Virus record (IMG/VR): IMGVR_UViG_3300035701_000006
Coordinates: 71,267 to 135,266 of that record
DNA length: 64,000 nt
Strand: one strand, 5' to 3'
From: a virus
Taxonomy: Duplodnaviria > Heunggongvirae > Uroviricota > Caudoviricetes
Shown: positions 1 through 64,000 of the stretch, piece by piece
How the letters are laid out: the number at the start of each line of letters is the position of its first letter
Position numbering within the stretch: the stretch's first letter is position 1
The notes under the pieces: generated by a model
What the model was told of the DNA's origin: nothing
What the model saw: only the letters and a program-made list of their open reading frames with translations
The model's database searches: none
Made by a program: the position numbers and the translations under genes

Positions 1-36
1 CCCATCGATGCGCCGTCTGAAAAGACTGGGAGGTCC

Positions 37-483
37 TTGGCGGATACGATTGCTGCTAAGGGGCCTGAGCTTTCGGATCTGTTTGCGGATAGGGAAACGC
101 TCGACAAGATCATTGAAGCTTCGGAGATAACTCCCCAGCAGATGGCTGTCATGAGTCTCGTTTTCGGCCTTGATGGGAAGGGCGAACGCGATGGTCAGCA
201 AATTGCTTTGGAACTTGGAATATCGAAGCAGAGAGTGAACCAGTTGAAGGTCAAGGGAATTCAGAGGCTCAAGGATACGGCGCAAGCGATGGGTATCATG
301 GCTCCGACGCCAGTTGCACCAGCACCAGTCGCGCCCACAGGGCCAACGGAGTTAGAAGTTCCGGAAGTTATGCCGGCTGCAATCGAGCCCGAAGAGAAGA
401 TGGAGTCATTCTACAAGCTCTTCAGGAACATGCTCGTGGAGATGATCGTGAAGGGTGAGATGAACGGCGTGATCCTCGGGTGA
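37..483 (+). CDS. sigma-70 region-4-like HTH protein (TTG start; may be 5' truncated at window edge)
   Basis: C-terminal-half segment QIALELGISKQRVNQLKVKGIQRLK resembles sigma-70 region 4 HTH. Confidence 0.45.
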   Translation: MADTIAAKGPELSDLFADRETLDKIIEASEITPQQMAVMSLVFGLDGKGERDGQQIALELGISKQRVNQLKVKGIQRLKDTAQAMGIMAPTPVAPAPVAPTGPTELEVPEVMPAAIEPEEKMESFYKLFRNMLVEMIVKGEMNGVILG

Positions 484-761
484 TCGATGGACTTTCCAGC
501 AAAGCTCGACAAGGCACTGCGCCGCCCCATGCTGCGAAGCAAGCAGCGTGAATATTACCAGCCAGTGGACCCCACCACTCGTAAGCCGATTGGTACGAAG
601 CATGTGGAAATAGTTGGCGGGGAGATCTTCGAGCCGGTTGATAGGAAGGTAATATCTGGTCGTGGAGAGCCAGATACCTACACCCTAATACTCAAAGCGC
701 CGAGGGGTGGGATATACAGCTGGTCAAGCGAAGACCGCCCCGAGGATAGGTTCGACGAGGT

Positions 762-1100
762 TTAGTTACCACCTCTACAAATGACCTCGACGCAGCTCAC
801 GCATACCTTCTTGCCATGAATGATCGTAGGGTTCATGCTTTCGACTGACTTACTACATAGGATGCATACGGTTGTTGGGTCTACGCCTGCGACCTTACGG
901 ACGGTAGCTGCGCGCGGTCCGTTACCCTTGGGATTCGGCCGCGTGTCAATGTCATATTCGACGCTGTCACCAGCGATGAGTGCGTCGAATGGCGTCTGCT
1001 TGCAAGATGAGACGTGGAAGAATACGTCTTTACCGTCCTCGCCCTTAATGAAGCCGAATCCGCGGTCGGTGACGATCTTCTTTATGGTCCCGGTCGCCAT
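762..1100 (-). CDS. cold-shock-domain protein with C-terminal Cys-rich zinc-ribbon-like tail
   Basis: N-terminus KIVTDRGFGFIKGEDGKDVFFHVS matches CspA-type RNP motifs; CxxC pairs at C-terminus. Confidence 0.6.
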   Translation of the reverse strand: MATGTIKKIVTDRGFGFIKGEDGKDVFFHVSSCKQTPFDALIAGDSVEYDIDTRPNPKGNGPRAATVRKVAGVDPTTVCILCSKSVESMNPTIIHGKKVCVSCVEVICRGGN

Positions 1101-1399
1101 TCTCGCCTCCCAGTTTGGTTCTCGATTTCTGATCGCAGCTGCCTTTGTTTTGTTAGGTTCTCAATGGCTTCCGATCGTTGCGTTCTGATACGCCGCAATA
1201 GTCTGTTCCGCAGTGCTAGTTCAAGGCCGCTTTTGGCCCCCTCTTCGATTATCTTGAAAGCATGGAGTTCCGATATGTTAAATTTCTTGGCTATTCTTCT
1301 GAGTGGTGCAAGGCGGTGGACGTTGACCCACTGGATGATCTTTCGCTCAAGGATATTTGATTCTTTCGCCGCCCTCGACATTTCTATTCTTGTTGGCAT
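1082..1399 (-). CDS. small HTH-type DNA-binding protein
   Basis: basic helix-rich ORF overlapping the csd gene start; weak. Confidence 0.3.
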   Translation of the reverse strand: MPTRIEMSRAAKESNILERKIIQWVNVHRLAPLRRIAKKFNISELHAFKIIEEGAKSGLELALRNRLLRRIRTQRSEAIENLTKQRQLRSEIENQTGRREWRPGP

Positions 1400-2069
1400 C
1401 GTACTCTCCTATTTTTGTGCCGCCTTAGATACTTCAAAAATAACGTATGAAATTAAGATCACTCTATGAGGATGGTCATTGGGCGGTCGTAAAGTCCCAC
1501 CCAGGGAAGCTTGGTGGTTCCGGGCATACCAAGAAGAAGGAACGACTGTCATTCCTGGTACATCCGCAGGACAGGGAGAGGTTTAAGAAGTGGGGTCAGA
1601 GACGATCAAAATCTCGCCAGTAGATTCGACAGACCTTAATGCCGCAATCCATATCGGCACTATCTGAGCACTTTGAGCATATTCTATGGCCTTTCCAGCT
1701 GGATCTGAATGGCCGAAGGCACTTGAGGCATGTTCTAATGCTAGGCTCTTCAACCTGACTGCCGTTTCCGCGTTTCTGTGCGGCAATCATAACTGATATT
1801 TGCCCATAAGCCATGCAAGTACAATTCGTAATCACAAGATTCAATCAGTCCTCGTTTCCATTGCCTCAACCGTCTCCGCCGCCTAGGCCGTACTGCGAAT
1901 GCCCGATCAAGCCGTCGATACCGCCGCTGATTCCTCCGCTGAAGCAGATTAGGCCGGATGGTAATAGGCAGCCGCTGACGGAGATAGACACCATCGCGCA
2001 GAACTTCCTTATTATCAACGATATGTCGCGCTGACAGACTTAGTTCATGTATTTGAAGGACTGAAGGAC

Positions 2070-2669
2070 ATGCCCACCATGGAAGCCGCCAAGAAAGTAT
2101 ACGACCTGGAGCAGTTCTATGTTGACGGTTCCTGCACCAAGTATGATGGGGACGATGGAGTGGCGAACTTCCGCCTCTGGAAGTTTATAAGCAATAAGCC
2201 CCGTTCACGCCAAGAATGCCGAGACTTCTTCAAATCCATTGGTGTCAAGAAGAATCTGTCGCAGAGGACGTCGTCAGCTATAAACTGGCTTAGGTCCCGC
2301 AGTTTTGTGAGGTCGAATAGGCAGACGATAAAGGTCCGTGAGGTCCATGAGAAGGTACCGGTGCAGGAGAAGCAGAAACCATATAAGACGACTATGTCGT
2401 CGCCGCTCCCCAGGAACGATGATGGGAACATCGACATGGAGAGCTTTCACGAAATTATGAGGGAAAGGCAGGGTAGGCTCATCATTGGACCTCCGCAGTC
2501 CATGGCTCCTGACAGATTCGTTGAAGAAGTCGTGCAGCGCAATCCAACGTACATGGAAGGCCATATTTTGTGTGCTGCTCGTGCGTCAGGCACAGTCAGG
2601 TGGGATCACGTCAGGGATGTCATACACAAGGCATTTCCTGCGTTATGCGACTGTAAAAATACGTTGTGA
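2070..2669 (+). CDS. hypothetical protein
   Basis: 199-aa ORF, no recognisable motif. Confidence 0.4.
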   Translation: MPTMEAAKKVYDLEQFYVDGSCTKYDGDDGVANFRLWKFISNKPRSRQECRDFFKSIGVKKNLSQRTSSAINWLRSRSFVRSNRQTIKVREVHEKVPVQEKQKPYKTTMSSPLPRNDDGNIDMESFHEIMRERQGRLIIGPPQSMAPDRFVEEVVQRNPTYMEGHILCAARASGTVRWDHVRDVIHKAFPALCDCKNTL

Positions 2670-2988
2670 ACCTTGGTGTAGATCCTGGATTTATCGTTCT
2701 CGCCGCGGAACTTCAGCTGAAGATTCCACCTGAAGTAGCCGTCAACGTCCTATCCCACATATGGCATGATAAGGGCGTCGGTCTTAGCAACCAGACCAAG
2801 GATGCCCTCAGGGACTTTTCCAGGGGTGATGTGTCTATCGGCGAACTGAGTCAGGCTGTCACAGGCGACAAGAAGCTGATGGAGCTTGTGGGGCCGATCA
2901 TCAGCATCGGCGGGGCATACGGATGGGATTATAAGGTACAGAAGACCTTCGATAGGAAGGAGAAAAATTGGAAAGTGCGCGTAAGGCG

Positions 2989-3936
2989 TTATGAGTCTTC
3001 AGACGCTTGACCGCTGAACTTGCTCAGCCTGTCGTCGATCGATTTCACAAGAGACTTCTTCACGATATTAGCCACGCCCTTGACGTTCTTTGGCGTTATG
3101 TCCCCAACCTCATCCTTGTACCTCTTCAGTTTACGGAGCAGGTCTGCATAGGAATATCTCTCTAGCAGTTTGTAAATGACATTAGCATCTGCTTCGGCCG
3201 ACATCTCGAGTGCGCTTCCGAAGTCTCCGCTGTCGAACGCGTGCATGTAGGCGCGTGACCTGGCGGCCTTGACTGACTTATACTGGGAAATCATGACGTC
3301 GATGCTCTTATTAATCTCGCCGATCTTCTCGTTCAAGTCGTGCATGAGGTTATCCACATCGCCGATCGATGCGCTTTTGAGGGCTCCCCTGAGCTCTGCA
3401 TAGTCAATAAGGTCACGGTACAGTTCCGCCCGTTTTATGTCAATCTGACTGACGACTTTCTTGAACGTCTCGTAGTAATCCTTTATGTCTATTTCCCGCA
3501 GGGGTGTATATTTTTCCCATTTGTTCTGGAAGAGGTCATAGATCGATTCTGATTTTTCGAAGTCGTCGTCGACTTCATGGATATAGAAGTTAACTGGGTG
3601 CTGCGTACCCTCGATCGGCACATGGCTGGCGACTTCTGAGAGTTTTTGGTATCTCTTGAAATCTGGCGTCTCTGGAATAAGGTCGGTGATGAGGTGTACG
3701 TCGACGTCCGTCTTTGGGTTGTAGAGGTGGCTCGCGATGCTACCGACGACGGCCGCTCTCTTGAGCTTGTCCTTGGGCATGAAGCTTAGGATGCGTTCCC
3801 AGATCAGCTTATAGACTTCCGGTTTTAGTCTGTAAAACGGCTTCTCCTTGTTCCAGATATTTAGGGGTAGGGTGTCCTGGTAGATGTCCAGGATGCTTTC
3901 CCGCAGTAGAATGCTTAGACGGCTTGTGAATCGCAT
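2989..3936 (-). CDS. Pol-beta superfamily nucleotidyltransferase
   Basis: N-terminal AVVGSIASHLYNPKTDVDVHLI fits the hG[GS]x9-13DhD nucleotidyltransferase signature. Confidence 0.5.
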   Translation of the reverse strand: MRFTSRLSILLRESILDIYQDTLPLNIWNKEKPFYRLKPEVYKLIWERILSFMPKDKLKRAAVVGSIASHLYNPKTDVDVHLITDLIPETPDFKRYQKLSEVASHVPIEGTQHPVNFYIHEVDDDFEKSESIYDLFQNKWEKYTPLREIDIKDYYETFKKVVSQIDIKRAELYRDLIDYAELRGALKSASIGDVDNLMHDLNEKIGEINKSIDVMISQYKSVKAARSRAYMHAFDSGDFGSALEMSAEADANVIYKLLERYSYADLLRKLKRYKDEVGDITPKNVKGVANIVKKSLVKSIDDRLSKFSGQASEDS

Positions 3937-3962
3937 ACCATATATTTTTACAAAGATACCGC

Positions 3963-4406
3963 ATGAAACTCGCTGGCTTGTACCTCACTGAGGGATATGG
4001 ACGCGTCTGGCGCGGTCAGTATTCTGGGTACCAGACGGATCCAAGACCCAAGGTTCTGATCCTCGGTCACTGGCGCAATCCATCAACGGGTAACGATCTC
4101 GTCGGCGGAATCAACCTGAACTACCTATCAGATGAGGAGATCATTGAGCTTCAGAAAGCTCTCAAGCAGATCTTGCGTTCGCACAATCTGAAGAATAGGT
4201 ACTGGACCGGGCGGAGACTCCTACCAGACATATTTGGTAGCCCAGGTCGCCGCCGCTATTATAGGACGTACAAGAAGGACCTCATCCACTCCGTCACACC
4301 CGAGACGCTCAAATTCTACCTCGAGCCCAAGAAGCCGAAGTCGGGGCTGACAGGGCCGACGGGACTGGGACCAGCTAGCCCACCGCCGCGGAAGCCTGTG
4401 CTGTAG
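3963..4406 (+). CDS. hypothetical protein
   Basis: 147-aa ORF. Confidence 0.35.
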   Translation: MKLAGLYLTEGYGRVWRGQYSGYQTDPRPKVLILGHWRNPSTGNDLVGGINLNYLSDEEIIELQKALKQILRSHNLKNRYWTGRRLLPDIFGSPGRRRYYRTYKKDLIHSVTPETLKFYLEPKKPKSGLTGPTGLGPASPPPRKPVL

Positions 4407-4429
4407 GATGCCGTATCTAACGTAAATAA

Positions 4430-5110
4430 TTGCGTGGCATCCCTATTCGCGGAACGAATATGAACGCTCCTGATCTTAGCGGTTTTGATAAGATAAAGAC
4501 TTGGCTTGAGTTGAACAAGAGGATGGGTACGTACGAGCTTGCGATGATCGCACAGAAATCGCCGTCGACTATTAGGAACTGGAAGCGCAGAGCGGGCCAG
4601 AAGCTCAAGGAGTCCCCATTCCAGAACGTAAAGCACGTTCACAAGCGGCGTCCGATCGAGGTCATTGACGATCCGTCCGTCTGGGACAATGCCCAGTGGT
4701 TCAAGCGGAAGTACGTCGATGAAGGGTATGGAACGCCGACCATCGCCAGGATAATCAATAGATCCAATGTTCTTGTCGTGAATCGTCTGAAGAATCGGTA
4801 TCACATAAAGACGAGAACGCATAAGGAAGCCGTCAAATCGAATTCAAAGCTCTGCAATCTTGAGTGGCTTACGGAGCATTATGTCATCAAGCGGTGGAGT
4901 CTGAAGAAGTGCGCGCAGGTCGCCGGAGTCGTCCCGTATACGATCTACAACTGGCTCATAAAGTTTAAATTGGACCCCAGAAGTATTCACCAGGCCATGG
5001 CTGGCAATTCGAACCCGTTCTTCGGTAGGAAGCATAGCGAAGAGACGAAGGAAAAGATTCGTCGCTCCATACAGGCGCTGTACGCGAACAAGCAGACACT
5101 CAAGACGTGA
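4430..5110 (+). CDS. DNA-binding protein with C-terminal NUMOD3 motif (homing-endonuclease-associated)
   Basis: C-terminal FGRKHSEETKEKIRRS matches the NUMOD3 GxxHSEEtKxKI motif. Confidence 0.45.
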   Translation: MRGIPIRGTNMNAPDLSGFDKIKTWLELNKRMGTYELAMIAQKSPSTIRNWKRRAGQKLKESPFQNVKHVHKRRPIEVIDDPSVWDNAQWFKRKYVDEGYGTPTIARIINRSNVLVVNRLKNRYHIKTRTHKEAVKSNSKLCNLEWLTEHYVIKRWSLKKCAQVAGVVPYTIYNWLIKFKLDPRSIHQAMAGNSNPFFGRKHSEETKEKIRRSIQALYANKQTLKT

Positions 5111-6168
5111 TCCCACTACACATAAGAGACCTCGCATATCAGCTCTCGTCACATCCGTTCGTCAAGCATGTCAAGATCCGTAATTTCTGTCTAGACGTGC
5201 AATTTATCACCGGTATCACAGAGCGGTGGCTGACGTGCGACCATGACGTGACTGACGTCAGGCGGCACACATTTAAGTATGCGAAATCAGAAGTCGTGCC
5301 GGTCCGCATCCACACGGAATTCGAGACGGAGCCTGGGGATCCATTCGCTAGCGAGAAGAAAGAGCACCCAATCATTCAGTACAAGGAATTCGTCAAGGGA
5401 TCGTTCCTAGAGAGGCGCATGGTCATCCATAAGTTCATCATGCAGCTTTGTGGTCCTGGCTGGCGAAGGATCTGGTTCCCTGAAGAGGCCCTACTCGATG
5501 ATTTCAGGAACCTTCTCAAGCTTTCTAGTGAGAGATTCTGGCACGGCGATGTCTTATTGGCCGTCGGCGCGATTGGTATAAAGAACGAAGGAGCCCCAGG
5601 GCGCATGCTCATGGAGCACTTCTTCGATACAGGTATCGACCCCGGAAGGAAGGGAACGTATGATGACGGATGGGTTGCATCCAAGCTCTATAAGGCTGCA
5701 AAGCGGATATTAAAAGGGCAGGGGGATCTGACCCGGTATATCATGGCCAGAGCTGTCAATCAGCAAGGATACGGGCCCAGGATAGTAACTCCTGGTGCGT
5801 ATCTGGCCATCTTGAAGAAGTTCAGCCTGTCGCCAGCGAGCGTATTAGACGCGTGTCCCATGTTCGGGGGCAAGCTCATTGCAGCTGCGGCCGTGGGTGC
5901 CAGGGTCTACAGGTGTCCGAATCCGCAGCCTGAGGCTGAGGCTCTTGCGAAGTTTCTCGGCATTAAGGTGGAACGCTATACGAATCAACCCTGTGACGTG
6001 GCGTTCATAGATAAAGATTTTTATCCAACAAATATATTGCCCGGCCATCACAAGCACGTGTTCCGATGTGTTGATGCGCCACGTCCTGGTATTGAACAAT
6101 TCCAAGTTATGGTCACTCCTTATGCCCTACGGGCGAGAATTCTCAACACCATCCTGCACTTCCATTAG
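5107..6168 (+). CDS. hypothetical protein
   Basis: 353-aa ORF. Confidence 0.45.
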   Translation: MIPLHIRDLAYQLSSHPFVKHVKIRNFCLDVQFITGITERWLTCDHDVTDVRRHTFKYAKSEVVPVRIHTEFETEPGDPFASEKKEHPIIQYKEFVKGSFLERRMVIHKFIMQLCGPGWRRIWFPEEALLDDFRNLLKLSSERFWHGDVLLAVGAIGIKNEGAPGRMLMEHFFDTGIDPGRKGTYDDGWVASKLYKAAKRILKGQGDLTRYIMARAVNQQGYGPRIVTPGAYLAILKKFSLSPASVLDACPMFGGKLIAAAAVGARVYRCPNPQPEAEALAKFLGIKVERYTNQPCDVAFIDKDFYPTNILPGHHKHVFRCVDAPRPGIEQFQVMVTPYALRARILNTILHFH

Positions 6169-6534
6169 CAAAGATAGGTAAGGTCGTTGTCGCATCGATG
6201 GTAACTAAGAGCGGATACTTACCGTCTCATAGTAGACCATGGATTGTGAACGATGTGGTGGGAAGTTGACGGAATCCGAGGCGAAGGAAAACCCTCGTCA
6301 TTATTGCACTGTCAGCCCCAAGGGCAGTGGAAGATATGCTAAGGTCCACTGCAACAAATGCCATACGAAAGAGTTAGAGAACAAAGAGGTCAGTGAGAAT
6401 GGCACAGGGTAATCAAAAGACGCCTCTCGAGGAAATCTTACAGAAGAGGGGCAAGCCGGAAGTAAGCACCTTGCCGGTCAGGATTATTGAATGGTTGCCA
6501 CTCAAGAGCATAATCCCAACGCCGGAGATAACGC

Positions 6535-9048
6535 ATGACGCAGGTTAAAATTCCTGACCCGAACACGCTCGTCGACCAACAGATCGTAAACGTAGAAGGT
6601 CCTGATGGTATCATCACGACCTATGTTTACGATCTGGAGACGCGATGCCTTACGTACAAGGATTCCCAGATCATCATCCCTCCGTTCCATGGACAGACGC
6701 ACGTCACGTCTGACCCTGTGCCGGATGCGACAGAGGACCTTCACGGCCTGATGTCGTCGGATGACAAGGCGAAGCTGGATGCGCTACTCCAGATGAGGCT
6801 TGGGGTCCTCGGCTTTATGGGGTCGGGGTTCCCAGATGATCAGGGGTGGCTGCAGGGCGATATCATCCTCGCCGCGGGTACAGAGTTCATCAATCTGGAA
6901 CGGGTTGGGAACGTCATCCGGTTCACCGTTGACTCGTCAATCCCCCTATGCTCGTGCGAAGAGTGCGCCCAGATCTTCTGGATTCAGGACGAGAGCGACA
7001 TAGCCTCCATCAGGCCTCCGTCCTGTGGCGGGAAGCTTCCTGGCGCGAACGTCTACGGCGAGTTCAAGGTCTTTCTCCTGCCCGAGACGACCATCTTCGA
7101 TCCGGCTAACCCTCTCGCCACGCTCAACAAGAAGAACAGGTACCCTGCCGTCATCTTCAAGAGGTCGACCGACCAGCTCGTGCCTGGGCAGGCGGAATGG
7201 GAGACTATCCTCAGGCGCCGCAGTAATGGGACGACCTCGGTAGGCTGGGTTATGACACCAGGGCCCACACGGGCCAGGGCTGTCTGGTTCATGGGAGAGG
7301 ATTCCGACGGGAACGACATCCGTTTCGAGTTCGAGTTGAAGTCCGAACCCGGTATCCTCGGCGCGCTTCTCTACAAGGGCCATACTCTGACGCGACGCAT
7401 GGCTGTCATCACGAGCTATGCCCCATCCGTCCTGGCGACCAACCAGTACAACGTGAAGTACTGGGACATCCTCAAGGCGGAGCCGGTCGGCAGCAGCTTC
7501 GTGTCGACAAACATCTGGAAGTACCAGAACCCAGAGAACTCGCCGACGGCTCTCGTCAATCCGAGGCAGCTAGTCCTAGACGGAACGCAGGACATCCTGC
7601 CAATCGGTACGCTCGTGCAGCTTTGGGAATTCAAGATCGCTGAGGTGAGTGGCCAGGCGGTCCTCAAGAGGTTCTTCAACTTGGAGCCCAACCTCGGGGC
7701 GGAGACGCTCTGGGGTCTGACTGGGGCCGTCAGGTTCGGCGATCTCCTCACGGCGAGGAAAGAGTTGGAGTTTGGATCCGAGCCGCAGTCCGGCGTCAGG
7801 ACTGATATTCTCGATGCTTGTCTCTTTGAGCGGACGATCTGGGGGATTACCGGGTTTGAGGATCCCCTTCTCCTGTCGGATGACCTCGACAGCGGCAGCG
7901 GTGAAATCCTGGAGCCGTCTGGCGTGCAGATCAATAACCAGTATGAGGCTGACATCGATCCCGCGCTGCCAGGGCTGAAGGTCGTGGAGAATGTTCCGTC
8001 TGTTGAGAAGATGGAGAGGCCGATATTCCTGTGGCACAGAATCAATCACAGGAATTTCTATACCAGGACGCTCATCGGACAGCCCGAATCGAGCCGATTC
8101 CCGCCGATTGATATCCTGCTCAAGTCCCCCGTCGACAGCGTGGACGACGTCTACATGAAGATCATCCGGCGCGGCATTATCAGCTCTGGACCCTATATCA
8201 ATAAGCGATTCATCATCGCAAAGGGAGCTCAGTGGAAGCAGCTGCCGGCTGATGGGGCTATCAGGGTTCTCACCGGCAGCTTCCGGGACAGGGTCTGGAA
8301 CTACTTCGCTAAGACAAACTTCTCGAACTATGACGACGACGGAGTGATGCTGATCGGCACCGACATGTTCCCGTTCAGTGAGGATGCCACGGGTTCTGTT
8401 GGTGACGAAATCGGATCCGGTTCCGGTGGTAGTACGGTTGACGAAGTACCTCTGCACACGACCGTGGTCGAGCTCCTCCACCTGGATTTCACCTCGCCGG
8501 CTGTACGACTCGAGTTCTCAGTCAATACAACGTCCGGCGACGAGACGGTCCAGCTTCAGTTCAAGTCCGGTACGCTGGATATGAGCCAGCCATACGAACT
8601 CAACCTGTCCGGTGACAATCGCGATGACCTCGTCCGCGGCTTCAAGCAGGGCTATTACGTCAGCGGCATCTACACCCAGAGTGGGTTCATCCACAGCAAT
8701 GAGACTCCGGCGTCAAATCCGGAAGGATTCAAGTGCTACTGGGGCGGGTTCCTGCCCTATGAGATCGATGGGCAGACGGAGCGGTGGAACGTTCTCGAGA
8801 CGATGGTCAGGGACAACCAGCTCTGGATCTGGTGGAATAACCTGCTCATCCCGCCGAGCACGATCGAGAGCGCCAAGCTTCCGACGCCTGTGGTAGTGAA
8901 CACCCCGTACTTCCCGTTCTCATCACCCCTGGACGTTGGGAAGCTCGGACTCCGTCTGTGGCCGCAGGCGAAGATCAGGTCCGTTGAGGTCAGGGACCAG
9001 ATCCTGCGGTACAACGAGTTCGCTCACGGGCAGCTTGAGCTCAGGTAA
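6535..9048 (+). CDS. large hypothetical protein (putative virion structural)
   Basis: 837-aa ORF, TAA stop. Confidence 0.55.
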   Translation: MTQVKIPDPNTLVDQQIVNVEGPDGIITTYVYDLETRCLTYKDSQIIIPPFHGQTHVTSDPVPDATEDLHGLMSSDDKAKLDALLQMRLGVLGFMGSGFPDDQGWLQGDIILAAGTEFINLERVGNVIRFTVDSSIPLCSCEECAQIFWIQDESDIASIRPPSCGGKLPGANVYGEFKVFLLPETTIFDPANPLATLNKKNRYPAVIFKRSTDQLVPGQAEWETILRRRSNGTTSVGWVMTPGPTRARAVWFMGEDSDGNDIRFEFELKSEPGILGALLYKGHTLTRRMAVITSYAPSVLATNQYNVKYWDILKAEPVGSSFVSTNIWKYQNPENSPTALVNPRQLVLDGTQDILPIGTLVQLWEFKIAEVSGQAVLKRFFNLEPNLGAETLWGLTGAVRFGDLLTARKELEFGSEPQSGVRTDILDACLFERTIWGITGFEDPLLLSDDLDSGSGEILEPSGVQINNQYEADIDPALPGLKVVENVPSVEKMERPIFLWHRINHRNFYTRTLIGQPESSRFPPIDILLKSPVDSVDDVYMKIIRRGIISSGPYINKRFIIAKGAQWKQLPADGAIRVLTGSFRDRVWNYFAKTNFSNYDDDGVMLIGTDMFPFSEDATGSVGDEIGSGSGGSTVDEVPLHTTVVELLHLDFTSPAVRLEFSVNTTSGDETVQLQFKSGTLDMSQPYELNLSGDNRDDLVRGFKQGYYVSGIYTQSGFIHSNETPASNPEGFKCYWGGFLPYEIDGQTERWNVLETMVRDNQLWIWWNNLLIPPSTIESAKLPTPVVVNTPYFPFSSPLDVGKLGLRLWPQAKIRSVEVRDQILRYNEFAHGQLELR

Positions 9049-9051
9049 ACC

Positions 9052-9726
9052 ATGAGCGTTGTGAACGATCTTATCCCGTTCCTGATCGACTTTCAGGAAC
9101 GACATGCCCTGGATATTCGAAAGAAGGACGACGTCGCCTCGTTCCTGAAGGACCTCAGGCAGCCTGAGTTGTCCCAGTTCGTGACAAGCACGCCAGACGT
9201 GGAATGGGCCAGCTTCATCGACGAGAATTTCGGGCTGAAGGAGTCCACGCCAAATCAGATCGCCTCGATAATAGAAGAAGATGAGGGATTCGTGCCCGAA
9301 GTTCATGCCAAGAGTCTGACGCCAGCTACTATTTATCTCAAGGACGGATTTGACAGAGCGATGAACATATACATATCTGGGTCTGAGGCGCCTTACGTAG
9401 GGCCAAGGGGAACTACCCCGCCCATAGATGAAATTGAGGAAATCGCCTCGAGATATAAAGGTGACCCTATTGTGGCTGATCACGTGTCGCTGATGAAATC
9501 ACGACACGTGTTGCGCGTTGGGATAGGCAAGAAGACTGGTGCTAAATTTACTCGTGCCTGGTCGTTCGTGACGAAGGACCCCGATCCTATGTTCTGGAAA
9601 ATTGAGCATAGCAGGCCCGGGATCAACACCTCCGATCCCTCGCACACTGCGTATAACATCGAGCGTCAATTTGAGCATATCCTTACGATCCGCGTAGATA
9701 ACATTGCTCGTATCGAGAGGAGGTAG
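9052..9726 (+). CDS. hypothetical protein immediately upstream of RT-associated structured region
   Basis: 224-aa ORF; stop codon overlaps inverted repeat a1. Confidence 0.45.
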   Translation: MSVVNDLIPFLIDFQERHALDIRKKDDVASFLKDLRQPELSQFVTSTPDVEWASFIDENFGLKESTPNQIASIIEEDEGFVPEVHAKSLTPATIYLKDGFDRAMNIYISGSEAPYVGPRGTTPPIDEIEEIASRYKGDPIVADHVSLMKSRHVLRVGIGKKTGAKFTRAWSFVTKDPDPMFWKIEHSRPGINTSDPSHTAYNIERQFEHILTIRVDNIARIERR

Positions 9727-9873
9727 GCTGCCCAGCTGTCAAGCGCCGTTGCGCTTATCCTCGATGCCCGAAAGCTGCGGTTCGCGACCCATGGGGATGG
9801 AAGACCGCAGTACACGGGTTCATGTAAGCCAGTCCCTACGGGACTAGGTGTTTTAATGGCTGGGCAGCCTACC
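9721..9873 (+). ncRNA. retron-like structured RNA candidate flanked by 16-bp perfect inverted repeats
   Basis: AGGTAGGCTGCCCAGC at 9721-9736 and its reverse complement at 9858-9873 flank about 120 nt containing three internal hairpins; overlaps the RT start. Confidence 0.4.
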
Positions 9874-11334
9874 TCCGCTAGTAGATACGGGATGACAAGC
9901 CTACCCCATAAGCTCACCATTGACGACTGTCTCAAAACCGCCTCCCTAGAGTCTTCCGCCTTATATCTCGTCAACAAGATCGCCTTTGATCAGAAGCGCG
10001 GGTATACGAAGTCAACAGACGGCGAGACATATTGGGAATTTGGGGCCGGACTCGAATTCAATGTGAACAGGATCAAGGCCGAAATAGCCAGCAAGAGCTT
10101 CCGATTCGGGCCATGTCACAAGATTGTCAGGCGGATCAAGCAGAACAAGGTCAGGGACGTCTACATATCGTCCTGGCGCGATAGGATCGTCGAGCGCTGG
10201 CTCAATGATTGCCTCAATAAGCTTCTCAACGGCTGGTTCTCGCCGAACGCCTACGCCTACCGTATAGAGGAACTTGGGTTGGATAGTTGCCAGAATGAGG
10301 TAGCGCGATCTATAAACCCGTACTCGTTCATAGTGAAGCGCGACATCTCGAATTACTTCTATACCATCGACCATGGTATTTTGCTGGCGAAGCTCGCAGA
10401 GATCATAGACGAGCGCGATTACCTCTATGAGCTCGTCAGACAGCGCATCCAGTTCGGGTATGTCGAGGACGGGAGTATTCGGACGGCTACTATCGGCATC
10501 CCGTTCGGCGCGTCAGTAGCCTGTACACTCGCGAACATCTACCTGACGGACGCCGACAAGGTCGTCGCTGCCTTACCGGTGAAATATTTCAGGTACGCGG
10601 ATGATTTCCTTATCGTATCAGACAAGGAAGAGGTAGCGAGTGAGGCGGCCCGCCTATTAGACAGTATGATAACGGACCTCAAGCTAACCATGAAGCCAGC
10701 ACATTACCTTAATGCCTGCTTCGTAGACGGCAAATCGTCGTTTACGAAGGTGTCCAGGTTCAAGTACCTTGGTCTTGAATTTACGGCCGACAAGGTTAAG
10801 TTGGCCGTCGAGAAGCAGCGCAAGGTCATGAACTTCTTCAAACGGGGCCTTGAATATGTGAGCGGCAGAATCAAGAGGGCGACTGATATTGATGAGAAGC
10901 TTAAGATCGCCATTAAGATGATTAACACCATAGCTAAGGATCGGATTCGGAGCGTGGCTATCATAGATTATTACATCAAGCATATGAACGACGAGAACCA
11001 GCTCCGAGTAATGGACAGACTCGTGGCGGAGATGGTCATAAGCTGCGTGCTAGGCAAGAAATTTAGGCAGAAGGACTTCAGGGTCATACCCTACGAAAAG
11101 CTCAGAAAACTGGGTTTGATATCTATGCTACACAGGCACAGGTTATATGCCCATGGGCATCTTAGGTTAAACTTTATGTCACTGCATAACGAACTTATCA
11201 CGAGGCGTTTCGTTGACATGATGAACCGCCGGAAGGCTAGGATAGACCACATGAAGATGAGTCGGAAGATTCAGCAAGGAGTACAGTTGCCGTCAAAATT
11301 AACATATGCATCCGAGCATCAGGCGCGCGTTTGA
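9856..11334 (+). CDS. reverse transcriptase
   Basis: RT motifs KRDISNYFYTIDH (motif 2), IGIPFGASVACTLANIYL (motif 4), FRYADDFLIV (YADD motif 5), FKYLGLEF (motif 7). Confidence 0.8.
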   Translation: MAGQPTSASRYGMTSLPHKLTIDDCLKTASLESSALYLVNKIAFDQKRGYTKSTDGETYWEFGAGLEFNVNRIKAEIASKSFRFGPCHKIVRRIKQNKVRDVYISSWRDRIVERWLNDCLNKLLNGWFSPNAYAYRIEELGLDSCQNEVARSINPYSFIVKRDISNYFYTIDHGILLAKLAEIIDERDYLYELVRQRIQFGYVEDGSIRTATIGIPFGASVACTLANIYLTDADKVVAALPVKYFRYADDFLIVSDKEEVASEAARLLDSMITDLKLTMKPAHYLNACFVDGKSSFTKVSRFKYLGLEFTADKVKLAVEKQRKVMNFFKRGLEYVSGRIKRATDIDEKLKIAIKMINTIAKDRIRSVAIIDYYIKHMNDENQLRVMDRLVAEMVISCVLGKKFRQKDFRVIPYEKLRKLGLISMLHRHRLYAHGHLRLNFMSLHNELITRRFVDMMNRRKARIDHMKMSRKIQQGVQLPSKLTYASEHQARV

Positions 11335-12961
11335 GCAAGGGAACCGGCCATTCAGCCAGCATCCCGTTCTTGGTCCCCATGGCCAGGATCTCGCGTTCAG
11401 CCAGTTTGAACACCTAAAGGGACTGGTCAGACAGTCAACGGGCTCTGAGCGGATCGACATGGGCCAGATGATGGCTCTCCTCCAGCAGACCATAGCGCTT
11501 GAGGAGCCGCACAAGGAACAGCTCGAGCGCCTGGCAATTCAGATCGTTGCCAAGGTCTGGAAGGCTAAGCCGGAACTGTTCGAGGCTGAGATCGGAGAAA
11601 CCGGGCCGCCACCCGAGGAGGAGCCCGAGGAAGAGGAAGAGCTCACTCCAGAACAGATCAGAGAGATTAACAAGAGGATCACTCTCAACACGATCATTCA
11701 CGGTGCCTCCATCCACCAGATGACGACCATGCACCATCTGGCCAAAGAGGCTATCGACAGAATCGATCCTCAGCTCATTCCGTTCTACGATAAGTTATCA
11801 CGTACCATGAACTATAGCGGATGGTTCATGAATCTCGATATGCTGATGACCCAGCTCGGGCAGAAGGGTGGCCAAAACGAGATCGTTTGGGATGAGGATA
11901 CCCCGAAGATCCAGGCAAAAGGAATCATATTCCCCATCCTGGTACATGAGCTGTCCAAGGGCTGCGTGGAGCTAATTACGCACCATGGTCTCCCCAAGGA
12001 TCCCGACATGCTCAAGGTAGTGCTTAAGCATGCCGATAAAGACCTGGAAGAGATGTTCCACTTCTTCATGGGTCCAGAACTCTGGCGTAGGTTCTTGAAG
12101 CTGGTTGACATGGAGCAGATCCCAGAGATCGTCATGGCTCTATCGAAGCTGGAGCCGGATAAGCTTCATGAGATTATGTCCCTCATAGCTAGTAGCATGA
12201 AGGAAGATCCGACCAATGTGAAGAAGATGATCGCTGACCTCGTACAAGAACCGGAGGAATTTGAAGTGAAAGACTGGGAACCGGAAGAGCCAGGGTCGGA
12301 AGAGGGCAAGGGAGAGTTTGAGGACATCCAGAAGATCGCCGACTCGATCTCCGAGGATGTTCCGGCTCCTTCTGCCCCGACGAAGCCTGCTCACATGCCC
12401 ACAAAACCAGGGACTCCAGAGAAGCCAGACCCTTATAGGCCTCCGAAGCCCGCTTTCCAGCCGAAACCAAAGGCGGGAGCCGCTCCTTCTGCTCCGACGA
12501 AGCCTGCTCCTACGCCCACAAAACCAGGAACTCCAGAGAAGCCAGATCCCTACAGGCCTCCGAAGCCCGCTTTCCAGCCGAAGCCAAAGGCGACTCATGT
12601 GATGCAAGGAGTTGACGAGTGTACATTCGAAAGTAAATTAGATATGGCCATCACAGAAGCATTCGAGACATATAAGGTTACCATAGACTGCCATCCGCGG
12701 AGGTCTGACCCGTCTCAGTGTAAGCACCCCGAGTGTCCGACGAGGGTCGCCATTGGGGAGTACATGCCGAAGGCAGAGGCTATTCTCATGGCGAGAGATT
12801 ATTACGATCATGGTAGCAAGATGGAGCCGGAAGGTACGCCTGCCGTGCCAGCATACCACGGGACACACCCGGAAGACATCCCTGCAGAGCTTGAGCTCGC
12901 TGGTGGGCCTGTGGATCTGCCGCCGCCGGAAGAAGAGCTCGGAGCGGGTGGCGTGTTTTAA
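11306..12961 (+). CDS. proline-rich protein with internal tandem duplication
   Basis: 551-aa ORF; two tandem copies of about 40 aa; true start may be downstream. Confidence 0.5.
   Translation: MHPSIRRAFEQGNRPFSQHPVLGPHGQDLAFSQFEHLKGLVRQSTGSERIDMGQMMALLQQTIALEEPHKEQLERLAIQIVAKVWKAKPELFEAEIGETGPPPEEEPEEEEELTPEQIREINKRITLNTIIHGASIHQMTTMHHLAKEAIDRIDPQLIPFYDKLSRTMNYSGWFMNLDMLMTQLGQKGGQNEIVWDEDTPKIQAKGIIFPILVHELSKGCVELITHHGLPKDPDMLKVVLKHADKDLEEMFHFFMGPELWRRFLKLVDMEQIPEIVMALSKLEPDKLHEIMSLIASSMKEDPTNVKKMIADLVQEPEEFEVKDWEPEEPGSEEGKGEFEDIQKIADSISEDVPAPSAPTKPAHMPTKPGTPEKPDPYRPPKPAFQPKPKAGAAPSAPTKPAPTPTKPGTPEKPDPYRPPKPAFQPKPKATHVMQGVDECTFESKLDMAITEAFETYKVTIDCHPRRSDPSQCKHPECPTRVAIGEYMPKAEAILMARDYYDHGSKMEPEGTPAVPAYHGTHPEDIPAELELAGGPVDLPPPEEELGAGGVF
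12363..12596 (+). repeat. in-frame tandem direct repeat, 2 x about 117 bp
   Basis: two near-identical copies with scattered substitutions not restricted to adenines. Confidence 0.8.
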
Positions 12962-13010
12962 TCAGTTAGAAAATGGCCCCTTCTAATGAAGGGGCCATGT
13001 CGTATTCATC

Positions 13011-14108
13011 TTATGAGAAGATAATGCGCCAGCGGATCAAGAGCTCCACATCCGACGTCTTCTTGACTGGTACTGTCAAGATCCTGTGGCTGAAGATCCG
13101 CAGGGTGTTTCGAAGGACGCCGATGGCGCCTGTGATGGGCACGTTGCTGCTGTTGACCGGGACCCTGTCGAGCTGAACGTCGCTGCCGGAGTCCTGCTTC
13201 GAAACGACCAGGTAGTATGGGTCGATCTGGTTGAGGATAGGTGCCTCAGACCCGAAGCCGTCATCCGCACTACCTCCCGCCGCGACGATCTTGACCTGAT
13301 CACCTTCCTTGATGATTGTTGCATCCGTCGGATCGCTGATCGTGATGGTATCTCCCCCGGATGCGACGGCTGGGATTGAAGCACCATCGTAAGCGCCCCC
13401 GACGCCCTGGAGAAACAGTTGCCGGGGTTTGATTTCGCACTTGGGTAGCGTCGTCATTTCCGGACCGGCCGCGAGAGCCACCTCAGTGATCGTGAAATAG
13501 TCGCTCCCCGGGCTGCTCCCTGAACTACCAGAGCTGCCAGCTACACCAAAGCCGTTGTATTCGCTAGTGGTGACCGTCGTCTCCAGGAGTACTATGTTGT
13601 TGAGTGCTCGCACTTCCGGCTGGAGGAAGGGGGTCCCGGACGGCTGATAGGTGGTCTCAAACGCGATATTCTCGACCCTCTTGAGGGGCCGGGTCGGGTC
13701 AGCGAGGGGTATCGAATTGATGAGTTCGCCGTCGTAATCTGCGCCAACATCAAGCCTGATGGGAACCGGCTTGCCTGTAATTGGGTCGATTGTGTAATAT
13801 CTGATATCGTTCGTGTCGAGGGGTACCCCATCGGCGTCGTAGCTGGCCCCCAGAAGGACGTACTTGGCGGAGAACTCATTGTTCGGATCGATTCCAGAAT
13901 CCACCCATGTGCCGCTACCACTCCCGCCCGTGGGATCCCAGACGCGGCTGTGGGCGAGCCGGTGCGATAGGATTTCCTTCGCGAAGATCTTGACGATGTT
14001 CGGTTCGGACCACTGCTTGATGACGCGACCAAGCTTGTCCTTCAGGACAAATTCGATGATGCCCTTGAACTGCTTGGTTGCCATACGCTCATGAATGATG
14101 CGGCGCAT
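13011..14108 (-). CDS. hypothetical protein (putative structural)
   Basis: 365-aa ORF with Gly/Ser-rich segment. Confidence 0.5.
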   Translation of the reverse strand: MRRIIHERMATKQFKGIIEFVLKDKLGRVIKQWSEPNIVKIFAKEILSHRLAHSRVWDPTGGSGSGTWVDSGIDPNNEFSAKYVLLGASYDADGVPLDTNDIRYYTIDPITGKPVPIRLDVGADYDGELINSIPLADPTRPLKRVENIAFETTYQPSGTPFLQPEVRALNNIVLLETTVTTSEYNGFGVAGSSGSSGSSPGSDYFTITEVALAAGPEMTTLPKCEIKPRQLFLQGVGGAYDGASIPAVASGGDTITISDPTDATIIKEGDQVKIVAAGGSADDGFGSEAPILNQIDPYYLVVSKQDSGSDVQLDRVPVNSSNVPITGAIGVLRNTLRIFSHRILTVPVKKTSDVELLIRWRIIFS

Positions 14109-14118
14109 TTGTCATCCT

Positions 14119-14580
14119 TTATTTCTTCTTGGGCTTCTCTTCTTCGGGTTCTTCTTCGGGTTCTTCAGCGGGTTCTTCGACAGGTACTTCCGCTGGCGGC
14201 GTCTCTATTGGTTCCTCGGCTGGGGTCTCTGCTGGCGCAACCGCAGCTGCCGCAGCAGCCGCCGCGGCAGGAGAGGCCTCTATTGCCGCCTGTGAGCGGC
14301 CGATTTTCTGATCGAGGTCAACCAGCATCTTGTTGATTGTTTGCGACTGCGCGATAAGGTTCTTGATGGGCTCACGAATCCCATCGACTCTCCCCTTGTC
14401 CTCTGGGTGCTCCGTGACGTACTGCTCGAGGGCTTCTGCGGCGAGACCTTCTACGAAGTTCTTGTAGAACACGGTCCTGTCGAAGGCTTCGCGGATCTTT
14501 TCGATCCAGTCCCTGAGGATGTCGGCCTTGATCGTCTGTTCATCCAGCCTGCGGCGCTGGACGCTGGTCAGATACCTCAT
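14119..14580 (-). CDS. Ala-rich protein with acidic Pro/Glu C-terminal tail
   Basis: poly-Ala run followed by an EEPAEEPEEE tail. Confidence 0.4.
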   Translation of the reverse strand: MRYLTSVQRRRLDEQTIKADILRDWIEKIREAFDRTVFYKNFVEGLAAEALEQYVTEHPEDKGRVDGIREPIKNLIAQSQTINKMLVDLDQKIGRSQAAIEASPAAAAAAAAAVAPAETPAEEPIETPPAEVPVEEPAEEPEEEPEEEKPKKK

Positions 14581-15974
14581 CTGATACCCTCGCTGATTAA
14601 CGTGTTTAGCCGTTTCGAGAGGCTGCTCGATACCGGCCTGAGATAATTATCTACCATTGAAGGCGGAAGTTTGACCATGATCTTATAGGCCTGATCCCCA
14701 AATAGCACGGACGTCAGGGTTCCGGTGCCCTCTACGATGCCGACCTTGTCTACGGGGATGGTGACAACCTCGTTGGAATCCGGGCAGGCTACGTCGAACT
14801 GCTCCTTCACAATAACGGCCTGGCCCTTCTCAGCCGTATAACGGACGTCAGGGGCATCCGTGATAGGCTCCGTCAAGTAGATGCTCTTGAACCTGTCATA
14901 GGCATATCCGACGTCATTGGTGTCAAAGTAGCCTGCGCAATTCACCGCATCCGTGACGACATTGGTGAGGCCCTCGCTACCATCGGCCAGTTCCTTCATG
15001 ACCATCCCGACGTGCTTGATGTCGTCCTTATCCTGCTTCCTGGTGGCGTCGACGAGCTCCAGAAATAGCTTGTTGATGTCCTTGATGCGGTTTGCTGCTT
15101 CCTGGAGCTGAGCAGATTCCTGGACGCCCTTCTTCCAGATGACCTTCGTCGGTCCGGACTTGGACTTGGCGTAACCATTAACGACACCGCCATAGGAGGC
15201 GGTGTGTCCGAAGGCTTGTGGCCACATGGACTGCTTGCGGCGAACCTTGCCGGGGGCCCACTTATACTGGTCTTCCTTCATCGTCTCGCCCTTGACCTCA
15301 CCGGGTTCCGCTTCCATTTCTGCTTCCATCTTCTCGAGGAAGCCGTAATATTTCGGGTTCTCGACGAGGTGCCCCTTGGCGATTTTCTTTGCGAATTCCT
15401 CGTCGTCCGTGTGCTCGAGCTCTACCTTGATGCCCTTCTTCAGTTGGCCGGCGTCAAACTTGGCGTCCGGTTCGTCACCGTGCTTGATATTGAAAGCAGA
15501 GACGCCGCTCTTCTCGGAGATCTTTTGGATAGCATGCCTGATGAGATCCGCTCGCAGGTCATCCATGCCGCCCTTGGACTCTTCGAGGGCGACCCTCGTC
15601 AGCATCTCGATGAGGTCATTGGCCGCTGCGTCGACGAACTCGGCGAGCCGCTCCTCATCCATGGTACCGGAACCTTCTTGGATGGCTTTCATGGTGAATG
15701 TGAACAAGGTCCCCTGACGGTGATTCTTGTCGACCTCAATATGAATATCGTTTTCCCTAACGGTATCATCGATGTCTCTGATGATCTTATCTATTTTTTC
15801 ACCGTACTCGAGCCCTACAAGATACCCCTGTAGGTCACGCTCGTCCGATACTATATTGTATTCTGCCTTTTGGGATTTACAGATATTATCGAACTTCTTG
15901 AAGACAGCTAGTAATCTCTCATCAATGCCGGTCTTTTGATCGTTTCCCATGCTAAATGACCTTTGCCCCCGCAA
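14577..15974 (-). CDS. hypothetical protein
   Basis: 465-aa ORF. Confidence 0.5.
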   Translation of the reverse strand: MRGQRSFSMGNDQKTGIDERLLAVFKKFDNICKSQKAEYNIVSDERDLQGYLVGLEYGEKIDKIIRDIDDTVRENDIHIEVDKNHRQGTLFTFTMKAIQEGSGTMDEERLAEFVDAAANDLIEMLTRVALEESKGGMDDLRADLIRHAIQKISEKSGVSAFNIKHGDEPDAKFDAGQLKKGIKVELEHTDDEEFAKKIAKGHLVENPKYYGFLEKMEAEMEAEPGEVKGETMKEDQYKWAPGKVRRKQSMWPQAFGHTASYGGVVNGYAKSKSGPTKVIWKKGVQESAQLQEAANRIKDINKLFLELVDATRKQDKDDIKHVGMVMKELADGSEGLTNVVTDAVNCAGYFDTNDVGYAYDRFKSIYLTEPITDAPDVRYTAEKGQAVIVKEQFDVACPDSNEVVTIPVDKVGIVEGTGTLTSVLFGDQAYKIMVKLPPSMVDNYLRPVSSSLSKRLNTLISEGIR

Positions 15975-15985
15975 AACTAGCTTAG

Positions 15986-16741
15986 ATGAAACTCGTGCAG
16001 GTACTATCCAATCCGAAGCGATTCATGTCCCTCACAGAGGATGAGTTTAAGGTCTATAAGCATAATAAGGTGATGCTCATCGACCGCGTCAAAAAGGAAT
16101 TCCCCAGTATAGATCTTGCTAGGTCCAAGGTCCAGCTCAAGGCATTCTCGGGCCGCCTGAATGAGGCTTTGAGCGAGCACCCCACGTCCGTCCCATATAG
16201 GTTCTGTATTGAAGCTGCATTTGAGGAAAGTGATGCCGACGATTACGCCGGCGATGCGAAGAAGCAGTTCCTGACAGAGGTCGAGCACATTGCCGGTCCC
16301 GGTATGGCGGTAAAGTCGATTATTTTCGAAGAGATAGAGGACGATGACGCGGCGTACAACATCGTGGCACAGGCTCCGCGGTCAATTCACGCGAAGGTCC
16401 TACGTGAGATGTATGGGATGGATGAGGATGAAATAAGAAAGATCGTTAAGCAGGCAGAGGCGAATGGTAAGACATCCGGTTCCATAGTCGAAGATTTCGC
16501 CGTCTTCGTTAGAGATAGGCAGTATCAGGCGTTCACAGAATCCTTTGAGAAAGCTCCAGAATCCTTCGACAACCAGGAACCCCAGCGGATGTCGTTCAGA
16601 GAGTCAATAGAATTCATTGAGAAGAGCATTGAAGAACGTAGTGACGACGTCTTGTGCATGTTGGCCGAGTTCGCACAGTCCTCAGATATGAGCCAGGACG
16701 CCATCTTAAAAGCGATCAAGGGTAGGCGTAACAAAAGATAA
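15986..16741 (+). CDS. hypothetical protein
   Basis: 251-aa ORF. Confidence 0.45.
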   Translation: MKLVQVLSNPKRFMSLTEDEFKVYKHNKVMLIDRVKKEFPSIDLARSKVQLKAFSGRLNEALSEHPTSVPYRFCIEAAFEESDADDYAGDAKKQFLTEVEHIAGPGMAVKSIIFEEIEDDDAAYNIVAQAPRSIHAKVLREMYGMDEDEIRKIVKQAEANGKTSGSIVEDFAVFVRDRQYQAFTESFEKAPESFDNQEPQRMSFRESIEFIEKSIEERSDDVLCMLAEFAQSSDMSQDAILKAIKGRRNKR

Positions 16742-16817
16742 GAGTACATAAACATCAGAGCCATACAGATTACCGGGCGAAAATACCTAGGTAGAACTTA
16801 TCTGGAACCGAGGCAAC

Positions 16818-18602
16818 ATGACCACAATTATTAATCCAGATCTGATCCCGACTATCCTACCCGGCCAAATCTTCAGCAGGTTCGCAAACGACAGCACTAT
16901 CGGCATTCGGTGGCTGACTTCGGCAGACCCGGCTTTCTACGAGGCCATCAACAGGCCGATCGTTGACTTGGCCGTCAGGCAACTCATCCTAGCCAAGGCG
17001 CTCGATAATCTCGATCTCAGGCTCGGGCACATGGCGCTCTTCCCATTCCTGATCCCGCCGAAGCTCGTAACGAACGGATCCGGCGACATCGATATCCCGC
17101 TCGCCTGGATCTGGGATTTGCACGCGTCGATGCCGCAGAAATGGGAATATCCGCGCCTGGCATGGGTCAAGCGCCTCAACGGGACCAACGGCGGTAGCGG
17201 CGGTAGCGGCAGCAGCAGCGTCTACACGGGTAAGCTGCGGCTCGTCTTCACGGCGCAGCTCAAGGGATCGATCAACGAGGTCGCTGTCTTCACGGCTGAA
17301 TACGACATTGATTCGCCTCTCGGGTTCCAGGTAAGTCGTATAGTACCGCCGGACGTTGATGACGCGCCAGTCATCCTCGATTCCGTTGAGGCCACGACGA
17401 TTGACGGGTTCATCGAATTCCGCACCCTCGACACGGCCGATACGACGGTACAAACGTTTTACAACGCCCTCGTACCGCCTGGTGGCGGCTCGTCCGGCTC
17501 CGTGGAGCCTCCATCCACCTATGAGCTGGCCGACAGCCCGACGACCTCCGCTGCCGACACATACAGTCTGACGGCTGTTTCGCACGGCACGGGCCTTCTG
17601 ACGGCGAGCGCGTACAACTTGATCCCCGTGCTCGACGCGGACCCGAATATCTGGCTCGAGGCCTTCAACTTCCCGTTCCGCATCAGCGCCTCGCGGACGA
17701 GTTCTACTCCGGCTTCGTTCCCGATCGTTATCCCGAAGGGCATGTTCTCAGAGATGGATATCTGCTCGCCTGCCAGCGATCAGCCAACGGGAGACACGTC
17801 CGGAATGTTCTCGCCCGTCTGGGTCAATAGGATCGAACGAGTGGATGTGAACGCGAACAATCTGAAATTCATCTTTGCGACGTTTAATCTCACTGATGAT
17901 CAGGCTTCTACGACGCCAATAGAGTTCGCCGACATGACGCTTTCTAGGACGATGGCAGCAGGCCTGGTCGTGGAGATCAAGGCCATCGAGAACCTGTTTC
18001 TCCAGGCGGGAAGCGACAGCTCTCTGTTCCAACAGGGATTCGGCAAGGGTCATGTGGTCCTCTCCACGAAGTGGGGTGGGACGTCATCCGAGATTTCCGA
18101 CTTCTTCGACTCCTTCATGCCGATCATCGATGACCCGCCGGCCGCTATCTTCACGGATGAGGCGACTCACCTCGCCCCGTTCGCAGTCAGCAGGAGTCCC
18201 AAGACTGCGCCCACGTACGGTCAGGCACAGGCTCTTGTCGGCACGGCAGCACGCCGCAAGGTACCGCTTCATCCCAGTGACACGAACCGGTTCGTGGATG
18301 AGCAGGATACAGGGAAGGGTGATCCGGTCGATTTCTCGTCCGCATCCGGCGGTCTACCGCCTGATAAGCGTGAGAATCCAGACATCGAAAGGTATGGGTA
18401 CCTGGGTACTCTCGTCAGGTCTTTCGTCATGCTCGTGGTCAACTCGTCCGGCACGGATCACGATTATGATGCGGATATTCTACCAAGACTTACGGTCCTA
18501 CTTGGTCGTGCTCCTAAGCATGGCGACGAGTGGTTCGACGGGACCAGGATCAAGAGGTTCATCGAGATCTCCTCTGACAGCCCGGGAGTCTGGATCGGAT
18601 AG
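16818..18602 (+). CDS. hypothetical protein (putative structural, Gly/Ser linker)
   Basis: 594-aa ORF with GGSGGSGSSS linker. Confidence 0.5.
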   Translation: MTTIINPDLIPTILPGQIFSRFANDSTIGIRWLTSADPAFYEAINRPIVDLAVRQLILAKALDNLDLRLGHMALFPFLIPPKLVTNGSGDIDIPLAWIWDLHASMPQKWEYPRLAWVKRLNGTNGGSGGSGSSSVYTGKLRLVFTAQLKGSINEVAVFTAEYDIDSPLGFQVSRIVPPDVDDAPVILDSVEATTIDGFIEFRTLDTADTTVQTFYNALVPPGGGSSGSVEPPSTYELADSPTTSAADTYSLTAVSHGTGLLTASAYNLIPVLDADPNIWLEAFNFPFRISASRTSSTPASFPIVIPKGMFSEMDICSPASDQPTGDTSGMFSPVWVNRIERVDVNANNLKFIFATFNLTDDQASTTPIEFADMTLSRTMAAGLVVEIKAIENLFLQAGSDSSLFQQGFGKGHVVLSTKWGGTSSEISDFFDSFMPIIDDPPAAIFTDEATHLAPFAVSRSPKTAPTYGQAQALVGTAARRKVPLHPSDTNRFVDEQDTGKGDPVDFSSASGGLPPDKRENPDIERYGYLGTLVRSFVMLVVNSSGTDHDYDADILPRLTVLLGRAPKHGDEWFDGTRIKRFIEISSDSPGVWIG

Positions 18603-18614
18603 GAGAGCCTATAA

Positions 18615-19298
18615 ATGCAGAATATCACTATCACGAGACAATTTCCGATCATCGACGATTTCGTCGTGATGCCAGACTATAATGCTGGAAGGATTCCCCT
18701 TCACGACGCTCTCGCCATACCCGGCATTTCCAGGAATCAGTTGACGAACGTGACGCTTGAGAGCGCATCTCGGCGTGGTCAAGCATTCCTCGAGACAGAG
18801 CCGGGGCTCACCGAATGCTGCGACAACCCGCCAGCGGACCAGATCTCTGAGGTTGTCAAGACGAAAGTCCCGCCGTATCCGCCGGGTGGAGACGAGCCAC
18901 CGTACGATCCGAATAATGACTATCCGTCGTGGTGCCCGACCCAGCGGTGCCCGAAGGGATCTCTCTGGGCCGCCTGGGACATGCCTTTCTTTGGTCAGAC
19001 TACGCCGTGCAGCTGCATGGGTGGTACTGGCGGTTCGACCTTTACGACGCTCGCGGAGACCAGTGACTGCGTCTATTCTGGCATAACCAACAATGATCTA
19101 AGGGTTATGATTACCTGGGACGGTCAGTTGTGTGCCTGGATCATGAATATCGAATGTCTCAAGGCTCGTGTACTGGTTTGGGAGACCATCTGGACCGGCT
19201 GGGCCTATCCTGGCCCGACGGGAACCTATTGGCAGATGGGCCTGCAATGTGCTGATATGGCCTATCTGAACCATATTGACGTTAGCTTCCCATTCTAG
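18615..19298 (+). CDS. Cys-rich hypothetical protein
   Basis: 227-aa ORF. Confidence 0.45.
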   Translation: MQNITITRQFPIIDDFVVMPDYNAGRIPLHDALAIPGISRNQLTNVTLESASRRGQAFLETEPGLTECCDNPPADQISEVVKTKVPPYPPGGDEPPYDPNNDYPSWCPTQRCPKGSLWAAWDMPFFGQTTPCSCMGGTGGSTFTTLAETSDCVYSGITNNDLRVMITWDGQLCAWIMNIECLKARVLVWETIWTGWAYPGPTGTYWQMGLQCADMAYLNHIDVSFPF

Positions 19299-19306
19299 GG
19301 GGCAGC

Positions 19307-19828
19307 ATGAAGACGCTTGCGATCCTGATGCTGGTTGCGTTGCCATTCGTGTCCGTCGGCTGTAAGTCGATCTCGGTCGATCCGCAGGTGGCGGAGGAAG
19401 CTATCCTGCAGATCTCGACGAACGCGATGAACCTCGGCCTCGTGATCCTTTCGAAGGATCAGGCAAGCTGGGAGAAGGTGAAGGCGAACTGCGTGATAGC
19501 CCAGGACATCATCGCTACGGCAATCCTCCCATTCATCGCTGGAACTCCTCTGGATAAGCTCACGGTGGCCGCAGTCAACGAGGCCATACTCAAATATGGC
19601 GACAAGATTGACCCCACGCTCAAGGCTATTATCCAGCTGGCGGTCGATGAGGTGACGCACCTGGTCCAGTTTCCTCCGAATCCCACAGATAAGCTAACGG
19701 CGGATCAGAGGATGTTGATCATCTCGTTGTTCCAAGGTATCAATAACGGGATCAAGCAATTTCTGATCTGGGGTGGGCCTACCGCAAAGACTGCTCCGAA
19801 GGCAGTCAACAAGGTCACTCTGAAATAA
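19307..19828 (+). CDS. putative lipoprotein
   Basis: N-terminus MKTLAILMLVALPFVSVGC has signal-peptide and lipobox character. Confidence 0.5.
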   Translation: MKTLAILMLVALPFVSVGCKSISVDPQVAEEAILQISTNAMNLGLVILSKDQASWEKVKANCVIAQDIIATAILPFIAGTPLDKLTVAAVNEAILKYGDKIDPTLKAIIQLAVDEVTHLVQFPPNPTDKLTADQRMLIISLFQGINNGIKQFLIWGGPTAKTAPKAVNKVTLK

Positions 19829-19830
19829 TG

Positions 19831-19858
19831 AAACGGGCGGGGTAACTCCCGCCCGTTT
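19831..19858 (+). terminator. hairpin terminator candidate
   Basis: perfect 11-bp stem AAACGGGCGGG/CCCGCCCGTTT with 6-nt loop directly after the lipoprotein stop; weak T-run. Confidence 0.4.
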
Positions 19859-19874
19859 CTGTATCCGGAAATAC

Positions 19875-19903
19875 TTGACGCGTGGTCCGCAGTGTGTTAT
19901 AAT
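19875..19903 (+). promoter_or_regulatory. sigma-70 consensus promoter TTGACG-N17-TATAAT
   Basis: exact -35 and -10 hexamers with a 17-nt spacer; GGAGG Shine-Dalgarno and ATG 22 nt downstream. Confidence 0.6.
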
Positions 19904-19925
19904 CCGCGTACCAATGGAGGCAGCC

Positions 19926-20327
19926 ATGACCTAGAAAGATCTGACTCACTTTTACGTCATCGTCCGCGCCGACATCTCACTTCCCCAGCAGATAGTCCAG
20001 GCAGTTCACGCCGCCCACGACGCAGGCCGCGCAGTATCCTCTGACGGACGCCTCTCCACCGTCGTCTGCCAGGTTCCCTCCGAGCAACACCTGCTTCACG
20101 AGTATGACCGCATCACTTTCAGGGGTATTCGGTGCTTTCTGTTCCGGGAGCCTGATATGCGGGGGCAGGCGACTGCTCTGGCTACGGAGCCCGTCTGCGA
20201 CCGCAATTTCTTTTCTAGGTATAAGTTGTGGAAAGGAGGAGGCCATGTTGTAGGTGAGAGGACCGCCGTGGCTTGTCCCAGTGAGCTCCCCGTTTCTACG
20301 TCCACCATTACTGGAGACAAGCAATGA
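19926..20327 (+). CDS. PTH2-family peptidyl-tRNA hydrolase-like protein with in-frame TAG as codon 3
   Basis: ATG ACC TAG AAA... then 130 codons; VIVRADISLPQQIVQAVHAAH and TALATEPV...RYKLW align to the PTH2 motifs VVRxDLxMxxGKxxAQxxHAA and GPxP...TGHLKL; no ATG/GTG/TTG start downstream of the TAG. Confidence 0.5.
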
Positions 20328-20605
20328 TTCTTACCACCGAGCAGTGGGATGCCGTCCAGGCGATGAAGGCGGAGATCAAGGGCCTGGCCGAGATCCAGAA
20401 GAAGGAGAAGGCTATTCTGCGGACCCCGCATTTGAACATCCGCGTGCCTGATGGAAAGGGTGGCTTCTATCATGCTTGGTATTTCCAGTGGGAGATCCAT
20501 AAGAGGGCCAAGCAGATCACGGAGGCCCTGATCGAGTACAACAAGGCGCGTGGGAAGGACTTTTCCATGTACCTGGGCAAGCAGAAGGCCGAAGCAAATG
20601 GTTGA
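20324..20605 (+). CDS. hypothetical protein
   Basis: 93-aa ORF; ATG overlaps upstream TGA. Confidence 0.4.
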   Translation: MILTTEQWDAVQAMKAEIKGLAEIQKKEKAILRTPHLNIRVPDGKGGFYHAWYFQWEIHKRAKQITEALIEYNKARGKDFSMYLGKQKAEANG

Positions 20606-20657
20606 CCCAGAGCGTTCCTGGTGATAGGATACATGGGGCTCTATCAGGGAAACATAA

Positions 20658-20732
20658 GCGCCCGTAGCACAATGGCCAGTGCGCCGGTCTCTAAAACCGG
20701 CGATACGGGTTCGATACCCGTCGGGCGCACCA
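20658..20732 (+). tRNA. amber suppressor tRNA, anticodon CUA
   Basis: acceptor GCGCCCG/CGGGCGC, D stem GCAC/GTGC, anticodon stem CCGGT/ACCGG, loop CTCTAAA (anticodon at 20691-20693), T arm CGGGT-TCGATAC-CCCGT, encoded CCA. Confidence 0.75.
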
Positions 20733-20741
20733 ACAAAACCG

Positions 20742-21095
20742 ATGCTTGAACTGCAGCGGATCGTGAAATTCAGACCACCGCGTCATGTACGCACGATACC
20801 GGGATTCCTAGATGCCGATGACTGGACTTGCCCCATCTCGTTTTATTGCCTGTCAGATGGGGTTATGGTCGTGGCATGCGAGTTGGGTGTACACTTTCCG
20901 ACTGCTGTTTATGCGGATGGAATGGTATTCTTCAGGCCCAAATCGTTTGTCGCGAGATACATAGAAGCTGTACAGGCTACCAACGTACTAGCTCACCGTT
21001 ACATTCCGGATGTTGATGATATGACGTTACTGGCGCAGATCATCCAGGAAATCAAGAGCGAGGGCGAGTGGAGGCGAGTGGAGAGGATAAGATGA
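20742..21095 (+). CDS. hypothetical protein
   Basis: start placed at first ATG after the tRNA. Confidence 0.4.
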
Positions 21096-22291
21096 TCATC
21101 AAGTCAATGCTCGACGACGACCTTTACAAGTTCACGATGCAGCAGGCGATCCTTGAACTCTATCCTGATGCCATTGCCACTTATACCTTCACGAACCGTG
21201 GTCCTCAGAGGTTCAACGGTCTTGGCGGAGCTTTTCAAGCAGGAGAATTTCTGAATGCGCTCAGGGCTGAGATCGAGGAGATGGCGGACCTCAAGGTAAC
21301 CCAGGCGGAGATCAACGCGCTCTCGCAGTCCTTCTTCAAGCCCTGGTACAAGTACTTCCTTGCCTCCTATCGATATAACCCCGCGGAGGTTGTTGCGAGT
21401 CTGACCCCGGACAACAACCTGAACGTCATGGTAAAGGGTCGCTGGTGGTCTGCCATCCTCTGGGAAGTCAAGCTTCTGGCCATCATCAGCGAGCTCTACT
21501 TCAAGATGATCGACACGAAGTGGAACATGGACGCGCAGGAATCCAAGGTCTTCGAGAAGGCTAGCATGCTAGCAGACTGCTTGTATGCCGACTTTGGCAC
21601 GAGGCGCAGGCGGAGCTTTGAGGTACAGCGGGTCGTTGTCGAGAACCTCATCGGCAAGCCTGGCTTCGTCGGCACGAGCAATGTCCATCTGGCCCAGAAG
21701 TATGGCGTAAGGGCGATCGGTACCATGGCCCATGAGTGGGTCATGGCTCACAGCGTCCTGCAGGGCCTTCGCAACGCCAACAGGTTCGCCATGGATGCGT
21801 GGACCAAGGTCTATCGTGGTAGCCTGGGCATCGCACTGACGGATACCTATGGTACGGATGTCTTTCTCAAGGATTTTGACACGTTTCTGGGTAAGCTCTT
21901 CGACGGCGTAAGGCAGGATAGCGGCGACCCGTTCGCTTTCATCAATAAGGTGGTCCAGCACTATCATTTGCTCGGGATTGATCCGATGACGAAGACTATC
22001 GTGTTCAGCGACAGTCTCAACGTGAAATTGGCATGTCGCATTGCTGTTGCTTGCAAGGGCAAGATCCGGTGCTCCTTCGGGATTGGGACGAACTTCACGA
22101 ACGATTTCCAGACGCCGCCGCTCAATATGGTCATCAAGATGCAAAGTATTAATAACGCCCAGGTCGTCAAGCTCAGTGACGATCCGGCGAAGACGATGGG
22201 GGACATCGACGCGATTCGGGTAGCGAAATGGACGTTCATGAACGCCCCGCTGGGCGGTTCAGCGTCCGGAGGCTTTGGTCAGATCGCTTAG
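21068..22291 (+). CDS. pncB: nicotinate phosphoribosyltransferase
   Basis: N-terminus [19 protein letters not shown] is typical of the nicotinate phosphoribosyltransferase family; 407 aa. Confidence 0.75.
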
Positions 22292-22301
22292 GAGAACGGT
22301 G

Positions 22302-23081
22302 ATGACGGAAAGCAAGGAGAGTCCCAACCACGGTGAACATATCCGCAGAGGATACCTCCACGGCGATTGCTCCATTTGTTCGATTTATAGTGTCCTGGTC
22401 GTTGTCGATGTCCAGAACGATTTCCTACCTGGCGGGTCCCTGCCTGTGGCCGGAGGGAACAAGATCATTCCGGTCATCAACAGAATCCGTCGGCACTTCA
22501 GCGATGTCATTTTCACGATGGATTCGCACCCGGCGAACCACAGGAGCTTCGCGTCGAACAATCCTGGCAAGAAGCCATTCGAGATGGGTGAGATCGATGG
22601 TCGTCCGCAAATGATGTGGCCAGATCACTGTGTCCGCGGGACCAAAGGCTGGGAGCTGTCCGGGGAGCTGGATTGCATGACGTATGGAGGCGCCGCGGGC
22701 GACCTTGACGAAGATCTCGACGGCCGGAACCCGCTGCCGGAAACGCATGTCGTCGAGAAGGGTCAGAATCCGGATTTTGACAGTTATTCCGCGTTCAGGG
22801 ACGATGGCGGGGCGAAGACCTCGTTGAAATCCAGGCTGGTCATCAAAGACGGGTATTCTGAGGCGACGGACAAACCCAGGATGCCAGATCGCCTCTTCAT
22901 CTGCGGTCTCGCCACCGACTACTGCGTATTGCGGACGGTCATCGATGCCATCCTCATGCCCCATGACGTCGTCGTCATCGTAGATGCCTGCCGTGGTCTC
23001 GCCGGTGCCGAGGCTGCATTCAAGGACATGGTGGAGGCCGGGGCGAAGGTCATTGACAGCAAGACGGCTATCGTGGTGTGA
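22302..23081 (+). CDS. pncA: nicotinamidase / isochorismatase-family cysteine hydrolase
   Basis: VVVDVQNDFLPGGSL and CGLATDYCVLRTVIDA motifs; start moved to the ATG behind AGGAGA. Confidence 0.7.
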   Translation: MTESKESPNHGEHIRRGYLHGDCSICSIYSVLVVVDVQNDFLPGGSLPVAGGNKIIPVINRIRRHFSDVIFTMDSHPANHRSFASNNPGKKPFEMGEIDGRPQMMWPDHCVRGTKGWELSGELDCMTYGGAAGDLDEDLDGRNPLPETHVVEKGQNPDFDSYSAFRDDGGAKTSLKSRLVIKDGYSEATDKPRMPDRLFICGLATDYCVLRTVIDAILMPHDVVVIVDACRGLAGAEAAFKDMVEAGAKVIDSKTAIVV

Positions 23082-23142
23082 TACAAAACGACCCCGCCGG
23101 TCATCCCGACGGGGTCGTTTTGTATCCAAGCAAATATAAGAC

Positions 23143-23940
23143 ATGGGCATACTGGGAAACGAAAGCGAGAAGGTGTTATGCATCAGACGGAACCATTATA
23201 GGCCCGCGGAGTGCTTCGATATTGACAGATTTGGCAATCGATGCCGTTATTGCAGGGCATGTCGCAATCGCTCGATAAGATGCGCTAAGGGAATAAGGGT
23301 GCGCAGACTCAGAGCATCCAGATGCATAGGCTGCGGAAAGCCAGTGAAAAATGGCTCGCAATGCAGAAAATGCCAATTGCAAGGCACAGCGAATAAGACG
23401 AAGAGATATAGATTAAGAAAGCAGCTTGCTGTTAATCTTTTTGGCGGGAGATGCGCCGAATGTGGATTTACGCATACGAATTGCGCCGTATTCGATTTCG
23501 ACCATATTGATCCAGCTTCCAAATCTATGCCTATCGCAAGAGCGTTATTCCTAAGCTGGGAGAAGGCACTGGTGGAATTAAAGAAATGCAGGCTTTTATG
23601 TGTTAATTGCCATAGGATACGCAAATCGAGGCATGCCGGTACTAGTTATGCCTACGTCGTTTACAGAACAAATAGAGAAAGGGCGGTCCAAATGCTCGGC
23701 GGAGTGTGTTTACAATGTGGTAAAGCATATCCAGTGCCTGTGTTTGACTTTCATCACAAAGATCCGATGCAGAAGGTAGAAGAATCGTCTAGGTTATTTA
23801 GTAGAAGATGGGAGCTTGTTGAACCTGAATTAAAAGAGCGAGAACTGTTGTGTGGGGTTTGCCATAGGCTTACCCCACACAACGTTCCAGAATTGATAAA
23901 GATCCCGCGCGCAATGCGTGGATCTAATCGGTCAAACTGA
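23143..23940 (+). CDS. HNH endonuclease (Zn-ribbon rich)
   Basis: repeated CxxC pairs; FDFDHID...CVNCHRIRKSRH and FDFHHKD...CGVCHR motifs. Confidence 0.55.
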   Translation: MGILGNESEKVLCIRRNHYRPAECFDIDRFGNRCRYCRACRNRSIRCAKGIRVRRLRASRCIGCGKPVKNGSQCRKCQLQGTANKTKRYRLRKQLAVNLFGGRCAECGFTHTNCAVFDFDHIDPASKSMPIARALFLSWEKALVELKKCRLLCVNCHRIRKSRHAGTSYAYVVYRTNRERAVQMLGGVCLQCGKAYPVPVFDFHHKDPMQKVEESSRLFSRRWELVEPELKERELLCGVCHRLTPHNVPELIKIPRAMRGSNRSN

Positions 23941-24535
23941 CTTCCCAGTAAGCTTTCGAGATAAACTGATCCCAGGAGATTCTGCGCCCACCCTTGGGCA
24001 GGTGCGAGAGGGCAACCCAGTTGGGCTTCTTGGGCTGCTTCCTGAGCACCATCTTGGCTCCCTGGGGAGTCCTGTCAGCCTTCCTGGCATTGCACTTGAG
24101 ACAGGCCAGGACGCAGTTTGTCCACTCGCTTATCCCGCCCTTGGACTTGGGCAGAACGTGGTCGATTGTCAGCTCTTCCGGCCCAGGCTGTGCGCTGCAG
24201 TATTGACAGGTGTACTTGTCCCTTTTGAAGACGTTCCGCCTGGAGAATACCACTGCGCGCTCACCCTGCCCGCCATATCCGTTGAGCCGGATGACCTCGG
24301 GCACGACCAGACTGAGCCTGGGAGTCCTGATCACGACGCCTTCCATGGCTTCTCTGGCCTTGGATACGTCGATCCAGGTCAGGAGGTTGTGCTCCTCGTA
24401 GGTCGCCGGATCGATGATGACGGCATGGCCCTTCATGACCAGGGCAAATGCATTATGCACCGGCGTGGTCTGGATGGCCTGCCAGTTCTTGTTCAGGACC
24501 AGTACGGGCTGGTTGAGCGCTGCGACGGCTGTCAT
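23924..24535 (-). CDS. HNH endonuclease
   Basis: CQYCSAQ...DHVLPKSKGG...NCVLACLKCNARK is a canonical HNH motif. Confidence 0.6.
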   Translation of the reverse strand: MTAVAALNQPVLVLNKNWQAIQTTPVHNAFALVMKGHAVIIDPATYEEHNLLTWIDVSKAREAMEGVVIRTPRLSLVVPEVIRLNGYGGQGERAVVFSRRNVFKRDKYTCQYCSAQPGPEELTIDHVLPKSKGGISEWTNCVLACLKCNARKADRTPQGAKMVLRKQPKKPNWVALSHLPKGGRRISWDQFISKAYWEVSLTD

Positions 24536-25317
24536 AAGTCACCTCAAAAGCCCAGAACGAGTAAGCGAGCTTGGATGGCACTTGCACTTGCAGTTCAACG
24601 AATAACACCCCGTATGTCTATTCCCCCTGCAGCTATTGCTGATCCCATCCTTCATCTGATGGTATCGGTAATGCCGCTGCGAATTTGGGCGATCGACCGT
24701 GAAGCGGGATATAAGGCGCTCGCTGAGCTTGGGGATGCTCCTGGCCGGCGAGTCGCTGTTTTTCACTGTCTTACGGGTTCCCATAAGGCCTTCCAGATAG
24801 TGGGCTGCTTAGGCGCTTTCGCCCCGGTGATTGCCCCATGGCCATACGGCCATGTTGACGGGCATCTCTCCGTATCGCTGCCCACCTCCTTGAAGGCCTT
24901 GCGGCCTTGTAGGTCTGGTACCCCCGGCCGGACTTGCACCGACACTCCCAGTTCCGAAGACTGGTGCGCTATCTTTTACGCTACGGGGGCCTAACCCTCT
25001 AGGGCGCGTGTCGCGTTGTCGCCCCACGGGTTGTTATTGTGTTTGAAGCTGTGGTCTGGCAGAGGCTTTGGTGCTCCTGGGGACCAGCACGCTTGGCAAT
25101 AGACGAGTCCACGGTCCGTGAATTTAGGTATGATCTTTCCGTGTTTCTTTAATTCGCGCTCACAATCATGCTTCCTGTTGAGCGGAGCCTTACAACCATG
25201 GCATATCCACCGGGTCTTCTTACCGCGCCGAGGCTGTACTTGTTTTCTCATTTGGTATCCTAAGGAAAACAGATTATCCGGCAGGTGTCGTTTACAGACA
25301 CTAAATGCGAGATGTCA

Positions 25318-25394
25318 TGGTACCCCCGGAGGGAATCGAACCCTCGCCTTGACGTTCGGAGCGTCATATGCAGGATCCACTACAACACGGGGGT
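25318..25394 (-). tRNA. tRNA-Arg (CCG)
   Basis: reverse complement folds with acceptor ACCCCCG/CGGGGGT, anticodon stem TGACG/CGTCA, loop CTCCGAA, T loop TTCGATT, CCA. Confidence 0.55.
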
Positions 25395-25701
25395 GATCGA
25401 CCTTGCGTTTGCGGAATTCTGCCTCGCATTCTACACCTAGCATGCAAGACATGCAATTCTCCCAGAGCTCGCCGCCAAAGCAGGGTGGTTTGGGAGTGCT
25501 TCTCATAGATCGTATGGAATGCTGTCACCGCACTCGTCGCAGACCATCTCGGTGCCGCACTGCGTGCGCTTCAGGTGCTTGCAGACAGGCCCATCGTTTG
25601 CAAGGCACTCTCCCATGAGTCGTGCGCCTGCCAGCCTCGACGGAAGCCGACCTGCGAGAAGCTGCATCTTGACGGCTTCCCTACGCCTTCGTCTTGTCAT
25701 A

Positions 25702-25778
25702 TGGTGCCCCAGGCAGGACTCGAACCTGCCGCCTAGAAGTTAGGAACTTCTCGCTCTATCCAAATGAGCTACTGGGGC
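25702..25778 (-). tRNA. tRNA-Arg (CCU)
   Basis: acceptor GCCCCAG/CTGGGGC, anticodon stem AGAAG/CTTCT, loop TTCCTAA, T arm GCAGG-TTCGAGT-CCTGC, CCA. Confidence 0.65.
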
Positions 25779-25819
25779 GTGTTTTTGTCATCTTGATTGC
25801 CGCTATCTAGATCTCTGGC

Positions 25820-26149
25820 TTAATACCTCTTAATGGCTTCGCGGCGAGCGCGTCCTGCAGCGAGGATTCCAGCCTCTTGCAGCGCGTTGATCTTGTCGCG
25901 TAGCCCCCTATTCTCATCGCACAGCTCAGCGTGCTGCCTGATGTACTCCATTCCACCTTTTGCCATCTCCGCAAGGGCTTCATCTTTTCGAGCGACCTCT
26001 GCCGCCAATCGCAGATTGGCGATGTTGAGGTCGCCGCATTTCGTTTGCAGCGCGTCGCGCTGCGCGGTCAGAGTATGTATTACCAACTGCAAGGCGGCTT
26101 TCTCCCGCATAAGATCAGAGATCACTTCGGCAGAGCTCTTGGCGGTCAT
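25820..26149 (-). CDS. coiled-coil hypothetical protein
   Basis: 109-aa ORF. Confidence 0.35.
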   Translation of the reverse strand: MTAKSSAEVISDLMREKAALQLVIHTLTAQRDALQTKCGDLNIANLRLAAEVARKDEALAEMAKGGMEYIRQHAELCDENRGLRDKINALQEAGILAAGRARREAIKRY

Positions 26150-26152
26150 GCC

Positions 26153-26395
26153 TTACCTCGTTTTCTTCTCGATGTACTTGATGGCATCGCCGACGGTCTG
26201 GATCTTCTTGGCGGCTTCTTCCGAGATGAAGATGCCGAACGTGTCCTCTGTGCTCATTATGAGTTCGGCGGTGTCGAGTGAATCGGCACCCAGGTCGTTC
26301 ACGAGTGATTTTTCGCGGGAGACTACTTCCTTCGGGACGTTGAGCTGATTGTGGATGATTTTGATGACCTTCTGCTCAATATCGTCTGGCTTCAT
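26153..26395 (-). CDS. acyl carrier protein
   Basis: VNDLGADSLDTAELIM matches the ACP phosphopantetheine-attachment DSL motif; 80 aa. Confidence 0.65.
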   Translation of the reverse strand: MKPDDIEQKVIKIIHNQLNVPKEVVSREKSLVNDLGADSLDTAELIMSTEDTFGIFISEEAAKKIQTVGDAIKYIEKKTR

Positions 26396-26477
26396 GTTTC
26401 CTCCGGGGCACCACCGGGCGGCTGGTGGAGTACCAGCCGCCCTCCGCTGCTCCGGTGTACAGCCGCAAGATTAAGAG

Positions 26478-26836
26478 TGGTGGACCCGGGGGGAATCGAA
26501 CCCCCGTCTCACAGAGTTTTTCCTGGCCGTCCACGCTCATCTCCGCCGTCTGCGATTTAGCGTCTTCCCGGCTATGACAGGCGGCCTACTTTACCGGGGA
26601 TCGACGGGCGATTTGTTTTCTCATCCCGTTTCGGCTCGCAATACCTCGGGACCAGCCGAGCATTAACGTCCCAAATCACTGACTATCGGCGTATGTCAGG
26701 CGGGACGGACCGCTTTACGCGGCCATGAGCACGGGCTCAGCAGTTGTGTTTGCCTGACATTTTTAACGAGGCCAAGTCAGGCGGTCCTCGGAGCGCAGGC
26801 TTCGGATTCCCTCCATGATCGATGCCGATCGGGCCC
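26478..26836 (-). ncRNA. ssrA: tmRNA (ssrA-like)
   Basis: tRNA-like ends GGGCCCG...GGGGGTTCGATTCCCCCCGGGTCCACCA; internal UUGGCCUCGUUAAAAAUG segment resembles the E. coli tmRNA pre-tag region; possible tag frame GCA AAC ACA ACU GCU GAG CCC GUG CUC AUG GCC GCG UAA (ANTTAEPVLMAA). Confidence 0.6.
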
Positions 26837-26936
26837 AAATGCTACGGCTGTGGACAACGTCGACGGGCTGGTGCGCTCGCCGTGCTAGGCACGTGGCTGG
26901 CGACTGTTTCCGTCTTGTCTACAGCGGATTTCAAGA

Positions 26937-27015
26937 TGGTCGGGGCGACAGGATTCGAACCTGCGGCCTCTTGCGCCCAAGGCAAGCGCTCTAAACCAAG
27001 CTGAGCTACGCCCCG
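26937..27015 (-). tRNA. tRNA-Pro (UGG)
   Basis: acceptor CGGGGCG/CGCCCCG, D GCTC/GAGC, anticodon stem CTTGC/GCAAG, loop CTTGGGC, T arm GCAGG-TTCGAAT-CCTGT, CCA. Confidence 0.7.
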
Positions 27016-27020
27016 TTTTG

Positions 27021-27780
27021 TTAGTCGAGGAACCGAAGGAACCTGACGAAGGTCAGGGTGGCCTCGCTCTCGCGGTTGGGCATGACGCGGTGCCAGGTCT
27101 TCAGCTCGATGGTGGCGTGATCCGAGTGGGAGATCCGCCCCTTCACGTAGGTGTGGGCGTCACGACTCATGATTCGCCAGTTCTGGCTCCGCCGCTCCTT
27201 GAGAGGGATCTCCTTGTATTCGCCCTCGCTGAGGCCATTCGGGTGGTTGTGGCTGACATAGACCGTCTCGCCGTGCGCGCGGTAGAGGAACTCGCACATG
27301 TGAGGCTTGCCATTGCCGCGGCGAACGGGCTCGTTCCGAAGGATCATTTTGGGATCGGGGTTGATATCGGCTTGCACGAAGAACCACTCGCCCTGGCGTA
27401 CGTAAGCCTCGTTCCGGCGGCGTCTGCGACCCTCGACCTGCGCCCCCTTCTCGGCCTGGATCTGCCGGATGGCGGCGGGCTTGAGGGCTTCCATGGCGGT
27501 CCGCACATTGACGACCCCGTGATCGTTCGGAACGGAGGCGACGAACCAGGCACGTTCGTCGTGTCCGCAGAGGAACTTGCCCTTCTGGGCTCCGTCCTGC
27601 ATGTGAAGCAGGAGGTGCCTCTGCTTGGGCTGGACGTCAACCACCGCCAGCTTCATGTCGCCGCGGAAGGAGAAGAATTCGCCGTTCTTGTCCTTCTCCA
27701 CGTTCAGGCCGTTCGCGCCACGGTCCAAGGTCTTGAACCGGGCCCCCATCTTCTCGAACTGCTTGGCAATGGCTTCCATG
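27021..27780 (-). CDS. hypothetical protein
   Basis: start at MEAIAKQ with GGAGG Shine-Dalgarno; consensus promoter directly upstream. Confidence 0.5.
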
Positions 27781-27796
27781 TGTTCCTCCACTCCCC

Positions 27797-27825
27797 ATAA
27801 TACCATCCGGACGCCGCCAAGTCAA
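27797..27825 (-). promoter_or_regulatory. sigma-70 promoter TTGACT-N17-TATTAT on minus strand
   Basis: reverse complement of 27820-27825 is TTGACT and of 27797-27802 is TATTAT, 17-nt spacer, placed directly after tRNA 3' end. Confidence 0.55.
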
Positions 27826-27829
27826 GTAT

Positions 27830-27921
27830 TGGTGGGCCTGGCAGGATTCGAACCTGCATCGCGCACTAATCTGGTGCTTGCGGGTTATAGGTCCGCCATG
27901 TTACCGTTACACTACAGGCCC
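27830..27921 (-). tRNA. type-II (long variable arm) tRNA, anticodon loop CCUAUAA, identity unresolved (UAU?)
   Basis: acceptor GGGCCTG/CAGGCCC, D GTGT/ACAT, variable hairpin GCAC-CAGATTA-GTGC, T arm GCAGG-TTCGAAT-CCTGC, CCA; A31-C39 mismatch and C33. Confidence 0.45.
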
Positions 27922-27928
27922 TAATATT

Positions 27929-28014
27929 TGGTGCAGGTGAGAGGATTCGAACCTCCACGGCCCATTGACCATCAGGTCCTCGGCCTGACGCGGCTACCGT
28001 TACGCCACACCTGC
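27929..28014 (-). tRNA. tRNA-Leu (GAG), type II
   Basis: acceptor GCAGGTG/CACCTGC, anticodon stem TCAGG/CCTGA, loop CCGAGGA (C33), variable hairpin, T loop TTCGAAT, CCA. Confidence 0.55.
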
Positions 28015-28023
28015 GTTGATTTT

Positions 28024-28097
28024 TGGTGCCCGCTAGAGGAGTCGAACCCCTGTTTCCAGCGTGTGATGCTGGCGGCCGACCGTTAGCCTAAGCGGGC
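28024..28097 (-). tRNA. tRNA-Val (CAC)
   Basis: acceptor GCCCGCT/AGCGGGC, anticodon stem CCAGC/GCTGG, loop ATCACAC, T loop TTCGACT, CCA. Confidence 0.65.
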
Positions 28098-28171
28098 TGG
28101 TACCCGATAGAGGAATCGAACCTCTGTAACCAGCTTGTAAGGCTGGCGCACTACCATTATGCTAATCGGGC
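28098..28171 (-). tRNA. tRNA-Val (UAC)
   Basis: acceptor GCCCGAT/ATCGGGT, anticodon stem CCAGC/GCTGG, loop CTTACAA, T arm AGAGG-TTCGATT-CCTCT, CCA. Confidence 0.7.
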
Positions 28172-28447
28172 TTAAGTGTCGTCCTCCGTCGCGGTGATTA
28201 AGAAGTGAGCCCAGGGAGTTGCCGTGAAATAGATTCCGCAGCAGTAGGCTTCTTTGGGGCTCGCTCGCCCCATGACGAGTTTCTCTTCATAAGCCGGCTT
28301 TAACACGCCGTCCGTCATCTTGACGATACCGTCCTCGCGATGCTCGACCCATCCCAGGGGCTCACCACATTTTGGGCAGCACAGCTTGTCGAAGCCACTG
28401 ATGCCGATCGTTACGCCGTTTTCTGCGGGAACTTTATTTTCAGCCAT
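28172..28447 (-). CDS. small zinc-ribbon protein
   Basis: CCPKCGEP...CC pairs; 91 aa. Confidence 0.35.
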   Translation of the reverse strand: MAENKVPAENGVTIGISGFDKLCCPKCGEPLGWVEHREDGIVKMTDGVLKPAYEEKLVMGRASPKEAYCCGIYFTATPWAHFLITATEDDT

Positions 28448-28661
28448 CTGCTTCCTGGTCCGTGGCCAGCCTGATGATGATCGGCCTTACCTCGAAGCTG
28501 CGTCTGATACTGGAGTCGAGCTCGCTCAGCTTCTCTTCAGCCTCTCCTTTATCGCTGAAGAGGAAGTAGGCGTCCTGTTCGCCACTCACCCCAAGGATCT
28601 TTGTCATTTTGGGGCCGGACGGATGTGCGACGATGACAACCCAGAATAGCTCGTCCATAAT

Positions 28662-28928
28662 TCACCTGACGTGCTTCTTGACTCCGTGGACCGAGAGGCC
28701 GACGATCCGGTTGTCATCTTGCGCTCGGAGAACCGTTATGTCGTGGTTGATCCACTGACCGTAGTGGTTCACGTTCTCGAGGTAGACCTCTATCATGTCC
28801 CCTTCTTTGTTGTAGAAAAAGCACGGCTTAAACTTGACGTTCTTGTATTTCTTAGCGAGCTTTGCCAGGATCTTGCCGAGCTCGTCCGGGTTCTTTGCAT
28901 GCCAAGCGCGTGCCATATATGCCTCCAC
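28662..28928 (-). CDS. small hypothetical protein
   Basis: 88-aa ORF. Confidence 0.3.
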   Translation of the reverse strand: MEAYMARAWHAKNPDELGKILAKLAKKYKNVKFKPCFFYNKEGDMIEVYLENVNHYGQWINHDITVLRAQDDNRIVGLSVHGVKKHVR

Positions 28929-28942
28929 TTCTTAAGTACCTT

Positions 28943-29028
28943 TGGTGGACGCGAGAGGATTCGAACCTCCACCCCTTTGACGGGACCAGGTCCTGAGCCT
29001 GGCGCGGCTGCCGTTACGCCACGCGTCC
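28943..29028 (-). tRNA. tRNA-Leu (CAG), type II
   Basis: acceptor GGACGCG/CGCGTCC, anticodon stem CCAGG/CCTGG, loop CTCAGGA, variable hairpin CCC-GTCAAA-GGG, T loop TTCGAAT, CCA. Confidence 0.65.
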
Positions 29029-29038
29029 ATTTTGTTGT

Positions 29039-29115
29039 TGGTGCCCACGGCGGGATTCGAACCCGCAGGAACCTGATCCTAAGTCAGGCGCGTCTGCCAG
29101 TTGCGCCACGCGGGC
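29039..29115 (-). tRNA. tRNA with anticodon UAG (Leu codon family) but short variable arm
   Basis: acceptor GCCCGCG/CGTGGGC, anticodon stem CCTGA/TCAGG, loop CTTAGGA, 5-nt variable, T arm GCGGG-TTCGAAT-CCCGC, CCA. Confidence 0.5.
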
Positions 29116-29116
29116 G

Positions 29117-29189
29117 TAGGCGGGAGGGGAGTTGCACCCCTATACCCTGATTTTAAGTCAGGTGCGTCTGCTAGTTGCGCCACCCGCCC
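29117..29189 (-). tRNA. tRNA with anticodon UAA (Leu codon family), short variable arm, no encoded CCA, T loop TGCAACT
   Basis: paralog of preceding gene (same 5' half); acceptor GGGCGGG/CCCGCCT, loop CTTAAAA. Confidence 0.45.
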
Positions 29190-29665
29190 TAGCGGTAGAA
29201 AGTGTAGGTGTGCTGTATGGGGCTGAGGGCCGATCTGAGATTGTACCACGCGGCGTATGTGACCTGGATGTCCCAGTCTACAACGATTTCTACGTTGCCT
29301 GGATTGTTCTCTGCGTCGCATTTCACGACGAAATGCTGGATGAGCCCGCGGCATTGATAACTCGTGAGAAGCGCGTATATATGTCCCGCGATGGCTGCCA
29401 AGGTCTGTTCGTTTTTGGGCTCAGTACGGAAGTTTTCGATTGTCACGTTTACGTCGCAGGCAATCTCGGTCAGCGTCGATTGGACTGGTTTGCGGCAGCC
29501 AGTCTGTATTTGCCACTCTCGCTCGTTTTCCGTGTTTGTCGGAATGAATTTCAAGTGAGGCAGAGTTCTCATGTGCGTAGTTCTGAATCGATAAGCTTTC
29601 TTGCCCGGTTTATCATCTGCCTTGTCAGCTTTCCGCCGACGATAATCGGGTACTTTCTTAGGCAT
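29189..29665 (-). CDS. hypothetical protein
   Basis: 158-aa ORF. Confidence 0.35.
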   Translation of the reverse strand: MPKKVPDYRRRKADKADDKPGKKAYRFRTTHMRTLPHLKFIPTNTENEREWQIQTGCRKPVQSTLTEIACDVNVTIENFRTEPKNEQTLAAIAGHIYALLTSYQCRGLIQHFVVKCDAENNPGNVEIVVDWDIQVTYAAWYNLRSALSPIQHTYTFYR

Positions 29666-31011
29666 GACTTGAGGCTTCTGACCGTACCACGGCAGGCCTC
29701 GATGGATTTCTGGACGTCTGACTTATCCATCGCCAGTATGGCGGTGAAGAAGTCAAACGCCTTTCCGCACTTCTCGCAAGCGTAGAGGCGTTCCGGATTG
29801 GGTTCGTATCCCCTTATTAGCGGAGCGAAGCACTTTGGACAAAGGTGCTTGAGGGGCACTTCGCACTGCCCGACCTTGATTACGTAGGTATGCGGCATTG
29901 GGGTCGTCCCACAAAGTCCACTGTCGTCTCGTCTGCGGGTTCGCCCATGTGAGGTTCGTTGAAGGTGATCCTGGCAGGGCTACCTGCCTTTCGGATGAAC
30001 TCTTTGATGGTGTGGTTCTTTCCGCGGAACCTTACGGTGTCGCCCACTCTTATGGGCTTGCCGGTGCTGTCCATGACGCAGACACACTCGTAGTGTCCGC
30101 AACCGTGGCAGAAGGAGGGGGTCATGCCCTTTAGCATCGCGTCACCGTCACCTTGGGAGGTCTCCAATCCAGCCACTCCTGGGCAGATTCGCGTATCTGG
30201 CTCCATTTAGTCTTCTCAGAGTCGGTTGGAGCACCAACGTGCATGTTTGCCGCCAACGCGACCATGACCTCCTTGTCCTTGTTCTGCTATAGACGGCTAG
30301 GCTTTCACCCGCTTTTTACTTTGTTCACGATGGCACATACAATTACATTCTGGATCGTTGCAGACTGCACAAGGTTTATCCCAATCGCACATTGGGATTC
30401 CGTCCCCACCACAAACGGGAAAGACATTGTGAATACATTTGTTTGGCTCACAGATTTCGCACCGCTTCATGTTTTGTCTCTCTATAGACGGCTATCCGTT
30501 CCCTTGGGTACTCCCACGAGATGCCCGCCAGGAGTTCAGGACCTGTTCGGCGCGGAAATCGCTGGCATCGCGATCTTTTCCGCTCGTCTTGATAACTTCC
30601 CCGCTCCAGTACGTGTGGAGGGCGAGATCGAGCGCTTCCGAGAAAGGGGATCACGAGGGCGACGGCGACGCACATCAGGAAGAGGCTCCATGGCCTGCCG
30701 TTGCACGATTCCACGGGGAGGGTGAAGGACCCGACCATGCCCGCGAAGCAAGTCAGGTACAAAATCAGGCGGCGCGTGAGGTTCATGGGCTCTCCGTGTT
30801 CAACGGCCCCTACTCCTCCTCGTCGTCCTCTTCCTCTTCCTCCTCTTCCTCCTCGTCGTCTTCGTCCTCGTCTTCGTCGGGCGGCGGCTTGGGGTCGTTC
30901 ATGGCAGCCTCCTTCGCCTAAAAAACGTTGTCGTCGTAGAAGACCTCAGACTCCTTGTCGGTCAGGATGAAACCATCCTTTCTCGCATGACCTTGTGAGT
31001 GATCTTGCTCA

Positions 31012-31089
31012 TGGTGCCCCCGGAGGGATTCGAACCCACACATTCCCAGGTTTGAGCTGGGCGACTCCTGCCAATTGGTCTACGAGGGC
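31012..31089 (-). tRNA. tRNA with anticodon CAA (Leu codon family), short variable arm
   Basis: acceptor GCCCTCG/CGGGGGC, anticodon stem CCCAG/CTGGG, loop CTCAAAC, T loop TTCGAAT, A73, CCA. Confidence 0.5.
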
Positions 31090-31412
31090 TAAAGGTCGTC
31101 GAGGGACGGAGAGTCAGGAATCCTGTCCTCTGCCATTGAGACAGAAAGGAGGCTGCCGATGCGCTCCATACGCCTTAGAGTGCCAGCGTTGGGCTGTTTT
31201 TGGGCAGCCAATTCCTCGCATTTCGCATTGCAACGACGCCAGAAGGCGGAAAGGTAGTATAAGCGGTAGGCCCAGATGGCGTTGGCGCAGGCAAAACCAG
31301 TAAGGCCCAACCACCATACTAAGCTCTCCAGTGGGCCTTTCCTGGAGAAGCAGCCGACAAACATGGCGACGCAACACAACAACTCGATTCTGGAGAACGT
31401 TTTTAACTTCAT
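31089..31412 (-). CDS. small membrane protein
   Basis: hydrophobic 107-aa ORF. Confidence 0.35.
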   Translation of the reverse strand: MKLKTFSRIELLCCVAMFVGCFSRKGPLESLVWWLGLTGFACANAIWAYRLYYLSAFWRRCNAKCEELAAQKQPNAGTLRRMERIGSLLSVSMAEDRIPDSPSLDDL

Positions 31413-31502
31413 CCCGTCATATCCTTATACAGACGCGGGCGGGCTAGGTGTCGAGATCATGTACACCGCTTGACACGATAGCCACCGCCCGCGCTTGTCG
31501 AC

Positions 31503-32480
31503 TTATTTCTTCTCCGCCGGTACGTGTAGATCCTTGAGGAGCGTACCGGGATCCAGGATAAAGTTCGATCCCGTGGGCATCATGATGACCTTGATGTCCT
31601 TGCCCAGTTCGTGAATCAGTGCGTACTGGAGCAGCGCCGGCGTGAGTGATGCCGACAGCTGCCTATTGGCCTCAGCTTCCTTTTCTGCCTTGGCCAACAT
31701 CGCCGCGCCTTCACCCTTTGCGCGTTCAACTGCCTGCATTGCTTTATTCGTCTCAATCTTAATCTTCTGCTCCTCCTCTAGCGACTTCTGAGAGGCGATC
31801 TGCTTTTGTTCGATCGCCTGCTCGAAGGCATCGGAGAAATCCACGTTGTCCAAGAGCAGATCCACGACCTCGATTGAATGAATCTTGAGCTCCGACTCCA
31901 ACCGAGTGGAGACCGCCTTGCGGATAATCTCGCGGTTTGGGGCGACCATGACCGACTCATACTTGACGATCTCGTCCTTGAAATTCTGGTAGACTCGGGG
32001 CTTCACGAGAACCTCGAAGAACGTCGCGCCGACCGTCCTGAATAACTGCTGAATGGCGTCCTTGGAAACGCGGATGTTAAGGGTGGCATCCACGTGGACC
32101 GTCTGGCTTTCCTTGGAGAAACAGGACAACTGCTTGAACACGTGGCTCTGGATCTGCGTGTTCTCGATCTTGGCGGATCGCCAGGGAAGGGTGAACTGCA
32201 ATCCCTCCTCCACCTGCCCTTTGATTGCGCCGAACTCGTAGATAACGCCGATGTGCCCGGTGGGGATCTGGTAGGCCGAGTAGGAGGCGGTGAGGAGGCC
32301 GAAGCTGGCCACGAGGAAGACCCAGCTTCCGATGCCAACCATCTGTCTGAGCTGCTTGTCCTTCTCGCCCATGGCCGCGATGAGGACGCGAGCGACGACG
32401 AACAACAGTACGATCAGACCAAACCAGACGAAGTAGCTCATACGCTCCTCCTTGAATTGGGGTCTGCCTTGAAGTACCAC
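31503..32480 (-). CDS. SPFH/band-7 (stomatin/prohibitin/HflK-like) membrane protein
   Basis: N-terminal TM helix, then an SPFH-like core and coiled-coil C-terminus. Confidence 0.65.
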   Translation of the reverse strand: MVLQGRPQFKEERMSYFVWFGLIVLLFVVARVLIAAMGEKDKQLRQMVGIGSWVFLVASFGLLTASYSAYQIPTGHIGVIYEFGAIKGQVEEGLQFTLPWRSAKIENTQIQSHVFKQLSCFSKESQTVHVDATLNIRVSKDAIQQLFRTVGATFFEVLVKPRVYQNFKDEIVKYESVMVAPNREIIRKAVSTRLESELKIHSIEVVDLLLDNVDFSDAFEQAIEQKQIASQKSLEEEQKIKIETNKAMQAVERAKGEGAAMLAKAEKEAEANRQLSASLTPALLQYALIHELGKDIKVIMMPTGSNFILDPGTLLKDLHVPAEKK

Positions 32481-32526
32481 AAGGTTGAGACCCAGTCAAT
32501 TCTTAAATACTGTTGTCGGAAGCCTT

Positions 32527-32612
32527 GGTACCCCCAGCAGGACTTGAACCTGCAAGCCTTTTGGGCGACGGATTAAGAGTCCGTTGTGGTTGCCACTACC
32601 ACGGTTGGGGGC
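32527..32612 (-). tRNA. tRNA-like, anticodon CUU (Lys) with extended variable arm
   Basis: acceptor GCCCCCA/TGGGGGT, anticodon stem ACGGA/TCCGT, loop CTCTTAA, 13-nt variable hairpin GCC-CAAAA-GGC, T arm GCAGG-TTCAAGT-CCTGC, CCA. Confidence 0.45.
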
Positions 32613-32642
32613 TCCAAGGCTTCCGTCAAAAGTAAATAAAAT

Positions 32643-33293
32643 ATGAAAAACAAAACAATTAATATTCGGTGCCACCAGTGCAAGAAATGGTTCAAGAAAG
32701 ACAGGCGGATGTATTGCAAAGCCAAGAAGCGCAAACGGGTTGGATTTTTCTGTTCTATTAAATGCCTCAAAGAATATCAATCTATTCTTTTCGCAACCAA
32801 TCCAAAAGAATCTCCGCACAAATGCTCTAGATGTGCGCACATGTTCAGAGGAAAATGCCGCCTTTGCAGATCGTGCAGGGAGTTATTCAAGATTTGTATC
32901 TTGTGCAAGCGTCTATTGCCGAAAGCTAAGTACAAAGACTCATTTTGTCCAGCATGCCGATCACAATATCAGACGAGTATTTGGATAAGAAAAAAAGTAA
33001 AGGCTATAAAGTATCTTGGAGGAATATGCAAGGATTGTCGGAAGATTGGGCCAAAAGACTATTATCTTTTGGATTTTCATCACAGGGATCGTAGAAAAAA
33101 GGATGTTGCTTGGAACAACATCAGGAAAAGATCATGGCCGAGGGTATTATTAGAGATTTCTAAATGCGATCTACTGTGTTCAAATTGCCACCGCCGCAGA
33201 CATCACAAGGAAGGAGGCTACTATATTGCTAACAGAAAACATGGGAAATTCATGGTGCCCCCGGCTGGAATCGAACCAGCTTCCCCGCTTTAA
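32643..33293 (+). CDS. HNH endonuclease (paralog of the 23143 gene)
   Basis: LDFHHRDRRKKD...CDLLCSNCHRRRHH plus multiple CxxC pairs. Confidence 0.55.
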   Translation: MKNKTINIRCHQCKKWFKKDRRMYCKAKKRKRVGFFCSIKCLKEYQSILFATNPKESPHKCSRCAHMFRGKCRLCRSCRELFKICILCKRLLPKAKYKDSFCPACRSQYQTSIWIRKKVKAIKYLGGICKDCRKIGPKDYYLLDFHHRDRRKKDVAWNNIRKRSWPRVLLEISKCDLLCSNCHRRRHHKEGGYYIANRKHGKFMVPPAGIEPASPL

Positions 33294-33327
33294 AAGAGCG
33301 GTACAGAGCCAATCTGTACACGGGGGC
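33253..33327 (-). tRNA. tRNA-Lys (UUU)
   Basis: acceptor GCCCCCG/CGGGGGC, D TACA/TGTA, anticodon stem CCGCT/AGCGG, loop CTTTTAA, T arm GCTGG-TTCGATT-CCAGC, CCA. Confidence 0.7.
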
Positions 33328-33642
33328 GTGTCTGAATCTGCATTTGCCATCGCGTTTCATCCGCGGCCTCCTTTCTTAAGAGTCTTTTCGTATGCGACGA
33401 TTTCTGGGGTAGTCATATCCAGGTCGAGCAATGCGTTAAGTGCTGCATTTCTGATGGCTTCTGCCTGAGTTCGTCCGACGCCGACGCCAGTTTTTGAACC
33501 AGGGTAAGGCCATGTGCCGAGCTCGAACCTTGCATGGCGTCCTATTCCGCAGCGGTCCAGATGGAGCTTCCAGCCGCGCTTCTTCATGGCGTCTACGATG
33601 GCGTGGGTGTAATAGTCTGCCATCTCTGCCGCCTCCTGATGA

Positions 33643-33718
33643 TGGTAGCCCGGACGGGAGTCGCACCCGTATCTCCAGGTTGAAGGCCTGGTATCCTACT
33701 GTTAGAATGGACCGGGCC
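33643..33718 (-). tRNA. tRNA-Glu (UUC)
   Basis: acceptor GGCCCGG/CCGGGCT, anticodon stem CCAGG/CCTGG, loop CCTTCAA (C33), T loop TGCGACT, CCA. Confidence 0.5.
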
Positions 33719-33719
33719 A

Positions 33720-33795
33720 TGGTAGCCTCGACCGGAATCGAACCGGCATTTTCGCCTTGAGAGGGCGATGTCCTGAACCGTTAGACGACGAGGCC
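33720..33795 (-). tRNA. tRNA-Glu (CUC)
   Basis: acceptor GGCCTCG/CGAGGCT, anticodon stem TCGCC/GGCGA, loop CTCTCAA, T loop TTCGATT, CCA. Confidence 0.6.
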
Positions 33796-34167
33796 GCAAA
33801 ATTATCTTATGAAGCTGTCCATGCTCTACGAAACCAAGCCGTACTCCGAAATGACGCCTCAGCAGCGAAGCAATGCCAAAGCTCAGAGAGCCAAGTCATA
33901 CAAATCGGACCGCAGGGAGAATGGTCGAGCTGCTTCTGGCTCCAATGAGACTAACACAAGGACTACCGCGAAATGGCGCGAGGCTAATCCTGGAATGTAC
34001 AGGGCCCAGGTCAAGGTGAACACCAGAGTCAAGTCGGGCGACCTCTCGCCGGTCGGATCGGGCAATGCTCGGCACCACCGTTCCTACAAAGGCAATGGCG
34101 GCGGAAAGTTCAAAGAAGTGCCCATCTCTACCAACGCCAAAAAGGCCAACGAGAAGAGATCCGGCGT

Positions 34168-34623
34168 ATGAGATTTGCACAACGGCTGGATGAAGCTCTC
34201 GGCACTCGACCCCTTTCACTATTAAAGGGGGCTCTCGTAGTTCCGGTCCCGAATCCCCGTGTGAACCTCCCCGAGAAAGGCCTCCAGATTCGCGGCGAAT
34301 ATCACATCACGATCCTAGAACCAGATGAGGTTGGCGATCTCCAGGACAGGAAAGGGTGGCGACCTGAACAGCTTGCTGAGAAATTCGTCGGTCAGGTCGT
34401 CCCAGGAGAGCCGAAATATGGCTGTCTTGGACGGCAGGTAGAGCCTGGAAAGGATGCTGATGATCCGAGCGCGAACGCAGTCTATTTCATCGTAGTGGAC
34501 TGGTCGGAGGCGCAGGATCTAAGGCATCGTCTTGGCTTCGAACCGACTGACCTACATGTCACCGTCGGATTTCGTCAGAAGGATATTCACGGCGTACCGA
34601 AGGACGCGTCGACTTGCCTCTAG
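34168..34623 (+). CDS. hypothetical protein (shares RLDEALG N-terminal motif with the 52585 ORF)
   Basis: 151-aa ORF. Confidence 0.35.
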   Translation: MRFAQRLDEALGTRPLSLLKGALVVPVPNPRVNLPEKGLQIRGEYHITILEPDEVGDLQDRKGWRPEQLAEKFVGQVVPGEPKYGCLGRQVEPGKDADDPSANAVYFIVVDWSEAQDLRHRLGFEPTDLHVTVGFRQKDIHGVPKDASTCL

Positions 34624-34795
34624 TCGTCATCCCGATCCGGCTGAGTTTCTTCGTCATCTGGCTCTTCAATCGCGCTTTCTATCTGCTCCTGAAGATTTAT
34701 CTTCTCCTTGCGGATGACAGGCTTACCTGCGCCCCACTTCATCATCCCTTTCCTACCCGCCTGCTTCAGGAACTTCTTGCCATAGGTGTTCTGGC

Positions 34796-35158
34796 TCATG
34801 GTTTATGCGCTCCAAATCCGTGTTCCACAAACCATTGAGTGAGATGCTTGTTCAGCCAGTCGTCGCCAGCACCCCATAATCCGATATCATGGCCGGCCTT
34901 CTGACTCTCGATGAACTTGTGGTTCATGATCTCGCACATGCCAAGCTCAAATATGTACACCTTGCGAGGATGGTCGTGTCCTATGAGGTCCAATAGCTTG
35001 TTGCCGACGTGTCTGTAGTCCGCTGCGTAGCGGTTGGCCCAGTCACAAGCGGCTTGATGCTCGGAGCACTGCCAGTTGTAGGTGATGCGAAGGAAGTCGA
35101 TGTGACGAAGGAGCTCACCCTTCTGCGCCAGGATGAATGCAATGGCTTCTATGTCCAT
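34796..35158 (-). CDS. hypothetical protein (possible phosphoesterase-like GHDH motif)
   Basis: LIGHDHP and GAGDDW motifs; weak. Confidence 0.3.
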   Translation of the reverse strand: MDIEAIAFILAQKGELLRHIDFLRITYNWQCSEHQAACDWANRYAADYRHVGNKLLDLIGHDHPRKVYIFELGMCEIMNHKFIESQKAGHDIGLWGAGDDWLNKHLTQWFVEHGFGAHKP

Positions 35159-35195
35159 GGGGCACCCTCGTAACTTTGAGGTGCCGTCTCGTGTG

Positions 35196-35270
35196 TGGTA
35201 CCCCCGGGAGGAGTTGCACCTCCACTACGAATTTAGAGGATTCGCAGGCTATCTATTACCGAACGGGGGC
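35196..35270 (-). tRNA. tRNA-Arg (UCU)
   Basis: acceptor GCCCCCG/CGGGGGT, anticodon stem CGAAT/ATTCG, loop CCTCTAA (C33), T arm GGAGG-TGCAACT-CCTCC, CCA. Confidence 0.5.
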
Positions 35271-35405
35271 GTGGAGCGATCGAACCCTCCTTGCCATCTT
35301 CAGGTGCTGACATCCCTGGCGCTTTAGGCCCTAGGTGCCGCACGCCCGAAGACGTTCAGCGTTGTGGCGGCTGTATAAGTAGCTCCGCCGACCTGAAGAT
35401 GGCGT
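35271..35405 (-). ncRNA. Y-RNA-like structured RNA candidate adjacent to rsr
   Basis: 12-bp terminal helix CCAUCUUCAGGU/ACCUGAAGAUGG (plus 35294-35305 with 35391-35402); internal UUCG hairpins; 3' T-arm mimic GGAG-GGUUCGAUCG-CUCC; lies immediately downstream of the TROVE gene. Confidence 0.45.
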
Positions 35406-35437
35406 GGAGGGTGGGTGATTGCTCACCCACCACTCCT

Positions 35438-37081
35438 TTACTCGCTGTCGGCCTTTTCCTTCCCGAACGTGTCCAGGTCGATCTTGCGGACTTCCTCGAC
35501 CTGGTTCGAAGTGCCGTTCACGACCAGCGGGATGTACCTGAGCACCGAGTCCGACCACCCACTGACGTAGTGAACGTCCGGGTAACCCGCCGGGGCGACC
35601 CAATCGCGGTACGGCGCGATGTTGATGAGCACGGCCTTGGCCTTCGGGCTGCGGGTGCGCTTGTACTTCTCCCACGCCGTAAGGAACCCGCTGCCGGCCC
35701 AGTCCTCGCTGTCCGTGATTCCGATGAACGTGTCGATCACGAGGCCGCGGTGTCCGAGGTACTCGATCGGAGCACCGAGGTTCGTCCCGCCGATCGCTAC
35801 GCCAATCTTGGCCGCGATGTCCATGATCGTCGAGCGGCGGCTGAGACCCTTGGTCAGGTCGGTCCTGACCCCGTTCTCGAACGGCAGAAGGATGACGTTC
35901 TCCTGCTTCTTGAACAGCGCCGCTCCGAACAGACCCGCGATGTCGCACATGCGTGTGCTGCCGCGGTCGGAAACCTGGCTGCTCATCGAGCCGGAGACGT
36001 CGTTCGAGATGCAGACGCGGCCCGGAAGAGTCTCGACGTTCTCGAAGCTCTGCTCGAGGGCATCCACGATGGCGTCCTTGACGGCCTGATGGCCCTGGAA
36101 CGCCTGGAACGCGTTGAAGAAGCGGAACGGGAACTGCTTGCTCTTGCGGACGTTCTCCTTGTCAGAGAGCTTGCCCGCAACCAGCTTGGCGACTGCGTCG
36201 TCCTTGAAGACGTCGTGCCGCTCCATCGTGGCGAGGTTCCGTAGGAGGGCCATGTACGGCATGCCCGCCAGCAGCGCCTTCCAGATGTTCACGGTCATCT
36301 TCTTGACGGACGGGACGACGACCTCCCACGGGAGGCGGTACTTCACGACGAGGTCGATGATCTGAGCCTCGTCGGTCGAGCGCTTGAGCGTCTCAAGTGC
36401 CCAGACGAGCGGATTGGTCGGAGAGGGACTGGCACCGACGCTCTGCCAACCCTTGACCAGCCATCCGAACAGCTCTTCCTGGGCGCGGTTGACAGGCCGG
36501 GGATGTGCCATCCGGATGATGTCGCGGAGCGTAATGTCTTCGGAGCGTGCCGAGCCGTACTTCACGGCGTGGTACTCCGAGATGTGCTGCAGCCAGCGCT
36601 TGACGGCATCCCGTGCCTCGCCGCCGAGACCCTTGCGGATCTCGCCCGTGCGGCAGAGCGACACGAACTCGCGCAGGTCGTCGGGGGTCTTGACAACGTG
36701 CTGGAAGGCCGCCCGGAAGTTAGTCTTCTTGGCGGTCTTCTCGTGCGCGGAGAGCACGGTGAGGCCCACGACGGGGGCCAGCTTCATGAGGCCCTTTGTG
36801 CGGGCGTAGACGAGGGCCTTCGCGAGGAAGGTGGGGTCCTTCTCCGCCATCTTGGTGATGACGTCCACCGTTTCCTTGGCGAGGGTCTTCTCGTCCGCGT
36901 AGAAGGTGTTCCCGAGCGTGTTGGTCGTGAGGACTGCGAGCGTGTCCTCTTCGATCGACCGGTCGAATGTGGGGAATCCCTCCTTGTTGAGCTTCGTGGC
37001 CTTCCGGTAGGTCTTGGAGATCTGAAGGCCCGTGCGGGGTGACGCCGGAGACGTGCCGAACAGCTTGCTTGCCCTGGCCAT
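35438..37081 (-). CDS. rsr: Ro60/Rsr ortholog (TROVE domain plus vWA domain)
   Basis: TTNTLGNTFYADEKTL resembles the TROVE GGxYYASExKL segment; C-terminal vWA with MIDAS motif DVSGSMSS; AGGAGG Shine-Dalgarno before ATG (MARASKLF). Confidence 0.75.
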   Translation of the reverse strand: MARASKLFGTSPASPRTGLQISKTYRKATKLNKEGFPTFDRSIEEDTLAVLTTNTLGNTFYADEKTLAKETVDVITKMAEKDPTFLAKALVYARTKGLMKLAPVVGLTVLSAHEKTAKKTNFRAAFQHVVKTPDDLREFVSLCRTGEIRKGLGGEARDAVKRWLQHISEYHAVKYGSARSEDITLRDIIRMAHPRPVNRAQEELFGWLVKGWQSVGASPSPTNPLVWALETLKRSTDEAQIIDLVVKYRLPWEVVVPSVKKMTVNIWKALLAGMPYMALLRNLATMERHDVFKDDAVAKLVAGKLSDKENVRKSKQFPFRFFNAFQAFQGHQAVKDAIVDALEQSFENVETLPGRVCISNDVSGSMSSQVSDRGSTRMCDIAGLFGAALFKKQENVILLPFENGVRTDLTKGLSRRSTIMDIAAKIGVAIGGTNLGAPIEYLGHRGLVIDTFIGITDSEDWAGSGFLTAWEKYKRTRSPKAKAVLINIAPYRDWVAPAGYPDVHYVSGWSDSVLRYIPLVVNGTSNQVEEVRKIDLDTFGKEKADSE

Positions 37082-37137
37082 TCTTGGCCCTCCTTGATGG
37101 AGCCGGGGCAAAAGCCCCAGCAGTTTCCTGGAACGTG

Positions 37138-37166
37138 ATTTTATCTCGCCTTGTCTCCTCAGTCAA
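37138..37166 (-). promoter_or_regulatory. sigma-70 promoter TTGACT-N17-TAAAAT on minus strand upstream of rsr
   Basis: reverse complement of 37161-37166 is TTGACT and of 37138-37143 is TAAAAT, 17-nt spacer. Confidence 0.5.
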
Positions 37167-37890
37167 GTATTCGCGGCCAGAAGACGAATAGGCCCCTGTC
37201 GTTCGGGAATATCTGCAACCTGAATCGATCGGCATGGACCTTTGCAAACTCATCTACTGCCGTGTGGACGCCGGATAGCGTGGCCCACATCTTTTCTTCG
37301 TGGAGGTGAAGGAGGTAGTCGTGTCCGCAGATGATTCCGTTCGGTTCTATTTTGGGAAGCCAAGCCTCGAGCTCCTCTTTCGTCTTCTCGTAAGTGTGAA
37401 GGGTGTCTATGAACAGGAGGCCGACCGATTCGTTCTGGAAGTCGGCAGAGGCCGCGGTGCTGTCCTTGGCGATGAACTTCCAGCCCCAGTTATCGATCCC
37501 AATGATTTCTTTCGCTCTTCCTTCGGCAGTCGGATCGGTGTCATAGCTGATAAGATATGGTGCACGTGTGTAGAAGTCGGGTGGAGTGGGTCCGCTCTTA
37601 TGCCAATGCCTCTCCAATGCCAGGAAGGCAGCCCCTGGCAGTTCGATGCTGTGCTTAGATCCGGCTAGGAGGGCGATTGTCGAATAGCCGTTTCCGACAC
37701 CAAGCTCGACTACCTGGCCCGGAGTCTGTTGGGCCAGGACGTAAAGAAGTGGAAGATGTGATGCGATGTCGAAGCCCTTTTGGGCATAAGGCTCGCCCAT
37801 CGCCCGGAACATCGCGTTGACGAGACCGTTCATAAAAGAAAGAAGAGTTCGGGGCTCGCACTTGCAGCCACTATCCTGGGAAGGTCCCAC
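37159..37890 (-). CDS. class I SAM-dependent O-methyltransferase (TylF/MycF-like)
   Basis: VVELGVGNGYSTIALL (motif I), FIDTLHTYE, GIICGHDY. Confidence 0.6.
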   Translation of the reverse strand: MGPSQDSGCKCEPRTLLSFMNGLVNAMFRAMGEPYAQKGFDIASHLPLLYVLAQQTPGQVVELGVGNGYSTIALLAGSKHSIELPGAAFLALERHWHKSGPTPPDFYTRAPYLISYDTDPTAEGRAKEIIGIDNWGWKFIAKDSTAASADFQNESVGLLFIDTLHTYEKTKEELEAWLPKIEPNGIICGHDYLLHLHEEKMWATLSGVHTAVDEFAKVHADRFRLQIFPNDRGLFVFWPRILD

Positions 37891-38145
37891 AGGTCAGGAC
37901 CCCCGCACCCGTTTCCGGGGCGGTCAGATTGTCGGTGGCTTTTGAGCAGCTTTCCGCTTTCCACTTTCAGCTCTGATGCGGCCCTGTCGGGCCGCAAGAA
38001 GCTTTAGCACTTTCAGCGGTCAGCTTTCACTGGTTTTCACCAGTCCATGGTAAGAGGATCCTTTCGGATCGCCCCTGATTTTCAACCTTTCGGTTGATCC
38101 CATGATTCTCCCACTTCGCTAGCCAAGCCCCGAACTCCATTTCTC

Positions 38146-38763
38146 CTAATCGGGGATCTCGATGGTCGTGGTCGCGTTGATGAGGCTGAGCTTCCCGTCC
38201 AGGTCGCCCAGCGTCTTCTGCAGGTCCTCCACCTCCTTGGCCAGCCCGGTCTCGCTCAGATGCAGGATGATATCCTCGGGGCTGGCCGACGCGCCCTCGG
38301 AGACGATCCGAGCACCCGCCCGGCGGGTCTGCGTCTTCAGCTGACCCACTGCGCTCATCAGGCCCTCGAGCAGGCTCTGCAGGTGCGGAGCAGCCTCTTT
38401 CCGCCAGGACAGCCAGTCCGCCATGGACCGGGACTTCCCGTTGACCACGACCACGGTCTCGTGGTTCTTCTTCTGGATGGCCCCGCGGATCTTCACGATC
38501 CGCTCCAGCAAGTCGGTGTGAGCCTGGCGCTCCCTGGCCACCACGACTTCGGACCCGCTTTCCTTGGCCAGCGGGTCCTTGATCTTCTCGGGCCGACCGA
38601 CGTTCCCCACGATGAACTGCCCCTTGGAGGCGACCCGCTTGAGGGTCGTCTTGATCTCCGCCAGCCCCTCCGTGATCGTTGTCTTCGCCATCGTCGTATC
38701 CTCCCTGTGAAGTCCTGTAAATCGTACCAGAGAGGTGGTATCACTGACGGGCTCGGTGGTCAA
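38146..38763 (-). CDS. hypothetical protein
   Basis: 205-aa ORF followed by GNRA hairpins. Confidence 0.45.
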   Translation of the reverse strand: MTTEPVSDTTSLVRFTGLHREDTTMAKTTITEGLAEIKTTLKRVASKGQFIVGNVGRPEKIKDPLAKESGSEVVVARERQAHTDLLERIVKIRGAIQKKNHETVVVVNGKSRSMADWLSWRKEAAPHLQSLLEGLMSAVGQLKTQTRRAGARIVSEGASASPEDIILHLSETGLAKEVEDLQKTLGDLDGKLSLINATTTIEIPD

Positions 38764-39468
38764 TCCCCGGCTTCGCGATCATGTCAGATTGTCACCACGA
38801 TTACACCGCTCTCCATTCGGACGACGATCTTTCCATGGCTAAACTCGACCTTGCGGACCTTTTGGTTTAGCCGTTCGACGGCTTGTATGATTGCCGCCCT
38901 AGCACCGTCACTTGGCGGCTTGTGGAGAAATGGCCTGATAGCCTTCTCTAGTTCGTTGCACATTCAGTAAGTCGTCGATTGGGGCAATTAGTGTTCAAGG
39001 GGTTGTCGCAGTGCCGTTTTTTGGTTTCATGAAGCAGGTCTTCTGCTTCAATCCCCCGCTCCGTACATCGGCCTGGACGCCACGACGTTCATCCAGTCTC
39101 GGAGCTTTTTGTTCATTGGCTGTGAGTGAAGTATCCTCGAACGGCAGCCCCAATTGTTCTTATGTACTTTTGGCCAGATATTCACGGACCAAATGTTCGA
39201 ATCTCTTACCCCTAGTGGGGCCGGGCGGCAGCTTCGAAATGTCGTATACCATCGTATCGACCCATCTCACGTCTTCGTGCATTCCATTGGACTTCAGAGC
39301 CTTCTTTGCAATGGCGCGGGCCTCTTCCTTCGACTCTGCCCTTACGCAAGCGCTACGCCATCCGTCCGTGTGGTACCAGGATAGCCTCTGATGAGGGTAT
39401 TTCTTGAGTTTGAAGATGACTAGGAAGGCTTGCATATTTGGCCCGCCCGAAGGCGGTTGATTTTAGAT

Positions 39469-39645
39469 GGGGCAATTTGTGGCCAAGGTTTCTGCCGCAG
39501 TAACACGGTTTGGGACCCTTTCGGATCGCCAAACCACGTCATTGCCCCGTTGGTCTTGGACTTGCGCCCAAGCCGATGTTGGCGTCTGCGGTCGCCCTGC
39601 CAACATCCGGAGCTCAGAATGGAAGTAACCTCGACCGGCAGCCCC
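39469..39645 (-). ncRNA. structured RNA unit f of the conserved-terminal-helix family
   Basis: 3' motif CCUUGGCCACAAAUUGCCCC pairs with 5' motif GGGGCUGCCGGUCGAGGUUACUUC; internal GNRA hairpin GAUCC-GAAA-GGGUC. Confidence 0.5.
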
Positions 39646-39689
39646 AAAAACAAATTTTAGCACATCAACCCCCGCGGGTCAAGTATTGG

Positions 39690-39764
39690 TGGCTCCCCCA
39701 GGAGGACTCGAACCTCCATTACTCGGGTAACAACCGAGTCGCCTACCAATTGGCGGACAGGGGA
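39690..39764 (-). tRNA. tRNA-Asn (GUU)
   Basis: acceptor TCCCCTG/TGGGGGA, D CGCC/GGCG, anticodon stem CTCGG/CCGAG, loop TTGTTAC, T arm GGAGG-TTCGAGT-CCTCC, CCA. Confidence 0.65.
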
Positions 39765-39765
39765 A

Positions 39766-39840
39766 TGGAGCCGACGGTGGGATTCGCACCCACGTTCTCC
39801 TGCTTACGGGGCAGGTGCATGGCTTCTATGCTACGTCGGC
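39766..39840 (-). tRNA. tRNA-Thr (CGU)
   Basis: acceptor GCCGACG/CGTCGGC, D GCAT/ATGC, anticodon stem CCTGC/GCAGG, loop CCCGTAA (C33), T arm GTGGG-TGCGAAT-CCCAC, CCA. Confidence 0.55.
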
Positions 39841-39856
39841 GTCGAAAAGGCTCGAA

Positions 39857-40531
39857 CTATCGGAGTGTGCGCAGGATGTCGTCAAGTTTGTCCTGGAAGG
39901 TAAGGTTCAGGCCCTCGGGCCACTTGGACATATCCGGCATCTCCGGTTTTATCCAACCGGTGGACCGGTCCCACACCTTTAACCACTCGTGGAAGCACCC
40001 ATGCTCGCCTATCTCATCAGCGACGCGGATGTTGACTGACTCTGCTGGGAGTGAATCGCCCTCATATACGGCGGTCTCGATGCCCGATCTTGCTACGTCG
40101 GTGAGCATCGGTCGGATGCGGTTCCTTCTTATGAGGTCCTGTTTGAATTTGGCAAACTCCTTGTCCCGAACGGGTTCCTTTCCTCCCAGTTCCCTCACCT
40201 TGGTCTCGTACTCCCGTACGGCCTCCACAGGAAAGCGGTTGCCCGGCTCATGCATTGCCAGCAGGTTGACTGAGTCCTCATCAGATAGGAGCGCGTCGGG
40301 CTCCACCAGGACCTCAATCAACGCGGGCTCTGTCCCTTCCTGCAACCATTCGTCAATCGAATCAGCCGCGCAGTATTGAAGTGAACTTTCCCCGCTGAAC
40401 TTCCTGTTCCTGAATAGGTAGATTCCCTCGCCGGATGCCTGGCCCCTCTTAAGGGTATCGCGCCTGAGCCCGCTGCGTATGATGTCCTTGACCCTGTCGA
40501 TACTGGTAATGTGGCTCCAGGATTCAATCAT
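39857..40531 (-). CDS. hypothetical protein
   Basis: 224-aa ORF. Confidence 0.4.
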   Translation of the reverse strand: MIESWSHITSIDRVKDIIRSGLRRDTLKRGQASGEGIYLFRNRKFSGESSLQYCAADSIDEWLQEGTEPALIEVLVEPDALLSDEDSVNLLAMHEPGNRFPVEAVREYETKVRELGGKEPVRDKEFAKFKQDLIRRNRIRPMLTDVARSGIETAVYEGDSLPAESVNIRVADEIGEHGCFHEWLKVWDRSTGWIKPEMPDMSKWPEGLNLTFQDKLDDILRTLR

Positions 40532-40548
40532 ATCCTAGGTTTGATTGC

Positions 40549-40624
40549 TGGAGGGCGCAGCCGGAGTCGCACCGGCCTACATCCGATTTGCAATCGGAGG
40601 CATTTGCTGCTCTGCCATACGCCC
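40549..40624 (-). tRNA. tRNA-Cys (GCA)
   Basis: acceptor GGGCGTA/TGCGCCC, anticodon stem TCCGA/TCGGA, loop TTGCAAA, T arm GCCGG-TGCGACT-CCGGC, CCA. Confidence 0.6.
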
Positions 40625-40695
40625 CGAGAGTGCTGCCGGTTTCCTCCGGCTTGGGGAACTCCGTCCTACGACTTTCGCCGAGCACTCGTATTTGT

Positions 40696-40785
40696 TGGCG
40701 GAGGACGGGGGAATCGGACCCCCACCGGTTTTCACCGGATGCGTTTAGCAAACGCACGCGACAAACCAGTATTCGCCTGTCCTCC
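40696..40785 (-). tRNA. tRNA-Ser (GCU), type II
   Basis: acceptor GGAGGAC/GTCCTCC, anticodon stem TGCGT/ACGCA, loop TTGCTAA, variable hairpin CCGGT-GAAA-ACCGG, T arm GGGGG-TCCGATT-CCCCC, CCA. Confidence 0.7.
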
Positions 40786-40870
40786 TGGCGGAAAGCCGGG
40801 GAGTCGAACCCCGAAGCCTCATCGGCTCTCGACCTCCAATCGAGTGGGCTTGCCAATGCCCAAGCTTTCC
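40786..40870 (-). tRNA. tRNA-Ser (GGA), type II
   Basis: acceptor GGAAAGC/GCTTTCC, D GGGC/GCCC, anticodon stem CTCGA/TCGAG, loop TTGGAGG, variable hairpin, T arm CGGGG-TTCGACT-CCCCG, CCA. Confidence 0.7.
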
Positions 40871-40885
40871 GTAGTAGATAATTCA

Positions 40886-41527
40886 ATGGACATCTCTATT
40901 ATCATCCCGACTTGCGGTCGGAAGACCCTAGCCCGCACCCTCCAAAGCCTCCAACTGGCAGGCTTCGAGTCCGGCGACGAGGTAATCGTCGTGGGCGACG
41001 GACCTCAGCCGATCGCGGCTGATATCTGCCGGACGTTCAAGCCGTACATGGACATTAAATATTTCGAGCACGGCCCGACCTGCTGCTTCGGGAACGCCCA
41101 ACGCGACGTCGGCATGCGCAAGGCCGTTAAGAGCCTGCTTGCGTTCATGGACGATGACGACGAATACATACAAGGATCGCTCAACGTCATGCGGGCCTAT
41201 GCCGGACAGAATCCTGGGAAGGTACTCGTCTTCCAGATGTACCACAGGTCAGTCGGCCTTATCTGGAATGAGAAGGTCTTCAAGGAAGGGCAGGTTGGGA
41301 CCCAGACGGTTGTGCTGCCCAACATCCAATCGCAGCTGTCTGCATGGACTTGCGAACAGGATCCGGAACGCGACTATATGGGCGATTTCTATTTCTTCCG
41401 CCGAACGATCGACAAATGGCCGGGTAAGGACGCCGAGCTCGTCTGGGTGCCCGTCCCAATAGCCGTCCACCGCATGTCCTGGGTCCAGTCCGAAATCGTC
41501 GGAGAATGGAAACCCATTCAAAAGTGA
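40886..41527 (+). CDS. family-2 glycosyltransferase
   Basis: DISIIIPTCGR and DEVIVVGDG motifs typical of GT-A/GT2. Confidence 0.6.
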   Translation: MDISIIIPTCGRKTLARTLQSLQLAGFESGDEVIVVGDGPQPIAADICRTFKPYMDIKYFEHGPTCCFGNAQRDVGMRKAVKSLLAFMDDDDEYIQGSLNVMRAYAGQNPGKVLVFQMYHRSVGLIWNEKVFKEGQVGTQTVVLPNIQSQLSAWTCEQDPERDYMGDFYFFRRTIDKWPGKDAELVWVPVPIAVHRMSWVQSEIVGEWKPIQK

Positions 41528-41533
41528 GGGCCT

Positions 41534-42940
41534 ATGCATTATTACGTCTTCCCGGAAGTCGGCATATGGGGCGGAATCAAGAAGGGATTCCACTATGTCG
41601 AGCATCTCAGTACGGTCGATAAGGCCGCGGCCGTGACCCCCGGAGGCGCGAAGCCGGACTGGTTCAGGTTCAACTGCGAGGTCGTGGCCAGGGAGTCTCT
41701 CCAGGTCGCGCCGAACGACGTCGTCATCTTCTCCTGGCATGGGGACGCGTCCTTCGTACTTTCCCTGCCCTGTCAGAAGAAGATCTTCCACGTCCAGGAT
41801 GCCTCGCCCGGCGCGCTCAGCCTGCTCCAGCATCAGGAATTTGAGCTCATCACGTCCGGTCTCGCAATCCTGGGCGAATGCAACAAGGCCGGCCGCGTAG
41901 CCCGCTACATCCCCTACGGCATTCCAGACTGCTTCCGCTGGAACTGGGAGCCTAAGGACCCGGGGACAGTGGCCATCATGCCGCGCAAGAATCCGGAATA
42001 CGTCGAGGTCATCAGGAAATCGCTGGCGCCCGGAATGCGCCTGATCACCATCGACAAGATGAATGAGGAGGCTGTGGCGGAGACTCTCAAGCGAATGGAA
42101 GTCTTCGTGGCCATCTCCACGGAAGAGTCGATCGGCTTGCCGCCCCTGGAAGCCATGAGTGCTGGCTGCGCCGTCTGTGGGTTTCCCGGCATCGGCGGCT
42201 ACGAGTTCATGCGCCATGCGGAGACGGCTCACGTCGTCGTCAACGGCGACAAGGAGAAGCTCGCGCAGGGCCTGAACGACATGGTATTCATCCACAAGGA
42301 AGAATATCGGAACAGGCTCAGGAACAATGCCCTCCAGCTCATGCAGAACCACACCATGGCACTCGAGCGCGAGCGGCTCATTAGGGCGATCACGCCGCCG
42401 CGGATGATCAACAAGATCAATGAGTGGCACCCCGTCTTCAGGATGCGGACGAATGGGTGCGGTATCGTCGAGCTGGCTGCGCTCCTGCCGACCAGCGCAG
42501 TCGTCGCTGAGATCGGCAGCTATGCCGGCGAATCCACGAAGATCTTCATGGACACCAGGCGCATCGCGAGGCTCTATGCCATCGATCCGTGGCTCAACGG
42601 GTACGACAACTGGGACTTCGCGAATTTCTCGGACATGCGTGCCGTCGAGGCTCAGTTCGATGCTAGGACGATCGGTCTCAGCGTGATCAAGATGAAGATG
42701 CTCAATGTCGAGGCGGCCAGGAAGATTACCGAGCCGCTGGACATGGTCTATATCGACGGATGCCATCGATATGCCGCGGTCAAAGAAGACATCAACATCT
42801 GGGTCCAGAAGATCAAGCCGGGAGGCCTCTTGGCCGGGCACGATTATAACATCATGGAGACCCGGAAGGCCGTCGATGAATTCGCGAACGGTAGGCAGAT
42901 CCTGCTGTACGACGATTCCAGCTGGGCCATCAGGGTATGA
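41534..42940 (+). CDS. fused glycosyltransferase (N-terminal) and class I SAM methyltransferase (C-terminal)
   Basis: C-terminal half VVAEIGSYAGEST...YIDGCHRYAAV...GGLLAGHDY is TylF/Methyltransf_24-like; N-terminal half is GT-B-like. Confidence 0.55.
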   Translation: MHYYVFPEVGIWGGIKKGFHYVEHLSTVDKAAAVTPGGAKPDWFRFNCEVVARESLQVAPNDVVIFSWHGDASFVLSLPCQKKIFHVQDASPGALSLLQHQEFELITSGLAILGECNKAGRVARYIPYGIPDCFRWNWEPKDPGTVAIMPRKNPEYVEVIRKSLAPGMRLITIDKMNEEAVAETLKRMEVFVAISTEESIGLPPLEAMSAGCAVCGFPGIGGYEFMRHAETAHVVVNGDKEKLAQGLNDMVFIHKEEYRNRLRNNALQLMQNHTMALERERLIRAITPPRMINKINEWHPVFRMRTNGCGIVELAALLPTSAVVAEIGSYAGESTKIFMDTRRIARLYAIDPWLNGYDNWDFANFSDMRAVEAQFDARTIGLSVIKMKMLNVEAARKITEPLDMVYIDGCHRYAAVKEDINIWVQKIKPGGLLAGHDYNIMETRKAVDEFANGRQILLYDDSSWAIRV

Positions 42941-43806
42941 AGCATTACGGCATTATGCTCGTCAGGGGTGATGAGGACATCCTCGACGAGGTCATGCGGC
43001 GCAATCACAAGTTCTTCGATGCCATCTACGTGTTAGACGGCACGGATGACAACTCGCAGACCTCGAAGATCCTCAAATCGTACTCCAACCTCGAGTTCTA
43101 TGCGACGGATGCCGACTTACCGAAGGATGCCATCCGCGGAGACGGAATGCGGAGCATCCTGCTGGAGGAACTCCAGCGGCGGCACGGGTACGAGGGTTGG
43201 GTCACCCTTCTGCATTCGGACGAGATCTTCTACGACGTAGATCCGCGGAACGTCATCCGCGACGTGGAGCTGAACGGCGTAGAGATGGTCGAGTGGACCA
43301 GCGTCCCGTTCTTCCTACACACGTCCCAGAAGGCCACGTACAAGTACGACAAGTCGAAGTCCATCGTTGAACAGGTGACGTGGGCAGCGTTCCCGGGCTG
43401 GCCGGAAGTCCGTCAATTCAAGAACAAGGAAGGCATCCGTTACGCCCCGGATCAGTACATGCAGACCTGGCCGACGGGATTGGCACAGTGGGAATACTGT
43501 TTCTGCACTTATAACGCCTTCCGGCATTATATGTATCGGGATCCGGAAATCGCTTACAAGATGGCCCTGGACCGGCGAGGCTTTTGTGATTATGGAGAAT
43601 GGATCGTCAAGGCGGGGTCCTGTTTCGTAGACATCCTGCCGGACAACGTCCCTTCAGAAGAGCTGCAGAAGAAGTTCCAGCAGACTCTTCGGAAAGCCAA
43701 CATCAGGAATGACTTCAACTTACCGAAGAAGTTCAATTTTGCAGCGAACGTCGGCCCGAACAAGATCATCGTGAACGGGAAAACGGGACAATTGCGTCCG
43801 ATTTGA
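42937..43806 (+). CDS. putative glycosyltransferase (GT-A-like DxD)
   Basis: YVLDGTDD motif; overlapping-stop operon with neighbours. Confidence 0.4.
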   Translation: MKHYGIMLVRGDEDILDEVMRRNHKFFDAIYVLDGTDDNSQTSKILKSYSNLEFYATDADLPKDAIRGDGMRSILLEELQRRHGYEGWVTLLHSDEIFYDVDPRNVIRDVELNGVEMVEWTSVPFFLHTSQKATYKYDKSKSIVEQVTWAAFPGWPEVRQFKNKEGIRYAPDQYMQTWPTGLAQWEYCFCTYNAFRHYMYRDPEIAYKMALDRRGFCDYGEWIVKAGSCFVDILPDNVPSEELQKKFQQTLRKANIRNDFNLPKKFNFAANVGPNKIIVNGKTGQLRPI

Positions 43807-44444
43807 GGTGCTCCATGTTCCTGAAGAGCTTTGTAGAAGTAGACGAAGCCGTTGCGGTCGTCCAAAGAGAGGGCATCATCCCGCACCCCTGCGTCCCTAA
43901 GAACTGGGACCTGTCACTCGTCGTCCCGCAACTGTCCGGAGACGTGCTCGACATGGGCTGTAACGGGTCTATGGTCCTGGCCAACTGCGTGAATAGGAAA
44001 CTCGCTGGCAAGAAGATCGGCATAGACCTCATTCCGTCTCAGGCGCCGCCTGGTGCGATTCATCTTGTTGGGAGCCTGACCGAGACGGGACTTGAGAGCC
44101 GCTCGTTCGACTGCATCACCTGTCTGTCCGTCGTCGAACATGGGGTCAACGTGCCGAACTTCTTCAGGGAGAGTGTGAGATTATTGAAGGAGTCGGGTCG
44201 GCTCTTCATTACGTTCGACTATTGGGACCCGAAGATCCGCCCGACCATGACGATATTCGGCCTGCCGTGGCACATCTTCTCGAAGGACGATGTCATTGCC
44301 ATGATCTGGGTCGCCGACCAGTACGGCCTCAAGCCTGTCCGCCCGGTTGACTGGACTTTAGGCATCCCTGTCATAAACCCGAGTAATATCTCCCCATGCG
44401 AGCTCGGCTACACCTTCGGATTTATCGAGTTCTGCAAGTCGTGA
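43803..44444 (+). CDS. class I SAM-dependent methyltransferase
   Basis: LDMGCNGS (motif I-like) and DCITCLSVVEHGVNVPNFF...GRLFITF (Methyltransf_11-like). Confidence 0.5.
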   Translation: MRCSMFLKSFVEVDEAVAVVQREGIIPHPCVPKNWDLSLVVPQLSGDVLDMGCNGSMVLANCVNRKLAGKKIGIDLIPSQAPPGAIHLVGSLTETGLESRSFDCITCLSVVEHGVNVPNFFRESVRLLKESGRLFITFDYWDPKIRPTMTIFGLPWHIFSKDDVIAMIWVADQYGLKPVRPVDWTLGIPVINPSNISPCELGYTFGFIEFCKS

Positions 44445-44445
44445 G

Positions 44446-44531
44446 TGGCGGCGAGTGGGAGAGTCGGACTCCCAAGCCTGTGACGGCTTCCCGCTTCGAA
44501 CGGGGTGGGCTTGCCAATGCCCAAACTCGCC
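44446..44531 (-). tRNA. tRNA-Ser (CGA), type II
   Basis: acceptor GGCGAGT/ACTCGCC, D GGGC/GCCC, loop TTCGAAG, variable hairpin, T arm GGGAG-TCCGACT-CTCCC, CCA. Confidence 0.6.
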
Positions 44532-44533
44532 AG

Positions 44534-44607
44534 TGGTACCCCCGCGAGGAATTGCACCTCGACTTCCACTTCCGCAGAGTGACGTGCGTCTGTTACACCA
44601 CGGGGGC
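44534..44607 (-). tRNA. tRNA-Arg (GCG)
   Basis: acceptor GCCCCCG/CGGGGGT, anticodon stem TCACT/AGTGG, loop CTGCGGA, T arm CGAGG-TGCAATT-CCTCG, CCA. Confidence 0.5.
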
Positions 44608-44616
44608 GTTAATGTT

Positions 44617-44702
44617 TGGCGGCGAGTGCGCGAGTTGAACGCGCAAACCCTTACGGGCTTCCCGCTTCAAACGGGGTGGGCTTGCCAATGCCCAAACTCG
44701 CC
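44617..44702 (-). tRNA. tRNA-Ser (UGA), type II
   Basis: paralog of Ser(CGA): same acceptor and D arm, loop TTTGAAG, T arm GCGCG-TTCAACT-CGCGC, CCA. Confidence 0.6.
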
Positions 44703-44703
44703 A

Positions 44704-44777
44704 TGGTGCCGGCCCCGGGAATCGCACCCGGACTAGCGGCTTATGAGACCGCCGCACTACTATTATGCTAGGCCGGC
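44704..44777 (-). tRNA. tRNA-Met (CAU), elongator-type
   Basis: acceptor GCCGGCC/GGCCGGC, D GCAT/GTGC, anticodon stem GCGGT/GCCGC, loop CTCATAA, T arm CCGGG-TGCGATT-CCCGG, CCA. Confidence 0.6.
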
Positions 44778-45035
44778 TAGCTGGCCATCTTTGGCTTGTA
44801 TTGCGTCTTGCGGAAGTTCTTCCAGGAGCGATCTTCCCTGCTGCTGATGCGCAGGTCATCATAGGAATCGGGCAGGTACTTCTTGGACCGCTTCCCGCGG
44901 TTCCCGCCGTCCGCCAGAGCTCTGATCTCCGGGAACGTGTGCGGGTTCCTGTGGTAGTGACGGCTGGCCCTGTGGCGGACTGTGCCGATGCCAAGAAGAT
45001 AAGCAGGCGGTTGGTTCATAACCCACCCTTGAAAA

Positions 45036-45109
45036 TGGGGCCGCCCCCCGGATTCGAACCGAGATCGTCCGGATACAGGCCGGAGGTCCTACCGTTGAAC
45101 GAGGGCGGC
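45036..45109 (-). tRNA. tRNA-Thr (UGU)
   Basis: acceptor GCCGCCC/GGGCGGC, D GTTC/GGAC, anticodon stem TCCGG/CCGGA, loop CCTGTAT (C33), T loop TTCGAAT, CCA. Confidence 0.55.
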
Positions 45110-45529
45110 GAGCTCTGACCTGACCTTCATGAGGATCTTACCTAGGTGATTTTCGCCCTTACCCCTGCAAACGCCCCAGAACGTATCTCCCCATGTGTTG
45201 CCTTCTACGAGTATTTTATTTCCGGTTGCCAGAAGCTTATCACGGAGGTCTGGATGGTTGAATTTCTGCCTGACGAGAGCTTCCATAACCCGCAACTTGT
45301 TCTGTTCCCAATTGGGTCTGAGGGTCACTTGACGCCCCGCGCGCTTCGCCTTGCCTGGAGTGAGCATCTCGCGGATCTTCTGCTGTTCCAATGGGTCCGC
45401 CGTCTTAGCCGCCTGAAATGCGTGCTCTGCAGAAAGATAGACGTTTCCTTCAAGCATGATAGAGACTGGGTAAAAGTTCGACAGGAACCTAAATCCGCCT
45501 TCGAATTCCAGGATGGGGATGTGGTCCAT
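45089..45529 (-). CDS. NADAR-domain (YbiA-like, DUF1768) protein
   Basis: FLSNFYP, SAEHAFQAAK and NHLGKILMKVR motifs; start at internal MDHIPILEF to avoid tRNA overlap. Confidence 0.65.
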   Translation of the reverse strand: MDHIPILEFEGGFRFLSNFYPVSIMLEGNVYLSAEHAFQAAKTADPLEQQKIREMLTPGKAKRAGRQVTLRPNWEQNKLRVMEALVRQKFNHPDLRDKLLATGNKILVEGNTWGDTFWGVCRGKGENHLGKILMKVRSELAALVQR

Positions 45530-45567
45530 ACCCCTATTGAACCAGGTCGCCGTGCTAGTGTCAAGAA

Positions 45568-45642
45568 TGGAGCCGGCAGCGGGGATCGAACCCGCGATCT
45601 CCTCTTTACCAAAGAGGTGCACTACCGCTGTGCTATGCCGGC
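45568..45642 (-). tRNA. tRNA-Thr (GGU)
   Basis: acceptor GCCGGCA/TGCCGGC, D GCAC/GTGC, anticodon stem CCTCT/AGAGG, loop TTGGTAA, T arm GCGGG-TTCGATC-CCCGC, CCA. Confidence 0.7.
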
Positions 45643-45643
45643 G

Positions 45644-45717
45644 TGGTGCCCACGCGAGGAGTTGCGCCTCGGTTTCATCCATGTCACGGATGCGGCCTTC
45701 TGTTAGCCGACGCGGGC
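45644..45717 (-). tRNA. tRNA-Val (GAC)
   Basis: acceptor GCCCGCG/CGTGGGC, anticodon stem CATCC/GGATG, loop GTGACAT, T arm CGAGG-CGCAACT-CCTCG, CCA. Confidence 0.55.
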
Positions 45718-45756
45718 ATTTCGGGGAAAGATACATCTAGAGCTCAAGGAGCCCCC

Positions 45757-47562
45757 ATGTTATTCGAAGACGAACTTGATTTCGCCTTGACCGACCAGCT
45801 CCCATCTTCATTCCTGCTTGAAGACCTCGAGTCGAAGATGGGTCTCTTCAGGAAGGAATTCAAGACGAGGTTTCCTCAGATCGCCACGAATAAACCAGAG
45901 GAAGCCGAAAGGCAGGTTCGGAAAATCGCCAGCGTCGATCCGACTGAAAAGAAGACCTATGTCGTTTGGATCATGGACCAGGTCAAGAAGGAAGAATTCA
46001 TCCTCGCTGACCAGGGTGATTGTGAACGCGTTAAGGCAGCCTTGGCATTCTTTGACAAAAGCAAGGCTAGGCGAGAATTCAAGGATGCCGCGATCGCAGT
46101 CTTTCAGGAACTTGGAAAGAGCTTACCGCCGGATCAGGCTGCCAATATTGGAAAGTATACGTTTAGTGACGTTGAGGCTGTCAAGGACAAACTTGGTGGC
46201 GAAAGCATCAAGAGCCGGCGCGAGATGCTGAGACAGGCCGCAGAGAAGGGCTCCGAGTACGTTTATGACGACGGGAAGTGGGCCATCATCATGGTCACGG
46301 AGCCAGAAGCCGCGGTCAAGTATTCCTGGCAAACGAAGTGGTGCACGTCGAACGCGAACACCGCCCGTGGTTACCTGGATGATGGCCCCCTCTATGTCGT
46401 CCTCAAGAAAGGGTCTGAGGGTACCTTCGAGAAGTATGGACAGCTTCATTATCCATCCCGCCAGTTCAAGGACGTCACGGACCGTGAGATCAAACCCATC
46501 CCGCAGGAAGTGAAGGAAATCTTCAAAAAAATGAAGCTGTCGTCGCCTGCAGATGCGGCAGGGCTCGCGTCCGTCTTGCAACAACGCCTGCCCCAGTATG
46601 AGTCGATGATCGAGAAGGACGACAAGGCGGCGAACACGTATGCCGCGACCCTCCTCAAGATCGGCGACACAGCCAATGTCAGCAAGAAGCTACTTTCGCA
46701 TATGCTCGAGTCGGTTCTTAGTGGCAATGCCAGGGAGGGCAAGCTGCCGGAGATCGAACCTGATGTGCTTCGCATGACGGAACAGCGCATCTTCTCCAAG
46801 GGCGACAAGTATCAGATGGACCGCTATATCAAGCAGGTCATTGGAGATAAGCCTGACCAGCTTACGGAGTTCAAGCGCGGCCTTATCGAGAGCGGAAACG
46901 TTGACATGATCGTACATTTCTCCACGAGCCACATGGAAGGGGAAAGGTGGCCGGAGGCAGAGGCGGTCATCAAACAGAAGGTCGATGCCAATATGGTTGG
47001 TATCGCACCCCTGGCAAAGCAGTACGCTCAGAAGAACGTCATGGGTGAGTGGGACGTCGCTGCGGAAGCCGTCAAAAAGGACCCGAATGACGCCGTGAGG
47101 TACGCACAGGACGTCATTAAGGGGGAATGGCCGGAAGGTGAGGATGCCATTTCTAAGGATGCAAGCTCGAGCTGGATCTACTCGTTCATCCTTCAGAAGA
47201 GGTTCCCGCTTGGCGAGCCAGTCATTGCGAAGGACACGGAAATGTCCTACCAGTACGCAAGGGCGATCATCAAGGTAGGCGAGAAGGGTTGGCCGGACAA
47301 AAAGCTGCAAGAGGCGATCGAGCAGTCGGTCCTCAGGGATCCCAAGGTCGCAGCCCTCTTTGCCATCAAGATCTATCAGAAGAGATGGCCCGCGGCTGAA
47401 GCGGCGCTTTGGGGATTTGTTGAAGCCGCGAAACGCCCCGGGGCGTCAAAGGAAGTCAAGGAGGACGGGATGGAAGCCGAGAAGTACATCAAGAGGTACG
47501 AGGATGTGCTGGGCGGATTCGCACCACCGAATCGTCCCTCGGCGGAGAGCTTCCAGGACTAA
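45757..47562 (+). CDS. hypothetical protein with degenerate internal WPE-type repeats
   Basis: AGGAG Shine-Dalgarno before ATG (MLFEDELDF); repeated KGEWPEGEDAI / GERWPEAEAVI / KRWPAAEAAL segments. Confidence 0.5.
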   Translation: MLFEDELDFALTDQLPSSFLLEDLESKMGLFRKEFKTRFPQIATNKPEEAERQVRKIASVDPTEKKTYVVWIMDQVKKEEFILADQGDCERVKAALAFFDKSKARREFKDAAIAVFQELGKSLPPDQAANIGKYTFSDVEAVKDKLGGESIKSRREMLRQAAEKGSEYVYDDGKWAIIMVTEPEAAVKYSWQTKWCTSNANTARGYLDDGPLYVVLKKGSEGTFEKYGQLHYPSRQFKDVTDREIKPIPQEVKEIFKKMKLSSPADAAGLASVLQQRLPQYESMIEKDDKAANTYAATLLKIGDTANVSKKLLSHMLESVLSGNAREGKLPEIEPDVLRMTEQRIFSKGDKYQMDRYIKQVIGDKPDQLTEFKRGLIESGNVDMIVHFSTSHMEGERWPEAEAVIKQKVDANMVGIAPLAKQYAQKNVMGEWDVAAEAVKKDPNDAVRYAQDVIKGEWPEGEDAISKDASSSWIYSFILQKRFPLGEPVIAKDTEMSYQYARAIIKVGEKGWPDKKLQEAIEQSVLRDPKVAALFAIKIYQKRWPAAEAALWGFVEAAKRPGASKEVKEDGMEAEKYIKRYEDVLGGFAPPNRPSAESFQD

Positions 47563-47582
47563 GCGCACCCAAGTCGAAGTGA

Positions 47583-47660
47583 TGGTCGGAGTGGAGGGAT
47601 TTGAACCCATCGGCCTTCTGGTCCCGAACCAGACGCTCTGCCAAGCTGAGCTACACTCCG
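47583..47660 (-). tRNA. tRNA-Pro (CGG)
   Basis: acceptor CGGAGTG/CACTCCG, D GCTC/GAGC, anticodon stem TCTGG/CCAGA, loop TTCGGGA, T loop TTCAAAT, CCA. Confidence 0.6.
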
Positions 47661-48418
47661 GATTTCTTCTTGAAAGTCAGCAGTTCGACCTTCACCTTCG
47701 AGTTCCTGTTCGCCGTCGAATTCACGATGAGGTAGGCGATCCTGGAGACGATCTTTTCATCGACCGAGACCGCCTTCCATCTGGGTTCGAGAGCGGCCCA
47801 CGCCTCTTTGAGATCCTTCGGCATCTTGATGCCCATCTGGTCCAAAGCTTCTCGTATCGTCGGGACTAGGCTGTTGGGCATTCTGTCCTTTGCGGTCTTG
47901 CTCGATCTCATCTCCGTCCTTGAGACTAGCGTGAACATACCGGACACGTCGATCGATTCGACGCTTATTGCCTTGCCATCGTCGTCGACAAACTCCTGGC
48001 TCTTGTCACCAGAAGCTCTCACCAGCGCTGCTAGTTCCATCGAGCCCATCGCCCTGTTCGTTCTGATCTCCAAGATGTCAGGCTGTGAATCAGCGTCATA
48101 GCAGGCGATCAGGCAGCGCAGTAGGAAGATGATCCAGCCCTCGCGGGTCATGTTGTCGCGGACCAGGCTCGCATACTGCTGGGGTCCTATTCTCTCGAGC
48201 AGGATAGCCACGTGCCGCATCAGCAGCTTGTCAGCCGTCCGCTCTATCTCGTTGATTCCGCAGGGCAGCTTCTCAAGGATCTTCTCCCTCGCCTCCGGCG
48301 GCAGCCTGCCGTAGAAGACCTGGCAGATGTCGTCGTAGAGGTTCCAGAGGGCGTTTGAATAGATCTTGGGGTCGTACGGGGCGACGTCGCTGACCTGCTT
48401 CTTTATGATTTCGCGCAT
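47651..48418 (-). CDS. hypothetical protein
   Basis: 255-aa ORF. Confidence 0.45.
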   Translation of the reverse strand: MREIIKKQVSDVAPYDPKIYSNALWNLYDDICQVFYGRLPPEAREKILEKLPCGINEIERTADKLLMRHVAILLERIGPQQYASLVRDNMTREGWIIFLLRCLIACYDADSQPDILEIRTNRAMGSMELAALVRASGDKSQEFVDDDGKAISVESIDVSGMFTLVSRTEMRSSKTAKDRMPNSLVPTIREALDQMGIKMPKDLKEAWAALEPRWKAVSVDEKIVSRIAYLIVNSTANRNSKVKVELLTFKKKSGV

Positions 48419-48433
48419 GACGTTGAAATACTA

Positions 48434-48507
48434 TGGGGTGAGCGCCCAGATTCGCACTGGGATTCGCAGAGCCACAGTCTGCTGTCCTACTATTGGACGA
48501 CGCCCAC
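48434..48507 (-). tRNA. tRNA-His (GUG)
   Basis: 5' G plus acceptor, D GTCC/GGAC, anticodon stem GCAGA/TCTGC, loop CTGTGGC, T arm CCCAG-TGCGAAT-CTGGG, C73, CCA. Confidence 0.65.
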
Positions 48508-48591
48508 ATTGATGTTTAGTCCGCCTCACTGGTTCTGCCCCAGTTTCTGGCCCTTATCAGGGGCCTGTTCTTCTATTGAACTAGAGGCGGG

Positions 48592-48664
48592 AGCACCCGA
48601 CCGGCATCGAACCGGCAGTCTGCGCCATGGCAAGGCGCCGTGTTACCCATTACACCACGGGTGC
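48592..48664 (-). tRNA. tRNA-Gly (GCC), CCA not encoded
   Basis: acceptor GCACCCG/CGGGTGC, D GTGT/ACAC, anticodon stem GCGCC/GGCGC, loop TTGCCAT, T arm GCCGG-TTCGATG-CCGGT, U73. Confidence 0.6.
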
Positions 48665-48670
48665 GGATGC

Positions 48671-48775
48671 GGGCAATTGGCGATCAAGGTACCGGCCTTT
48701 CGGCCTTTCACGGGGAGTCGAGGGCCTTTCGGCCCATCTACTCTGGAATGTGAAGTAACCTCGATCTAGCAGCCC
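48671..48775 (-). ncRNA. structured RNA unit a of conserved-terminal-helix family (two GGCC-GAAA-GGCC hairpins inside)
   Basis: 5' GGGCUGCUAGAUCGAGGUUACUUC pairs with 3' CCUUGAUCGCCAAUUGCCC. Confidence 0.55.
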
Positions 48776-48783
48776 GCGAATAT

Positions 48784-48860
48784 TGGTTGCGGGAGTGGGA
48801 ATCGGACCCACCACAGGAAGGTTATGAGCCTTCCCAGCCCACCAGGGTTATTCCCCGCGA
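48784..48860 (-). tRNA. tRNA-like with Met-type anticodon loop CUCAUAA, imperfect acceptor (possible pseudo-tRNA)
   Basis: anticodon stem GAAGG/CCTTC, T arm GTGGG-TCCGATT-CCCAC, CCA present, but acceptor strands do not pair cleanly. Confidence 0.35.
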
Positions 48861-48870
48861 TTTTCATAAT

Positions 48871-48996
48871 GGGGCAATTGGCGAACAAGGATCTTTTAGC
48901 GTGCTGCTGTTACACTACTGACGGCTTTCGCCGTCAGCCGGGAGTTGCACCCGGACCACTCACTTTGCAGGTGAAGGAACCTCGTTCTGCAGCCCC
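48871..48996 (-). ncRNA. structured RNA unit b: permuted tRNA-Cys-like core inside conserved terminal helix
   Basis: between the terminal motifs: anticodon arm UUCAC-CUGCAAA-GUGAG, T arm CCGGG-UGCAACU-CCCGG, acceptor strands CUGACGG and CCGUCAG joined by a GAAA tetraloop, then D arm GUGU-AACAGCA-GCAC. Confidence 0.55.
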
Positions 48997-49004
48997 GAAA
49001 TATT

Positions 49005-49083
49005 TGGTCTGGGTGACTGGATTCGGACCAGCGGCCTCCTGACCCCCAGTCAGGCGCTCTAAGCCAGGCTGAGCTACACCCAG
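49005..49083 (-). tRNA. tRNA-Pro (GGG)
   Basis: acceptor CTGGGTG/CACCCAG, D GCTC/GAGC, anticodon stem CCTGA/TCAGG, loop CTGGGGG, T arm GCTGG-TCCGAAT-CCAGT, CCA. Confidence 0.65.
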
Positions 49084-49095
49084 ATAAATGTCAAG

Positions 49096-49168
49096 TCCCG
49101 GCGGGAGGTGCTGCCCCTCCACCCTCGGCTTCAAAGGCCGGTGTCCAGAGCTGCTAGACAACGCCGGG
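49096..49168 (-). tRNA. tRNA-like, possible Gln (UUG), atypical T loop, no CCA
   Basis: acceptor CCCGGCG/CGCCGGG, anticodon stem CGGC/GCCG, loop CTTTGAA, T arm GGAGG-GGCAGCA-CCTCC; strand assignment ambiguous. Confidence 0.3.
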
Positions 49169-49169
49169 T

Positions 49170-49253
49170 TGGTCCCGTGGGCTGGAATTGCACCAGCACG
49201 GTCAGAGACGCCAGATTTACAGTCTGGTGGGCCGCTATTTGCCCAACCACGGG
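49170..49253 (-). tRNA. tRNA-Tyr (GUA), type II
   Basis: acceptor CCCGTGG/CCACGGG, D GGGC/GCCC, anticodon stem CCAGA/TCTGG, loop CTGTAAA, long variable arm, T arm GCTGG-TGCAATT-CCAGC, CCA. Confidence 0.7.
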
Positions 49254-49258
49254 AATAT

Positions 49259-49335
49259 TGGTGGACCCGACCGGCCTCGAACCGGCGAACCTCCTGCTTG
49301 CAAAGCAGGCGCTCTCCCAACTGAGCTACGGGCCC
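49259..49335 (-). tRNA. tRNA-Ala (UGC)
   Basis: acceptor GGGCCCG/CGGGTCC with G3-U70, D GCTC/GAGC, anticodon stem CCTGC/GCAGG, loop TTTGCAA, CCA. Confidence 0.65.
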
Positions 49336-49344
49336 TTGATTTTC

Positions 49345-49419
49345 TGGTGGAGACGCCGGGGGTCGAACCCGGATCTGCTGGTTGCGGACCAGCCATGTTA
49401 CCATTGTCACCACGTCCCC
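49345..49419 (-). tRNA. tRNA-Ala (CGC)
   Basis: acceptor GGGGACG/CGTCTCC with G3-U70, anticodon stem GCTGG/CCAGC, loop TCCGCAA (C33), T arm CCGGG-TTCGACC-CCCGG, CCA. Confidence 0.5.
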
Positions 49420-49420
49420 G

Positions 49421-49493
49421 TGGAGCTGGCGGGATTCGGACCCGCTGCCTGCTGCATGCCGAGCAGCCGCTCTGCCAAATGAGCTACAGCCCC
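49421..49493 (-). tRNA. tRNA-Ala (GGC), CCA not encoded
   Basis: acceptor GGGGCTG/CAGCTCC with G3-U70, D GCTC/GAGC, anticodon stem GCTGC/GCAGC, loop TCGGCAT, T arm GCGGG-TCCGAAT-CCCGC. Confidence 0.55.
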
Positions 49494-49595
49494 AGTTCCC
49501 CAGTCTGCATTTCTACAAACTGGGGTCCGTAGAGTCACCGCGTTGGAACCCCACGGTCCTCCTTTCCGCTCCCAATGGGAGCAAGGGGTGAAGAT

Positions 49596-49671
49596 TGGTG
49601 GGCAGTAGTGGAGTCGGACCACTCTCTCCCGCTCTTCAGGCGGGCGCCTCGACCGCGATGGCTTACTGCCC
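49596..49671 (-). tRNA. tRNA-Phe (GAA)
   Basis: acceptor GGGCAGT/ACTGCCC, anticodon stem CCCGC/GCGGG, loop CTGAAGA, T arm AGTGG-TCCGACT-CCACT, CCA. Confidence 0.6.
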
Positions 49672-49916
49672 GCTATTTCTGCTGGGCTTTTGCCCAGGTC
49701 GTTGTTGGACATGCTCGTCGGAAATTCCACCCCTGGTCGTCCCGACCTCGGACGACCGTCTGGATGCCACGGCTGCCTGGGGACTGATTTTCCGACGAGC
49801 TGTATCACCACCGCGCCGCAGCTCATAAATTCCTTACGCTCACGTCTCGTTCATATTTCTTCCATAGCATTTTCGCGCTAAATGCTACGGGTTGGTGGTA
49901 TGGTGAGGGCAATTCG

Positions 49917-50037
49917 AGACCAAGGATATTGTCGCGATTTCACCAGCGCCCCCGTTGGGTCGAACCGGTCCGCGACGTACCGGCACGGGGTCAGGAATCG
50001 AACCTGTTGACCATGAAGTAACCTCGGTCAGCAGCCC
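49917..50037 (-). ncRNA. structured RNA unit c of conserved-terminal-helix family (degenerate tRNA-like core)
   Basis: 5' GGGCUGCUGACCGAGGUUACUUC pairs with 3' CCUUGGUCUCGAAUUGCCC; internal T-loop-like UUCGAUU and UUCGACC elements. Confidence 0.5.
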
Positions 50038-50213
50038 TCAAGATTTCTTACGCCGGAAATAACGGTGTTTGTGGACCGAATGCGCTGGCGTGTATCCGAT
50101 GCTCAGAGCTTTGTGATGTTTCGGAGGGTCGCCTGGCGGGTCGCTGCCGTAGAAGACGTCTCCTTTCTTGATGATCTCGTTTGGTCTCAGTTTGCGCCAG
50201 CCTTTTCTGGTCT

Positions 50214-51086
50214 TCATACCGTGGGGAAGTCGAATACCTGTCCGCGCTGGACGAAACCGAGGAAGCCGTCGGCCTTCGGGTCCTGGGGTGGCTTCGGCTG
50301 GTAGTGGTACAGCCACATCTTCTTCTTGATGTCGGTAGGAAGCGTCTTGAGATCGTCGTAATGCGCGTGGACCTTGGAGTAATAGGGCGCAGTCTCGCAG
50401 TCGTGGAAGATCAGGTCAGCTGACTGGTAGAACTTCGTGATCTGGTTCGGACAGAACTGCGTATCCGTCGTGAAGAAGATCCGGGGGCCCTTCGCTATGA
50501 AAGGGTCACTGCTCTGGCTCCCCGCCTGTCCTGGCAAGCCAGATATGATCTGCGCCCTGACGCTGGGCGGGCGACGGATCATGCTGGTGCACTGCTGGAT
50601 CATGAGCCCGTAGCTGTGCGTGATCTTGAAGCCGCTCATGATGTGTACTGTCTGGACCGGCGTGAAGGAAATGTCCTCCCAGAAGAAACTGTTGTTGATG
50701 GGTACCGGCTGGCACTCGAAGTAGTCGGTGATGTTCATCACCTTCTCTTCTAGGCTCTCGAGCCCGCCGCACAGGCTGTGCTCCCAAAGCTCCTTCATGA
50801 GCTCCGGGACGCAGAACAGGAGAGGCCTCGGGTCGCCAGGCTTCTTGGTGAAGTAGCGGACGAACGCCAGGTACTCCATCCCGCCGATGTGGTCCGCGTG
50901 AAGGTGCGAGATGTAGGCGGCGTCGATGTTCCGCGCATCCAACCCCAGCTTGCCCAGGGCGAACCGAATGTCGCTCCCGCAGTCGATGAGAAGCCTCTTG
51001 CCCGAGGCGGCCTGCACGATTGCGTTGGATTGGAAGTATTCTTCCGTCGTGAACGCGCTGCCACATCCCGCAAAGATGAGCTTCAT
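50214..51086 (-). CDS. MBL-fold metallo-hydrolase (RNase Z/ElaC-like candidate)
   Basis: ISHLHADHIGG (HxHxDH zinc motif), 290 aa, within tRNA island. Confidence 0.6.
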   Translation of the reverse strand: MKLIFAGCGSAFTTEEYFQSNAIVQAASGKRLLIDCGSDIRFALGKLGLDARNIDAAYISHLHADHIGGMEYLAFVRYFTKKPGDPRPLLFCVPELMKELWEHSLCGGLESLEEKVMNITDYFECQPVPINNSFFWEDISFTPVQTVHIMSGFKITHSYGLMIQQCTSMIRRPPSVRAQIISGLPGQAGSQSSDPFIAKGPRIFFTTDTQFCPNQITKFYQSADLIFHDCETAPYYSKVHAHYDDLKTLPTDIKKKMWLYHYQPKPPQDPKADGFLGFVQRGQVFDFPTV

Positions 51087-51165
51087 CTGTGATACCTCCG
51101 CCGCTTAAATACCACGAGCTATCGTTCGGGTCAATTCCCTCTTAATCGAGAGAAGTTGTTGTTGG

Positions 51166-51262
51166 ACATGCCGGGCGCTCTGCCATTGAGCTACCGCCGG
51201 ACTAAGCGTCCTTGTCAGGGCGCTTAGTCCGGTAGACAGGATTCGGACCTGTATCTCCCAGC
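51166..51262 (-). other. split or permuted tRNA-like fragment pair joined by a 12-bp hairpin
   Basis: minus RNA: anticodon-3' CUGGG, T arm ACAGG-UCCGAAU-CCUGU, then hairpin CCGGACUAAGCG...CGCUUAGUCCGG, then 5'-half CGG-UA-GCUC-AAUGGCA-GAGC-G-CCCGG. Confidence 0.4.
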
Positions 51263-51285
51263 TGTATCACCCCTCAGGAGCCCCT

Positions 51286-51316
51286 AAAAAGGCGCTGTTC
51301 ATTCAGCGCCTTTTGC
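51286..51316 (-). terminator. rho-independent terminator candidate after tRNA-Gln
   Basis: stem GGCGCUG/CAGCGCC with 7-nt loop followed by UUUUU on the minus strand (also T-run on plus strand). Confidence 0.5.
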
Positions 51317-51340
51317 GGGGCTCCTTTGGCGGCAAAGGAA

Positions 51341-51414
51341 TGGCTCCCCCGGGAGGATTCGCACCTCCGTCTCCTGATTCAGAGTCAGGTGTCCTACTAC
51401 TGAACGACAGGGGA
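51341..51414 (-). tRNA. tRNA-Gln (CUG)
   Basis: acceptor TCCCCTG/CGGGGGA with U1-A72, D GTTC/GGAC, anticodon stem CCTGA/TCAGG, loop CTCTGAA, T arm GGAGG-TGCGAAT-CCTCC, CCA. Confidence 0.65.
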
Positions 51415-51415
51415 A

Positions 51416-51489
51416 TGGCGGTGCCAACGGGAGTCGCACCCGTGACCTCTGCTCGACAGGCAGACGTGATCCTGTTTCACCATGGCACC
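51416..51489 (-). tRNA. tRNA-Asp (GUC)
   Basis: acceptor GGTGCCA/TGGCACC, D GTGA/TCAC, anticodon stem TCTGC/GCAGA, loop CTGTCGA, T arm ACGGG-TGCGACT-CCCGT, CCA. Confidence 0.65.
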
Positions 51490-52133
51490 TATTTGATCTT
51501 GTCCCATCTTTCGGCGGTTTCAGGCTTTATAGTGACAGAGCTCTTGTTGTTCTTTATTTCTTCGCGGGAGAAAACGTAAGCAATGTCCGTGAAAAGGTCG
51601 TATCCAACCATAAAATCAAAGTCTCCATCGTCATAACGTTTAAGGCTGCCTCTGCCATCTGAACATCTTAGCCTTATGAATGGGAGACCATACCTTTTAT
51701 CCTCGCTAGCCCATCTTACCTGTAGCTTTATTAGTTTGTTGCGTCTGATAATTAAGTCCAAACTTTCGTCGTCGAAAGCTGGTTCATAAACCTCGAATCC
51801 GTAAAGTGCGAGCCTGAATAGTACCGCTGCCTCAGCTATGCGGCCCTTTCTCTCGTTTGTCAATGGTTGATCTATGAAGAACTTGGACCGATTTCCTCGA
51901 TCCTTTGGGTGGTTCTTTTTACCACTAGCGGTGCCGCCGTCTTTGACTGCTTTGAGCTGTTCTTCCTTCGTTAACGGGTGATTTCGCAGCCACTTTATGG
52001 CTGTACCGTTGGACACTCCAAGCAATCGTGCGATTGTCTTGGTTGGCAGCCGTCCATTTTCTCTGAGTCGGATAGCGGATTCTTTCATATCGACCCCCTT
52101 TCTACGCTTATTTTTGCGTAGAAAGGGGGTCAA
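51489..52133 (-). CDS. HTH-domain protein with possible PD-(D/E)xK-like nuclease C-terminus
   Basis: TIARLLGVSNGTAIKWL HTH; FDDESLDLII...KLQVR acidic/Lys motif; 10-bp hairpin immediately upstream of start. Confidence 0.35.
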   Translation of the reverse strand: MTPFLRKNKRRKGVDMKESAIRLRENGRLPTKTIARLLGVSNGTAIKWLRNHPLTKEEQLKAVKDGGTASGKKNHPKDRGNRSKFFIDQPLTNERKGRIAEAAVLFRLALYGFEVYEPAFDDESLDLIIRRNKLIKLQVRWASEDKRYGLPFIRLRCSDGRGSLKRYDDGDFDFMVGYDLFTDIAYVFSREEIKNNKSSVTIKPETAERWDKIK

Positions 52134-52137
52134 GTAT

Positions 52138-52216
52138 GGGGCAATTGGCGATCAAGGAGACTGGCCTTTCGGCCGTTCATTGCCAAAGAATGAAGTAACC
52201 TCGATCTAGCAGCCCC
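52138..52216 (-). ncRNA. structured RNA unit d (minimal: anticodon-arm-like hairpin plus GNRA hairpin inside conserved terminal helix)
   Basis: 5' GGGGCUGCUAGAUCGAGGUUACUUC, hairpin UUCAUU-CUUUGGC-AAUGAA, GGCC-GAAA-GGCC, 3' CCUUGAUCGCCAAUUGCCCC. Confidence 0.5.
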
Positions 52217-52261
52217 AATATTTGTGGGAGCGCGTCTCCGCGCTCAACCGAATGTAGGTGA

Positions 52262-52388
52262 GGGCAATTGGCGAACAAGGCTCCTGTTTGGTGCTCTACC
52301 AATTGAGCTACCGGGCCGTAGTGGCCCAGGTGGGACTCGAACCCACAACCACCCGATTATGATTCGAAGTAACCTCGTTCTGCAGCCC
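52262..52388 (-). ncRNA. structured RNA unit e: permuted tRNA-Met-like core inside conserved terminal helix
   Basis: anticodon arm UUCGA-AUCAUAA-UCGGG, T arm GUGGG-UUCGAGU-CCCAC, acceptor strands CUGGGCC and GGCCCGG joined by a 5-nt loop, D arm GCUC-AAUUGGUA-GAGC, all between the two conserved terminal motifs. Confidence 0.55.
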
Positions 52389-52394
52389 TCAATT

Positions 52395-52468
52395 TGGCGG
52401 GCTCGGGAGGTTACGCTCCTCCGCTGCCGGTTTTGGAAACCAGCCGACTGCTGTTATCTTACGAGCCC
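52395..52468 (-). tRNA. tRNA-like with atypical T loop (AGCGUAA) and 9-nt anticodon loop containing CCA
   Basis: acceptor GGGCTCG/CGAGCCC, T stem GGAGG/CCTCC, G73, CCA. Confidence 0.3.
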
Positions 52469-52584
52469 GAGCACCATGCCGGTATTGCTCCGGCTCCTCC
52501 ACGTTGGGAACGTGGCGTCCCACTTTTAGACGAATGGTGCGAATGTTTCTGATTCTCAAAGATACTGAAATAAAGGAGAGACCC

Positions 52585-52998
52585 ATGGCGTTCGAGCAGA
52601 GGCTTGACGAGGCTCTCGGCATCCAGACTGAGGGCTGGAAGCAGAATCTCGGAATCGCAGGGATGGGTCTCGCAGCCGCCGCTGGTTATGGGAAAGGTCC
52701 CGTCGGAAAAGCAACAGCTCCGATGATTATGCCTCCAGCAATCCAGCAAGTTGAAAAGAAGGAATTTACCATTGAGGTCGATGGGAACGAAAAGAAGGTT
52801 AGCAAAAATGAGGCCGATACGCTCGTGAAGAAAGGCGTCAAGTTTATTGTCAAGGACGCTCCGAACATGCCGACTGCTGGAGGCCTAGCCGGCGCGACAT
52901 TCACGCTAGAAGACCCTCAGATCAATTCCACCCAGGATTGGCTCGAATTCAACCAGGGGCAGTATCCTTCCACAGGCGCTGGCATCTCTGAGAAGTGA
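52585..52998 (+). CDS. hypothetical protein
   Basis: AAGGAGAG Shine-Dalgarno before ATG (MAFEQRLDEALG). Confidence 0.4.
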   Translation: MAFEQRLDEALGIQTEGWKQNLGIAGMGLAAAAGYGKGPVGKATAPMIMPPAIQQVEKKEFTIEVDGNEKKVSKNEADTLVKKGVKFIVKDAPNMPTAGGLAGATFTLEDPQINSTQDWLEFNQGQYPSTGAGISEK

Positions 52999-52999
52999 T

Positions 53000-53073
53000 T
53001 GGAGCGGCCGACCGGAATCGCACCGGCATTCCCAGTTTGGAAAACTGGCGTCTTACTGTTGGACGACGGCCGC
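53000..53073 (-). tRNA. tRNA-Gly (UCC)
   Basis: acceptor GCGGCCG/CGGCCGC, anticodon stem CCAGT/ACTGG, loop TTTCCAA, T arm GCCGG-TGCGATT-CCGGT, U73, CCA. Confidence 0.65.
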
Positions 53074-53236
53074 AAGTTCTTGCCAATTCTCTTTCGAAAT
53101 GCACAAAACGCAGGGCGGGGGCCACCGTTTGGCCCCCGCCCGTTGTTGGCTGCTTACTTACTCGTCCCGGGTTGTCAGAGATCAGGTTGGCCGCATGCCC
53201 ATATGGACAGGGCGGACATCCACGGCCCCAAATAAC

Positions 53237-53277
53237 ACCAAGGCCCCGCGAACTTCCGCGGGGCCTTGGTGTTACTT
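53237..53277. terminator. long perfect hairpin, bidirectional terminator candidate
   Basis: 17-bp stem AACACCAAGGCCCCGCG / CGCGGGGCCTTGGTGTT with AACTT loop. Confidence 0.45.
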
Positions 53278-53568
53278 CTATGTGCCCCGCTTTCATGGCC
53301 CCTTATTGTCGAAGCTAAGTGCCGTACCTTCGACAACGCGGGGCGAACACGGCTGCTCGATATATGAGTGCAACCGTGCCCTTAAGGCTTGTTTCAGTCG
53401 CCACATTGTAGATCTGGTAGTCACAGTAGGCTCGCTTCCTTGACGAATCCTCTGACGCTACTTTTGCCTGACTGGCGCATTTTAACAGATGTGCGTCAGT
53501 CTGTCAAGTATTTGCATTAGCGATCCTCGCAGTCGTCGCGAGACTAAGACGGCTGCAAATATACGCTT

Positions 53569-53955
53569 ATGAAGTTCGAAGACATTCTCGGCAGGATCTT
53601 GAAAGAGGAAGACGCCCCCATGGCGTCTATCCCGACGCAATTCCAAACCAAGGATGTCCAAGCATCTTACCACGGACATGGTGCGACGAGCGTCAGCAAG
53701 GTTAATGTCTGGTGGAACCTCGAGATCGACCCAAGGCCCTGGGGCCTCAAGGACATCACCATCACCCTTTCCGCCCTGTCCGGCATCAGAGATACTGAGA
53801 CGGAAGAAGGAAAAGTAGGAGAGCCGATATCCTGGGACGTTCAGGATTACAAAGTTGAAATAACGTTTATGGAAGGCTCCGGTCTAGCTCCCACCATGGT
53901 AGATATAGACGACGTGCGGAGGACCATAGAGGTTACTTTCGGATTCGGCCCGTAG
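53569..53955 (+). CDS. small hypothetical protein
   Basis: 128-aa ORF. Confidence 0.35.
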   Translation: MKFEDILGRILKEEDAPMASIPTQFQTKDVQASYHGHGATSVSKVNVWWNLEIDPRPWGLKDITITLSALSGIRDTETEEGKVGEPISWDVQDYKVEITFMEGSGLAPTMVDIDDVRRTIEVTFGFGP

Positions 53956-53979
53956 CAAATCTACCGTAGTGAGGATACT

Positions 53980-54225
53980 ATGAAACTGAGCAGGCTCCAC
54001 GAAGATAAAGATCTCACCCCAGGCGGCTCCAAGGAGTATTCTGCCACGGAAGCCGCTGTCTATCCGAAGCATACAGCTTCGGGCCCTGGCGTGAAAGCGC
54101 CGCCCAAGGGCGACGTGAGTCAGATCGTGGACGTCGGGTCTCCAGGCTACTCGACAGATACTCTCATCCCAAGCCAGATCCATCGCAAGGGTCAAAAGCC
54201 GAAGGTCGATAGGCTGAAGATCTAG
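53980..54225 (+). CDS. small hypothetical protein (MKLSRLHED N-terminus)
   Basis: paralogous N-terminus to the next ORF. Confidence 0.35.
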   Translation: MKLSRLHEDKDLTPGGSKEYSATEAAVYPKHTASGPGVKAPPKGDVSQIVDVGSPGYSTDTLIPSQIHRKGQKPKVDRLKI

Positions 54226-54276
54226 CCCGCCCACCCCGCCGAAGTAAAAATATCTTAGCATGTATGGGAGTAGCCT

Positions 54277-54543
54277 ATGAAGTTACAAAGGCTGTACGAA
54301 GACGAGCTGCAGACGCAGGCACCTCAGATCCGATCCGATGTAGATATCTCGATGGAAAAGGCTGTCATAGCTTATGATGTGACGAAAATAGGAAGCCGGC
54401 TAAGAATGGCTTCTAGCGTCGCGGGGCAGGAAGCTCAGAAGGCCGGTGACAGTCCCATAGCCCATGGCCGTCGTGGGTGGTCAATGAAGGCGTCTTTCCT
54501 CGCAAAAAAGGCGGATGACCTCGCGACCGACATCATGTTGTAG
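54277..54543 (+). CDS. small hypothetical protein (MKLQRLYED N-terminus)
   Basis: paralogous N-terminus to the previous ORF. Confidence 0.35.
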   Translation: MKLQRLYEDELQTQAPQIRSDVDISMEKAVIAYDVTKIGSRLRMASSVAGQEAQKAGDSPIAHGRRGWSMKASFLAKKADDLATDIML

Positions 54544-54551
54544 ATAACATA

Positions 54552-57500
54552 ATGGCGAATAACACGTCTGAAATCACGCTGCCGTTCGACGGGCAGGAAT
54601 TTATAGACGCCTCGAGAACTCTGTGGCGCTACGATTCATCGATCCAAGCCTGGCGGCACGTCGGTCCCGTTGAGAACGTCCCGCTTGCTAGCGACATCGC
54701 TACCGGTCTCCTGTCCGCCGTCTTCAAGCAGATGTTGGACAATATTCCGGAGAAGGGCGGCGGCTTCGGAATCGTCGTGAAGCCGTTTCTGTCACTGAAG
54801 TCTCCGACGAATCCTGATGGCGTCATAACGGGTAAGGTCAATGTCATCAGCGATTCGATGGACATTAGCTGCCTCGGAGTAGATGGCAAGCCCCTGATAG
54901 GCGAATGTGGTAGATTCTTGCCGGACGTCGCTCCAGGCTCCGGTGAAGAGGTAAAGCGGCCGTCCATCACGTTCAAGCTGTCGGAGGAGTTCCTCAAGAC
55001 CCTGTGTATCGAGCTCGTGTCGGCTCCGGGTCCGACGGGCAAGAAGGGTGGGCAGGGAGATCCCGGCAAGCCTGGAACTGGCGATGGTCCCCAAGGAGAT
55101 GACGGCGACAGCGGAAAGAATGCTGCGGGTCAGCTTAAATTCGCCGGAATAGACATCCGCGATACGGATGACGTGTTCGACACGGCAGTGACTGCCGTCG
55201 AAGTGGATCAGGAAGGTGGCAAGCTGGCCGTCACCAAGTCGAAGGTTCGTGCCCCAGCGGACGATACACCTGCGACTCAGGCCATCTCGACGCAGATAGA
55301 CAGGTCCATCGAGTTCTCCAGCGGATTCGACTACACCATCTTGATGGCACCGAACGACCCCATTAACAGACCCGATGTCACGATGGTCGGCCTGCCGCAG
55401 GGGTTCGAACCGAATGGTACCAACAAGACGACTCTGAACGCCGTAAGGTTAAGCGCGTTCCTGGGCCTCGTCATCGACGATTACAAGAATCGCCTAGCTA
55501 AGATAGATGAGGCTTATACGAAGGAAATTCACGACTTCATCGTCGACAAGGACGCGAAGGCGCGCGACGCCATCAACAGTCTCGCCTGTCAGCTCTCTGA
55601 GGCTGAATGGAACCTCCCGATAGACTACTGCTGTCTGCCAGGTACGATGATAACGGTAGACAACTTTATAGTAAAGCCAATAGAGGACATTAAGGCGGGC
55701 GAATTGGTTCTTTGTTCGGATGGCAAGATTCACCGGGTGAAGAGGTCAATGGTCCGCCAGGTCGATGAACCCATAGTAGACATCTTGATCAGCGGTGGCG
55801 GCAGGATTCTATCCCTGACCGGTGAACACCCTGTCCTCACGGCTCCGTTTGAAGCAGTACGAAGGAAGGGCCATGGTCGGCGTAGAACCTATCGGCACGA
55901 CATTAGCAAGCAAGATTTCTACTGGTCTGCGGCATTATCTCTCAGGGAGAATGATCTCCTGTTCTCGCCGTATCCGGTGATTCGCTCGACTAGCTTGCCG
56001 CTCGATCTTTGCGAATTCCTAGGCTATTATGCAGCTGAAGGTGATGCAAGAAACTACTGCGTAAGGTTCGGGCTGGGACTACATGAAGGGCGGCTTGCTA
56101 GTAAGATAGCTACCATCGGATTGAGGCTCGGCGCTACTAGCACTAGTGTCAATAGGACGCGATCGTCGATTCAGGTGTGCGTTTATGGCAAGAGGATGTG
56201 TGAAATCTGTGTACAGCACATAGGTAAGGGTGCTAAGAGCAAGGTACTGTCGAAGGAGATAATGGGGCTGCGAGGCCTTGAATTCGCATATTTCGTCAGG
56301 GCACTCTTTGAGGGAGATGGTAGCGTCACTTTCTCTTCTACCGCACCTAGATCACAACTTGCAACCGCATCCGTGAGCATGGCTGAACAAGTTTATTGGC
56401 TCTTGCTCGCGAACGGCATCGTTTCTACCAAATGGTATGGCACATTCCCAGGAGGTCCTAGCAACCGCAGCAAGAGAAGCTTCCAAAGCAGAATCAGTCT
56501 TTCACGCAACGAAACAGCCAAGCTCTGGCCGCAAGTTGGGGGCACTGAGCTATCCATTCCGTCAGGCACGTTCGCTATAGACGGTGGCGTCGCATACCGC
56601 GTGGTAAAGGTGACGAAGAGGAGATATAAGGGATCCGTCTACAATCTGGAAGTGGAAAAGGATAACACGTACATCGCCAACAGTGTTGTCGTGCATAACT
56701 GCCTTGGACTTTCGCCCGGCGATTGCAAGGGTTCGAATGATCCAAAAGAGGCTACGTTCAGGCTGGCGGGAAGCATATTCGGCCCATCATTCTGCGAGAC
56801 GTCCAAGGCTGAAGATCTTGGTACTTATTACGTCCCTGCGGGTGCGGGTCAGTCCAGACCCCTCGTCGAGGTGAAGTACCCCAATAGCGGAGGCATGTCC
56901 TCGACGCAGCTTCCCGTCGGGGGTTATATCGTGGTCTACGAGGGTGGCACGTTGAAGGACGCCTCGAGACCGGACCTCGGTAACTTCGTTGGTAGGCCCG
57001 ATATCGGATTTGGCCTCACAGTTAGCTTCATCGGTGTTGGTGGTAGTATCAAGATAATCCCAGACATCACATCCTGCGACAGGAATGATCCCGTCAGCGT
57101 TGAGGCGGCCTACCGCAACGCTGATATCAGTAAGAAATCTGTCTGGGCGATCCTGACTGCAGTCCCTAAGATCAACCTCGCAGCAAAGATGCCGGCCCCC
57201 TATGACAATCCCTCTGGCGTCATCGCCGTGCATATTTATCGCGTGCTACCCTGTGACGCCGGCGATGTGTACTTTGGTAGCGCCACGTATGGGGTTGATC
57301 CGGAGCATTCAAGCACCATGATCGCCCAGGTCCTGCGAAAAGCGGGGTCTATTGGCATGATGACGGTCGACTTCGCGACGAAGGATGGGGCTGCCATTGC
57401 TGGTACCGATTACACCGCGCAGAACGGTACGCTCAGCTTTGGTGAAGGCGAACTTGTAAAGATCATCACCATTCAGATAGCTCACTCAGAAGACGGCGAA

Positions 57501-57605
57501 GGCGGAATAAAGTCGTTCACGATCTCCCTGAGCAACCCGCAAGGAGGCGGCCTCGGCGATCTTACTACGACGACCATGGAGATACTCTATTCCGAGTACG
57601 CATAA
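54552..57605 (+). CDS. intein-containing collagen-like / Calx-beta domain protein (putative structural)
   Basis: G-X-Y run GPTGKKGGQGDPGKPGTGDGPQGDDGDSGK; C-terminal Calx-beta-like MMTVDFATKDGAAIAGTDYTAQNGTLSFGEGE; interrupted by intein. Confidence 0.7.
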   Translation: MANNTSEITLPFDGQEFIDASRTLWRYDSSIQAWRHVGPVENVPLASDIATGLLSAVFKQMLDNIPEKGGGFGIVVKPFLSLKSPTNPDGVITGKVNVISDSMDISCLGVDGKPLIGECGRFLPDVAPGSGEEVKRPSITFKLSEEFLKTLCIELVSAPGPTGKKGGQGDPGKPGTGDGPQGDDGDSGKNAAGQLKFAGIDIRDTDDVFDTAVTAVEVDQEGGKLAVTKSKVRAPADDTPATQAISTQIDRSIEFSSGFDYTILMAPNDPINRPDVTMVGLPQGFEPNGTNKTTLNAVRLSAFLGLVIDDYKNRLAKIDEAYTKEIHDFIVDKDAKARDAINSLACQLSEAEWNLPIDYCCLPGTMITVDNFIVKPIEDIKAGELVLCSDGKIHRVKRSMVRQVDEPIVDILISGGGRILSLTGEHPVLTAPFEAVRRKGHGRRRTYRHDISKQDFYWSAALSLRENDLLFSPYPVIRSTSLPLDLCEFLGYYAAEGDARNYCVRFGLGLHEGRLASKIATIGLRLGATSTSVNRTRSSIQVCVYGKRMCEICVQHIGKGAKSKVLSKEIMGLRGLEFAYFVRALFEGDGSVTFSSTAPRSQLATASVSMAEQVYWLLLANGIVSTKWYGTFPGGPSNRSKRSFQSRISLSRNETAKLWPQVGGTELSIPSGTFAIDGGVAYRVVKVTKRRYKGSVYNLEVEKDNTYIANSVVVHNCLGLSPGDCKGSNDPKEATFRLAGSIFGPSFCETSKAEDLGTYYVPAGAGQSRPLVEVKYPNSGGMSSTQLPVGGYIVVYEGGTLKDASRPDLGNFVGRPDIGFGLTVSFIGVGGSIKIIPDITSCDRNDPVSVEAAYRNADISKKSVWAILTAVPKINLAAKMPAPYDNPSGVIAVHIYRVLPCDAGDVYFGSATYGVDPEHSSTMIAQVLRKAGSIGMMTVDFATKDGAAIAGTDYTAQNGTLSFGEGELVKIITIQIAHSEDGEGGIKSFTISLSNPQGGGLGDLTTTTMEILYSEYA
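55632..56699 (+). mobile_element. intein (Hint domain) with LAGLIDADG homing endonuclease
   Basis: block A CLPGTMITVDNF, block B LTGEHPVLT, LAGLIDADG-type motifs GYYAAEGD and LFEGDGSV, block F/G VYNLEVEKDNTYIANSVVVHN followed by +1 Cys. Confidence 0.75.
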
Positions 57606-60307
57606 TGAGCTTGATTCCGATAAAATTTCCGCCGAACCCCAGCGACGGGATGATCTTCGAGATCCTTCCCGGCGTGTATTACCAGTACGAAAAGGGGACG
57701 AACTGCTGGATTAAGCTGGACGGTTATGACACCATCGGTCCTGCGACTCCGGTACAAGACGGTATTATGGAGTCTGTGGACTATAAGAAGCTCATCGGTC
57801 TCATCGTTCCCCCGCCGATCATCGCGCTGAAGCCGGAAGACTGTGAGGTCTGGCTCGATACCGGCACGATAGACTTCAGGACTGCGGACGACTTCGTGAC
57901 CATTGAGGGTAGCGTGAACCTGACCCATGGGGGTCAGATCCTCAACGAGCCCTGGCACATCGTGGGAAACGTCTGGGGAATAGACTTCGGCATTGACCTT
58001 GCCGAGTTACTAAAAGAAGTGGAAAATCGCGGGAACCTCACGCGCCGCATGAGGCCAGGCGAGACCGGCGACCAGGGGGATAAGGGTATAAGCGGCTCTG
58101 ACAATCTCGACACGGGGCCGGTAGGCGACGTCGGAGCGGACGGCACGAACGCGCCGTTTGGCGGCATCGTGACGGATGAGCCAACGAGCCTGGAGACGGT
58201 CGGAGAGAAGAACGTCGCCATCGTCGACGTCACGACGGAAGAGAACAATAAGGAAGGCCGCATTGTCATTACGAGGGCTAACGTTGGCAACCCGCTCGCC
58301 TGCCCGTCGGAGATCATTCCAAAACCACCCAAGAGCCCCTGGGCGCTAATCCTGAACGATAACCCGAGTAAGGCTATCTTCACGAAGGAAAGAGCTGTCA
58401 ACACGGATTGCGCCGTATCGTGCCACATCTGCGTCAATTTGCATTACCTCTATATCGATCCGATCCTCCAAGCGATCTACAATAGGTTCGTTGAGCTCGT
58501 TCTGGCGCTCAAGAAGCAGAAGGAAGACGTCGTCAAGTCGTGGCTGACTACGATGCTGACCGTCTACAACAAGCAAAAGGCCGCCCTCTGCTGCGCTATT
58601 GAGAACTACACGTCGAGGCAGAGGAACGCGAACGCGAGACAGCGCATCGAGGACCAGAGGATTTCCGCCGCGATGGGCGACTTCAGCCTCATCGTCGACG
58701 GGGCTGGCGACCGCGAGCAGATGGACATGGATCCGGAGAAGACGTGCAAGGGAGGCAGCCAGGCGAAGACAGGTGGGACGGACTGCAAGACATGCCAGCT
58801 CGAAATGACGATCGACGGGAAGGTGAACGGATCGCCGCAGACAGCTGTGACTGGCGAGCTTCCTGCCGGGGCCTACGTCGCAGAGATAACGACCTGCTGC
58901 ATCAACAAGGCTGGCAACACCGGCAAGTGGACGGGGAAGGCAGCGCTGGGATACGTCACTTCTCACGACTGCCAAGTCGACAACTTCGATCCGTTTAAGC
59001 CTCTCGGCGATTCGTCGAGGCACGTTACGGTCTATTTCCCTGATTTCGGCGATTTTTCGACGAACAACCAGGCCGAATCTGTGTACAAGAATCAGACGCT
59101 CAGTTTTAACCATAATGGCGGGGAGATCAAGGCTTGGCTTGATGACACTTACCTGCAGGACAATTCCGGAAATATTGTCATCTGCATCAGACCGGCGAGT
59201 TGCTACAGGGCTCCACAGGGTCCTATCAATCTGACTTCGGGCCACACGCTGGAGGATATCATCAACGTCTTCGATACGGATACGTCGCCGAACAACCTCA
59301 TCGGGGCGGGCTTGCCGTTCCTCGGGTCCATGAACACCGTCCAGAACTATTCCTACGGCGAGAAGCATACGGGGTCTGCTTGTGACCCGACGGACGTAGA
59401 CTGCGACGAGTACGGTCCGAACCTGACATTCGGCCCGCCTCTCATGCGGAATGAACTCAGGTTCTTCTTCTACGACGGATCTGATGGACTGTCTCTCTGC
59501 TTCGTCATCAACAAGAAGAACCTGAGCGACATCCAGCATACCATCAAGATGCAGATGTCCGTCGACGAGAATTCAGCTCCGGTCAATATCATGGTCTCAG
59601 ATGAGCCGGGGGAGTTCGGTGGCGGTCCTGACAATTTCGTGGGCGAATTCGCCTATCCTGGGACGCTTGGTGTCGTCCATGGGGATGGCGGCGTCATCGG
59701 CTACCTCGACAAGACGAACGCGCACTGGAACGTCAGGGTCAAGTTCCTTGACCTCGGCAACCTACAGCGCGTCAGGTTCATGAGCAGTGAAGGGACGGTC
59801 ACCACCATCGCAGCGACCTCCTATACGGATAACGAGCTCCCAGACCTGCCGCCGGGGGCACCCGGCATCTCCACCGCCTTAAAGGACAGGACCTTCATCT
59901 TTAGTCCGACGGGTCCCGGATGCTACATGCCAGCAACGCAACTTGATTGGTATATCCGCGGGCTCAGGATCGGAGCCTGTTGCGCGGCCGTCATCGACGT
60001 CAGCGGCACGACTTGGGCCGTTATCAAGCGGTCCATCGGTCCTGACGGTACGTGCGGCGGTGGCGAGAGTCTCGGATCAGAATGCATCAGTAGATTCATA
60101 GACGGGCGCGGGCATCCGAGCATTGCTTGGCCCGTTACGCTTCCGAGCCTTGAAGGCATCGGTATGCCGACGTCCGGAGAAGTCCACTTCGTTGAGGATG
60201 CGGAGTTGGAATCCACATTCATGAGCAAGATCCAGGCGGGGCAGGTTATCATGTCCATCGGCGACCTCTCAGAGCATACCTTCATCCTGTTCCCGAAGAT
60301 GTTCTAG
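57605..60307 (+). CDS. collagen-like repeat-containing large protein (putative structural paralog)
   Basis: GETGDQGDKGISGSDNLDTGPVGDVGADGTN G-X-Y segment; 900 aa; TAG stop in frame with next ORF. Confidence 0.55.
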   Translation: MSLIPIKFPPNPSDGMIFEILPGVYYQYEKGTNCWIKLDGYDTIGPATPVQDGIMESVDYKKLIGLIVPPPIIALKPEDCEVWLDTGTIDFRTADDFVTIEGSVNLTHGGQILNEPWHIVGNVWGIDFGIDLAELLKEVENRGNLTRRMRPGETGDQGDKGISGSDNLDTGPVGDVGADGTNAPFGGIVTDEPTSLETVGEKNVAIVDVTTEENNKEGRIVITRANVGNPLACPSEIIPKPPKSPWALILNDNPSKAIFTKERAVNTDCAVSCHICVNLHYLYIDPILQAIYNRFVELVLALKKQKEDVVKSWLTTMLTVYNKQKAALCCAIENYTSRQRNANARQRIEDQRISAAMGDFSLIVDGAGDREQMDMDPEKTCKGGSQAKTGGTDCKTCQLEMTIDGKVNGSPQTAVTGELPAGAYVAEITTCCINKAGNTGKWTGKAALGYVTSHDCQVDNFDPFKPLGDSSRHVTVYFPDFGDFSTNNQAESVYKNQTLSFNHNGGEIKAWLDDTYLQDNSGNIVICIRPASCYRAPQGPINLTSGHTLEDIINVFDTDTSPNNLIGAGLPFLGSMNTVQNYSYGEKHTGSACDPTDVDCDEYGPNLTFGPPLMRNELRFFFYDGSDGLSLCFVINKKNLSDIQHTIKMQMSVDENSAPVNIMVSDEPGEFGGGPDNFVGEFAYPGTLGVVHGDGGVIGYLDKTNAHWNVRVKFLDLGNLQRVRFMSSEGTVTTIAATSYTDNELPDLPPGAPGISTALKDRTFIFSPTGPGCYMPATQLDWYIRGLRIGACCAAVIDVSGTTWAVIKRSIGPDGTCGGGESLGSECISRFIDGRGHPSIAWPVTLPSLEGIGMPTSGEVHFVEDAELESTFMSKIQAGQVIMSIGDLSEHTFILFPKMF

Positions 60308-60316
60308 GGGGGAGAC

Positions 60317-60703
60317 GTGCGACTACATACGCTTCACGAGGAGATAAAACCCAATCCGTATCCCATCCGATGGGACGAGATACCGGCAAGCAGGTTCATA
60401 GACACCACGATTAAAGCATCTCCATCGTATAATACCATAGAGATCGCTGAGTATTCCGACGGAGTTTTCATTGTTACCATGCCTACTTGGATGGTCCAGG
60501 GAATAAAGCATGTCTTGGTCAGGGACGGGATGGCGTTCACAGAGCAGCAGGAGATTACGAATAGGTATTTGGGCTTCCATACGTTAGAATACGATGATTG
60601 GATGAAACTACGCAGAAAGGATCCAAAAGATGTGGAAATCATTAAGCTCGCCATAAAAGAGCTCAGGGACGAGAACCAGTGGATTGGTGATTACTACTAT
60701 TGA
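60317..60703 (+). CDS. hypothetical protein
   Basis: GTG start after GGGGGGAG. Confidence 0.4.
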   Translation: MRLHTLHEEIKPNPYPIRWDEIPASRFIDTTIKASPSYNTIEIAEYSDGVFIVTMPTWMVQGIKHVLVRDGMAFTEQQEITNRYLGFHTLEYDDWMKLRRKDPKDVEIIKLAIKELRDENQWIGDYYY

Positions 60704-60709
60704 GTTCTA

Positions 60710-61321
60710 GTGAGGAAATTCGACAGTAGATATGTTATGCTCAAGCTCAAGGAATCACAATTCTGCGGCCTTAGCCGCGCAGCCGATTGGCTTCTCTGGC
60801 TGAAGGATAACGCACTGGATCTATATGAGGATCTGAGAACGTTCCACAAGATGGGCCGCGGATGCAAGGCGAATCGAGAGAGGATGATGTTCATCCGCGA
60901 CAGCCTCTACAAGAGAAGCCTCGGGGAGAAGTTTGAGCAGTTCGTCATGATGCGATATCCGAATCTCATCGTGAGGGAAGAGCTCCCGCCAGTTCCGACT
61001 CGCCAGACGAGACAGAACACGGCTCCCGTACTACCCATTCCGCTGCAGTCCAGAAACGTCAAACTAAACAAGCACAATGTATTCAGATTCTATAGGCCTG
61101 AAATGCTCACGTTTCCGCATAAGGTCATCATACAGAATAACAATAAGGAAGAACTGGAACGGCTCGTCAGGGAATTTACGGGCAAGATGATCGGCGTCAA
61201 TATCCTGACCATCGACGACACAGCTTATATTGAATATCTCCTACCAAAGTTCGTTGATGTCATACCCAAGCTCACTCCGCAGATGTATGAGACGAAGGCC
61301 TACAGAGTCGCCCATAATTAG
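60710..61321 (+). CDS. hypothetical protein
   Basis: 203-aa ORF. Confidence 0.4.
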   Translation: MRKFDSRYVMLKLKESQFCGLSRAADWLLWLKDNALDLYEDLRTFHKMGRGCKANRERMMFIRDSLYKRSLGEKFEQFVMMRYPNLIVREELPPVPTRQTRQNTAPVLPIPLQSRNVKLNKHNVFRFYRPEMLTFPHKVIIQNNNKEELERLVREFTGKMIGVNILTIDDTAYIEYLLPKFVDVIPKLTPQMYETKAYRVAHN

Positions 61322-61380
61322 TATTTAGATTCTGTAGATAATTATACTACTAAAAGCAGTTCATGGAGCAAAAATAAAAT

Positions 61381-62115
61381 ATGAGATCTAGAGTATTACA
61401 ACTTACGCAATTCCTACCCGGTATTGGGTACCATGCTGTCTGCGGTGTATTCGAATCAAGTCGCGGACTATCTCCAGACGGACGTTGGTATGGTGCCGTT
61501 GATATGGGCAGGCGGCGCTACAGGGTCATTCTCGACGGGGAAGATGCGGTTCTGGCACACGAAGATGCCCAGGCCAGACCTATACTCGAGGACGCCGAAG
61601 CCAATCCGCTCTTTGAGACAGTGTCCGCGGGTGCGGTTGCCGACTTTACGGGTGGTGGTCCTGATTTCGCCGAGTCGTACAACGACAACTACGAAATGCC
61701 GATGGGATACAGGGAGCGGACATCCCAACGACACGCCGACGGACGCCCAACGTTCGGGACTCCACCGTTCGGACCTCCCATCGACGAAGATGACCCCGGG
61801 GATGACCCGCGCAAATGGTCGGAAATCAGGAAAAGCTCTTCGACGATGGTTTACTCGAAGAGCGATGGCAAGAGCGTCAGTGTCCTGGAAATTTCGGATG
61901 TCGGAGATGGCGCGCTTGCGAGGTCATCCGCTTATCCAATCAATGATCTGGACGGCTTCAGCCCTGCCATCGCGGCCATCATAGGTAAGGACGAGGCGAC
62001 GTGGCGTGAGGCACCGGCTCACGACCGCGCTTACGCGATGCTCATGTACGATGGTGGTCAGCATGAGACCGAGTACGGCAGTGTTGAAGAAGCTATAAAG
62101 TCAGAGATCGGCTAA
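61381..62115 (+). CDS. hypothetical protein
   Basis: 244-aa ORF. Confidence 0.4.
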   Translation: MRSRVLQLTQFLPGIGYHAVCGVFESSRGLSPDGRWYGAVDMGRRRYRVILDGEDAVLAHEDAQARPILEDAEANPLFETVSAGAVADFTGGGPDFAESYNDNYEMPMGYRERTSQRHADGRPTFGTPPFGPPIDEDDPGDDPRKWSEIRKSSSTMVYSKSDGKSVSVLEISDVGDGALARSSAYPINDLDGFSPAIAAIIGKDEATWREAPAHDRAYAMLMYDGGQHETEYGSVEEAIKSEIG

Positions 62116-62694
62116 CCTACCGAGCGAGCCTCCCGTCGAAAATATAGCTGGAGGCTATATGAAGGTCACCCTGGACATAAAGATGGAGCTTGGGAAGGCA
62201 TCGATAGGCAGCAGGAAGCTATTTAAGTTCCTAGTGGACAGGTACTTTAGGGACGGTGAGAGCTTATTTAACGTTGATGATGAAGTTCCTGGGTTGGAGT
62301 CTCAGGAAGCTTCTGAAGCCATGGAGGAACTCATCCGGCGCGGCTTCGCGTTCAGGGTCGCTGCGCAGCCCGGGGTCATTAAGCTGAATCGTACGCGGCT
62401 TGATTCCATTCGTCCGAAAGGTACCAATGCGACTCAGTAGCCTGTACGAGACAGTGGGTACGCAGTGCATCGCCATAAGGCCTATGCCATTCTTTCGGAG
62501 GCCCAAGAGAAAGAAGGAAAGCAAGAACATCCTCACTCCGACGGATCAGCAGTATGCCTCCGGCGGCCCACAACCGCCGACGGAAAGGAAACCCCAGGCA
62601 AAGACATATCTCATGCGGCGCGCGAGGGTTTATACAAGTTAACGAAGAAGTGGCTATTAGAGTATATAGTTGTAGCAATAGCCACGGAGGAAAC

Positions 62695-63064
62695 CATGCC
62701 AGAGAAAGTAGCACCGTACGAGGAGCCGGTCCGTCATGCGGCACTCGGCCAGCAGCCGTTGCCGCATCAGCCGAAAGAAGTGTGGCGAATCGATGTGTAC
62801 GGCTCTGTGCCGCACATCGACCCAATGACGTATTTCATGACTAGCGGAGAGGCGGTCGTAAAGGCGAAGAGATTGGAAGCGGATCTGTGGCAGGCAGCTG
62901 CAAAGGCTCGTAAGTTCGCCAACCTGCTGCAGAAGACGAAGGGCAAGAACAAGTATCTGGAGCTGGAACTCGTCGGCGGTGGTATCGTCCTTGTCAAGAC
63001 AAAGAACAGCCGCCCGAATCCGCGGCTGTTAATGAAGAAGCCCAATGATCACCCTAGCCCTTGA
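62695..63064 (+). CDS. hypothetical protein
   Basis: GGAGGAAACC before ATG (MPEKVAPYEEP). Confidence 0.35.
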
Positions 63065-63680
63065 AGGTATCGACTTCTCTGGTAAGTCGACGCAGGTTGA
63101 TCTCTTGTTAAAGGAACTGAAAGCGAAGTCGAAGAACGCTCTCTCCTTTAAGAGGCCCGGTGGTACGCCGCTTGGTGACAAGATCAGGGAGCTTATCAAA
63201 TTCTCGCCGATCAAGATCGACTGGCAAACCGAGCAACTTCTCTTCGCCGCGGAACACAGTACCCTCATCAAGAGCCTGTCCACCTGCTCAGTGACGCCGG
63301 AGCTTCAAATTGACCTCATCGTCTTCGACAGGTGGAATCCAGTATCTGCCGTGGCTTACGGATCGCAGGCTGGCCTCAGCGTGGATTACCTCCGCCAGCT
63401 CTATTCGCTGACCCCGTCGTTCAAGCTGGATTTCTTGTTTATCATGGACATTCCGTGGGAGGAAGCAAAGAAAAGATCTGCGGCCAGAAGCGAGACGTGC
63501 AAGATAGAACAGCGCGGTGACGAGTACATGAGCGCGGTGTACGGTGCCTATTCCAAGATGTTCGACACGAGCGGGTATCTAACGTTCGTGGCGCAGTTCG
63601 CTTCTAAGGTCGTGAGGATTGACGCGACTGCTAGCGCAGCTGAGATTCACGGGATGATCAAGGACGTGTGCGGAATCTGA
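63045..63680 (+). CDS. tmk: thymidylate kinase
   Basis: P-loop LEGIDFSGKST and FKRPGGTPLGDKIRE dTMP-kinase motifs. Confidence 0.65.
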   Translation: MITLALEGIDFSGKSTQVDLLLKELKAKSKNALSFKRPGGTPLGDKIRELIKFSPIKIDWQTEQLLFAAEHSTLIKSLSTCSVTPELQIDLIVFDRWNPVSAVAYGSQAGLSVDYLRQLYSLTPSFKLDFLFIMDIPWEEAKKRSAARSETCKIEQRGDEYMSAVYGAYSKMFDTSGYLTFVAQFASKVVRIDATASAAEIHGMIKDVCGI

Positions 63681-64000
63681 AGAAGTCAAGGATTCCCTTG
63701 AAGATCGACAGGTCCGCGCTGCTGGATTTGGTGACTTCGAGCGGGTAAAGACCCTGCTGCAATAACTTGAAAATTGCCATTTCACCGGATTCAGCGTTCA
63801 GGGATCCGGTTACTACGGTGCTGGACAGCGTGTCTTTGCCATCCTTTCGGATGACCTTAGCTGCTCTGTAACTCCACTTGAAAGATTCGGTCATGGCCGA
63901 TTCTGCCCCTATCAAGGTTTATCATCCATTCGGTTATCTACACGTGAAATACGACAAGGTCTTAGTAGACCACAAGTTTGAGTTGAAGTTTGCAAAAGCT

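What the first reader, a model, noticed from the sequence alone, without database searches (positions are those of the whole stretch)
9721..11334. Reverse transcriptase preceded by inverted-repeat-flanked structured RNA (retron-like)
A 492-aa RT with canonical motifs 1-7 including FRYADDFLIV has no maturase/endonuclease tail. Its start lies inside the right copy of a perfect 16-bp inverted repeat that brackets about 120 nt with three internal hairpins.

This resembles the a1/a2-flanked msr-msd of retrons. A retron in a phage-like region would be unusual. Alternatives are a diversity-generating retroelement (DGR) or an unclassified defence-associated RT.
Basis: partly seen in the sequence, partly recalled or inferred. 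Interest (0 to 1): 0.65.

Follow-up and report, generated by a model that had tools for sequence, protein, structure and literature searches.

The report
Phage reverse transcriptase with partner RNA
A giant-phage-like genome carries a compact three-part cassette (an unknown protein, a 160-base folded RNA and a reverse transcriptase) that belongs to a large, apparently undescribed family of RNA-guided reverse transcriptases related to, but distinct from, the bacterial anti-phage "DRT" enzymes and retrons.

Summary
An 18-bp perfect inverted repeat (9719-9736 / 9859-9876; 21 bp with G-U pairs) closes a ~160-nt RNA with three internal hairpins. It lies directly in front of an intact reverse transcriptase (RT) with a YADD active site.

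The RNA is a real, conserved partner of this RT family. A covariance model built from 8 relatives finds it next to the RT in about 150 of about 170 related loci. Across those, 91.8% of cells are paired, against 62% after shuffling, and 30 of 33 pairs show compensatory changes.

Its position varies. It is upstream in giant-phage contigs, on the opposite strand in one phage subgroup, and just downstream of the RT in Acidobacteriota, Planctomycetota and Verrucomicrobiota. So it is a stand-alone RNA, not a leader.

The RT is not a retron, DGR or group II intron RT. It sits roughly equidistant from group II intron RTs and the UG17 (DRT10) and UG26 groups, and its fold resembles GsI-IIC and DRT9.

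Phage versions always carry a new upstream protein, "X" (9052-9726). Bacterial versions instead carry a zinc-ribbon protein after the RNA.

Best reading: a new DRT-like RT-ncRNA system. The cDNA product and biological role are inferred, not shown.

The parts
9052..9726 (+). Gene X (224 aa). It is the phage-specific upstream partner protein. Its TAG stop codon (9724-9726) lies inside the 5' arm of the RNA's closing stem.
   Evidence: A divergent family with a conserved C-terminal core of about 110 aa ('RGTVI.ADH ... VGIGP ... DPSH ... F.KILTIN..NI.SI'). It was found next to the ncRNA in every giant-phage locus and in no bacterial locus. Searching from X itself (P0242, P0246) again recovers X-ncRNA-RT. 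It has no Pfam, PADLOC, PHROG, NCBIfam or PDB match.
9719..9876 (+). Structured ncRNA, about 158 nt. The covariance-model match is 9729-9866.
   Evidence: Covariance model R1 scores 103.6 bits, E = 1e-23, and finds only one copy in the window. Fold z = -7.8. The family alignment has 91.8% of cells paired, and 30 of 33 pairs change on both sides.
9719..9739 (+). P1, 5' arm of the closing stem. It pairs with 9856-9876.
   Evidence: 18 bp perfect plus 3 G-U/A-U pairs. In relatives the stem is 11-27 bp with unrelated sequences. All 10 modelled P1 pairs covary.
9741..9756 (+). P2, a small hairpin (AAGCGC-CGUU-GCGCUU), followed by the conserved linker AUCC.
   Evidence: Read from the sequence. The equivalent 'CAGGC...GCCUG' hairpin and 'UAUCC' linker occur in relatives. 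P2 is not in the covariance model.
9766..9819 (+). P3, a long hairpin. P3a is 9766-9770 / 9815-9819 and P3b is 9774-9782 / 9803-9811. It has an AAA/ACA internal loop and a conserved apical UGGGGAUGG (9792-9800).
   Evidence: Helices 2 and 3 are 94-97% paired, and 12 of 14 pairs covary. 'GAAGC', 'GUAGA' and 'UGGGAuGG' are the most conserved unpaired motifs.
9828..9849 (+). P4 hairpin, preceded by the conserved junction AUGUAAG (9822-9828).
   Evidence: Helix 4 has 8 of 9 pairs covarying. See also the junction alignment.
9850..9855 (+). J4/1, a single-stranded GUUUUA segment between P4 and the 3' arm of P1. This is the candidate template or active-site segment, by inference only.
   Evidence: 'CGUUU(U)' directly 3' of P4 is the most conserved junction across phage group A and the bacterial relatives. 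Phage group B has CGUAGU or CGUAAU instead.
9856..9876 (+). P1, 3' arm of the closing stem. It contains the first in-frame ATG (9856).
9856..11334 (+). Reverse transcriptase ORF. It is 492 aa from ATG 9856, or more likely 480 aa from ATG 9892. The YADD active site is at 10594-10605.
   Evidence: Pfam RVT_1, 5e-19. PADLOC UG17 1e-39 and UG26 1e-38. TIGR04416 group II RT, 142.6 bits against a cutoff of 300. The AF2 model has pLDDT 93. Foldseek gives GsI-IIC and DRT9 with TM about 0.6.

Best explanation
Window 9052-11334 is a compact three-part cassette, X - ncRNA - RT. It is carried by a giant-phage-like genome and belongs to a large, so far unnamed family of RT-ncRNA systems.

**Shown.**
- The ~160-nt RNA is an independent, structurally conserved partner of this RT clade. 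Its elements are the closing stem P1, small hairpin P2, long hairpin P3 with a conserved GGGAUGG apex, hairpin P4, and conserved junctions AUGUAAG and (C)GUUUU.
- The RNA travels with the RT wherever the RT goes, in any orientation.

**Inferred from DRT2, DRT9, DRT10 and retrons.**
- The RT binds this RNA to form a ribonucleoprotein.
- The RNA serves as both scaffold and template.
- The RT repeatedly copies a short single-stranded segment. The most likely segment is the U-rich junction just 3' of the P4 hairpin, with P4 acting as template boundary.
- The product is repetitive or A-rich single-stranded cDNA.

**Guess.**
- X, a soluble non-membrane protein, is the phage-specific third component. 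It could be a binder, regulator or effector acting on the RNA or the cDNA.
- It takes the place that a zinc-ribbon/beta-barrel protein holds in the bacterial versions.
- The role in the phage is either exclusion of competitors or interference with host ssDNA-sensing defences.
For: **RNA-RT association.**
- Covariance model R1, built from 8 phage loci, gave 90 hits over the window plus 93 related loci.
- It also hits 66 of 80 bacterial genome loci, always abutting the RT.

**Structure.**
- RNAalifold predicts 33 pairs, 24 with compensatory changes in only 8 sequences.
- In 85 distinct sequences, 91.8% of cells are paired against 62.0 +/- 0.6% after shuffling.
- Sliding the 3' partner by 1-3 columns gives 30-42% paired.
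- The covariation score is 0.66 against 0.18 after shuffling.

**Independence from cis position.**
- Upstream on the same strand in phage group A, upstream on the opposite strand in L001/2/4/5 and L164, downstream on the same strand in bacteria.
- Some phage loci carry 2-3 copies.

**RT affinities.**
- Full-length profile matches are best to UG17 (DRT10) and UG26.
- The fold matches DRT9 over its whole length (TM 0.60-0.63) and GsI-IIC (TM 0.62 / 0.72).
- The catalytic YADD is intact.

**Architectural parallels in the literature.**
- DRT10 ncRNAs are 137-143 nt, with a basal stem decorated with small stem-loops and a template loop downstream of a boundary stem-loop (PMC12632851; 10.64898/2026.04.29.721553).
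- DRT9 ncRNA has a conserved U4 template near its 3' end (PMC12483538).
- A phage-borne class 2 UG RT with its own ncRNA has a precedent in UG27 (PMC9226505).

**The X-ncRNA-RT cassette.**
- X homologues sit next to the ncRNA in all phage loci examined.
- The cassette is recovered independently starting from X.
Against: - No experiment or RNA-seq shows that the RNA is expressed, bound or copied.
- The RT is not a member of any defined UG group. The best score is about 130-145 bits, similar to its score against group II intron RTs. Analogy to DRT9 and DRT10 therefore rests on a distant relationship.
- A test for DRT10-style A-B-A' template repeats in the junction gave no enrichment: 43 of 71 sequences, against 45 +/- 4 in shuffles.
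- The U-tract is replaced by CGUAGU or CGUAAU in phage group B.
- No conserved C-terminal Tyr or Ser tail for protein priming is evident. The only conserved hydroxyl residues are Y372/Y373 and S423, inside folded helices.
- Bacterial relatives sit among syntenic housekeeping-type genes rather than obvious defence islands. A defence role is therefore not established even for them.
Confidence: 0.7

Rival explanations
1. A genuine retron. P1 would be the a1/a2 duplex. A conserved G at the inner end of the 5' arm would be the branching guanosine. The RT would make a multicopy single-stranded DNA by copying P4 and the upstream RNA from the 3' arm inward.
For: The RNA is flanked by an inverted repeat and lies directly upstream of the RT in the window. 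The last position of the 5' arm is a well-conserved G followed by unpaired 'cCA'. The automatic JGI annotation calls the protein 'retron-type reverse transcriptase'.
Against: Retron RT profiles score far below their cutoffs: 50.7 bits against 235, and PDB retron RTs 23-47 bits. Group II, UG17 and UG26 profiles score 112-143 bits. The RNA lies downstream of the RT in about 130 bacterial loci and on the opposite strand in five phage loci, unlike retron operons. Rfam has no match. No known retron effector is adjacent. The 'retron-type' label is only the generic COG3344 name.
Confidence: 0.1
2. A cis-acting regulatory RNA for the RT gene. It would be a translational operator or attenuator that hides the RBS and start codon in P1 and P4, like the group II intron DIVa operator bound by its own RT. 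It would not be a template.
For: In the window and phage group A, the RT start lies within -10 to +32 nt of the 3' arm of P1. P4 plus GUUUU is flagged as terminator-like. ATG 9856 and an AGGUG 5 nt upstream of it are buried in P1 and P4.
Against: The same RNA is found after the RT stop codon in bacteria. It is found on the other strand, or 1.4 kb away, in phage group B and L164. It also occurs in extra copies next to X paralogues with no RT behind them. The P4 stems are often AU-rich and the U run is only 3-4 nt, so it makes a poor terminator. Autoregulation could still be a secondary role in group A.
Confidence: 0.07
3. A group II-intron-like (G2L-type) RT that works on DNA or RNA substrates other than this RNA, for example in repair or template switching as G2L4 does. 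The RNA would be only a structural cofactor or a relic of an intron.
For: The best sequence and structure matches include group II intron RTs: TIGR04416 142.6 bits; 5hhl and 7uim 112 bits; GsI-IIC TM 0.62/0.72; G2L4 TM 0.56. Bacterial copies sit in stable, syntenic chromosomal contexts.
Against: No ribozyme domains are present. There is no Intron_gpII or any other Rfam hit on 9000-12000 or in 15 related loci. Pfam does not detect a GIIM domain. The ORF is not embedded in an intron: coding gene X ends at the RNA. A 160-nt RNA that has covaried with the RT across phyla argues for a specific functional RNP.
Confidence: 0.08
4. A diversity-generating retroelement (DGR).
For: It is phage-borne with an RT of similar size. 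A 111-nt repeat pair lies in the gene just downstream.
Against: The repeat is a head-to-tail 117-nt coding duplication (a Pro-rich 39-aa unit) whose substitutions are mixed transitions, not adenine-specific. No Avd-like protein was found. The RT is about 25% identical to Brt over the RT domain only. The DGR RT structure match is weaker, at 63 bits.
Confidence: 0.01

Closest known systems
DRT10 (UG17 RT + SLATT + ncRNA; Tang et al. 2025 PMC12632851; Sanchez-Nieto et al. 2026 10.64898/2026.04.29.721553)
   Same: It is a three-part locus of RT plus a ~140-nt ncRNA plus one small protein. The ncRNA has a basal stem closing several small stem-loops. It has a single-stranded segment directly 3' of a boundary hairpin. 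The UG17 profile aligns over the full RT length (residues 49-459 on positions 27-417 of 429).
   Different: The score is only 134.6 bits, which is not a member-level score. There is no SLATT or transmembrane protein, and X is soluble and unrelated. The gene order is X-ncRNA-RT rather than ncRNA-SLATT-RT. No A-B-A' enrichment was found. It is carried by giant phages rather than enterobacterial defence islands.
DRT9 (UG28 RT + ncRNA; PMC12483538)
   Same: There is whole-length structural similarity, TM 0.60-0.63 to 9nlv, 9vma and 9ioa. The ncRNA is highly conserved in sequence and structure. It has a conserved short U-tract in a junction near the 3' end (GUUUU 9850-9854, against U123-126 in SenDRT9).
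   Different: The Drt9 profile scores only 78 bits. An extra protein partner is present (X, or the zinc-ribbon protein). No C-terminal tyrosine tail is conserved. The U-tract is absent in phage group B.
UG27 (class 2 UG/Abi RT of gut phages with a predicted ncRNA; Mestre et al. 2022 PMC9226505)
   Same: It is a phage-encoded RT with an adjacent conserved ncRNA of three stem-loops and an associated unknown protein cluster. No defence enrichment was reported.
   Different: The UG27 profile scores 60 bits. The hosts and viruses differ: small gut phages there, against 125-364 kb environmental contigs here. The RNA and partner proteins are different.
Retrons (msr-msd + RT + effector)
   Same: An ncRNA flanked by an inverted repeat lies next to an RT, and a conserved G sits at the end of the 5' arm.
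   Different: The RT is outside the retron clade. The placement of the RNA is variable. No retron effector is present, and Rfam and covariance-model searches find no similarity.
Group II intron RTs and G2L4
   Same: These are the top sequence and structure matches for the fingers, palm and thumb. The RT binds a dedicated structured RNA.
   Different: There is no ribozyme, no GIIM or En domain by Pfam, and the RT is not inside an intron.

Membership tests
Retron | RT belongs to the retron RT clade | tested here: not met
   NCBIfam retron_St85_RT scores 50.7 bits against a cutoff of 235. PDB retron RTs score 23-47 bits, against 112 for group II RTs. No retron RT model is among the top 25 PADLOC hits.
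Retron | msr-msd RNA bracketed by the a1/a2 inverted repeat, upstream of and co-oriented with the RT | tested here: inconclusive
   This is met in form in the window. In relatives, however, the same RNA lies downstream of the RT or on the opposite strand.
Retron | Production of branched msDNA from a 2'-OH of a conserved G | not testable with these tools
   A conserved G ends the 5' arm. No biochemical data are available.
DGR | Template/variable repeat pair with adenine-specific differences, plus an Avd accessory protein | tested here: not met
   The only repeat near the RT is a tandem coding duplication with mixed transitions. There is no Avd hit. Only the 64-kb window was searched.
Group II intron | Ribozyme domains (D5/D6) flanking the ORF, and a GIIM maturase domain | tested here: not met
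   An Rfam E-value scan of 9000-12000 and a gathering-threshold scan of 15 relatives found no intron family. Pfam finds RVT_1 only. TIGR04416 scores 142.6 bits against a cutoff of 300.
DRT10 / UG17 | RT scores as a UG17 member | tested here: not met
   RT_UG17 scores 134.6 bits (1e-39). This is similar to UG26 (131 bits), a generic RT profile (139.9) and group II (142.6). None of the 28 family members does better than 1e-40 to 1e-45.
DRT10 / UG17 | Adjacent SLATT (2-TM) effector | tested here: not met
   There is no SLATT, Pfam or PADLOC hit in X, in the downstream ORF or in other neighbours. The X sequence has no hydrophobic segment.
DRT10 / UG17 | ~140-nt ncRNA with a basal stem, small stem-loops and a template loop after a boundary stem-loop | tested here: met
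   The architecture is P1 + P2 + P3 + P4 + J4/1, supported by covariation. This is a resemblance of architecture only. No DRT10 ncRNA sequence was available to compare.
DRT10 / UG17 | A-B-A' repeat in the template loop | tested here: inconclusive
   43 of 71 sequences have one, against 45 +/- 4 in shuffles. Suggestive fixed-spacing repeats exist in subgroups: CGUUUC..12 nt..CGUUUC, and UAGUCCUAGU.
DRT9 / UG28 | RT scores as a UG28 member | tested here: not met
   The Drt9 profile scores 78.4 bits. PDB 9ioa scores 81.8 bits. Fold similarity is TM about 0.6.
DRT9 / UG28 | Conserved poly-U template, and poly-dA product primed by C-terminal Tyr | tested here: inconclusive
   GUUUU is conserved in most members but not in all. 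No conserved C-terminal Tyr is present. The product cannot be tested here.
New RT-ncRNA family (this report) | RT clade member with an adjacent R1-type ncRNA | tested here: met
   The window hit scores 103.6 bits. There are 90 hits in the window plus 93 related loci and 66 of 80 genome loci.
New RT-ncRNA family, phage branch | X protein ending at the 5' arm of the ncRNA | tested here: met
   Window X is 9052-9726. X homologues occur in all 16 phage-type loci. The reciprocal search from X recovers the cassette.

The most novel reading that the evidence does not exclude
The X-ncRNA-RT cassette could be a phage-owned relative of the DRT9, DRT10 and telomerase-like enzymes that serves the phage rather than killing the cell. 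The RT would spool out repetitive or A-rich single-stranded DNA from a few template nucleotides in the ncRNA. That DNA might titrate host ssDNA-sensing defences or exonucleases, or protect or prime phage DNA ends. The tandem X-ncRNA cassettes seen in some phages would give one RT several alternative RNA programmes. The bacterial RT-ncRNA-zinc-ribbon systems would be the cellular counterpart, a new three-part system built on the same RNP.
Probability: 0.15. Interest if true: 0.85.

Novelty: new variant of a known kind. Interest (0 to 1): 0.7.

Why it matters
RT-ncRNA systems such as retrons, DRT2, DRT3, DRT9 and DRT10 have each revealed an unexpected way of making DNA: msDNA, de novo genes, poly-dA, and telomere-like repeats.

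This locus points to another family of that kind, with these features:
- Its own highly conserved RNA, absent from Rfam.
- Its own partner proteins, absent from Pfam, PADLOC and PHROGs.
- Hundreds to thousands of members in poorly studied phyla, including Acidobacteriota, Planctomycetota, Verrucomicrobiota and Elusimicrobiota.
- A separate branch in giant phages that swapped the partner protein and sometimes multiplied the RNA.

The family sits between group II intron RTs and class 2 UG RTs. That part of the RT tree was recently tied to the origin of telomerase.

A covariance model, exact RNA boundaries and a set of diverse loci are now in hand. The product and role of the system can therefore be tested directly by heterologous expression and cDNA sequencing.

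Tried and rejected
- **Rfam.** The E-value scan of 9000-12000 and the gathering-threshold scan of 15 related loci gave no RNA family.
- **Deposited phages.** blastn 'distant' found no DNA match. tblastn found only RT-domain hits at 33% identity or less, to DGR and retron-type RTs.
- **DGR.** The 111/117-nt repeat at 12365-12592 is a coding tandem duplication.
- **SLATT or known effectors near the RT.** None found.
- **The bacterial zinc-ribbon partner in the window or phage loci.** hmmsearch over six frames found nothing.
- **A-B-A' template repeats in J4/1.** Not enriched over shuffles, so no template is assigned.
- **A conserved C-terminal priming Tyr or Ser.** Not evident from the alignment. 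Model coordinates could not be inspected.
- **The downstream 551-aa ORF (11306-12961) as a partner.** Its homologues in L001, L002, L004 and L159 lie about 3 kb away on the other strand. That is loose synteny, not a cassette.
- **Read-through fusion of X and RT.** In the window they share a frame and are separated only by the TAG at 9724-9726, and the phage encodes a CUA-anticodon tRNA. In relatives the frames differ or other stops intervene. TAG is also a frequent stop here, in 26 of 64 long ORFs. This is probably coincidence.
- **Function of X.** Pfam, PADLOC, PHROGs, NCBIfam, PDB sequence search and two large protein searches gave only a handful of unannotated relatives.
- **Literature.** Searches for a phage or jumbo-phage RT with an ncRNA of this kind found no description.
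Full report
**1. The observation**

The + strand ORF 9856-11334 encodes a 492-aa protein with a single Pfam domain, RVT_1 (5e-19). It has an intact active site, FRYADDFLIV, with YADD at 10594-10605.

Immediately 5' of it lies an inverted repeat. It is 18 bp perfect (9719-9736 / 9859-9876) and 21 nt at 95% complementarity (9716-9736 / 9859-9879), with 122 nt between the arms. With G-U pairs the stem runs 21 bp, 9719-9739 / 9856-9876.

The enclosed RNA folds very strongly. The MFE of 9700-9900 is -104.8 kcal/mol, z = -7.8, and 0 of 200 shuffles fold as well. It is the only long-range repeat in the window that has both an 18-bp perfect core and a spacer above 100 nt.

Two details need correction.
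- The more probable start codon is ATG 9892. That matches the 480-aa public gene call P0001. Relatives start 2-7 residues before the conserved 'LT..D' motif, and residues 1-10 are disordered in the model. On that reading the RT begins 15 nt after the stem rather than inside it.
- About 180 aa of helical, thumb-like C-terminal region follows motif 7. 'No tail' is therefore true only for GIIM and HNH domains.

**2. The setting**

The window looks like part of a very large phage.
- It has 41 tRNA genes plus a tmRNA on the minus strand between 20.6 and 53 kb.
- It encodes NAPRTase, glycosyltransferases and an intein/LAGLIDADG-containing protein.
- Most ORFs are orphans.

The closest RT relatives (44-60% identity) lie on IMG/VR viral contigs of 125-364 kb and on similar metagenomic contigs. 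No deposited phage genome has a close homologue.

**3. The RNA is a conserved, independent partner of the RT**

In every close relative a long stem of 11-27 bp occupies the same place but has an unrelated sequence. The interior has the same layout throughout:
- a small hairpin, P2
- a 'UAUCC' linker
- a long hairpin, P3, with an AAA/UAGA internal loop and an apical 'GGGAUGG'
- an 'AUGUAAG' junction
- a hairpin, P4
- a 'GUUUU' junction

An 8-sequence alignment gave 33 consensus pairs, 24 of them with compensatory changes. A covariance model built from it (R1) gave 90 hits over the window plus 93 related loci. It also hit 66 of 80 loci from species-representative bacterial genomes.

On 85 distinct sequences:
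- 91.8% of cells are paired, against 62.0 +/- 0.6% after shuffling.
- Sliding the 3' partner by 1-3 columns gives 30-42% paired.
- 30 of 33 pairs change on both sides.
- The covariation score is 0.66 against 0.18.

Some bias towards the model structure is expected in a model-derived alignment, but the margin is large.

The RNA's position is not fixed.
- In phage group A (the window, L003, L081, L161-L163, L165-L167) it abuts the RT start on the same strand.
- In phage group B (L001, L002, L004, L005) and in L164 it lies on the opposite strand.
- Several phage loci carry two or three copies.
- In the bacterial relatives (35-41% identity; Acidobacteriota, Planctomycetota, Verrucomicrobiota, Elusimicrobiota, Omnitrophota and others) it lies directly after the RT stop codon.

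A structure that follows the RT in any orientation is a trans-acting RNA partner. It is not a 5' leader, terminator or transposon end. Rfam has no family for it.

In the window, the family-consensus fold costs -91.7 kcal/mol against the unconstrained MFE of -92.8.

**4. What kind of RT**

| Comparison | Result |
|---|---|
| PADLOC generic RT | 139.9 bits |
| PADLOC RT_UG17 (= DRT10) | 134.6 bits, full length |
| PADLOC RT_UG26 | 131 bits |
| PADLOC UG4 / Drt2 / Drt9 / UG27 | 98 / 86 / 78 / 60 bits |
| NCBIfam group II RT/maturase (TIGR04416) | 142.6 bits, cutoff 300 |
| NCBIfam retron_St85 | 50.7 bits, cutoff 235 |
| PDB sequences: group II RTs / Cas6-RT-Cas1 / DRT9 / DRT2 / retrons | ~112 / 110 / 82 / 52 / 23-47 bits |

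None of 28 diverse family members matches any UG model better than about 1e-45.

The AF2 model has pLDDT 93. Its best structural matches are GsI-IIC (TM 0.62 / 0.72) and the DRT9 cryo-EM structures (TM 0.60-0.63 over the whole length). G2L4 and DRT2 follow.

The RT therefore belongs to a distinct clade, placed between group II intron-like RTs and class 2 UG/Abi RTs. It is outside the retron and DGR clades. Without reference sequence sets I could not exclude that it coincides with one of the poorly defined 'G2L' classes, such as the G2L5 of Planctomycetes mentioned in PMC8934634.

**5. Partner proteins**

In the bacterial loci a conserved ~165-aa protein follows the RNA. It was found in 133 loci by blastp.
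- It has an N-terminal CxxC...CPNPxC zinc ribbon.
- It has no Pfam or PADLOC family.
- All database relatives are annotated 'hypothetical'.
- Its AF2 model (pLDDT 80) shows a zinc ribbon, a small beta-barrel and helices. Structural matches are only weak, to Tudor, SH3 and WYL-like folds at E of 0.03-0.3.

This protein is absent from the window and from all phage loci.

The phage loci instead carry a different protein, X. In the window it is the 224-aa ORF 9052-9726.
- Its stop codon lies within -8 to +23 nt of the 5' arm of P1 in group A loci.
- X is very divergent but has a conserved C-terminal core.
- It is present, often as two or three paralogues alternating with RNA copies, in all phage-type loci. 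Examples are L162 and L168, arranged X2-RNA2-X1-RNA1-RT. In group B the order is RNA-X-RNA-X on the minus strand.
- Starting from X alone, a full-library search found only 7 relatives. Both evaluable contigs again show X-RNA-RT: L249 with 72.9 bits and L251 with 121.4 bits for the RNA.
- X has no hit in any domain or structure library.
- It has no hydrophobic segment, so it is not a SLATT analogue.

**6. How it most likely works**

*Shown:*
- a catalytically intact RT
- a dedicated, covarying ~160-nt RNA
- a lineage-specific third protein, all packed into one cassette

*Inferred by analogy.* The analogy is to the experimentally characterised RT-ncRNA systems nearest in sequence and fold: DRT10 (PMC12632851; 10.64898/2026.04.29.721553), DRT9 (PMC12483538) and DRT2.
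- The RT binds the RNA as scaffold and template.
- It iteratively copies a short single-stranded segment.
- My candidate is J4/1 (GUUUUA, 9850-9855), directly 3' of hairpin P4. P4 would act as the template boundary.
- The '(C)GUUU' motif is the most conserved junction.
- Its place near the 3' end parallels the U4 template of SenDRT9.

*This step is weak.*
- The U-tract is replaced in phage group B.
- A-B-A' repeats are not enriched.
- No conserved priming residue could be identified.

*Biological role.* The role in a giant phage is open. It could be exclusion of competing phages, interference with host ssDNA-sensing defences, or something else. The bacterial relatives sit among syntenic housekeeping-type genes (CLC channel, ComM-like ATPase, STAS), not obvious defence islands. 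A defence role should therefore not be assumed.

**7. Rivals**

- **Retron.** It fits the look of the window locus but fails on RT clade and on RNA placement.
- **Cis-regulatory leader.** It is contradicted by the variable placement, although occlusion of the RT start in group A may add autoregulation.
- **Group II intron or G2L-type RT without templating RNA.** No ribozyme is present, and the RNA's tight co-evolution with the RT argues for a specific RNP.
- **DGR.** It is excluded within the window.

**8. Novelty**

I found no Rfam family, PADLOC, Pfam or PHROG model, deposited phage or paper describing this RT-RNA pair or its partners.

The concept is known: an RT with a dedicated ncRNA, including one phage-borne precedent, UG27 (PMC9226505). 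I therefore rate this as a new variant of a known kind. It has new RNA and protein components, an unusual giant-phage branch, and a testable mechanism.

Noticed in passing
L085:281-2362 (RT 281-1678, ncRNA 1664-1828, partner 1859-2362); likewise L106, L121 and about 130 other loci: Bacterial relatives form a three-part system: RT, then the same ncRNA, then a ~165-aa zinc-ribbon/beta-barrel protein of unknown family. They occur in Acidobacteriota, Planctomycetota, Verrucomicrobiota, Elusimicrobiota and Omnitrophota. The flanking genes are syntenic and housekeeping-like rather than defence islands.
   Followed up: partly
L162:3563-5001; L168:2335-4001; L002:2780-3996 (minus strand); L005:2435-4017 (minus strand): Some giant-phage loci carry two or three tandem 'X protein + ncRNA' cassettes for a single RT. 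In one subgroup the cassettes lie on the strand opposite to the RT. The copies differ in the junction after P4.
   Followed up: partly
window 20658-53073: A very large tRNA array: 41 tRNA genes plus a tmRNA (26478-26836), nearly all on the minus strand. One + strand tRNA has a CUA anticodon (20658-20732, called tRNA-Pyl by ARAGORN), which would be a potential amber suppressor. TAG is nevertheless a common stop in the window's long ORFs (26 of 64).
   Followed up: partly
window 9052-11334: X and the RT are in the same reading frame, separated only by the TAG at 9724-9726, with no other stop across the ncRNA. Amber read-through would fuse them. This is not conserved in relatives, so it is probably coincidence.
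   Followed up: yes
window 12365-12592: A head-to-tail duplication of 117 nt (92% identical) lies inside ORF 11306-12961. It encodes a Pro-rich 39-aa repeat (APSAPTKPA..TKPGTPEKPDPYRPPKPAFQPKPKA). It is not DGR-like.
   Followed up: yes
window 54552-57605: A 1017-aa ORF contains an intein with a LAGLIDADG homing endonuclease and a C-terminal Calx-beta domain.
   Followed up: no
window 35284-35412 and 32496-32646: Two other long-range inverted repeats. One is 22 nt at 91% with an 85-nt spacer, next to tRNA-Arg(tct). The other is 41 nt at 78% and brackets tRNA-Lys(ctt). They may be further structured RNAs or tRNA-processing elements.
   Followed up: no
window 4430-5110 and 35438-37111: An HNH endonuclease-like ORF (phrog_8446) lies 4.6 kb upstream of the cassette. 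A 557-aa ORF on the minus strand matches phrog_850, 'RNA-binding protein' (1.8e-53), within the tRNA region.
   Followed up: no
bacterial RT C-termini, e.g. P0078, P0085, P0087: Many bacterial RT gene calls run on into the ncRNA (conserved tail '...CRSAGETAFSPFPEAAASKSP'), while others stop at '...RGTVARL'. The conserved 'peptide' tail probably reflects RNA conservation and over-extended gene calls.
   Followed up: no

What the first reader, a model, noticed from the sequence alone, without database searches (positions are those of the whole stretch)
19875..20732. PTH2-type peptidyl-tRNA hydrolase gene with in-frame TAG at codon 3, 730 bp upstream of an amber-suppressor tRNA(CUA)
A textbook sigma-70 promoter (TTGACG-N17-TATAAT) and GGAGG-N5-ATG sit in front of ATG-ACC-TAG. 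The same frame continues for 130 codons encoding a PTH2-like peptidyl-tRNA hydrolase. No canonical start codon lies after the TAG.

A well-formed tRNA with anticodon CUA lies at 20658-20732, so expression of the hydrolase could depend on phage-encoded amber suppression.

TAG is used as an ordinary stop by many other genes here, including pncB and the 16818, 18615 and 57605 ORFs. This therefore looks gene-specific rather than genome-wide recoding.
Basis: seen in the sequence. Interest (0 to 1): 0.85.

Follow-up and report, generated by a model that had tools for sequence, protein, structure and literature searches.

The report
Stop-codon-gated hydrolase paired with suppressor tRNA
A giant-phage gene for a PTH2-like tRNA hydrolase starts with ATG-ACC-TAG and can only be made if the phage's own amber-suppressor tRNA, encoded next to it, reads that stop codon; the same arrangement recurs in about ninety other large-phage sequence variants, which finally gives these puzzling phage suppressor tRNAs a target.

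Summary
Promoter-like site, GGAGG, ATG (19926) ACC TAG (19932), then 130 in-frame codons with no ATG/GTG/TTG for 74 codons, and a tRNA(CUA) 726 bp downstream.

The protein has a PTH2 fold (AlphaFold model; Foldseek returns only Pth2 structures at E<=0.001) but is a divergent branch without the catalytic Lys.

The TAG is not an error. In 120 non-redundant homologous loci, 92 to 94 carry ATG, 1-8 codons, then TAG in front of the gene. These include cultured phages BF, CBB, GAP32, ME3, RsoM2USA and XacN1, where the gene is unannotated or truncated. In 83 loci no canonical start lies before the conserved core.

A tRNA(CUA) lies nearby on the same strand. One lineage has ATG-AAG-TGA with a tRNA(UCA) instead. 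Several have a second internal TAG. No locus shows genome-wide recoding.

Best reading: a dedicated, suppressor-tRNA-gated gene whose output follows suppressor activity. Why the partner is a PTH2-like enzyme remains inferred; I favour an accessory or feedback role on the suppressor tRNA. I found no prior description, and two jumbo-phage papers name no specific target (one searched and found none).

The parts
19830..19859 (.). G+C-rich hairpin directly after the stop of the upstream gene (19307-19828). It is terminator-like and marks the 5' boundary of the unit.
   Evidence: 12-pair stem, flagged on the minus strand. Sequence.
19875..19903 (+). Sigma-70-like promoter TTGACG-N17-TATAAT with a TGn extended -10.
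   Evidence: 11 of 12 matches. This is a consensus match only. It is not conserved in the closest relative L005.
19916..19920 (+). Shine-Dalgarno GGAGG, five nucleotides upstream of the leader ATG.
   Evidence: An SD-like motif precedes the leader ATG in 44 of 52 IMG/VR family members.
19926..19931 (+). Two-codon leader ATG ACC (Met-Thr).
   Evidence: A leader of two codons is the commonest form in the family (50 of 92), and Thr is the commonest last residue (28 of 92).
19932..19934 (+). Gating amber codon TAG, followed by A (TAG-AAA).
   Evidence: The codon is conserved in 92-94 of 120 unique homologous contexts, and the next base is a purine in 91 of 92.
19935..20327 (+). PTH2-fold ORF of 130 codons plus the TGA stop. 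It has no in-frame ATG/GTG/TTG for the first 74 codons. Residues 1-100 form the domain and the C-terminal 30 residues are low-confidence.
   Evidence: no start codon. (PF01981, 16 bits, E 0.012). (family profile against PDB 2zv3, E 9e-6). (AF2 pLDDT 82; all Foldseek hits at E<=0.001 are Pth2 structures, TM 0.6-0.69).
20324..20605 (+). 93-codon ORF whose ATG overlaps the TGA of the PTH2-like ORF (ATGA), suggesting translational coupling. Function unknown.
   Evidence: No Pfam or NCBIfam hit. Found only in the closest relatives, at 91% identity.
20602..20630 (+). Weak promoter-like site (TTGACC-N17-TAGGAT) just upstream of the tRNA.
   Evidence: 9 of 12 matches, which is at chance level.
20658..20732 (+). 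tRNA with anticodon CUA (amber suppressor). It has a canonical class I cloverleaf, G1-C72, discriminator A73 and an encoded CCA.
   Evidence: ARAGORN. (Rfam tRNA, 70.1 bits, E 1e-14). A tRNA(CUA) is linked to the gated gene across the family.

Best explanation
This is a two-part module of large phages: a suppressor tRNA and a PTH2-fold gene that opens with a very short leader (here Met-Thr) ending in the stop codon that this tRNA reads.

Proposed mechanism:
1. Ribosomes start at the SD-ATG and reach UAG after two codons.
2. Without charged tRNA(CUA), RF1 releases a dipeptide and no protein is made, because no start codon lies downstream.
3. With charged tRNA(CUA), the ribosome reads through and makes the full PTH2-like protein.

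The amount of protein therefore follows the decoding activity of the phage suppressor. Placing the gate early costs almost nothing when it is closed. It probably also favours the tRNA over the release factor, helped by the conserved UAG-purine (RUU) context.

Shown here: conservation of the gate, linkage to the tRNA, codon-anticodon co-variation, and gene specificity.

Inferred: the reason the gated gene is a PTH2-like enzyme. I commit to the view that the protein is an accessory factor of the suppressor tRNA. It would hydrolyse acyl or peptidyl esters on that tRNA, or on products of suppression. Expression coupled to suppression would then act as a supply-on-demand or self-limiting feedback loop, analogous in logic to the in-frame UGA of prfB. 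I put this sub-claim at about 0.35-0.4.
For: 1. The gate is conserved.
- ATG, 1-8 codons, TAG occurs in the window (MT*), Serratia BF (MTH*), Pectobacterium CBB (MAQ*), Ralstonia RsoM2USA (ML*), Acinetobacter ME3 (MT*), the 595 kb uncultured phage LR756511 (MTH*), and XacN1 and RAS14 (MK*).
- Of 120 unique contexts from phage records, IMG/VR and JGI metagenomes, 83 have a TAG leader with no canonical start before the conserved core. Four more have a TAG leader with a possible start. Five are HDIG-fused forms with the leader. Two carry the leader on a split upstream HDIG gene.

2. The tRNA is linked.
- tRNA(CUA) lies within 5 kb in 31 of 42 gated loci that have enough flank. 70 of 71 copies are on the same strand. 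It is the nearest tRNA in 45 of 68 loci. It is sometimes present in 2-3 tandem copies and often ends only tens of bases before the SD.
- In cultured phages the distances are: BF +3.6 kb (annotated tRNA-Sup), CBB +4.0 kb, GAP32 +3.1 kb, ME3 -0.5 kb, RsoM2USA +13 kb.

3. Codon and anticodon co-vary. L087 has AAGGAG-N6-ATG AAG TGA, with the first canonical start 22 codons in. Its only tRNA in 20 kb is tRNA(UCA), 330 bp upstream. L080 has a TGA leader with tRNA(UCA) 131 bp upstream.

4. Internal second TAGs occur in six sequence contexts (three nearly identical), and homology continues across them. This rules out reinitiation there.

5. The recoding is gene-specific. No TAG-specific gain in ORF coverage is seen in any locus, and the window has no other convincing gated gene.

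6. The partnership goes beyond the gate. Half of the canonical-start members still sit beside a tRNA(CUA). In TAG-recoded Lak megaphages a homolog lies 0.6-0.7 kb downstream of a tRNA(UUA).

7. The protein has a PTH2 fold. Some members are fused or coupled to an HDIG-like domain resembling the tRNA-end-repair domain of class II CCA/A-adding enzymes, though this match is weak.

8. The XacN1 authors looked for targets of their tRNA(CUA) genes and found none. The RsoM2USA paper named no specific target.
Against: - There are no expression, aminoacylation or proteomic data, so read-through is inferred only from comparative genomics.
- TAG also terminates many ordinary genes in the window, including pncB and a 900-codon ORF that would gain 131 codons. 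Efficient suppression would therefore be costly, so suppression must be partial or timed.
- The amino acid inserted is unknown. The tRNA's nearest relative in the window is a tRNA(CAU) at 77%. Across the family the nearest non-suppressor type is most often tRNA-Arg, but weakly.
- The Pth2 catalytic Lys (the GK loop) aligns to Gln, and DAG is replaced by E-P-D. Hydrolase activity is therefore unproven.
- Clean codon-anticodon co-variation rests on one lineage, plus one ambiguous case.
- About 20 of 120 members have normal starts, so the gate is not obligatory.
- 33 of 92 gates are followed by ATT, ATC or ATA, which are weak start codons.
Confidence: 0.75

Rival explanations
1. The suppression gate is real, but the tRNA is simply a dedicated translational timer, like bldA tRNA and TTA codons in Streptomyces. 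In this view the PTH2-like or HDIG-PTH2 protein is a general enzyme that cleans or repairs tRNA 3' ends. It would counter host toxins or ribosome stalling and have no special relation to the suppressor tRNA.
For: - PTH2 genes are already known in jumbo phages and have been proposed to act in ribosome rescue after tRNA cleavage (PMC7824862).
- HDIG-like fusions suggest general 3'-end repair.
- The genes sit in tRNA islands, and the RaK2 member lies between ordinary tRNAs with no gate.
- A few other candidate amber-gated genes lie next to the module (L067, L190), hinting at a small regulon.
Against: - Linkage to a suppressor tRNA persists when the gate is absent (10 of 20 canonical-start loci, and the Lak phages).
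- The gated gene is the same family in more than 90 sequence contexts, whereas a pure timer would be expected to gate varied genes.
- tRNA and gene are often within one probable transcript, which leaves little room for separate timing.
Confidence: 0.3
2. ATG-NNN-TAG is a tiny upstream ORF. The PTH2-like protein is made by termination-reinitiation or by initiation at a non-canonical codon just after the TAG (ATT, ATC, CTG and the like). The nearby tRNA(CUA) would be irrelevant to it.
For: - 33 of 92 gates are followed by ATT, ATA or ATC, and two by GTG.
- The window has a CTG three codons after the TAG.
- L080 has an ATG directly after its TGA.
Against: - Most gates are followed by codons that cannot initiate, such as GTT, GTA, ACN, AAN and GAA.
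- Second TAGs about 40 codons inside the domain cannot be bypassed by reinitiation.
- The stop codon changes to TGA exactly where the neighbouring suppressor is UCA.
- The stop is always the codon matching the neighbouring suppressor and is never TAA in a clean leader.
Confidence: 0.07
3. The leader is a bar-like minigene. Translating the two-codon ORF releases dipeptidyl-tRNA by drop-off, and the arrangement senses or provokes a need for peptidyl-tRNA hydrolase rather than relying on suppression.
For: - Two- to three-codon ORFs with a strong SD resemble lambda bar minigenes, whose toxicity depends on Pth. This rests on established knowledge and was not tested here.
- The downstream gene has a Pth-type fold.
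Against: - The model gives no way to translate the downstream ORF, which lacks a start codon.
- It does not explain the tRNA linkage, the co-variation, or the internal TAGs.
Confidence: 0.04
4. The TAG is a sequencing or assembly error or marks a pseudogene; or the phage reads TAG as sense genome-wide (code 15).
For: - A single in-frame stop in one metagenomic window could be an error.
- Some gene callers translated family members with TAG read as Q (P0001 and P0005 start 'MTQV').
Against: - The TAG is present in independent isolates and assemblies at 30-87% protein identity.
- The ORF downstream is conserved and folds well.
- TAG terminates many genes, and reading TAG as sense gives no specific gain in ORF coverage in any of 68 loci.
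Confidence: 0.02

Closest known systems
Stop-codon recoding by phage-encoded suppressor tRNAs in crAss-like, Lak and other gut phages (code 15 / code 4; Ivanova 2014, Borges 2022, Peters 2022)
   Same: - A phage-encoded suppressor tRNA lets the phage translate genes that contain in-frame stop codons in a standard-code host.
- Recoding is proposed to act as a regulatory gate.
- A homolog of the protein studied here sits beside a suppressor tRNA in Lak phages.
   Different: - In those phages tens to hundreds of mostly late genes are recoded at many positions.
- Here essentially one gene family is affected, at one position 2-8 codons from the start, and TAG remains an ordinary terminator elsewhere.
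- The gated gene is itself tRNA-related.
- The Borges preprint does not mention any hydrolase.
prfB (RF2) autoregulation through an early in-frame UGA
   Same: - An early in-frame stop codon in a translation-factor gene makes its synthesis depend on how that stop codon is decoded.
- This is the logic I propose for the feedback reading.
   Different: - prfB escapes by +1 frameshifting when RF2 is scarce, whereas here the escape is in-frame suppression by a dedicated tRNA.
- Whether the PTH2-like protein feeds back on suppression is not shown.
bldA tRNA-Leu(UAA) and TTA codons (adpA) in Streptomyces
   Same: A single dedicated tRNA controls translation of a few genes through a codon that is otherwise little used.
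   Different: - bldA reads a rare sense codon and is a cellular developmental regulator.
- Here the codon is a stop, the tRNA is viral, and tRNA and target are adjacent.
Archaeal/eukaryotic Pth2 (PF01981; PDB 2zv3, 3erj, 1wn2, 1xty, human Bit1/PTRH2 1q7s) and the PTH2 genes noted in jumbo phages (Iyer et al. 2021, PMC7824862)
   Same: - Same fold (TM 0.6-0.69).
- Shared R-x-D ... Q-x-x-H-A and T-A motifs.
   Different: - A two-residue deletion removes the GK loop that holds the catalytic Lys.
- DAG is replaced by E-P-D.
- The window member is below the Pfam threshold.
- The published survey does not mention a stop codon or a suppressor tRNA.
Programmed read-through in RNA viruses (Q-beta A1 protein, MuLV gag-pol)
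   Same: A viral protein is made only by read-through of an in-frame stop.
   Different: - Those cases use host tRNAs at a low fixed rate to extend a protein at its C-terminus.
- Here the virus supplies the tRNA, and the stop sits at the N-terminus as an on/off gate.

Membership tests
PTH2 peptidyl-tRNA hydrolase superfamily (PF01981) | Pth2 alpha/beta fold | tested here: met
   The AF2 model has pLDDT 82, above 90 for residues 1-100. All 13 Foldseek PDB hits with E<=0.001 are Pth2 structures (2zv3, 3erj, 1wn2, 1q7s, 1xty, 1rlk).
PTH2 peptidyl-tRNA hydrolase superfamily (PF01981) | Sequence match above Pfam's gathering score | tested here: inconclusive
   The window protein scores 16.3 bits against a cut-off of 23. 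Relatives pass: LR756511 28.0, XacN1 25.3, Hallingskeid 23.5. The family profile matches PDB 2zv3 at E 9e-6.
PTH2 peptidyl-tRNA hydrolase superfamily (PF01981) | Catalytic Lys of the G-K loop and Asp of the D-A-G motif. These are the residues reported as essential in archaeal Pth2, cited from memory of Fromant et al. 2005. | tested here: not met
   In the profile alignment the GK position falls in a two-residue deletion and aligns to Q. DAG aligns to an invariant E-P-D. An acidic residue is kept but the Lys is not.
PTH2 peptidyl-tRNA hydrolase superfamily (PF01981) | Hydrolysis of peptidyl- or N-acyl-aminoacyl-tRNA | not testable with these tools
   This needs an enzyme assay.
Programmed stop-codon suppression by a dedicated tRNA | In-frame stop conserved among homologs, with the coding sequence continuing in frame | tested here: met
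   92-94 of 120 unique contexts have the conserved stop. In 83 there is no canonical start before the conserved core.
Programmed stop-codon suppression by a dedicated tRNA | A cognate suppressor tRNA is encoded by the same genome | tested here: met
   The window has a tRNA(CUA) scoring 70 bits. The tRNA is linked in most loci and is present in BF, CBB, GAP32, ME3, RsoM2USA, LR756511 and XacN1.
Programmed stop-codon suppression by a dedicated tRNA | The stop codon and the suppressor anticodon change together | tested here: met
   L087 has a TGA leader with tRNA(UCA) as its only tRNA in 20 kb. L080 has TGA with tRNA(UCA), but an ATG follows the stop. This amounts to one clean lineage, so support is thin.
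Programmed stop-codon suppression by a dedicated tRNA | The read-through product is detected and the inserted residue identified | not testable with these tools
   This needs mass spectrometry or ribosome profiling of infected cells.
Genome-wide stop-codon reassignment (genetic code 15) | Many genes with in-frame TAG, and ORF coverage that rises specifically when TAG is read as sense | tested here: not met
   In the window, coverage is 0.89 under code 11 and 0.97 with TAG as sense, compared with 0.99 for TGA and 0.97 for TAA as sense. No locus among 68 shows a TAG-specific gain. The two other candidate interrupted ORFs are antisense to real genes.
Genome-wide stop-codon reassignment (genetic code 15) | TAG is not used as a terminator | tested here: not met
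   TAG ends 9 of 31 ORFs of at least 250 aa, including pncB.
Pyrrolysine decoding (ARAGORN labels any CUA tRNA 'Pyl') | Atypical tRNA-Pyl architecture plus pylS and pylBCD genes | not tested
   The tRNA aligns end to end with the general tRNA model, with a normal D-loop and variable loop, which argues against tRNA-Pyl. The pyl genes were not searched for.

The most novel reading that the evidence does not exclude
Suppressor tRNAs of large phages come with a dedicated protein partner, a PTH2-fold esterase that is sometimes fused to an HDIG phosphohydrolase. In standard-code jumbo phages the pair forms a closed loop. The enzyme can be made only by suppression, and it in turn hydrolyses the acyl or peptidyl ester on the suppressor tRNA. 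This would clamp read-through at a set level, as a viral in-frame counterpart of prfB autoregulation. The same protein would then be an unrecognised component of the code-change machinery of recoded megaphages such as Lak.
Probability: 0.35. Interest if true: 0.9.

Novelty: new variant of a known kind. Interest (0 to 1): 0.85.

Why it matters
- Papers on XacN1, RsoM2USA and phiKp24 each report a suppressor tRNA without identifying what it reads. This module supplies a specific, conserved target.
- It explains why the gene is missing or truncated in GenBank records of well-known phages such as BF, CBB, ME3, RsoM2USA, RAS14 and the pEa_SNUABM phages. It also explains why only 8 members appear among 5.8 billion predicted proteins.
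- It is a minimal natural example of tRNA-gated translation. It can be tested directly in cultured Enterobacterial phages.
- It could serve as a compact orthogonal switch.
- It points to a protein that may be needed wherever natural suppressor tRNAs operate, including in phages that change the genetic code.

Tried and rejected
- **Nucleotide search.** blastn of 7 kb around the locus against 50,697 phage records found no match, so no close relative has been cultured.
- **Window protein alone.** Pfam and PHROG searches gave only sub-threshold or uninformative hits.
- **RNA families.** Rfam at E<=1 over 19-22 kb found only the tRNA, with no riboswitch, ribozyme or read-through element.
- **Other TAG-interrupted genes in the window.** Candidates at 36242 and at 14703/15066 were rejected. 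They are antisense to the real long ORFs 35438-37111 and 14577-15974, and their translations are junk.
- **'MTQV' N-termini in the protein database.** These first looked like natural CAG variants that would imply Gln is inserted. The DNA shows TAG, so they are artefacts of code-15 gene calling.
- **Amino-acid identity of the tRNA by nearest neighbour.** This was inconclusive. In the window the nearest is Met(CAU) at 77%. Family-wide, Arg(UCU/CCU) is nearest for 34 of 88, with low scores.
- **More TGA- or TAA-gated members.**
  - Searches with the L087 and L080 proteins yielded no new clean case.
  - L059/L175 have a tRNA(UUA) 1.2 kb upstream but a canonical start.
- **ORF93 as a third conserved component.** Rejected, because it occurs only in the closest relatives.
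- **N-terminal domain of the two-domain forms.** Only weak HDIG similarity was found (E 0.007 and 0.06).
Full report
**1. The observation**

The window reads TTGACG-N17-TATAAT (19875-19903, 11 of 12 matches, TGn extended -10). This is followed by GGAGG (19916-19920), five bases, then ATG (19926) ACC TAG (19932-19934). The same frame then stays open for 130 codons to TGA 20325-20327.

The first in-frame ATG, GTG or TTG after the TAG is 74 codons downstream. A tRNA with anticodon CUA lies at 20658-20732. It scores 70 bits against the Rfam tRNA model, with all stems intact and an encoded CCA.

TAG terminates pncB and the ORFs that start at 16818, 18615 and 57605. The window also carries 40 other tRNAs and a tmRNA, so it comes from a very large phage.

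**2. What the protein is**

The window protein alone scores below Pfam's PTH2 threshold (16 bits against 23). Three lines of evidence nonetheless place it in the PTH2 superfamily:
- Relatives pass the threshold.
- A 12-sequence family profile matches M. jannaschii Pth2 (PDB 2zv3) at E 9e-6 over the whole domain.
- An AlphaFold model (pLDDT 82, above 90 for residues 1-100) retrieves only Pth2 structures from the PDB at E<=0.001, with TM 0.6-0.69.

It is a divergent branch. The R-x-D, Q-x-x-H-A and T-A motifs are kept. The G-K loop that carries the catalytic Lys is shortened, with Q at that position. D-A-G is replaced by an invariant E-P-D. The fold is therefore established, but the activity is not.

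**3. The TAG is a conserved feature**

tblastn against phage records found homologs only in jumbo phages. In many records no gene, or only a truncated one, is annotated at the match. Reading the DNA explained this:

| Phage | Sequence at the start of the gene |
|---|---|
| Serratia BF | ATG ACG CAC TAG AAT |
| Pectobacterium CBB | ATG GCA CAA TAG AAT |
| Ralstonia RsoM2USA | ATG TTG TAG ATT |
| Acinetobacter ME3 | ATG ACT TAG ATT |
| LR756511 (595 kb, uncultured) | ATG ACT CAC TAG GTT |

- In XacN1 and RAS14 the PTH2-like domain is fused to an N-terminal domain. ATG AAG TAG ACC lies in frame upstream of the annotated start.
- In RAS14, residues conserved with XacN1 (GQxILQHGLSV) lie upstream of any possible start codon.
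- The 5.8-billion-protein collection holds only 8 members.
- Those whose N-terminus reads 'MTQV' are really ATG ACA TAG GTx, translated by code-15-aware gene callers.

**4. Survey**

The searches used peptide patterns from inside the domain, so they were blind to the leader. They returned 79 IMG/VR loci and 68 metagenome loci. Together with the phage records these give 120 non-redundant sequence contexts:

| Class | Count |
|---|---|
| ATG, 1-8 codons, TAG, with no canonical start before the conserved core | 83 |
| TAG leader with a possible start in between | 4 |
| Long N-terminal forms with the TAG leader (four HDIG-fused, plus L034) | 5 |
| HDIG domain as a separate upstream gene that carries the leader, with the PTH2-like ORF coupled by ATGA | 2 |
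| Ordinary start codon | about 20 |

- Leaders are mostly two codons long (50 of 92).
- The base after TAG is a purine in 91 of 92, and the next codon is usually ATT, GTT or GTA.
- The loci span 30-66% G+C.

**5. Linkage to the suppressor tRNA**

- A tRNA(CUA) lies within 5 kb in 31 of 42 gated loci that have at least 5 kb of flank on both sides.
- 70 of 71 copies are on the same strand as the gene.
- It is the nearest tRNA in 45 of 68 loci, although CUA tRNAs make up only 71 of the 359 tRNAs present.
- In many loci the tRNA starts only about 80-330 bp before the stop (about 310 bp in L018), so it ends within a few hundred bases, and in the closest cases tens of bases, of the SD. Co-transcription is therefore likely. 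Several loci have two or three tandem copies.
- All cultured members examined have a tRNA(CUA), and the XacN1 paper reports two.
- The 88 distinct CUA tRNAs are each other's nearest relatives in 81 cases, and all are class I in length. The amino acid they carry is unresolved.

**6. Three tests that separate suppression from the alternatives**

- *Co-variation.* L087 has AAGGAG-N6-ATG AAG TGA GTT, with no start for 22 codons. The only tRNA in its 20 kb is a tRNA(UCA) 330 bp upstream, scoring 55 bits against Rfam. L080 also pairs a TGA leader with tRNA(UCA), although an ATG follows the stop.
- *Internal stops.* Six sequence contexts (L044, L046, L049, L071, L073, L105; the first three nearly identical) have a second TAG about 40 codons in, within the loop after helix 1. 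Homology continues on both sides. Reinitiation cannot explain these.
- *Specificity.* Reading TAG as sense gives no greater gain in ORF coverage than reading TGA or TAA as sense, in any of 68 loci. The window has no other convincing gated gene. Across 1.18 Mb of related loci, a strict pattern scan found 36 TAG hits, of which 30 are this gene. TGA gave 5 hits and TAA gave 2.

**7. The partnership extends beyond the gate**

- Half of the members with ordinary starts still sit next to a tRNA(CUA).
- In Lak megaphages, the textbook TAG-recoded phages, a homolog with a normal start lies 0.6-0.7 kb downstream of the only tRNA in 16 kb, a tRNA(UUA).
- The protein therefore seems tied to suppressor tRNAs as such.
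- The N-terminal domain of the fused forms has the HDIGKP motif. It has weak similarity to the HD region of the A. aeolicus A-adding enzyme, which points to chemistry at tRNA 3' ends.

**8. Mechanism**

Strongly supported by inference:
- Ribosomes load at the SD-ATG and meet UAG after two codons.
- RF1 then ends translation with a dipeptide, unless charged tRNA(CUA) decodes the stop.
- Protein output therefore follows suppressor activity.
- Placing the gate early makes the closed state cheap.
- From established work on short ORFs and on amber context effects, the early position and the purine context probably favour the tRNA over RF1. This was not tested here.

Inferred with lower confidence (about 0.35-0.4): the enzyme acts on the suppressor tRNA or on products of suppression, so that the loop provides supply on demand or self-limitation.

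The main rival on purpose is a bldA-like timer controlling a general tRNA-repair enzyme (about 0.3). Reinitiation, a bar-like minigene, a sequencing error and genome-wide recoding are each unlikely, for the reasons given in section 6.

A real difficulty remains. TAG ends many ordinary genes in this phage, so suppression must be partial or confined in time.

**9. Novelty**

Nine full-text searches and seven papers read turned up no description of this arrangement.
- The XacN1 paper states that read-through of its 18 TAG-terminated genes revealed no target.
- The RsoM2USA and phiKp24 papers leave the role of their suppressor tRNAs open.
- The comparative survey of jumbo phages notes PTH2 genes but never mentions suppressors or stop codons.
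- The stop-codon-recoding survey never mentions a hydrolase.

Phage suppressor tRNAs and stop-codon gating are known. A single-gene N-terminal gate paired with a PTH2-like partner appears to be new, so I class this as a new variant of a known kind.

Noticed in passing
L196 7236-8400 (Lak-A1, MK250016) and L197 7341-8400 (Lak-B1, MK250020): In TAG-recoded Lak megaphages, a PTH2-like homolog with a normal start lies 0.6-0.7 kb downstream of the only tRNA in 16 kb. That tRNA has anticodon UUA. The link between suppressor tRNA and this protein family therefore also holds in phages that change the genetic code.
   Followed up: partly
Family-wide; window 19932-19937: The 3' context of the gate is strongly biased towards UAG-RUU. 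The base after TAG is a purine in 91 of 92 contexts. The next codon is ATT in 28, GTT in 16 and GTA in 10 (the window has AAA). It is not resolved whether this reflects suppression efficiency or a conserved Ile/Val residue.
   Followed up: partly
L003 943-951 (XacN1 ORF364), L011 (RAS14), L001/L013 (BF), L002/L014 (RsoM2USA), L004 (CBB_406), L010 (ME3_195): GenBank annotations of cultured jumbo phages omit this gene (BF, RsoM2USA, pEa_SNUABM phages, K64-1) or start it too far downstream (CBB, ME3, RAS14, XacN1), because of the early TAG.
   Followed up: yes
L142 3492-4990 (SDBU01000002.1, 619 kb contig): A roughly 490-codon ORF with zinc-ribbon repeats and an endonuclease-like region is inserted into the 5' end of the PTH2-like gene. 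The leader MPDS-TAG-V.KHFY is duplicated at both ends. This looks like a mobile element that has landed in, and is itself gated by, the amber leader.
   Followed up: partly
L067 11960-12440; L190 5690-6030: Two further candidate amber-gated genes of unknown function lie next to the module. One is MT-TAG-DVKEAAE... (157 codons), 0.5 kb upstream of three tandem tRNA(CUA) genes. The other is MT-TAG-IKPLV... (110 codons). They hint at a small regulon in some phages.
   Followed up: partly
L081 9651-9983, L089 9684-9983, L048 9690-9992, L059 9582-9959; also L070, L050, L078: An unannotated ORF family of about 100 aa sits directly upstream of the PTH2-like gene in many loci, often with overlapping stop and start codons. 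Its function is unknown.
   Followed up: partly
window 20232-20253: A second SD-like GGAGGAGG followed by ATG TTG TAG G lies in the +1 frame inside the 3' end of the PTH2-like ORF. The frame behind it looks non-coding, so this is probably chance.
   Followed up: partly
window 20324-20605: A 93-codon ORF is coupled to the PTH2-like ORF by an ATGA overlap. It has no family match and is conserved only in the closest relatives (91% identity in L005/L024).
   Followed up: yes
window 21068-23081: NAD salvage genes lie directly downstream of the tRNA: nicotinate phosphoribosyltransferase (PF04095, E 3e-66), then an isochorismatase-family (PncA-like) protein.
   Followed up: partly
window 24916-53073, minus strand: An array of 40 tRNA genes plus a tmRNA (26478-26836, tag peptide AEPVLMAA) lies here. 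Two tRNAs are unusually long for their type: Ile(UAU) at 92 nt (27830-27921) and Lys(CUU) at 87 nt (32526-32612).
   Followed up: no
L018 8027-9118 and the equivalent positions in L021-L023: An IS605 OrfB/TnpB (Cas12f-like) gene sits about 0.5 kb upstream of the tRNA(CUA) and the gated gene.
   Followed up: no
L059/L175 8755-8830: A tRNA with anticodon UUA lies 1.2 kb upstream of a family member that has an ordinary SD-ATG start. No TAA gate was found there.
   Followed up: partly
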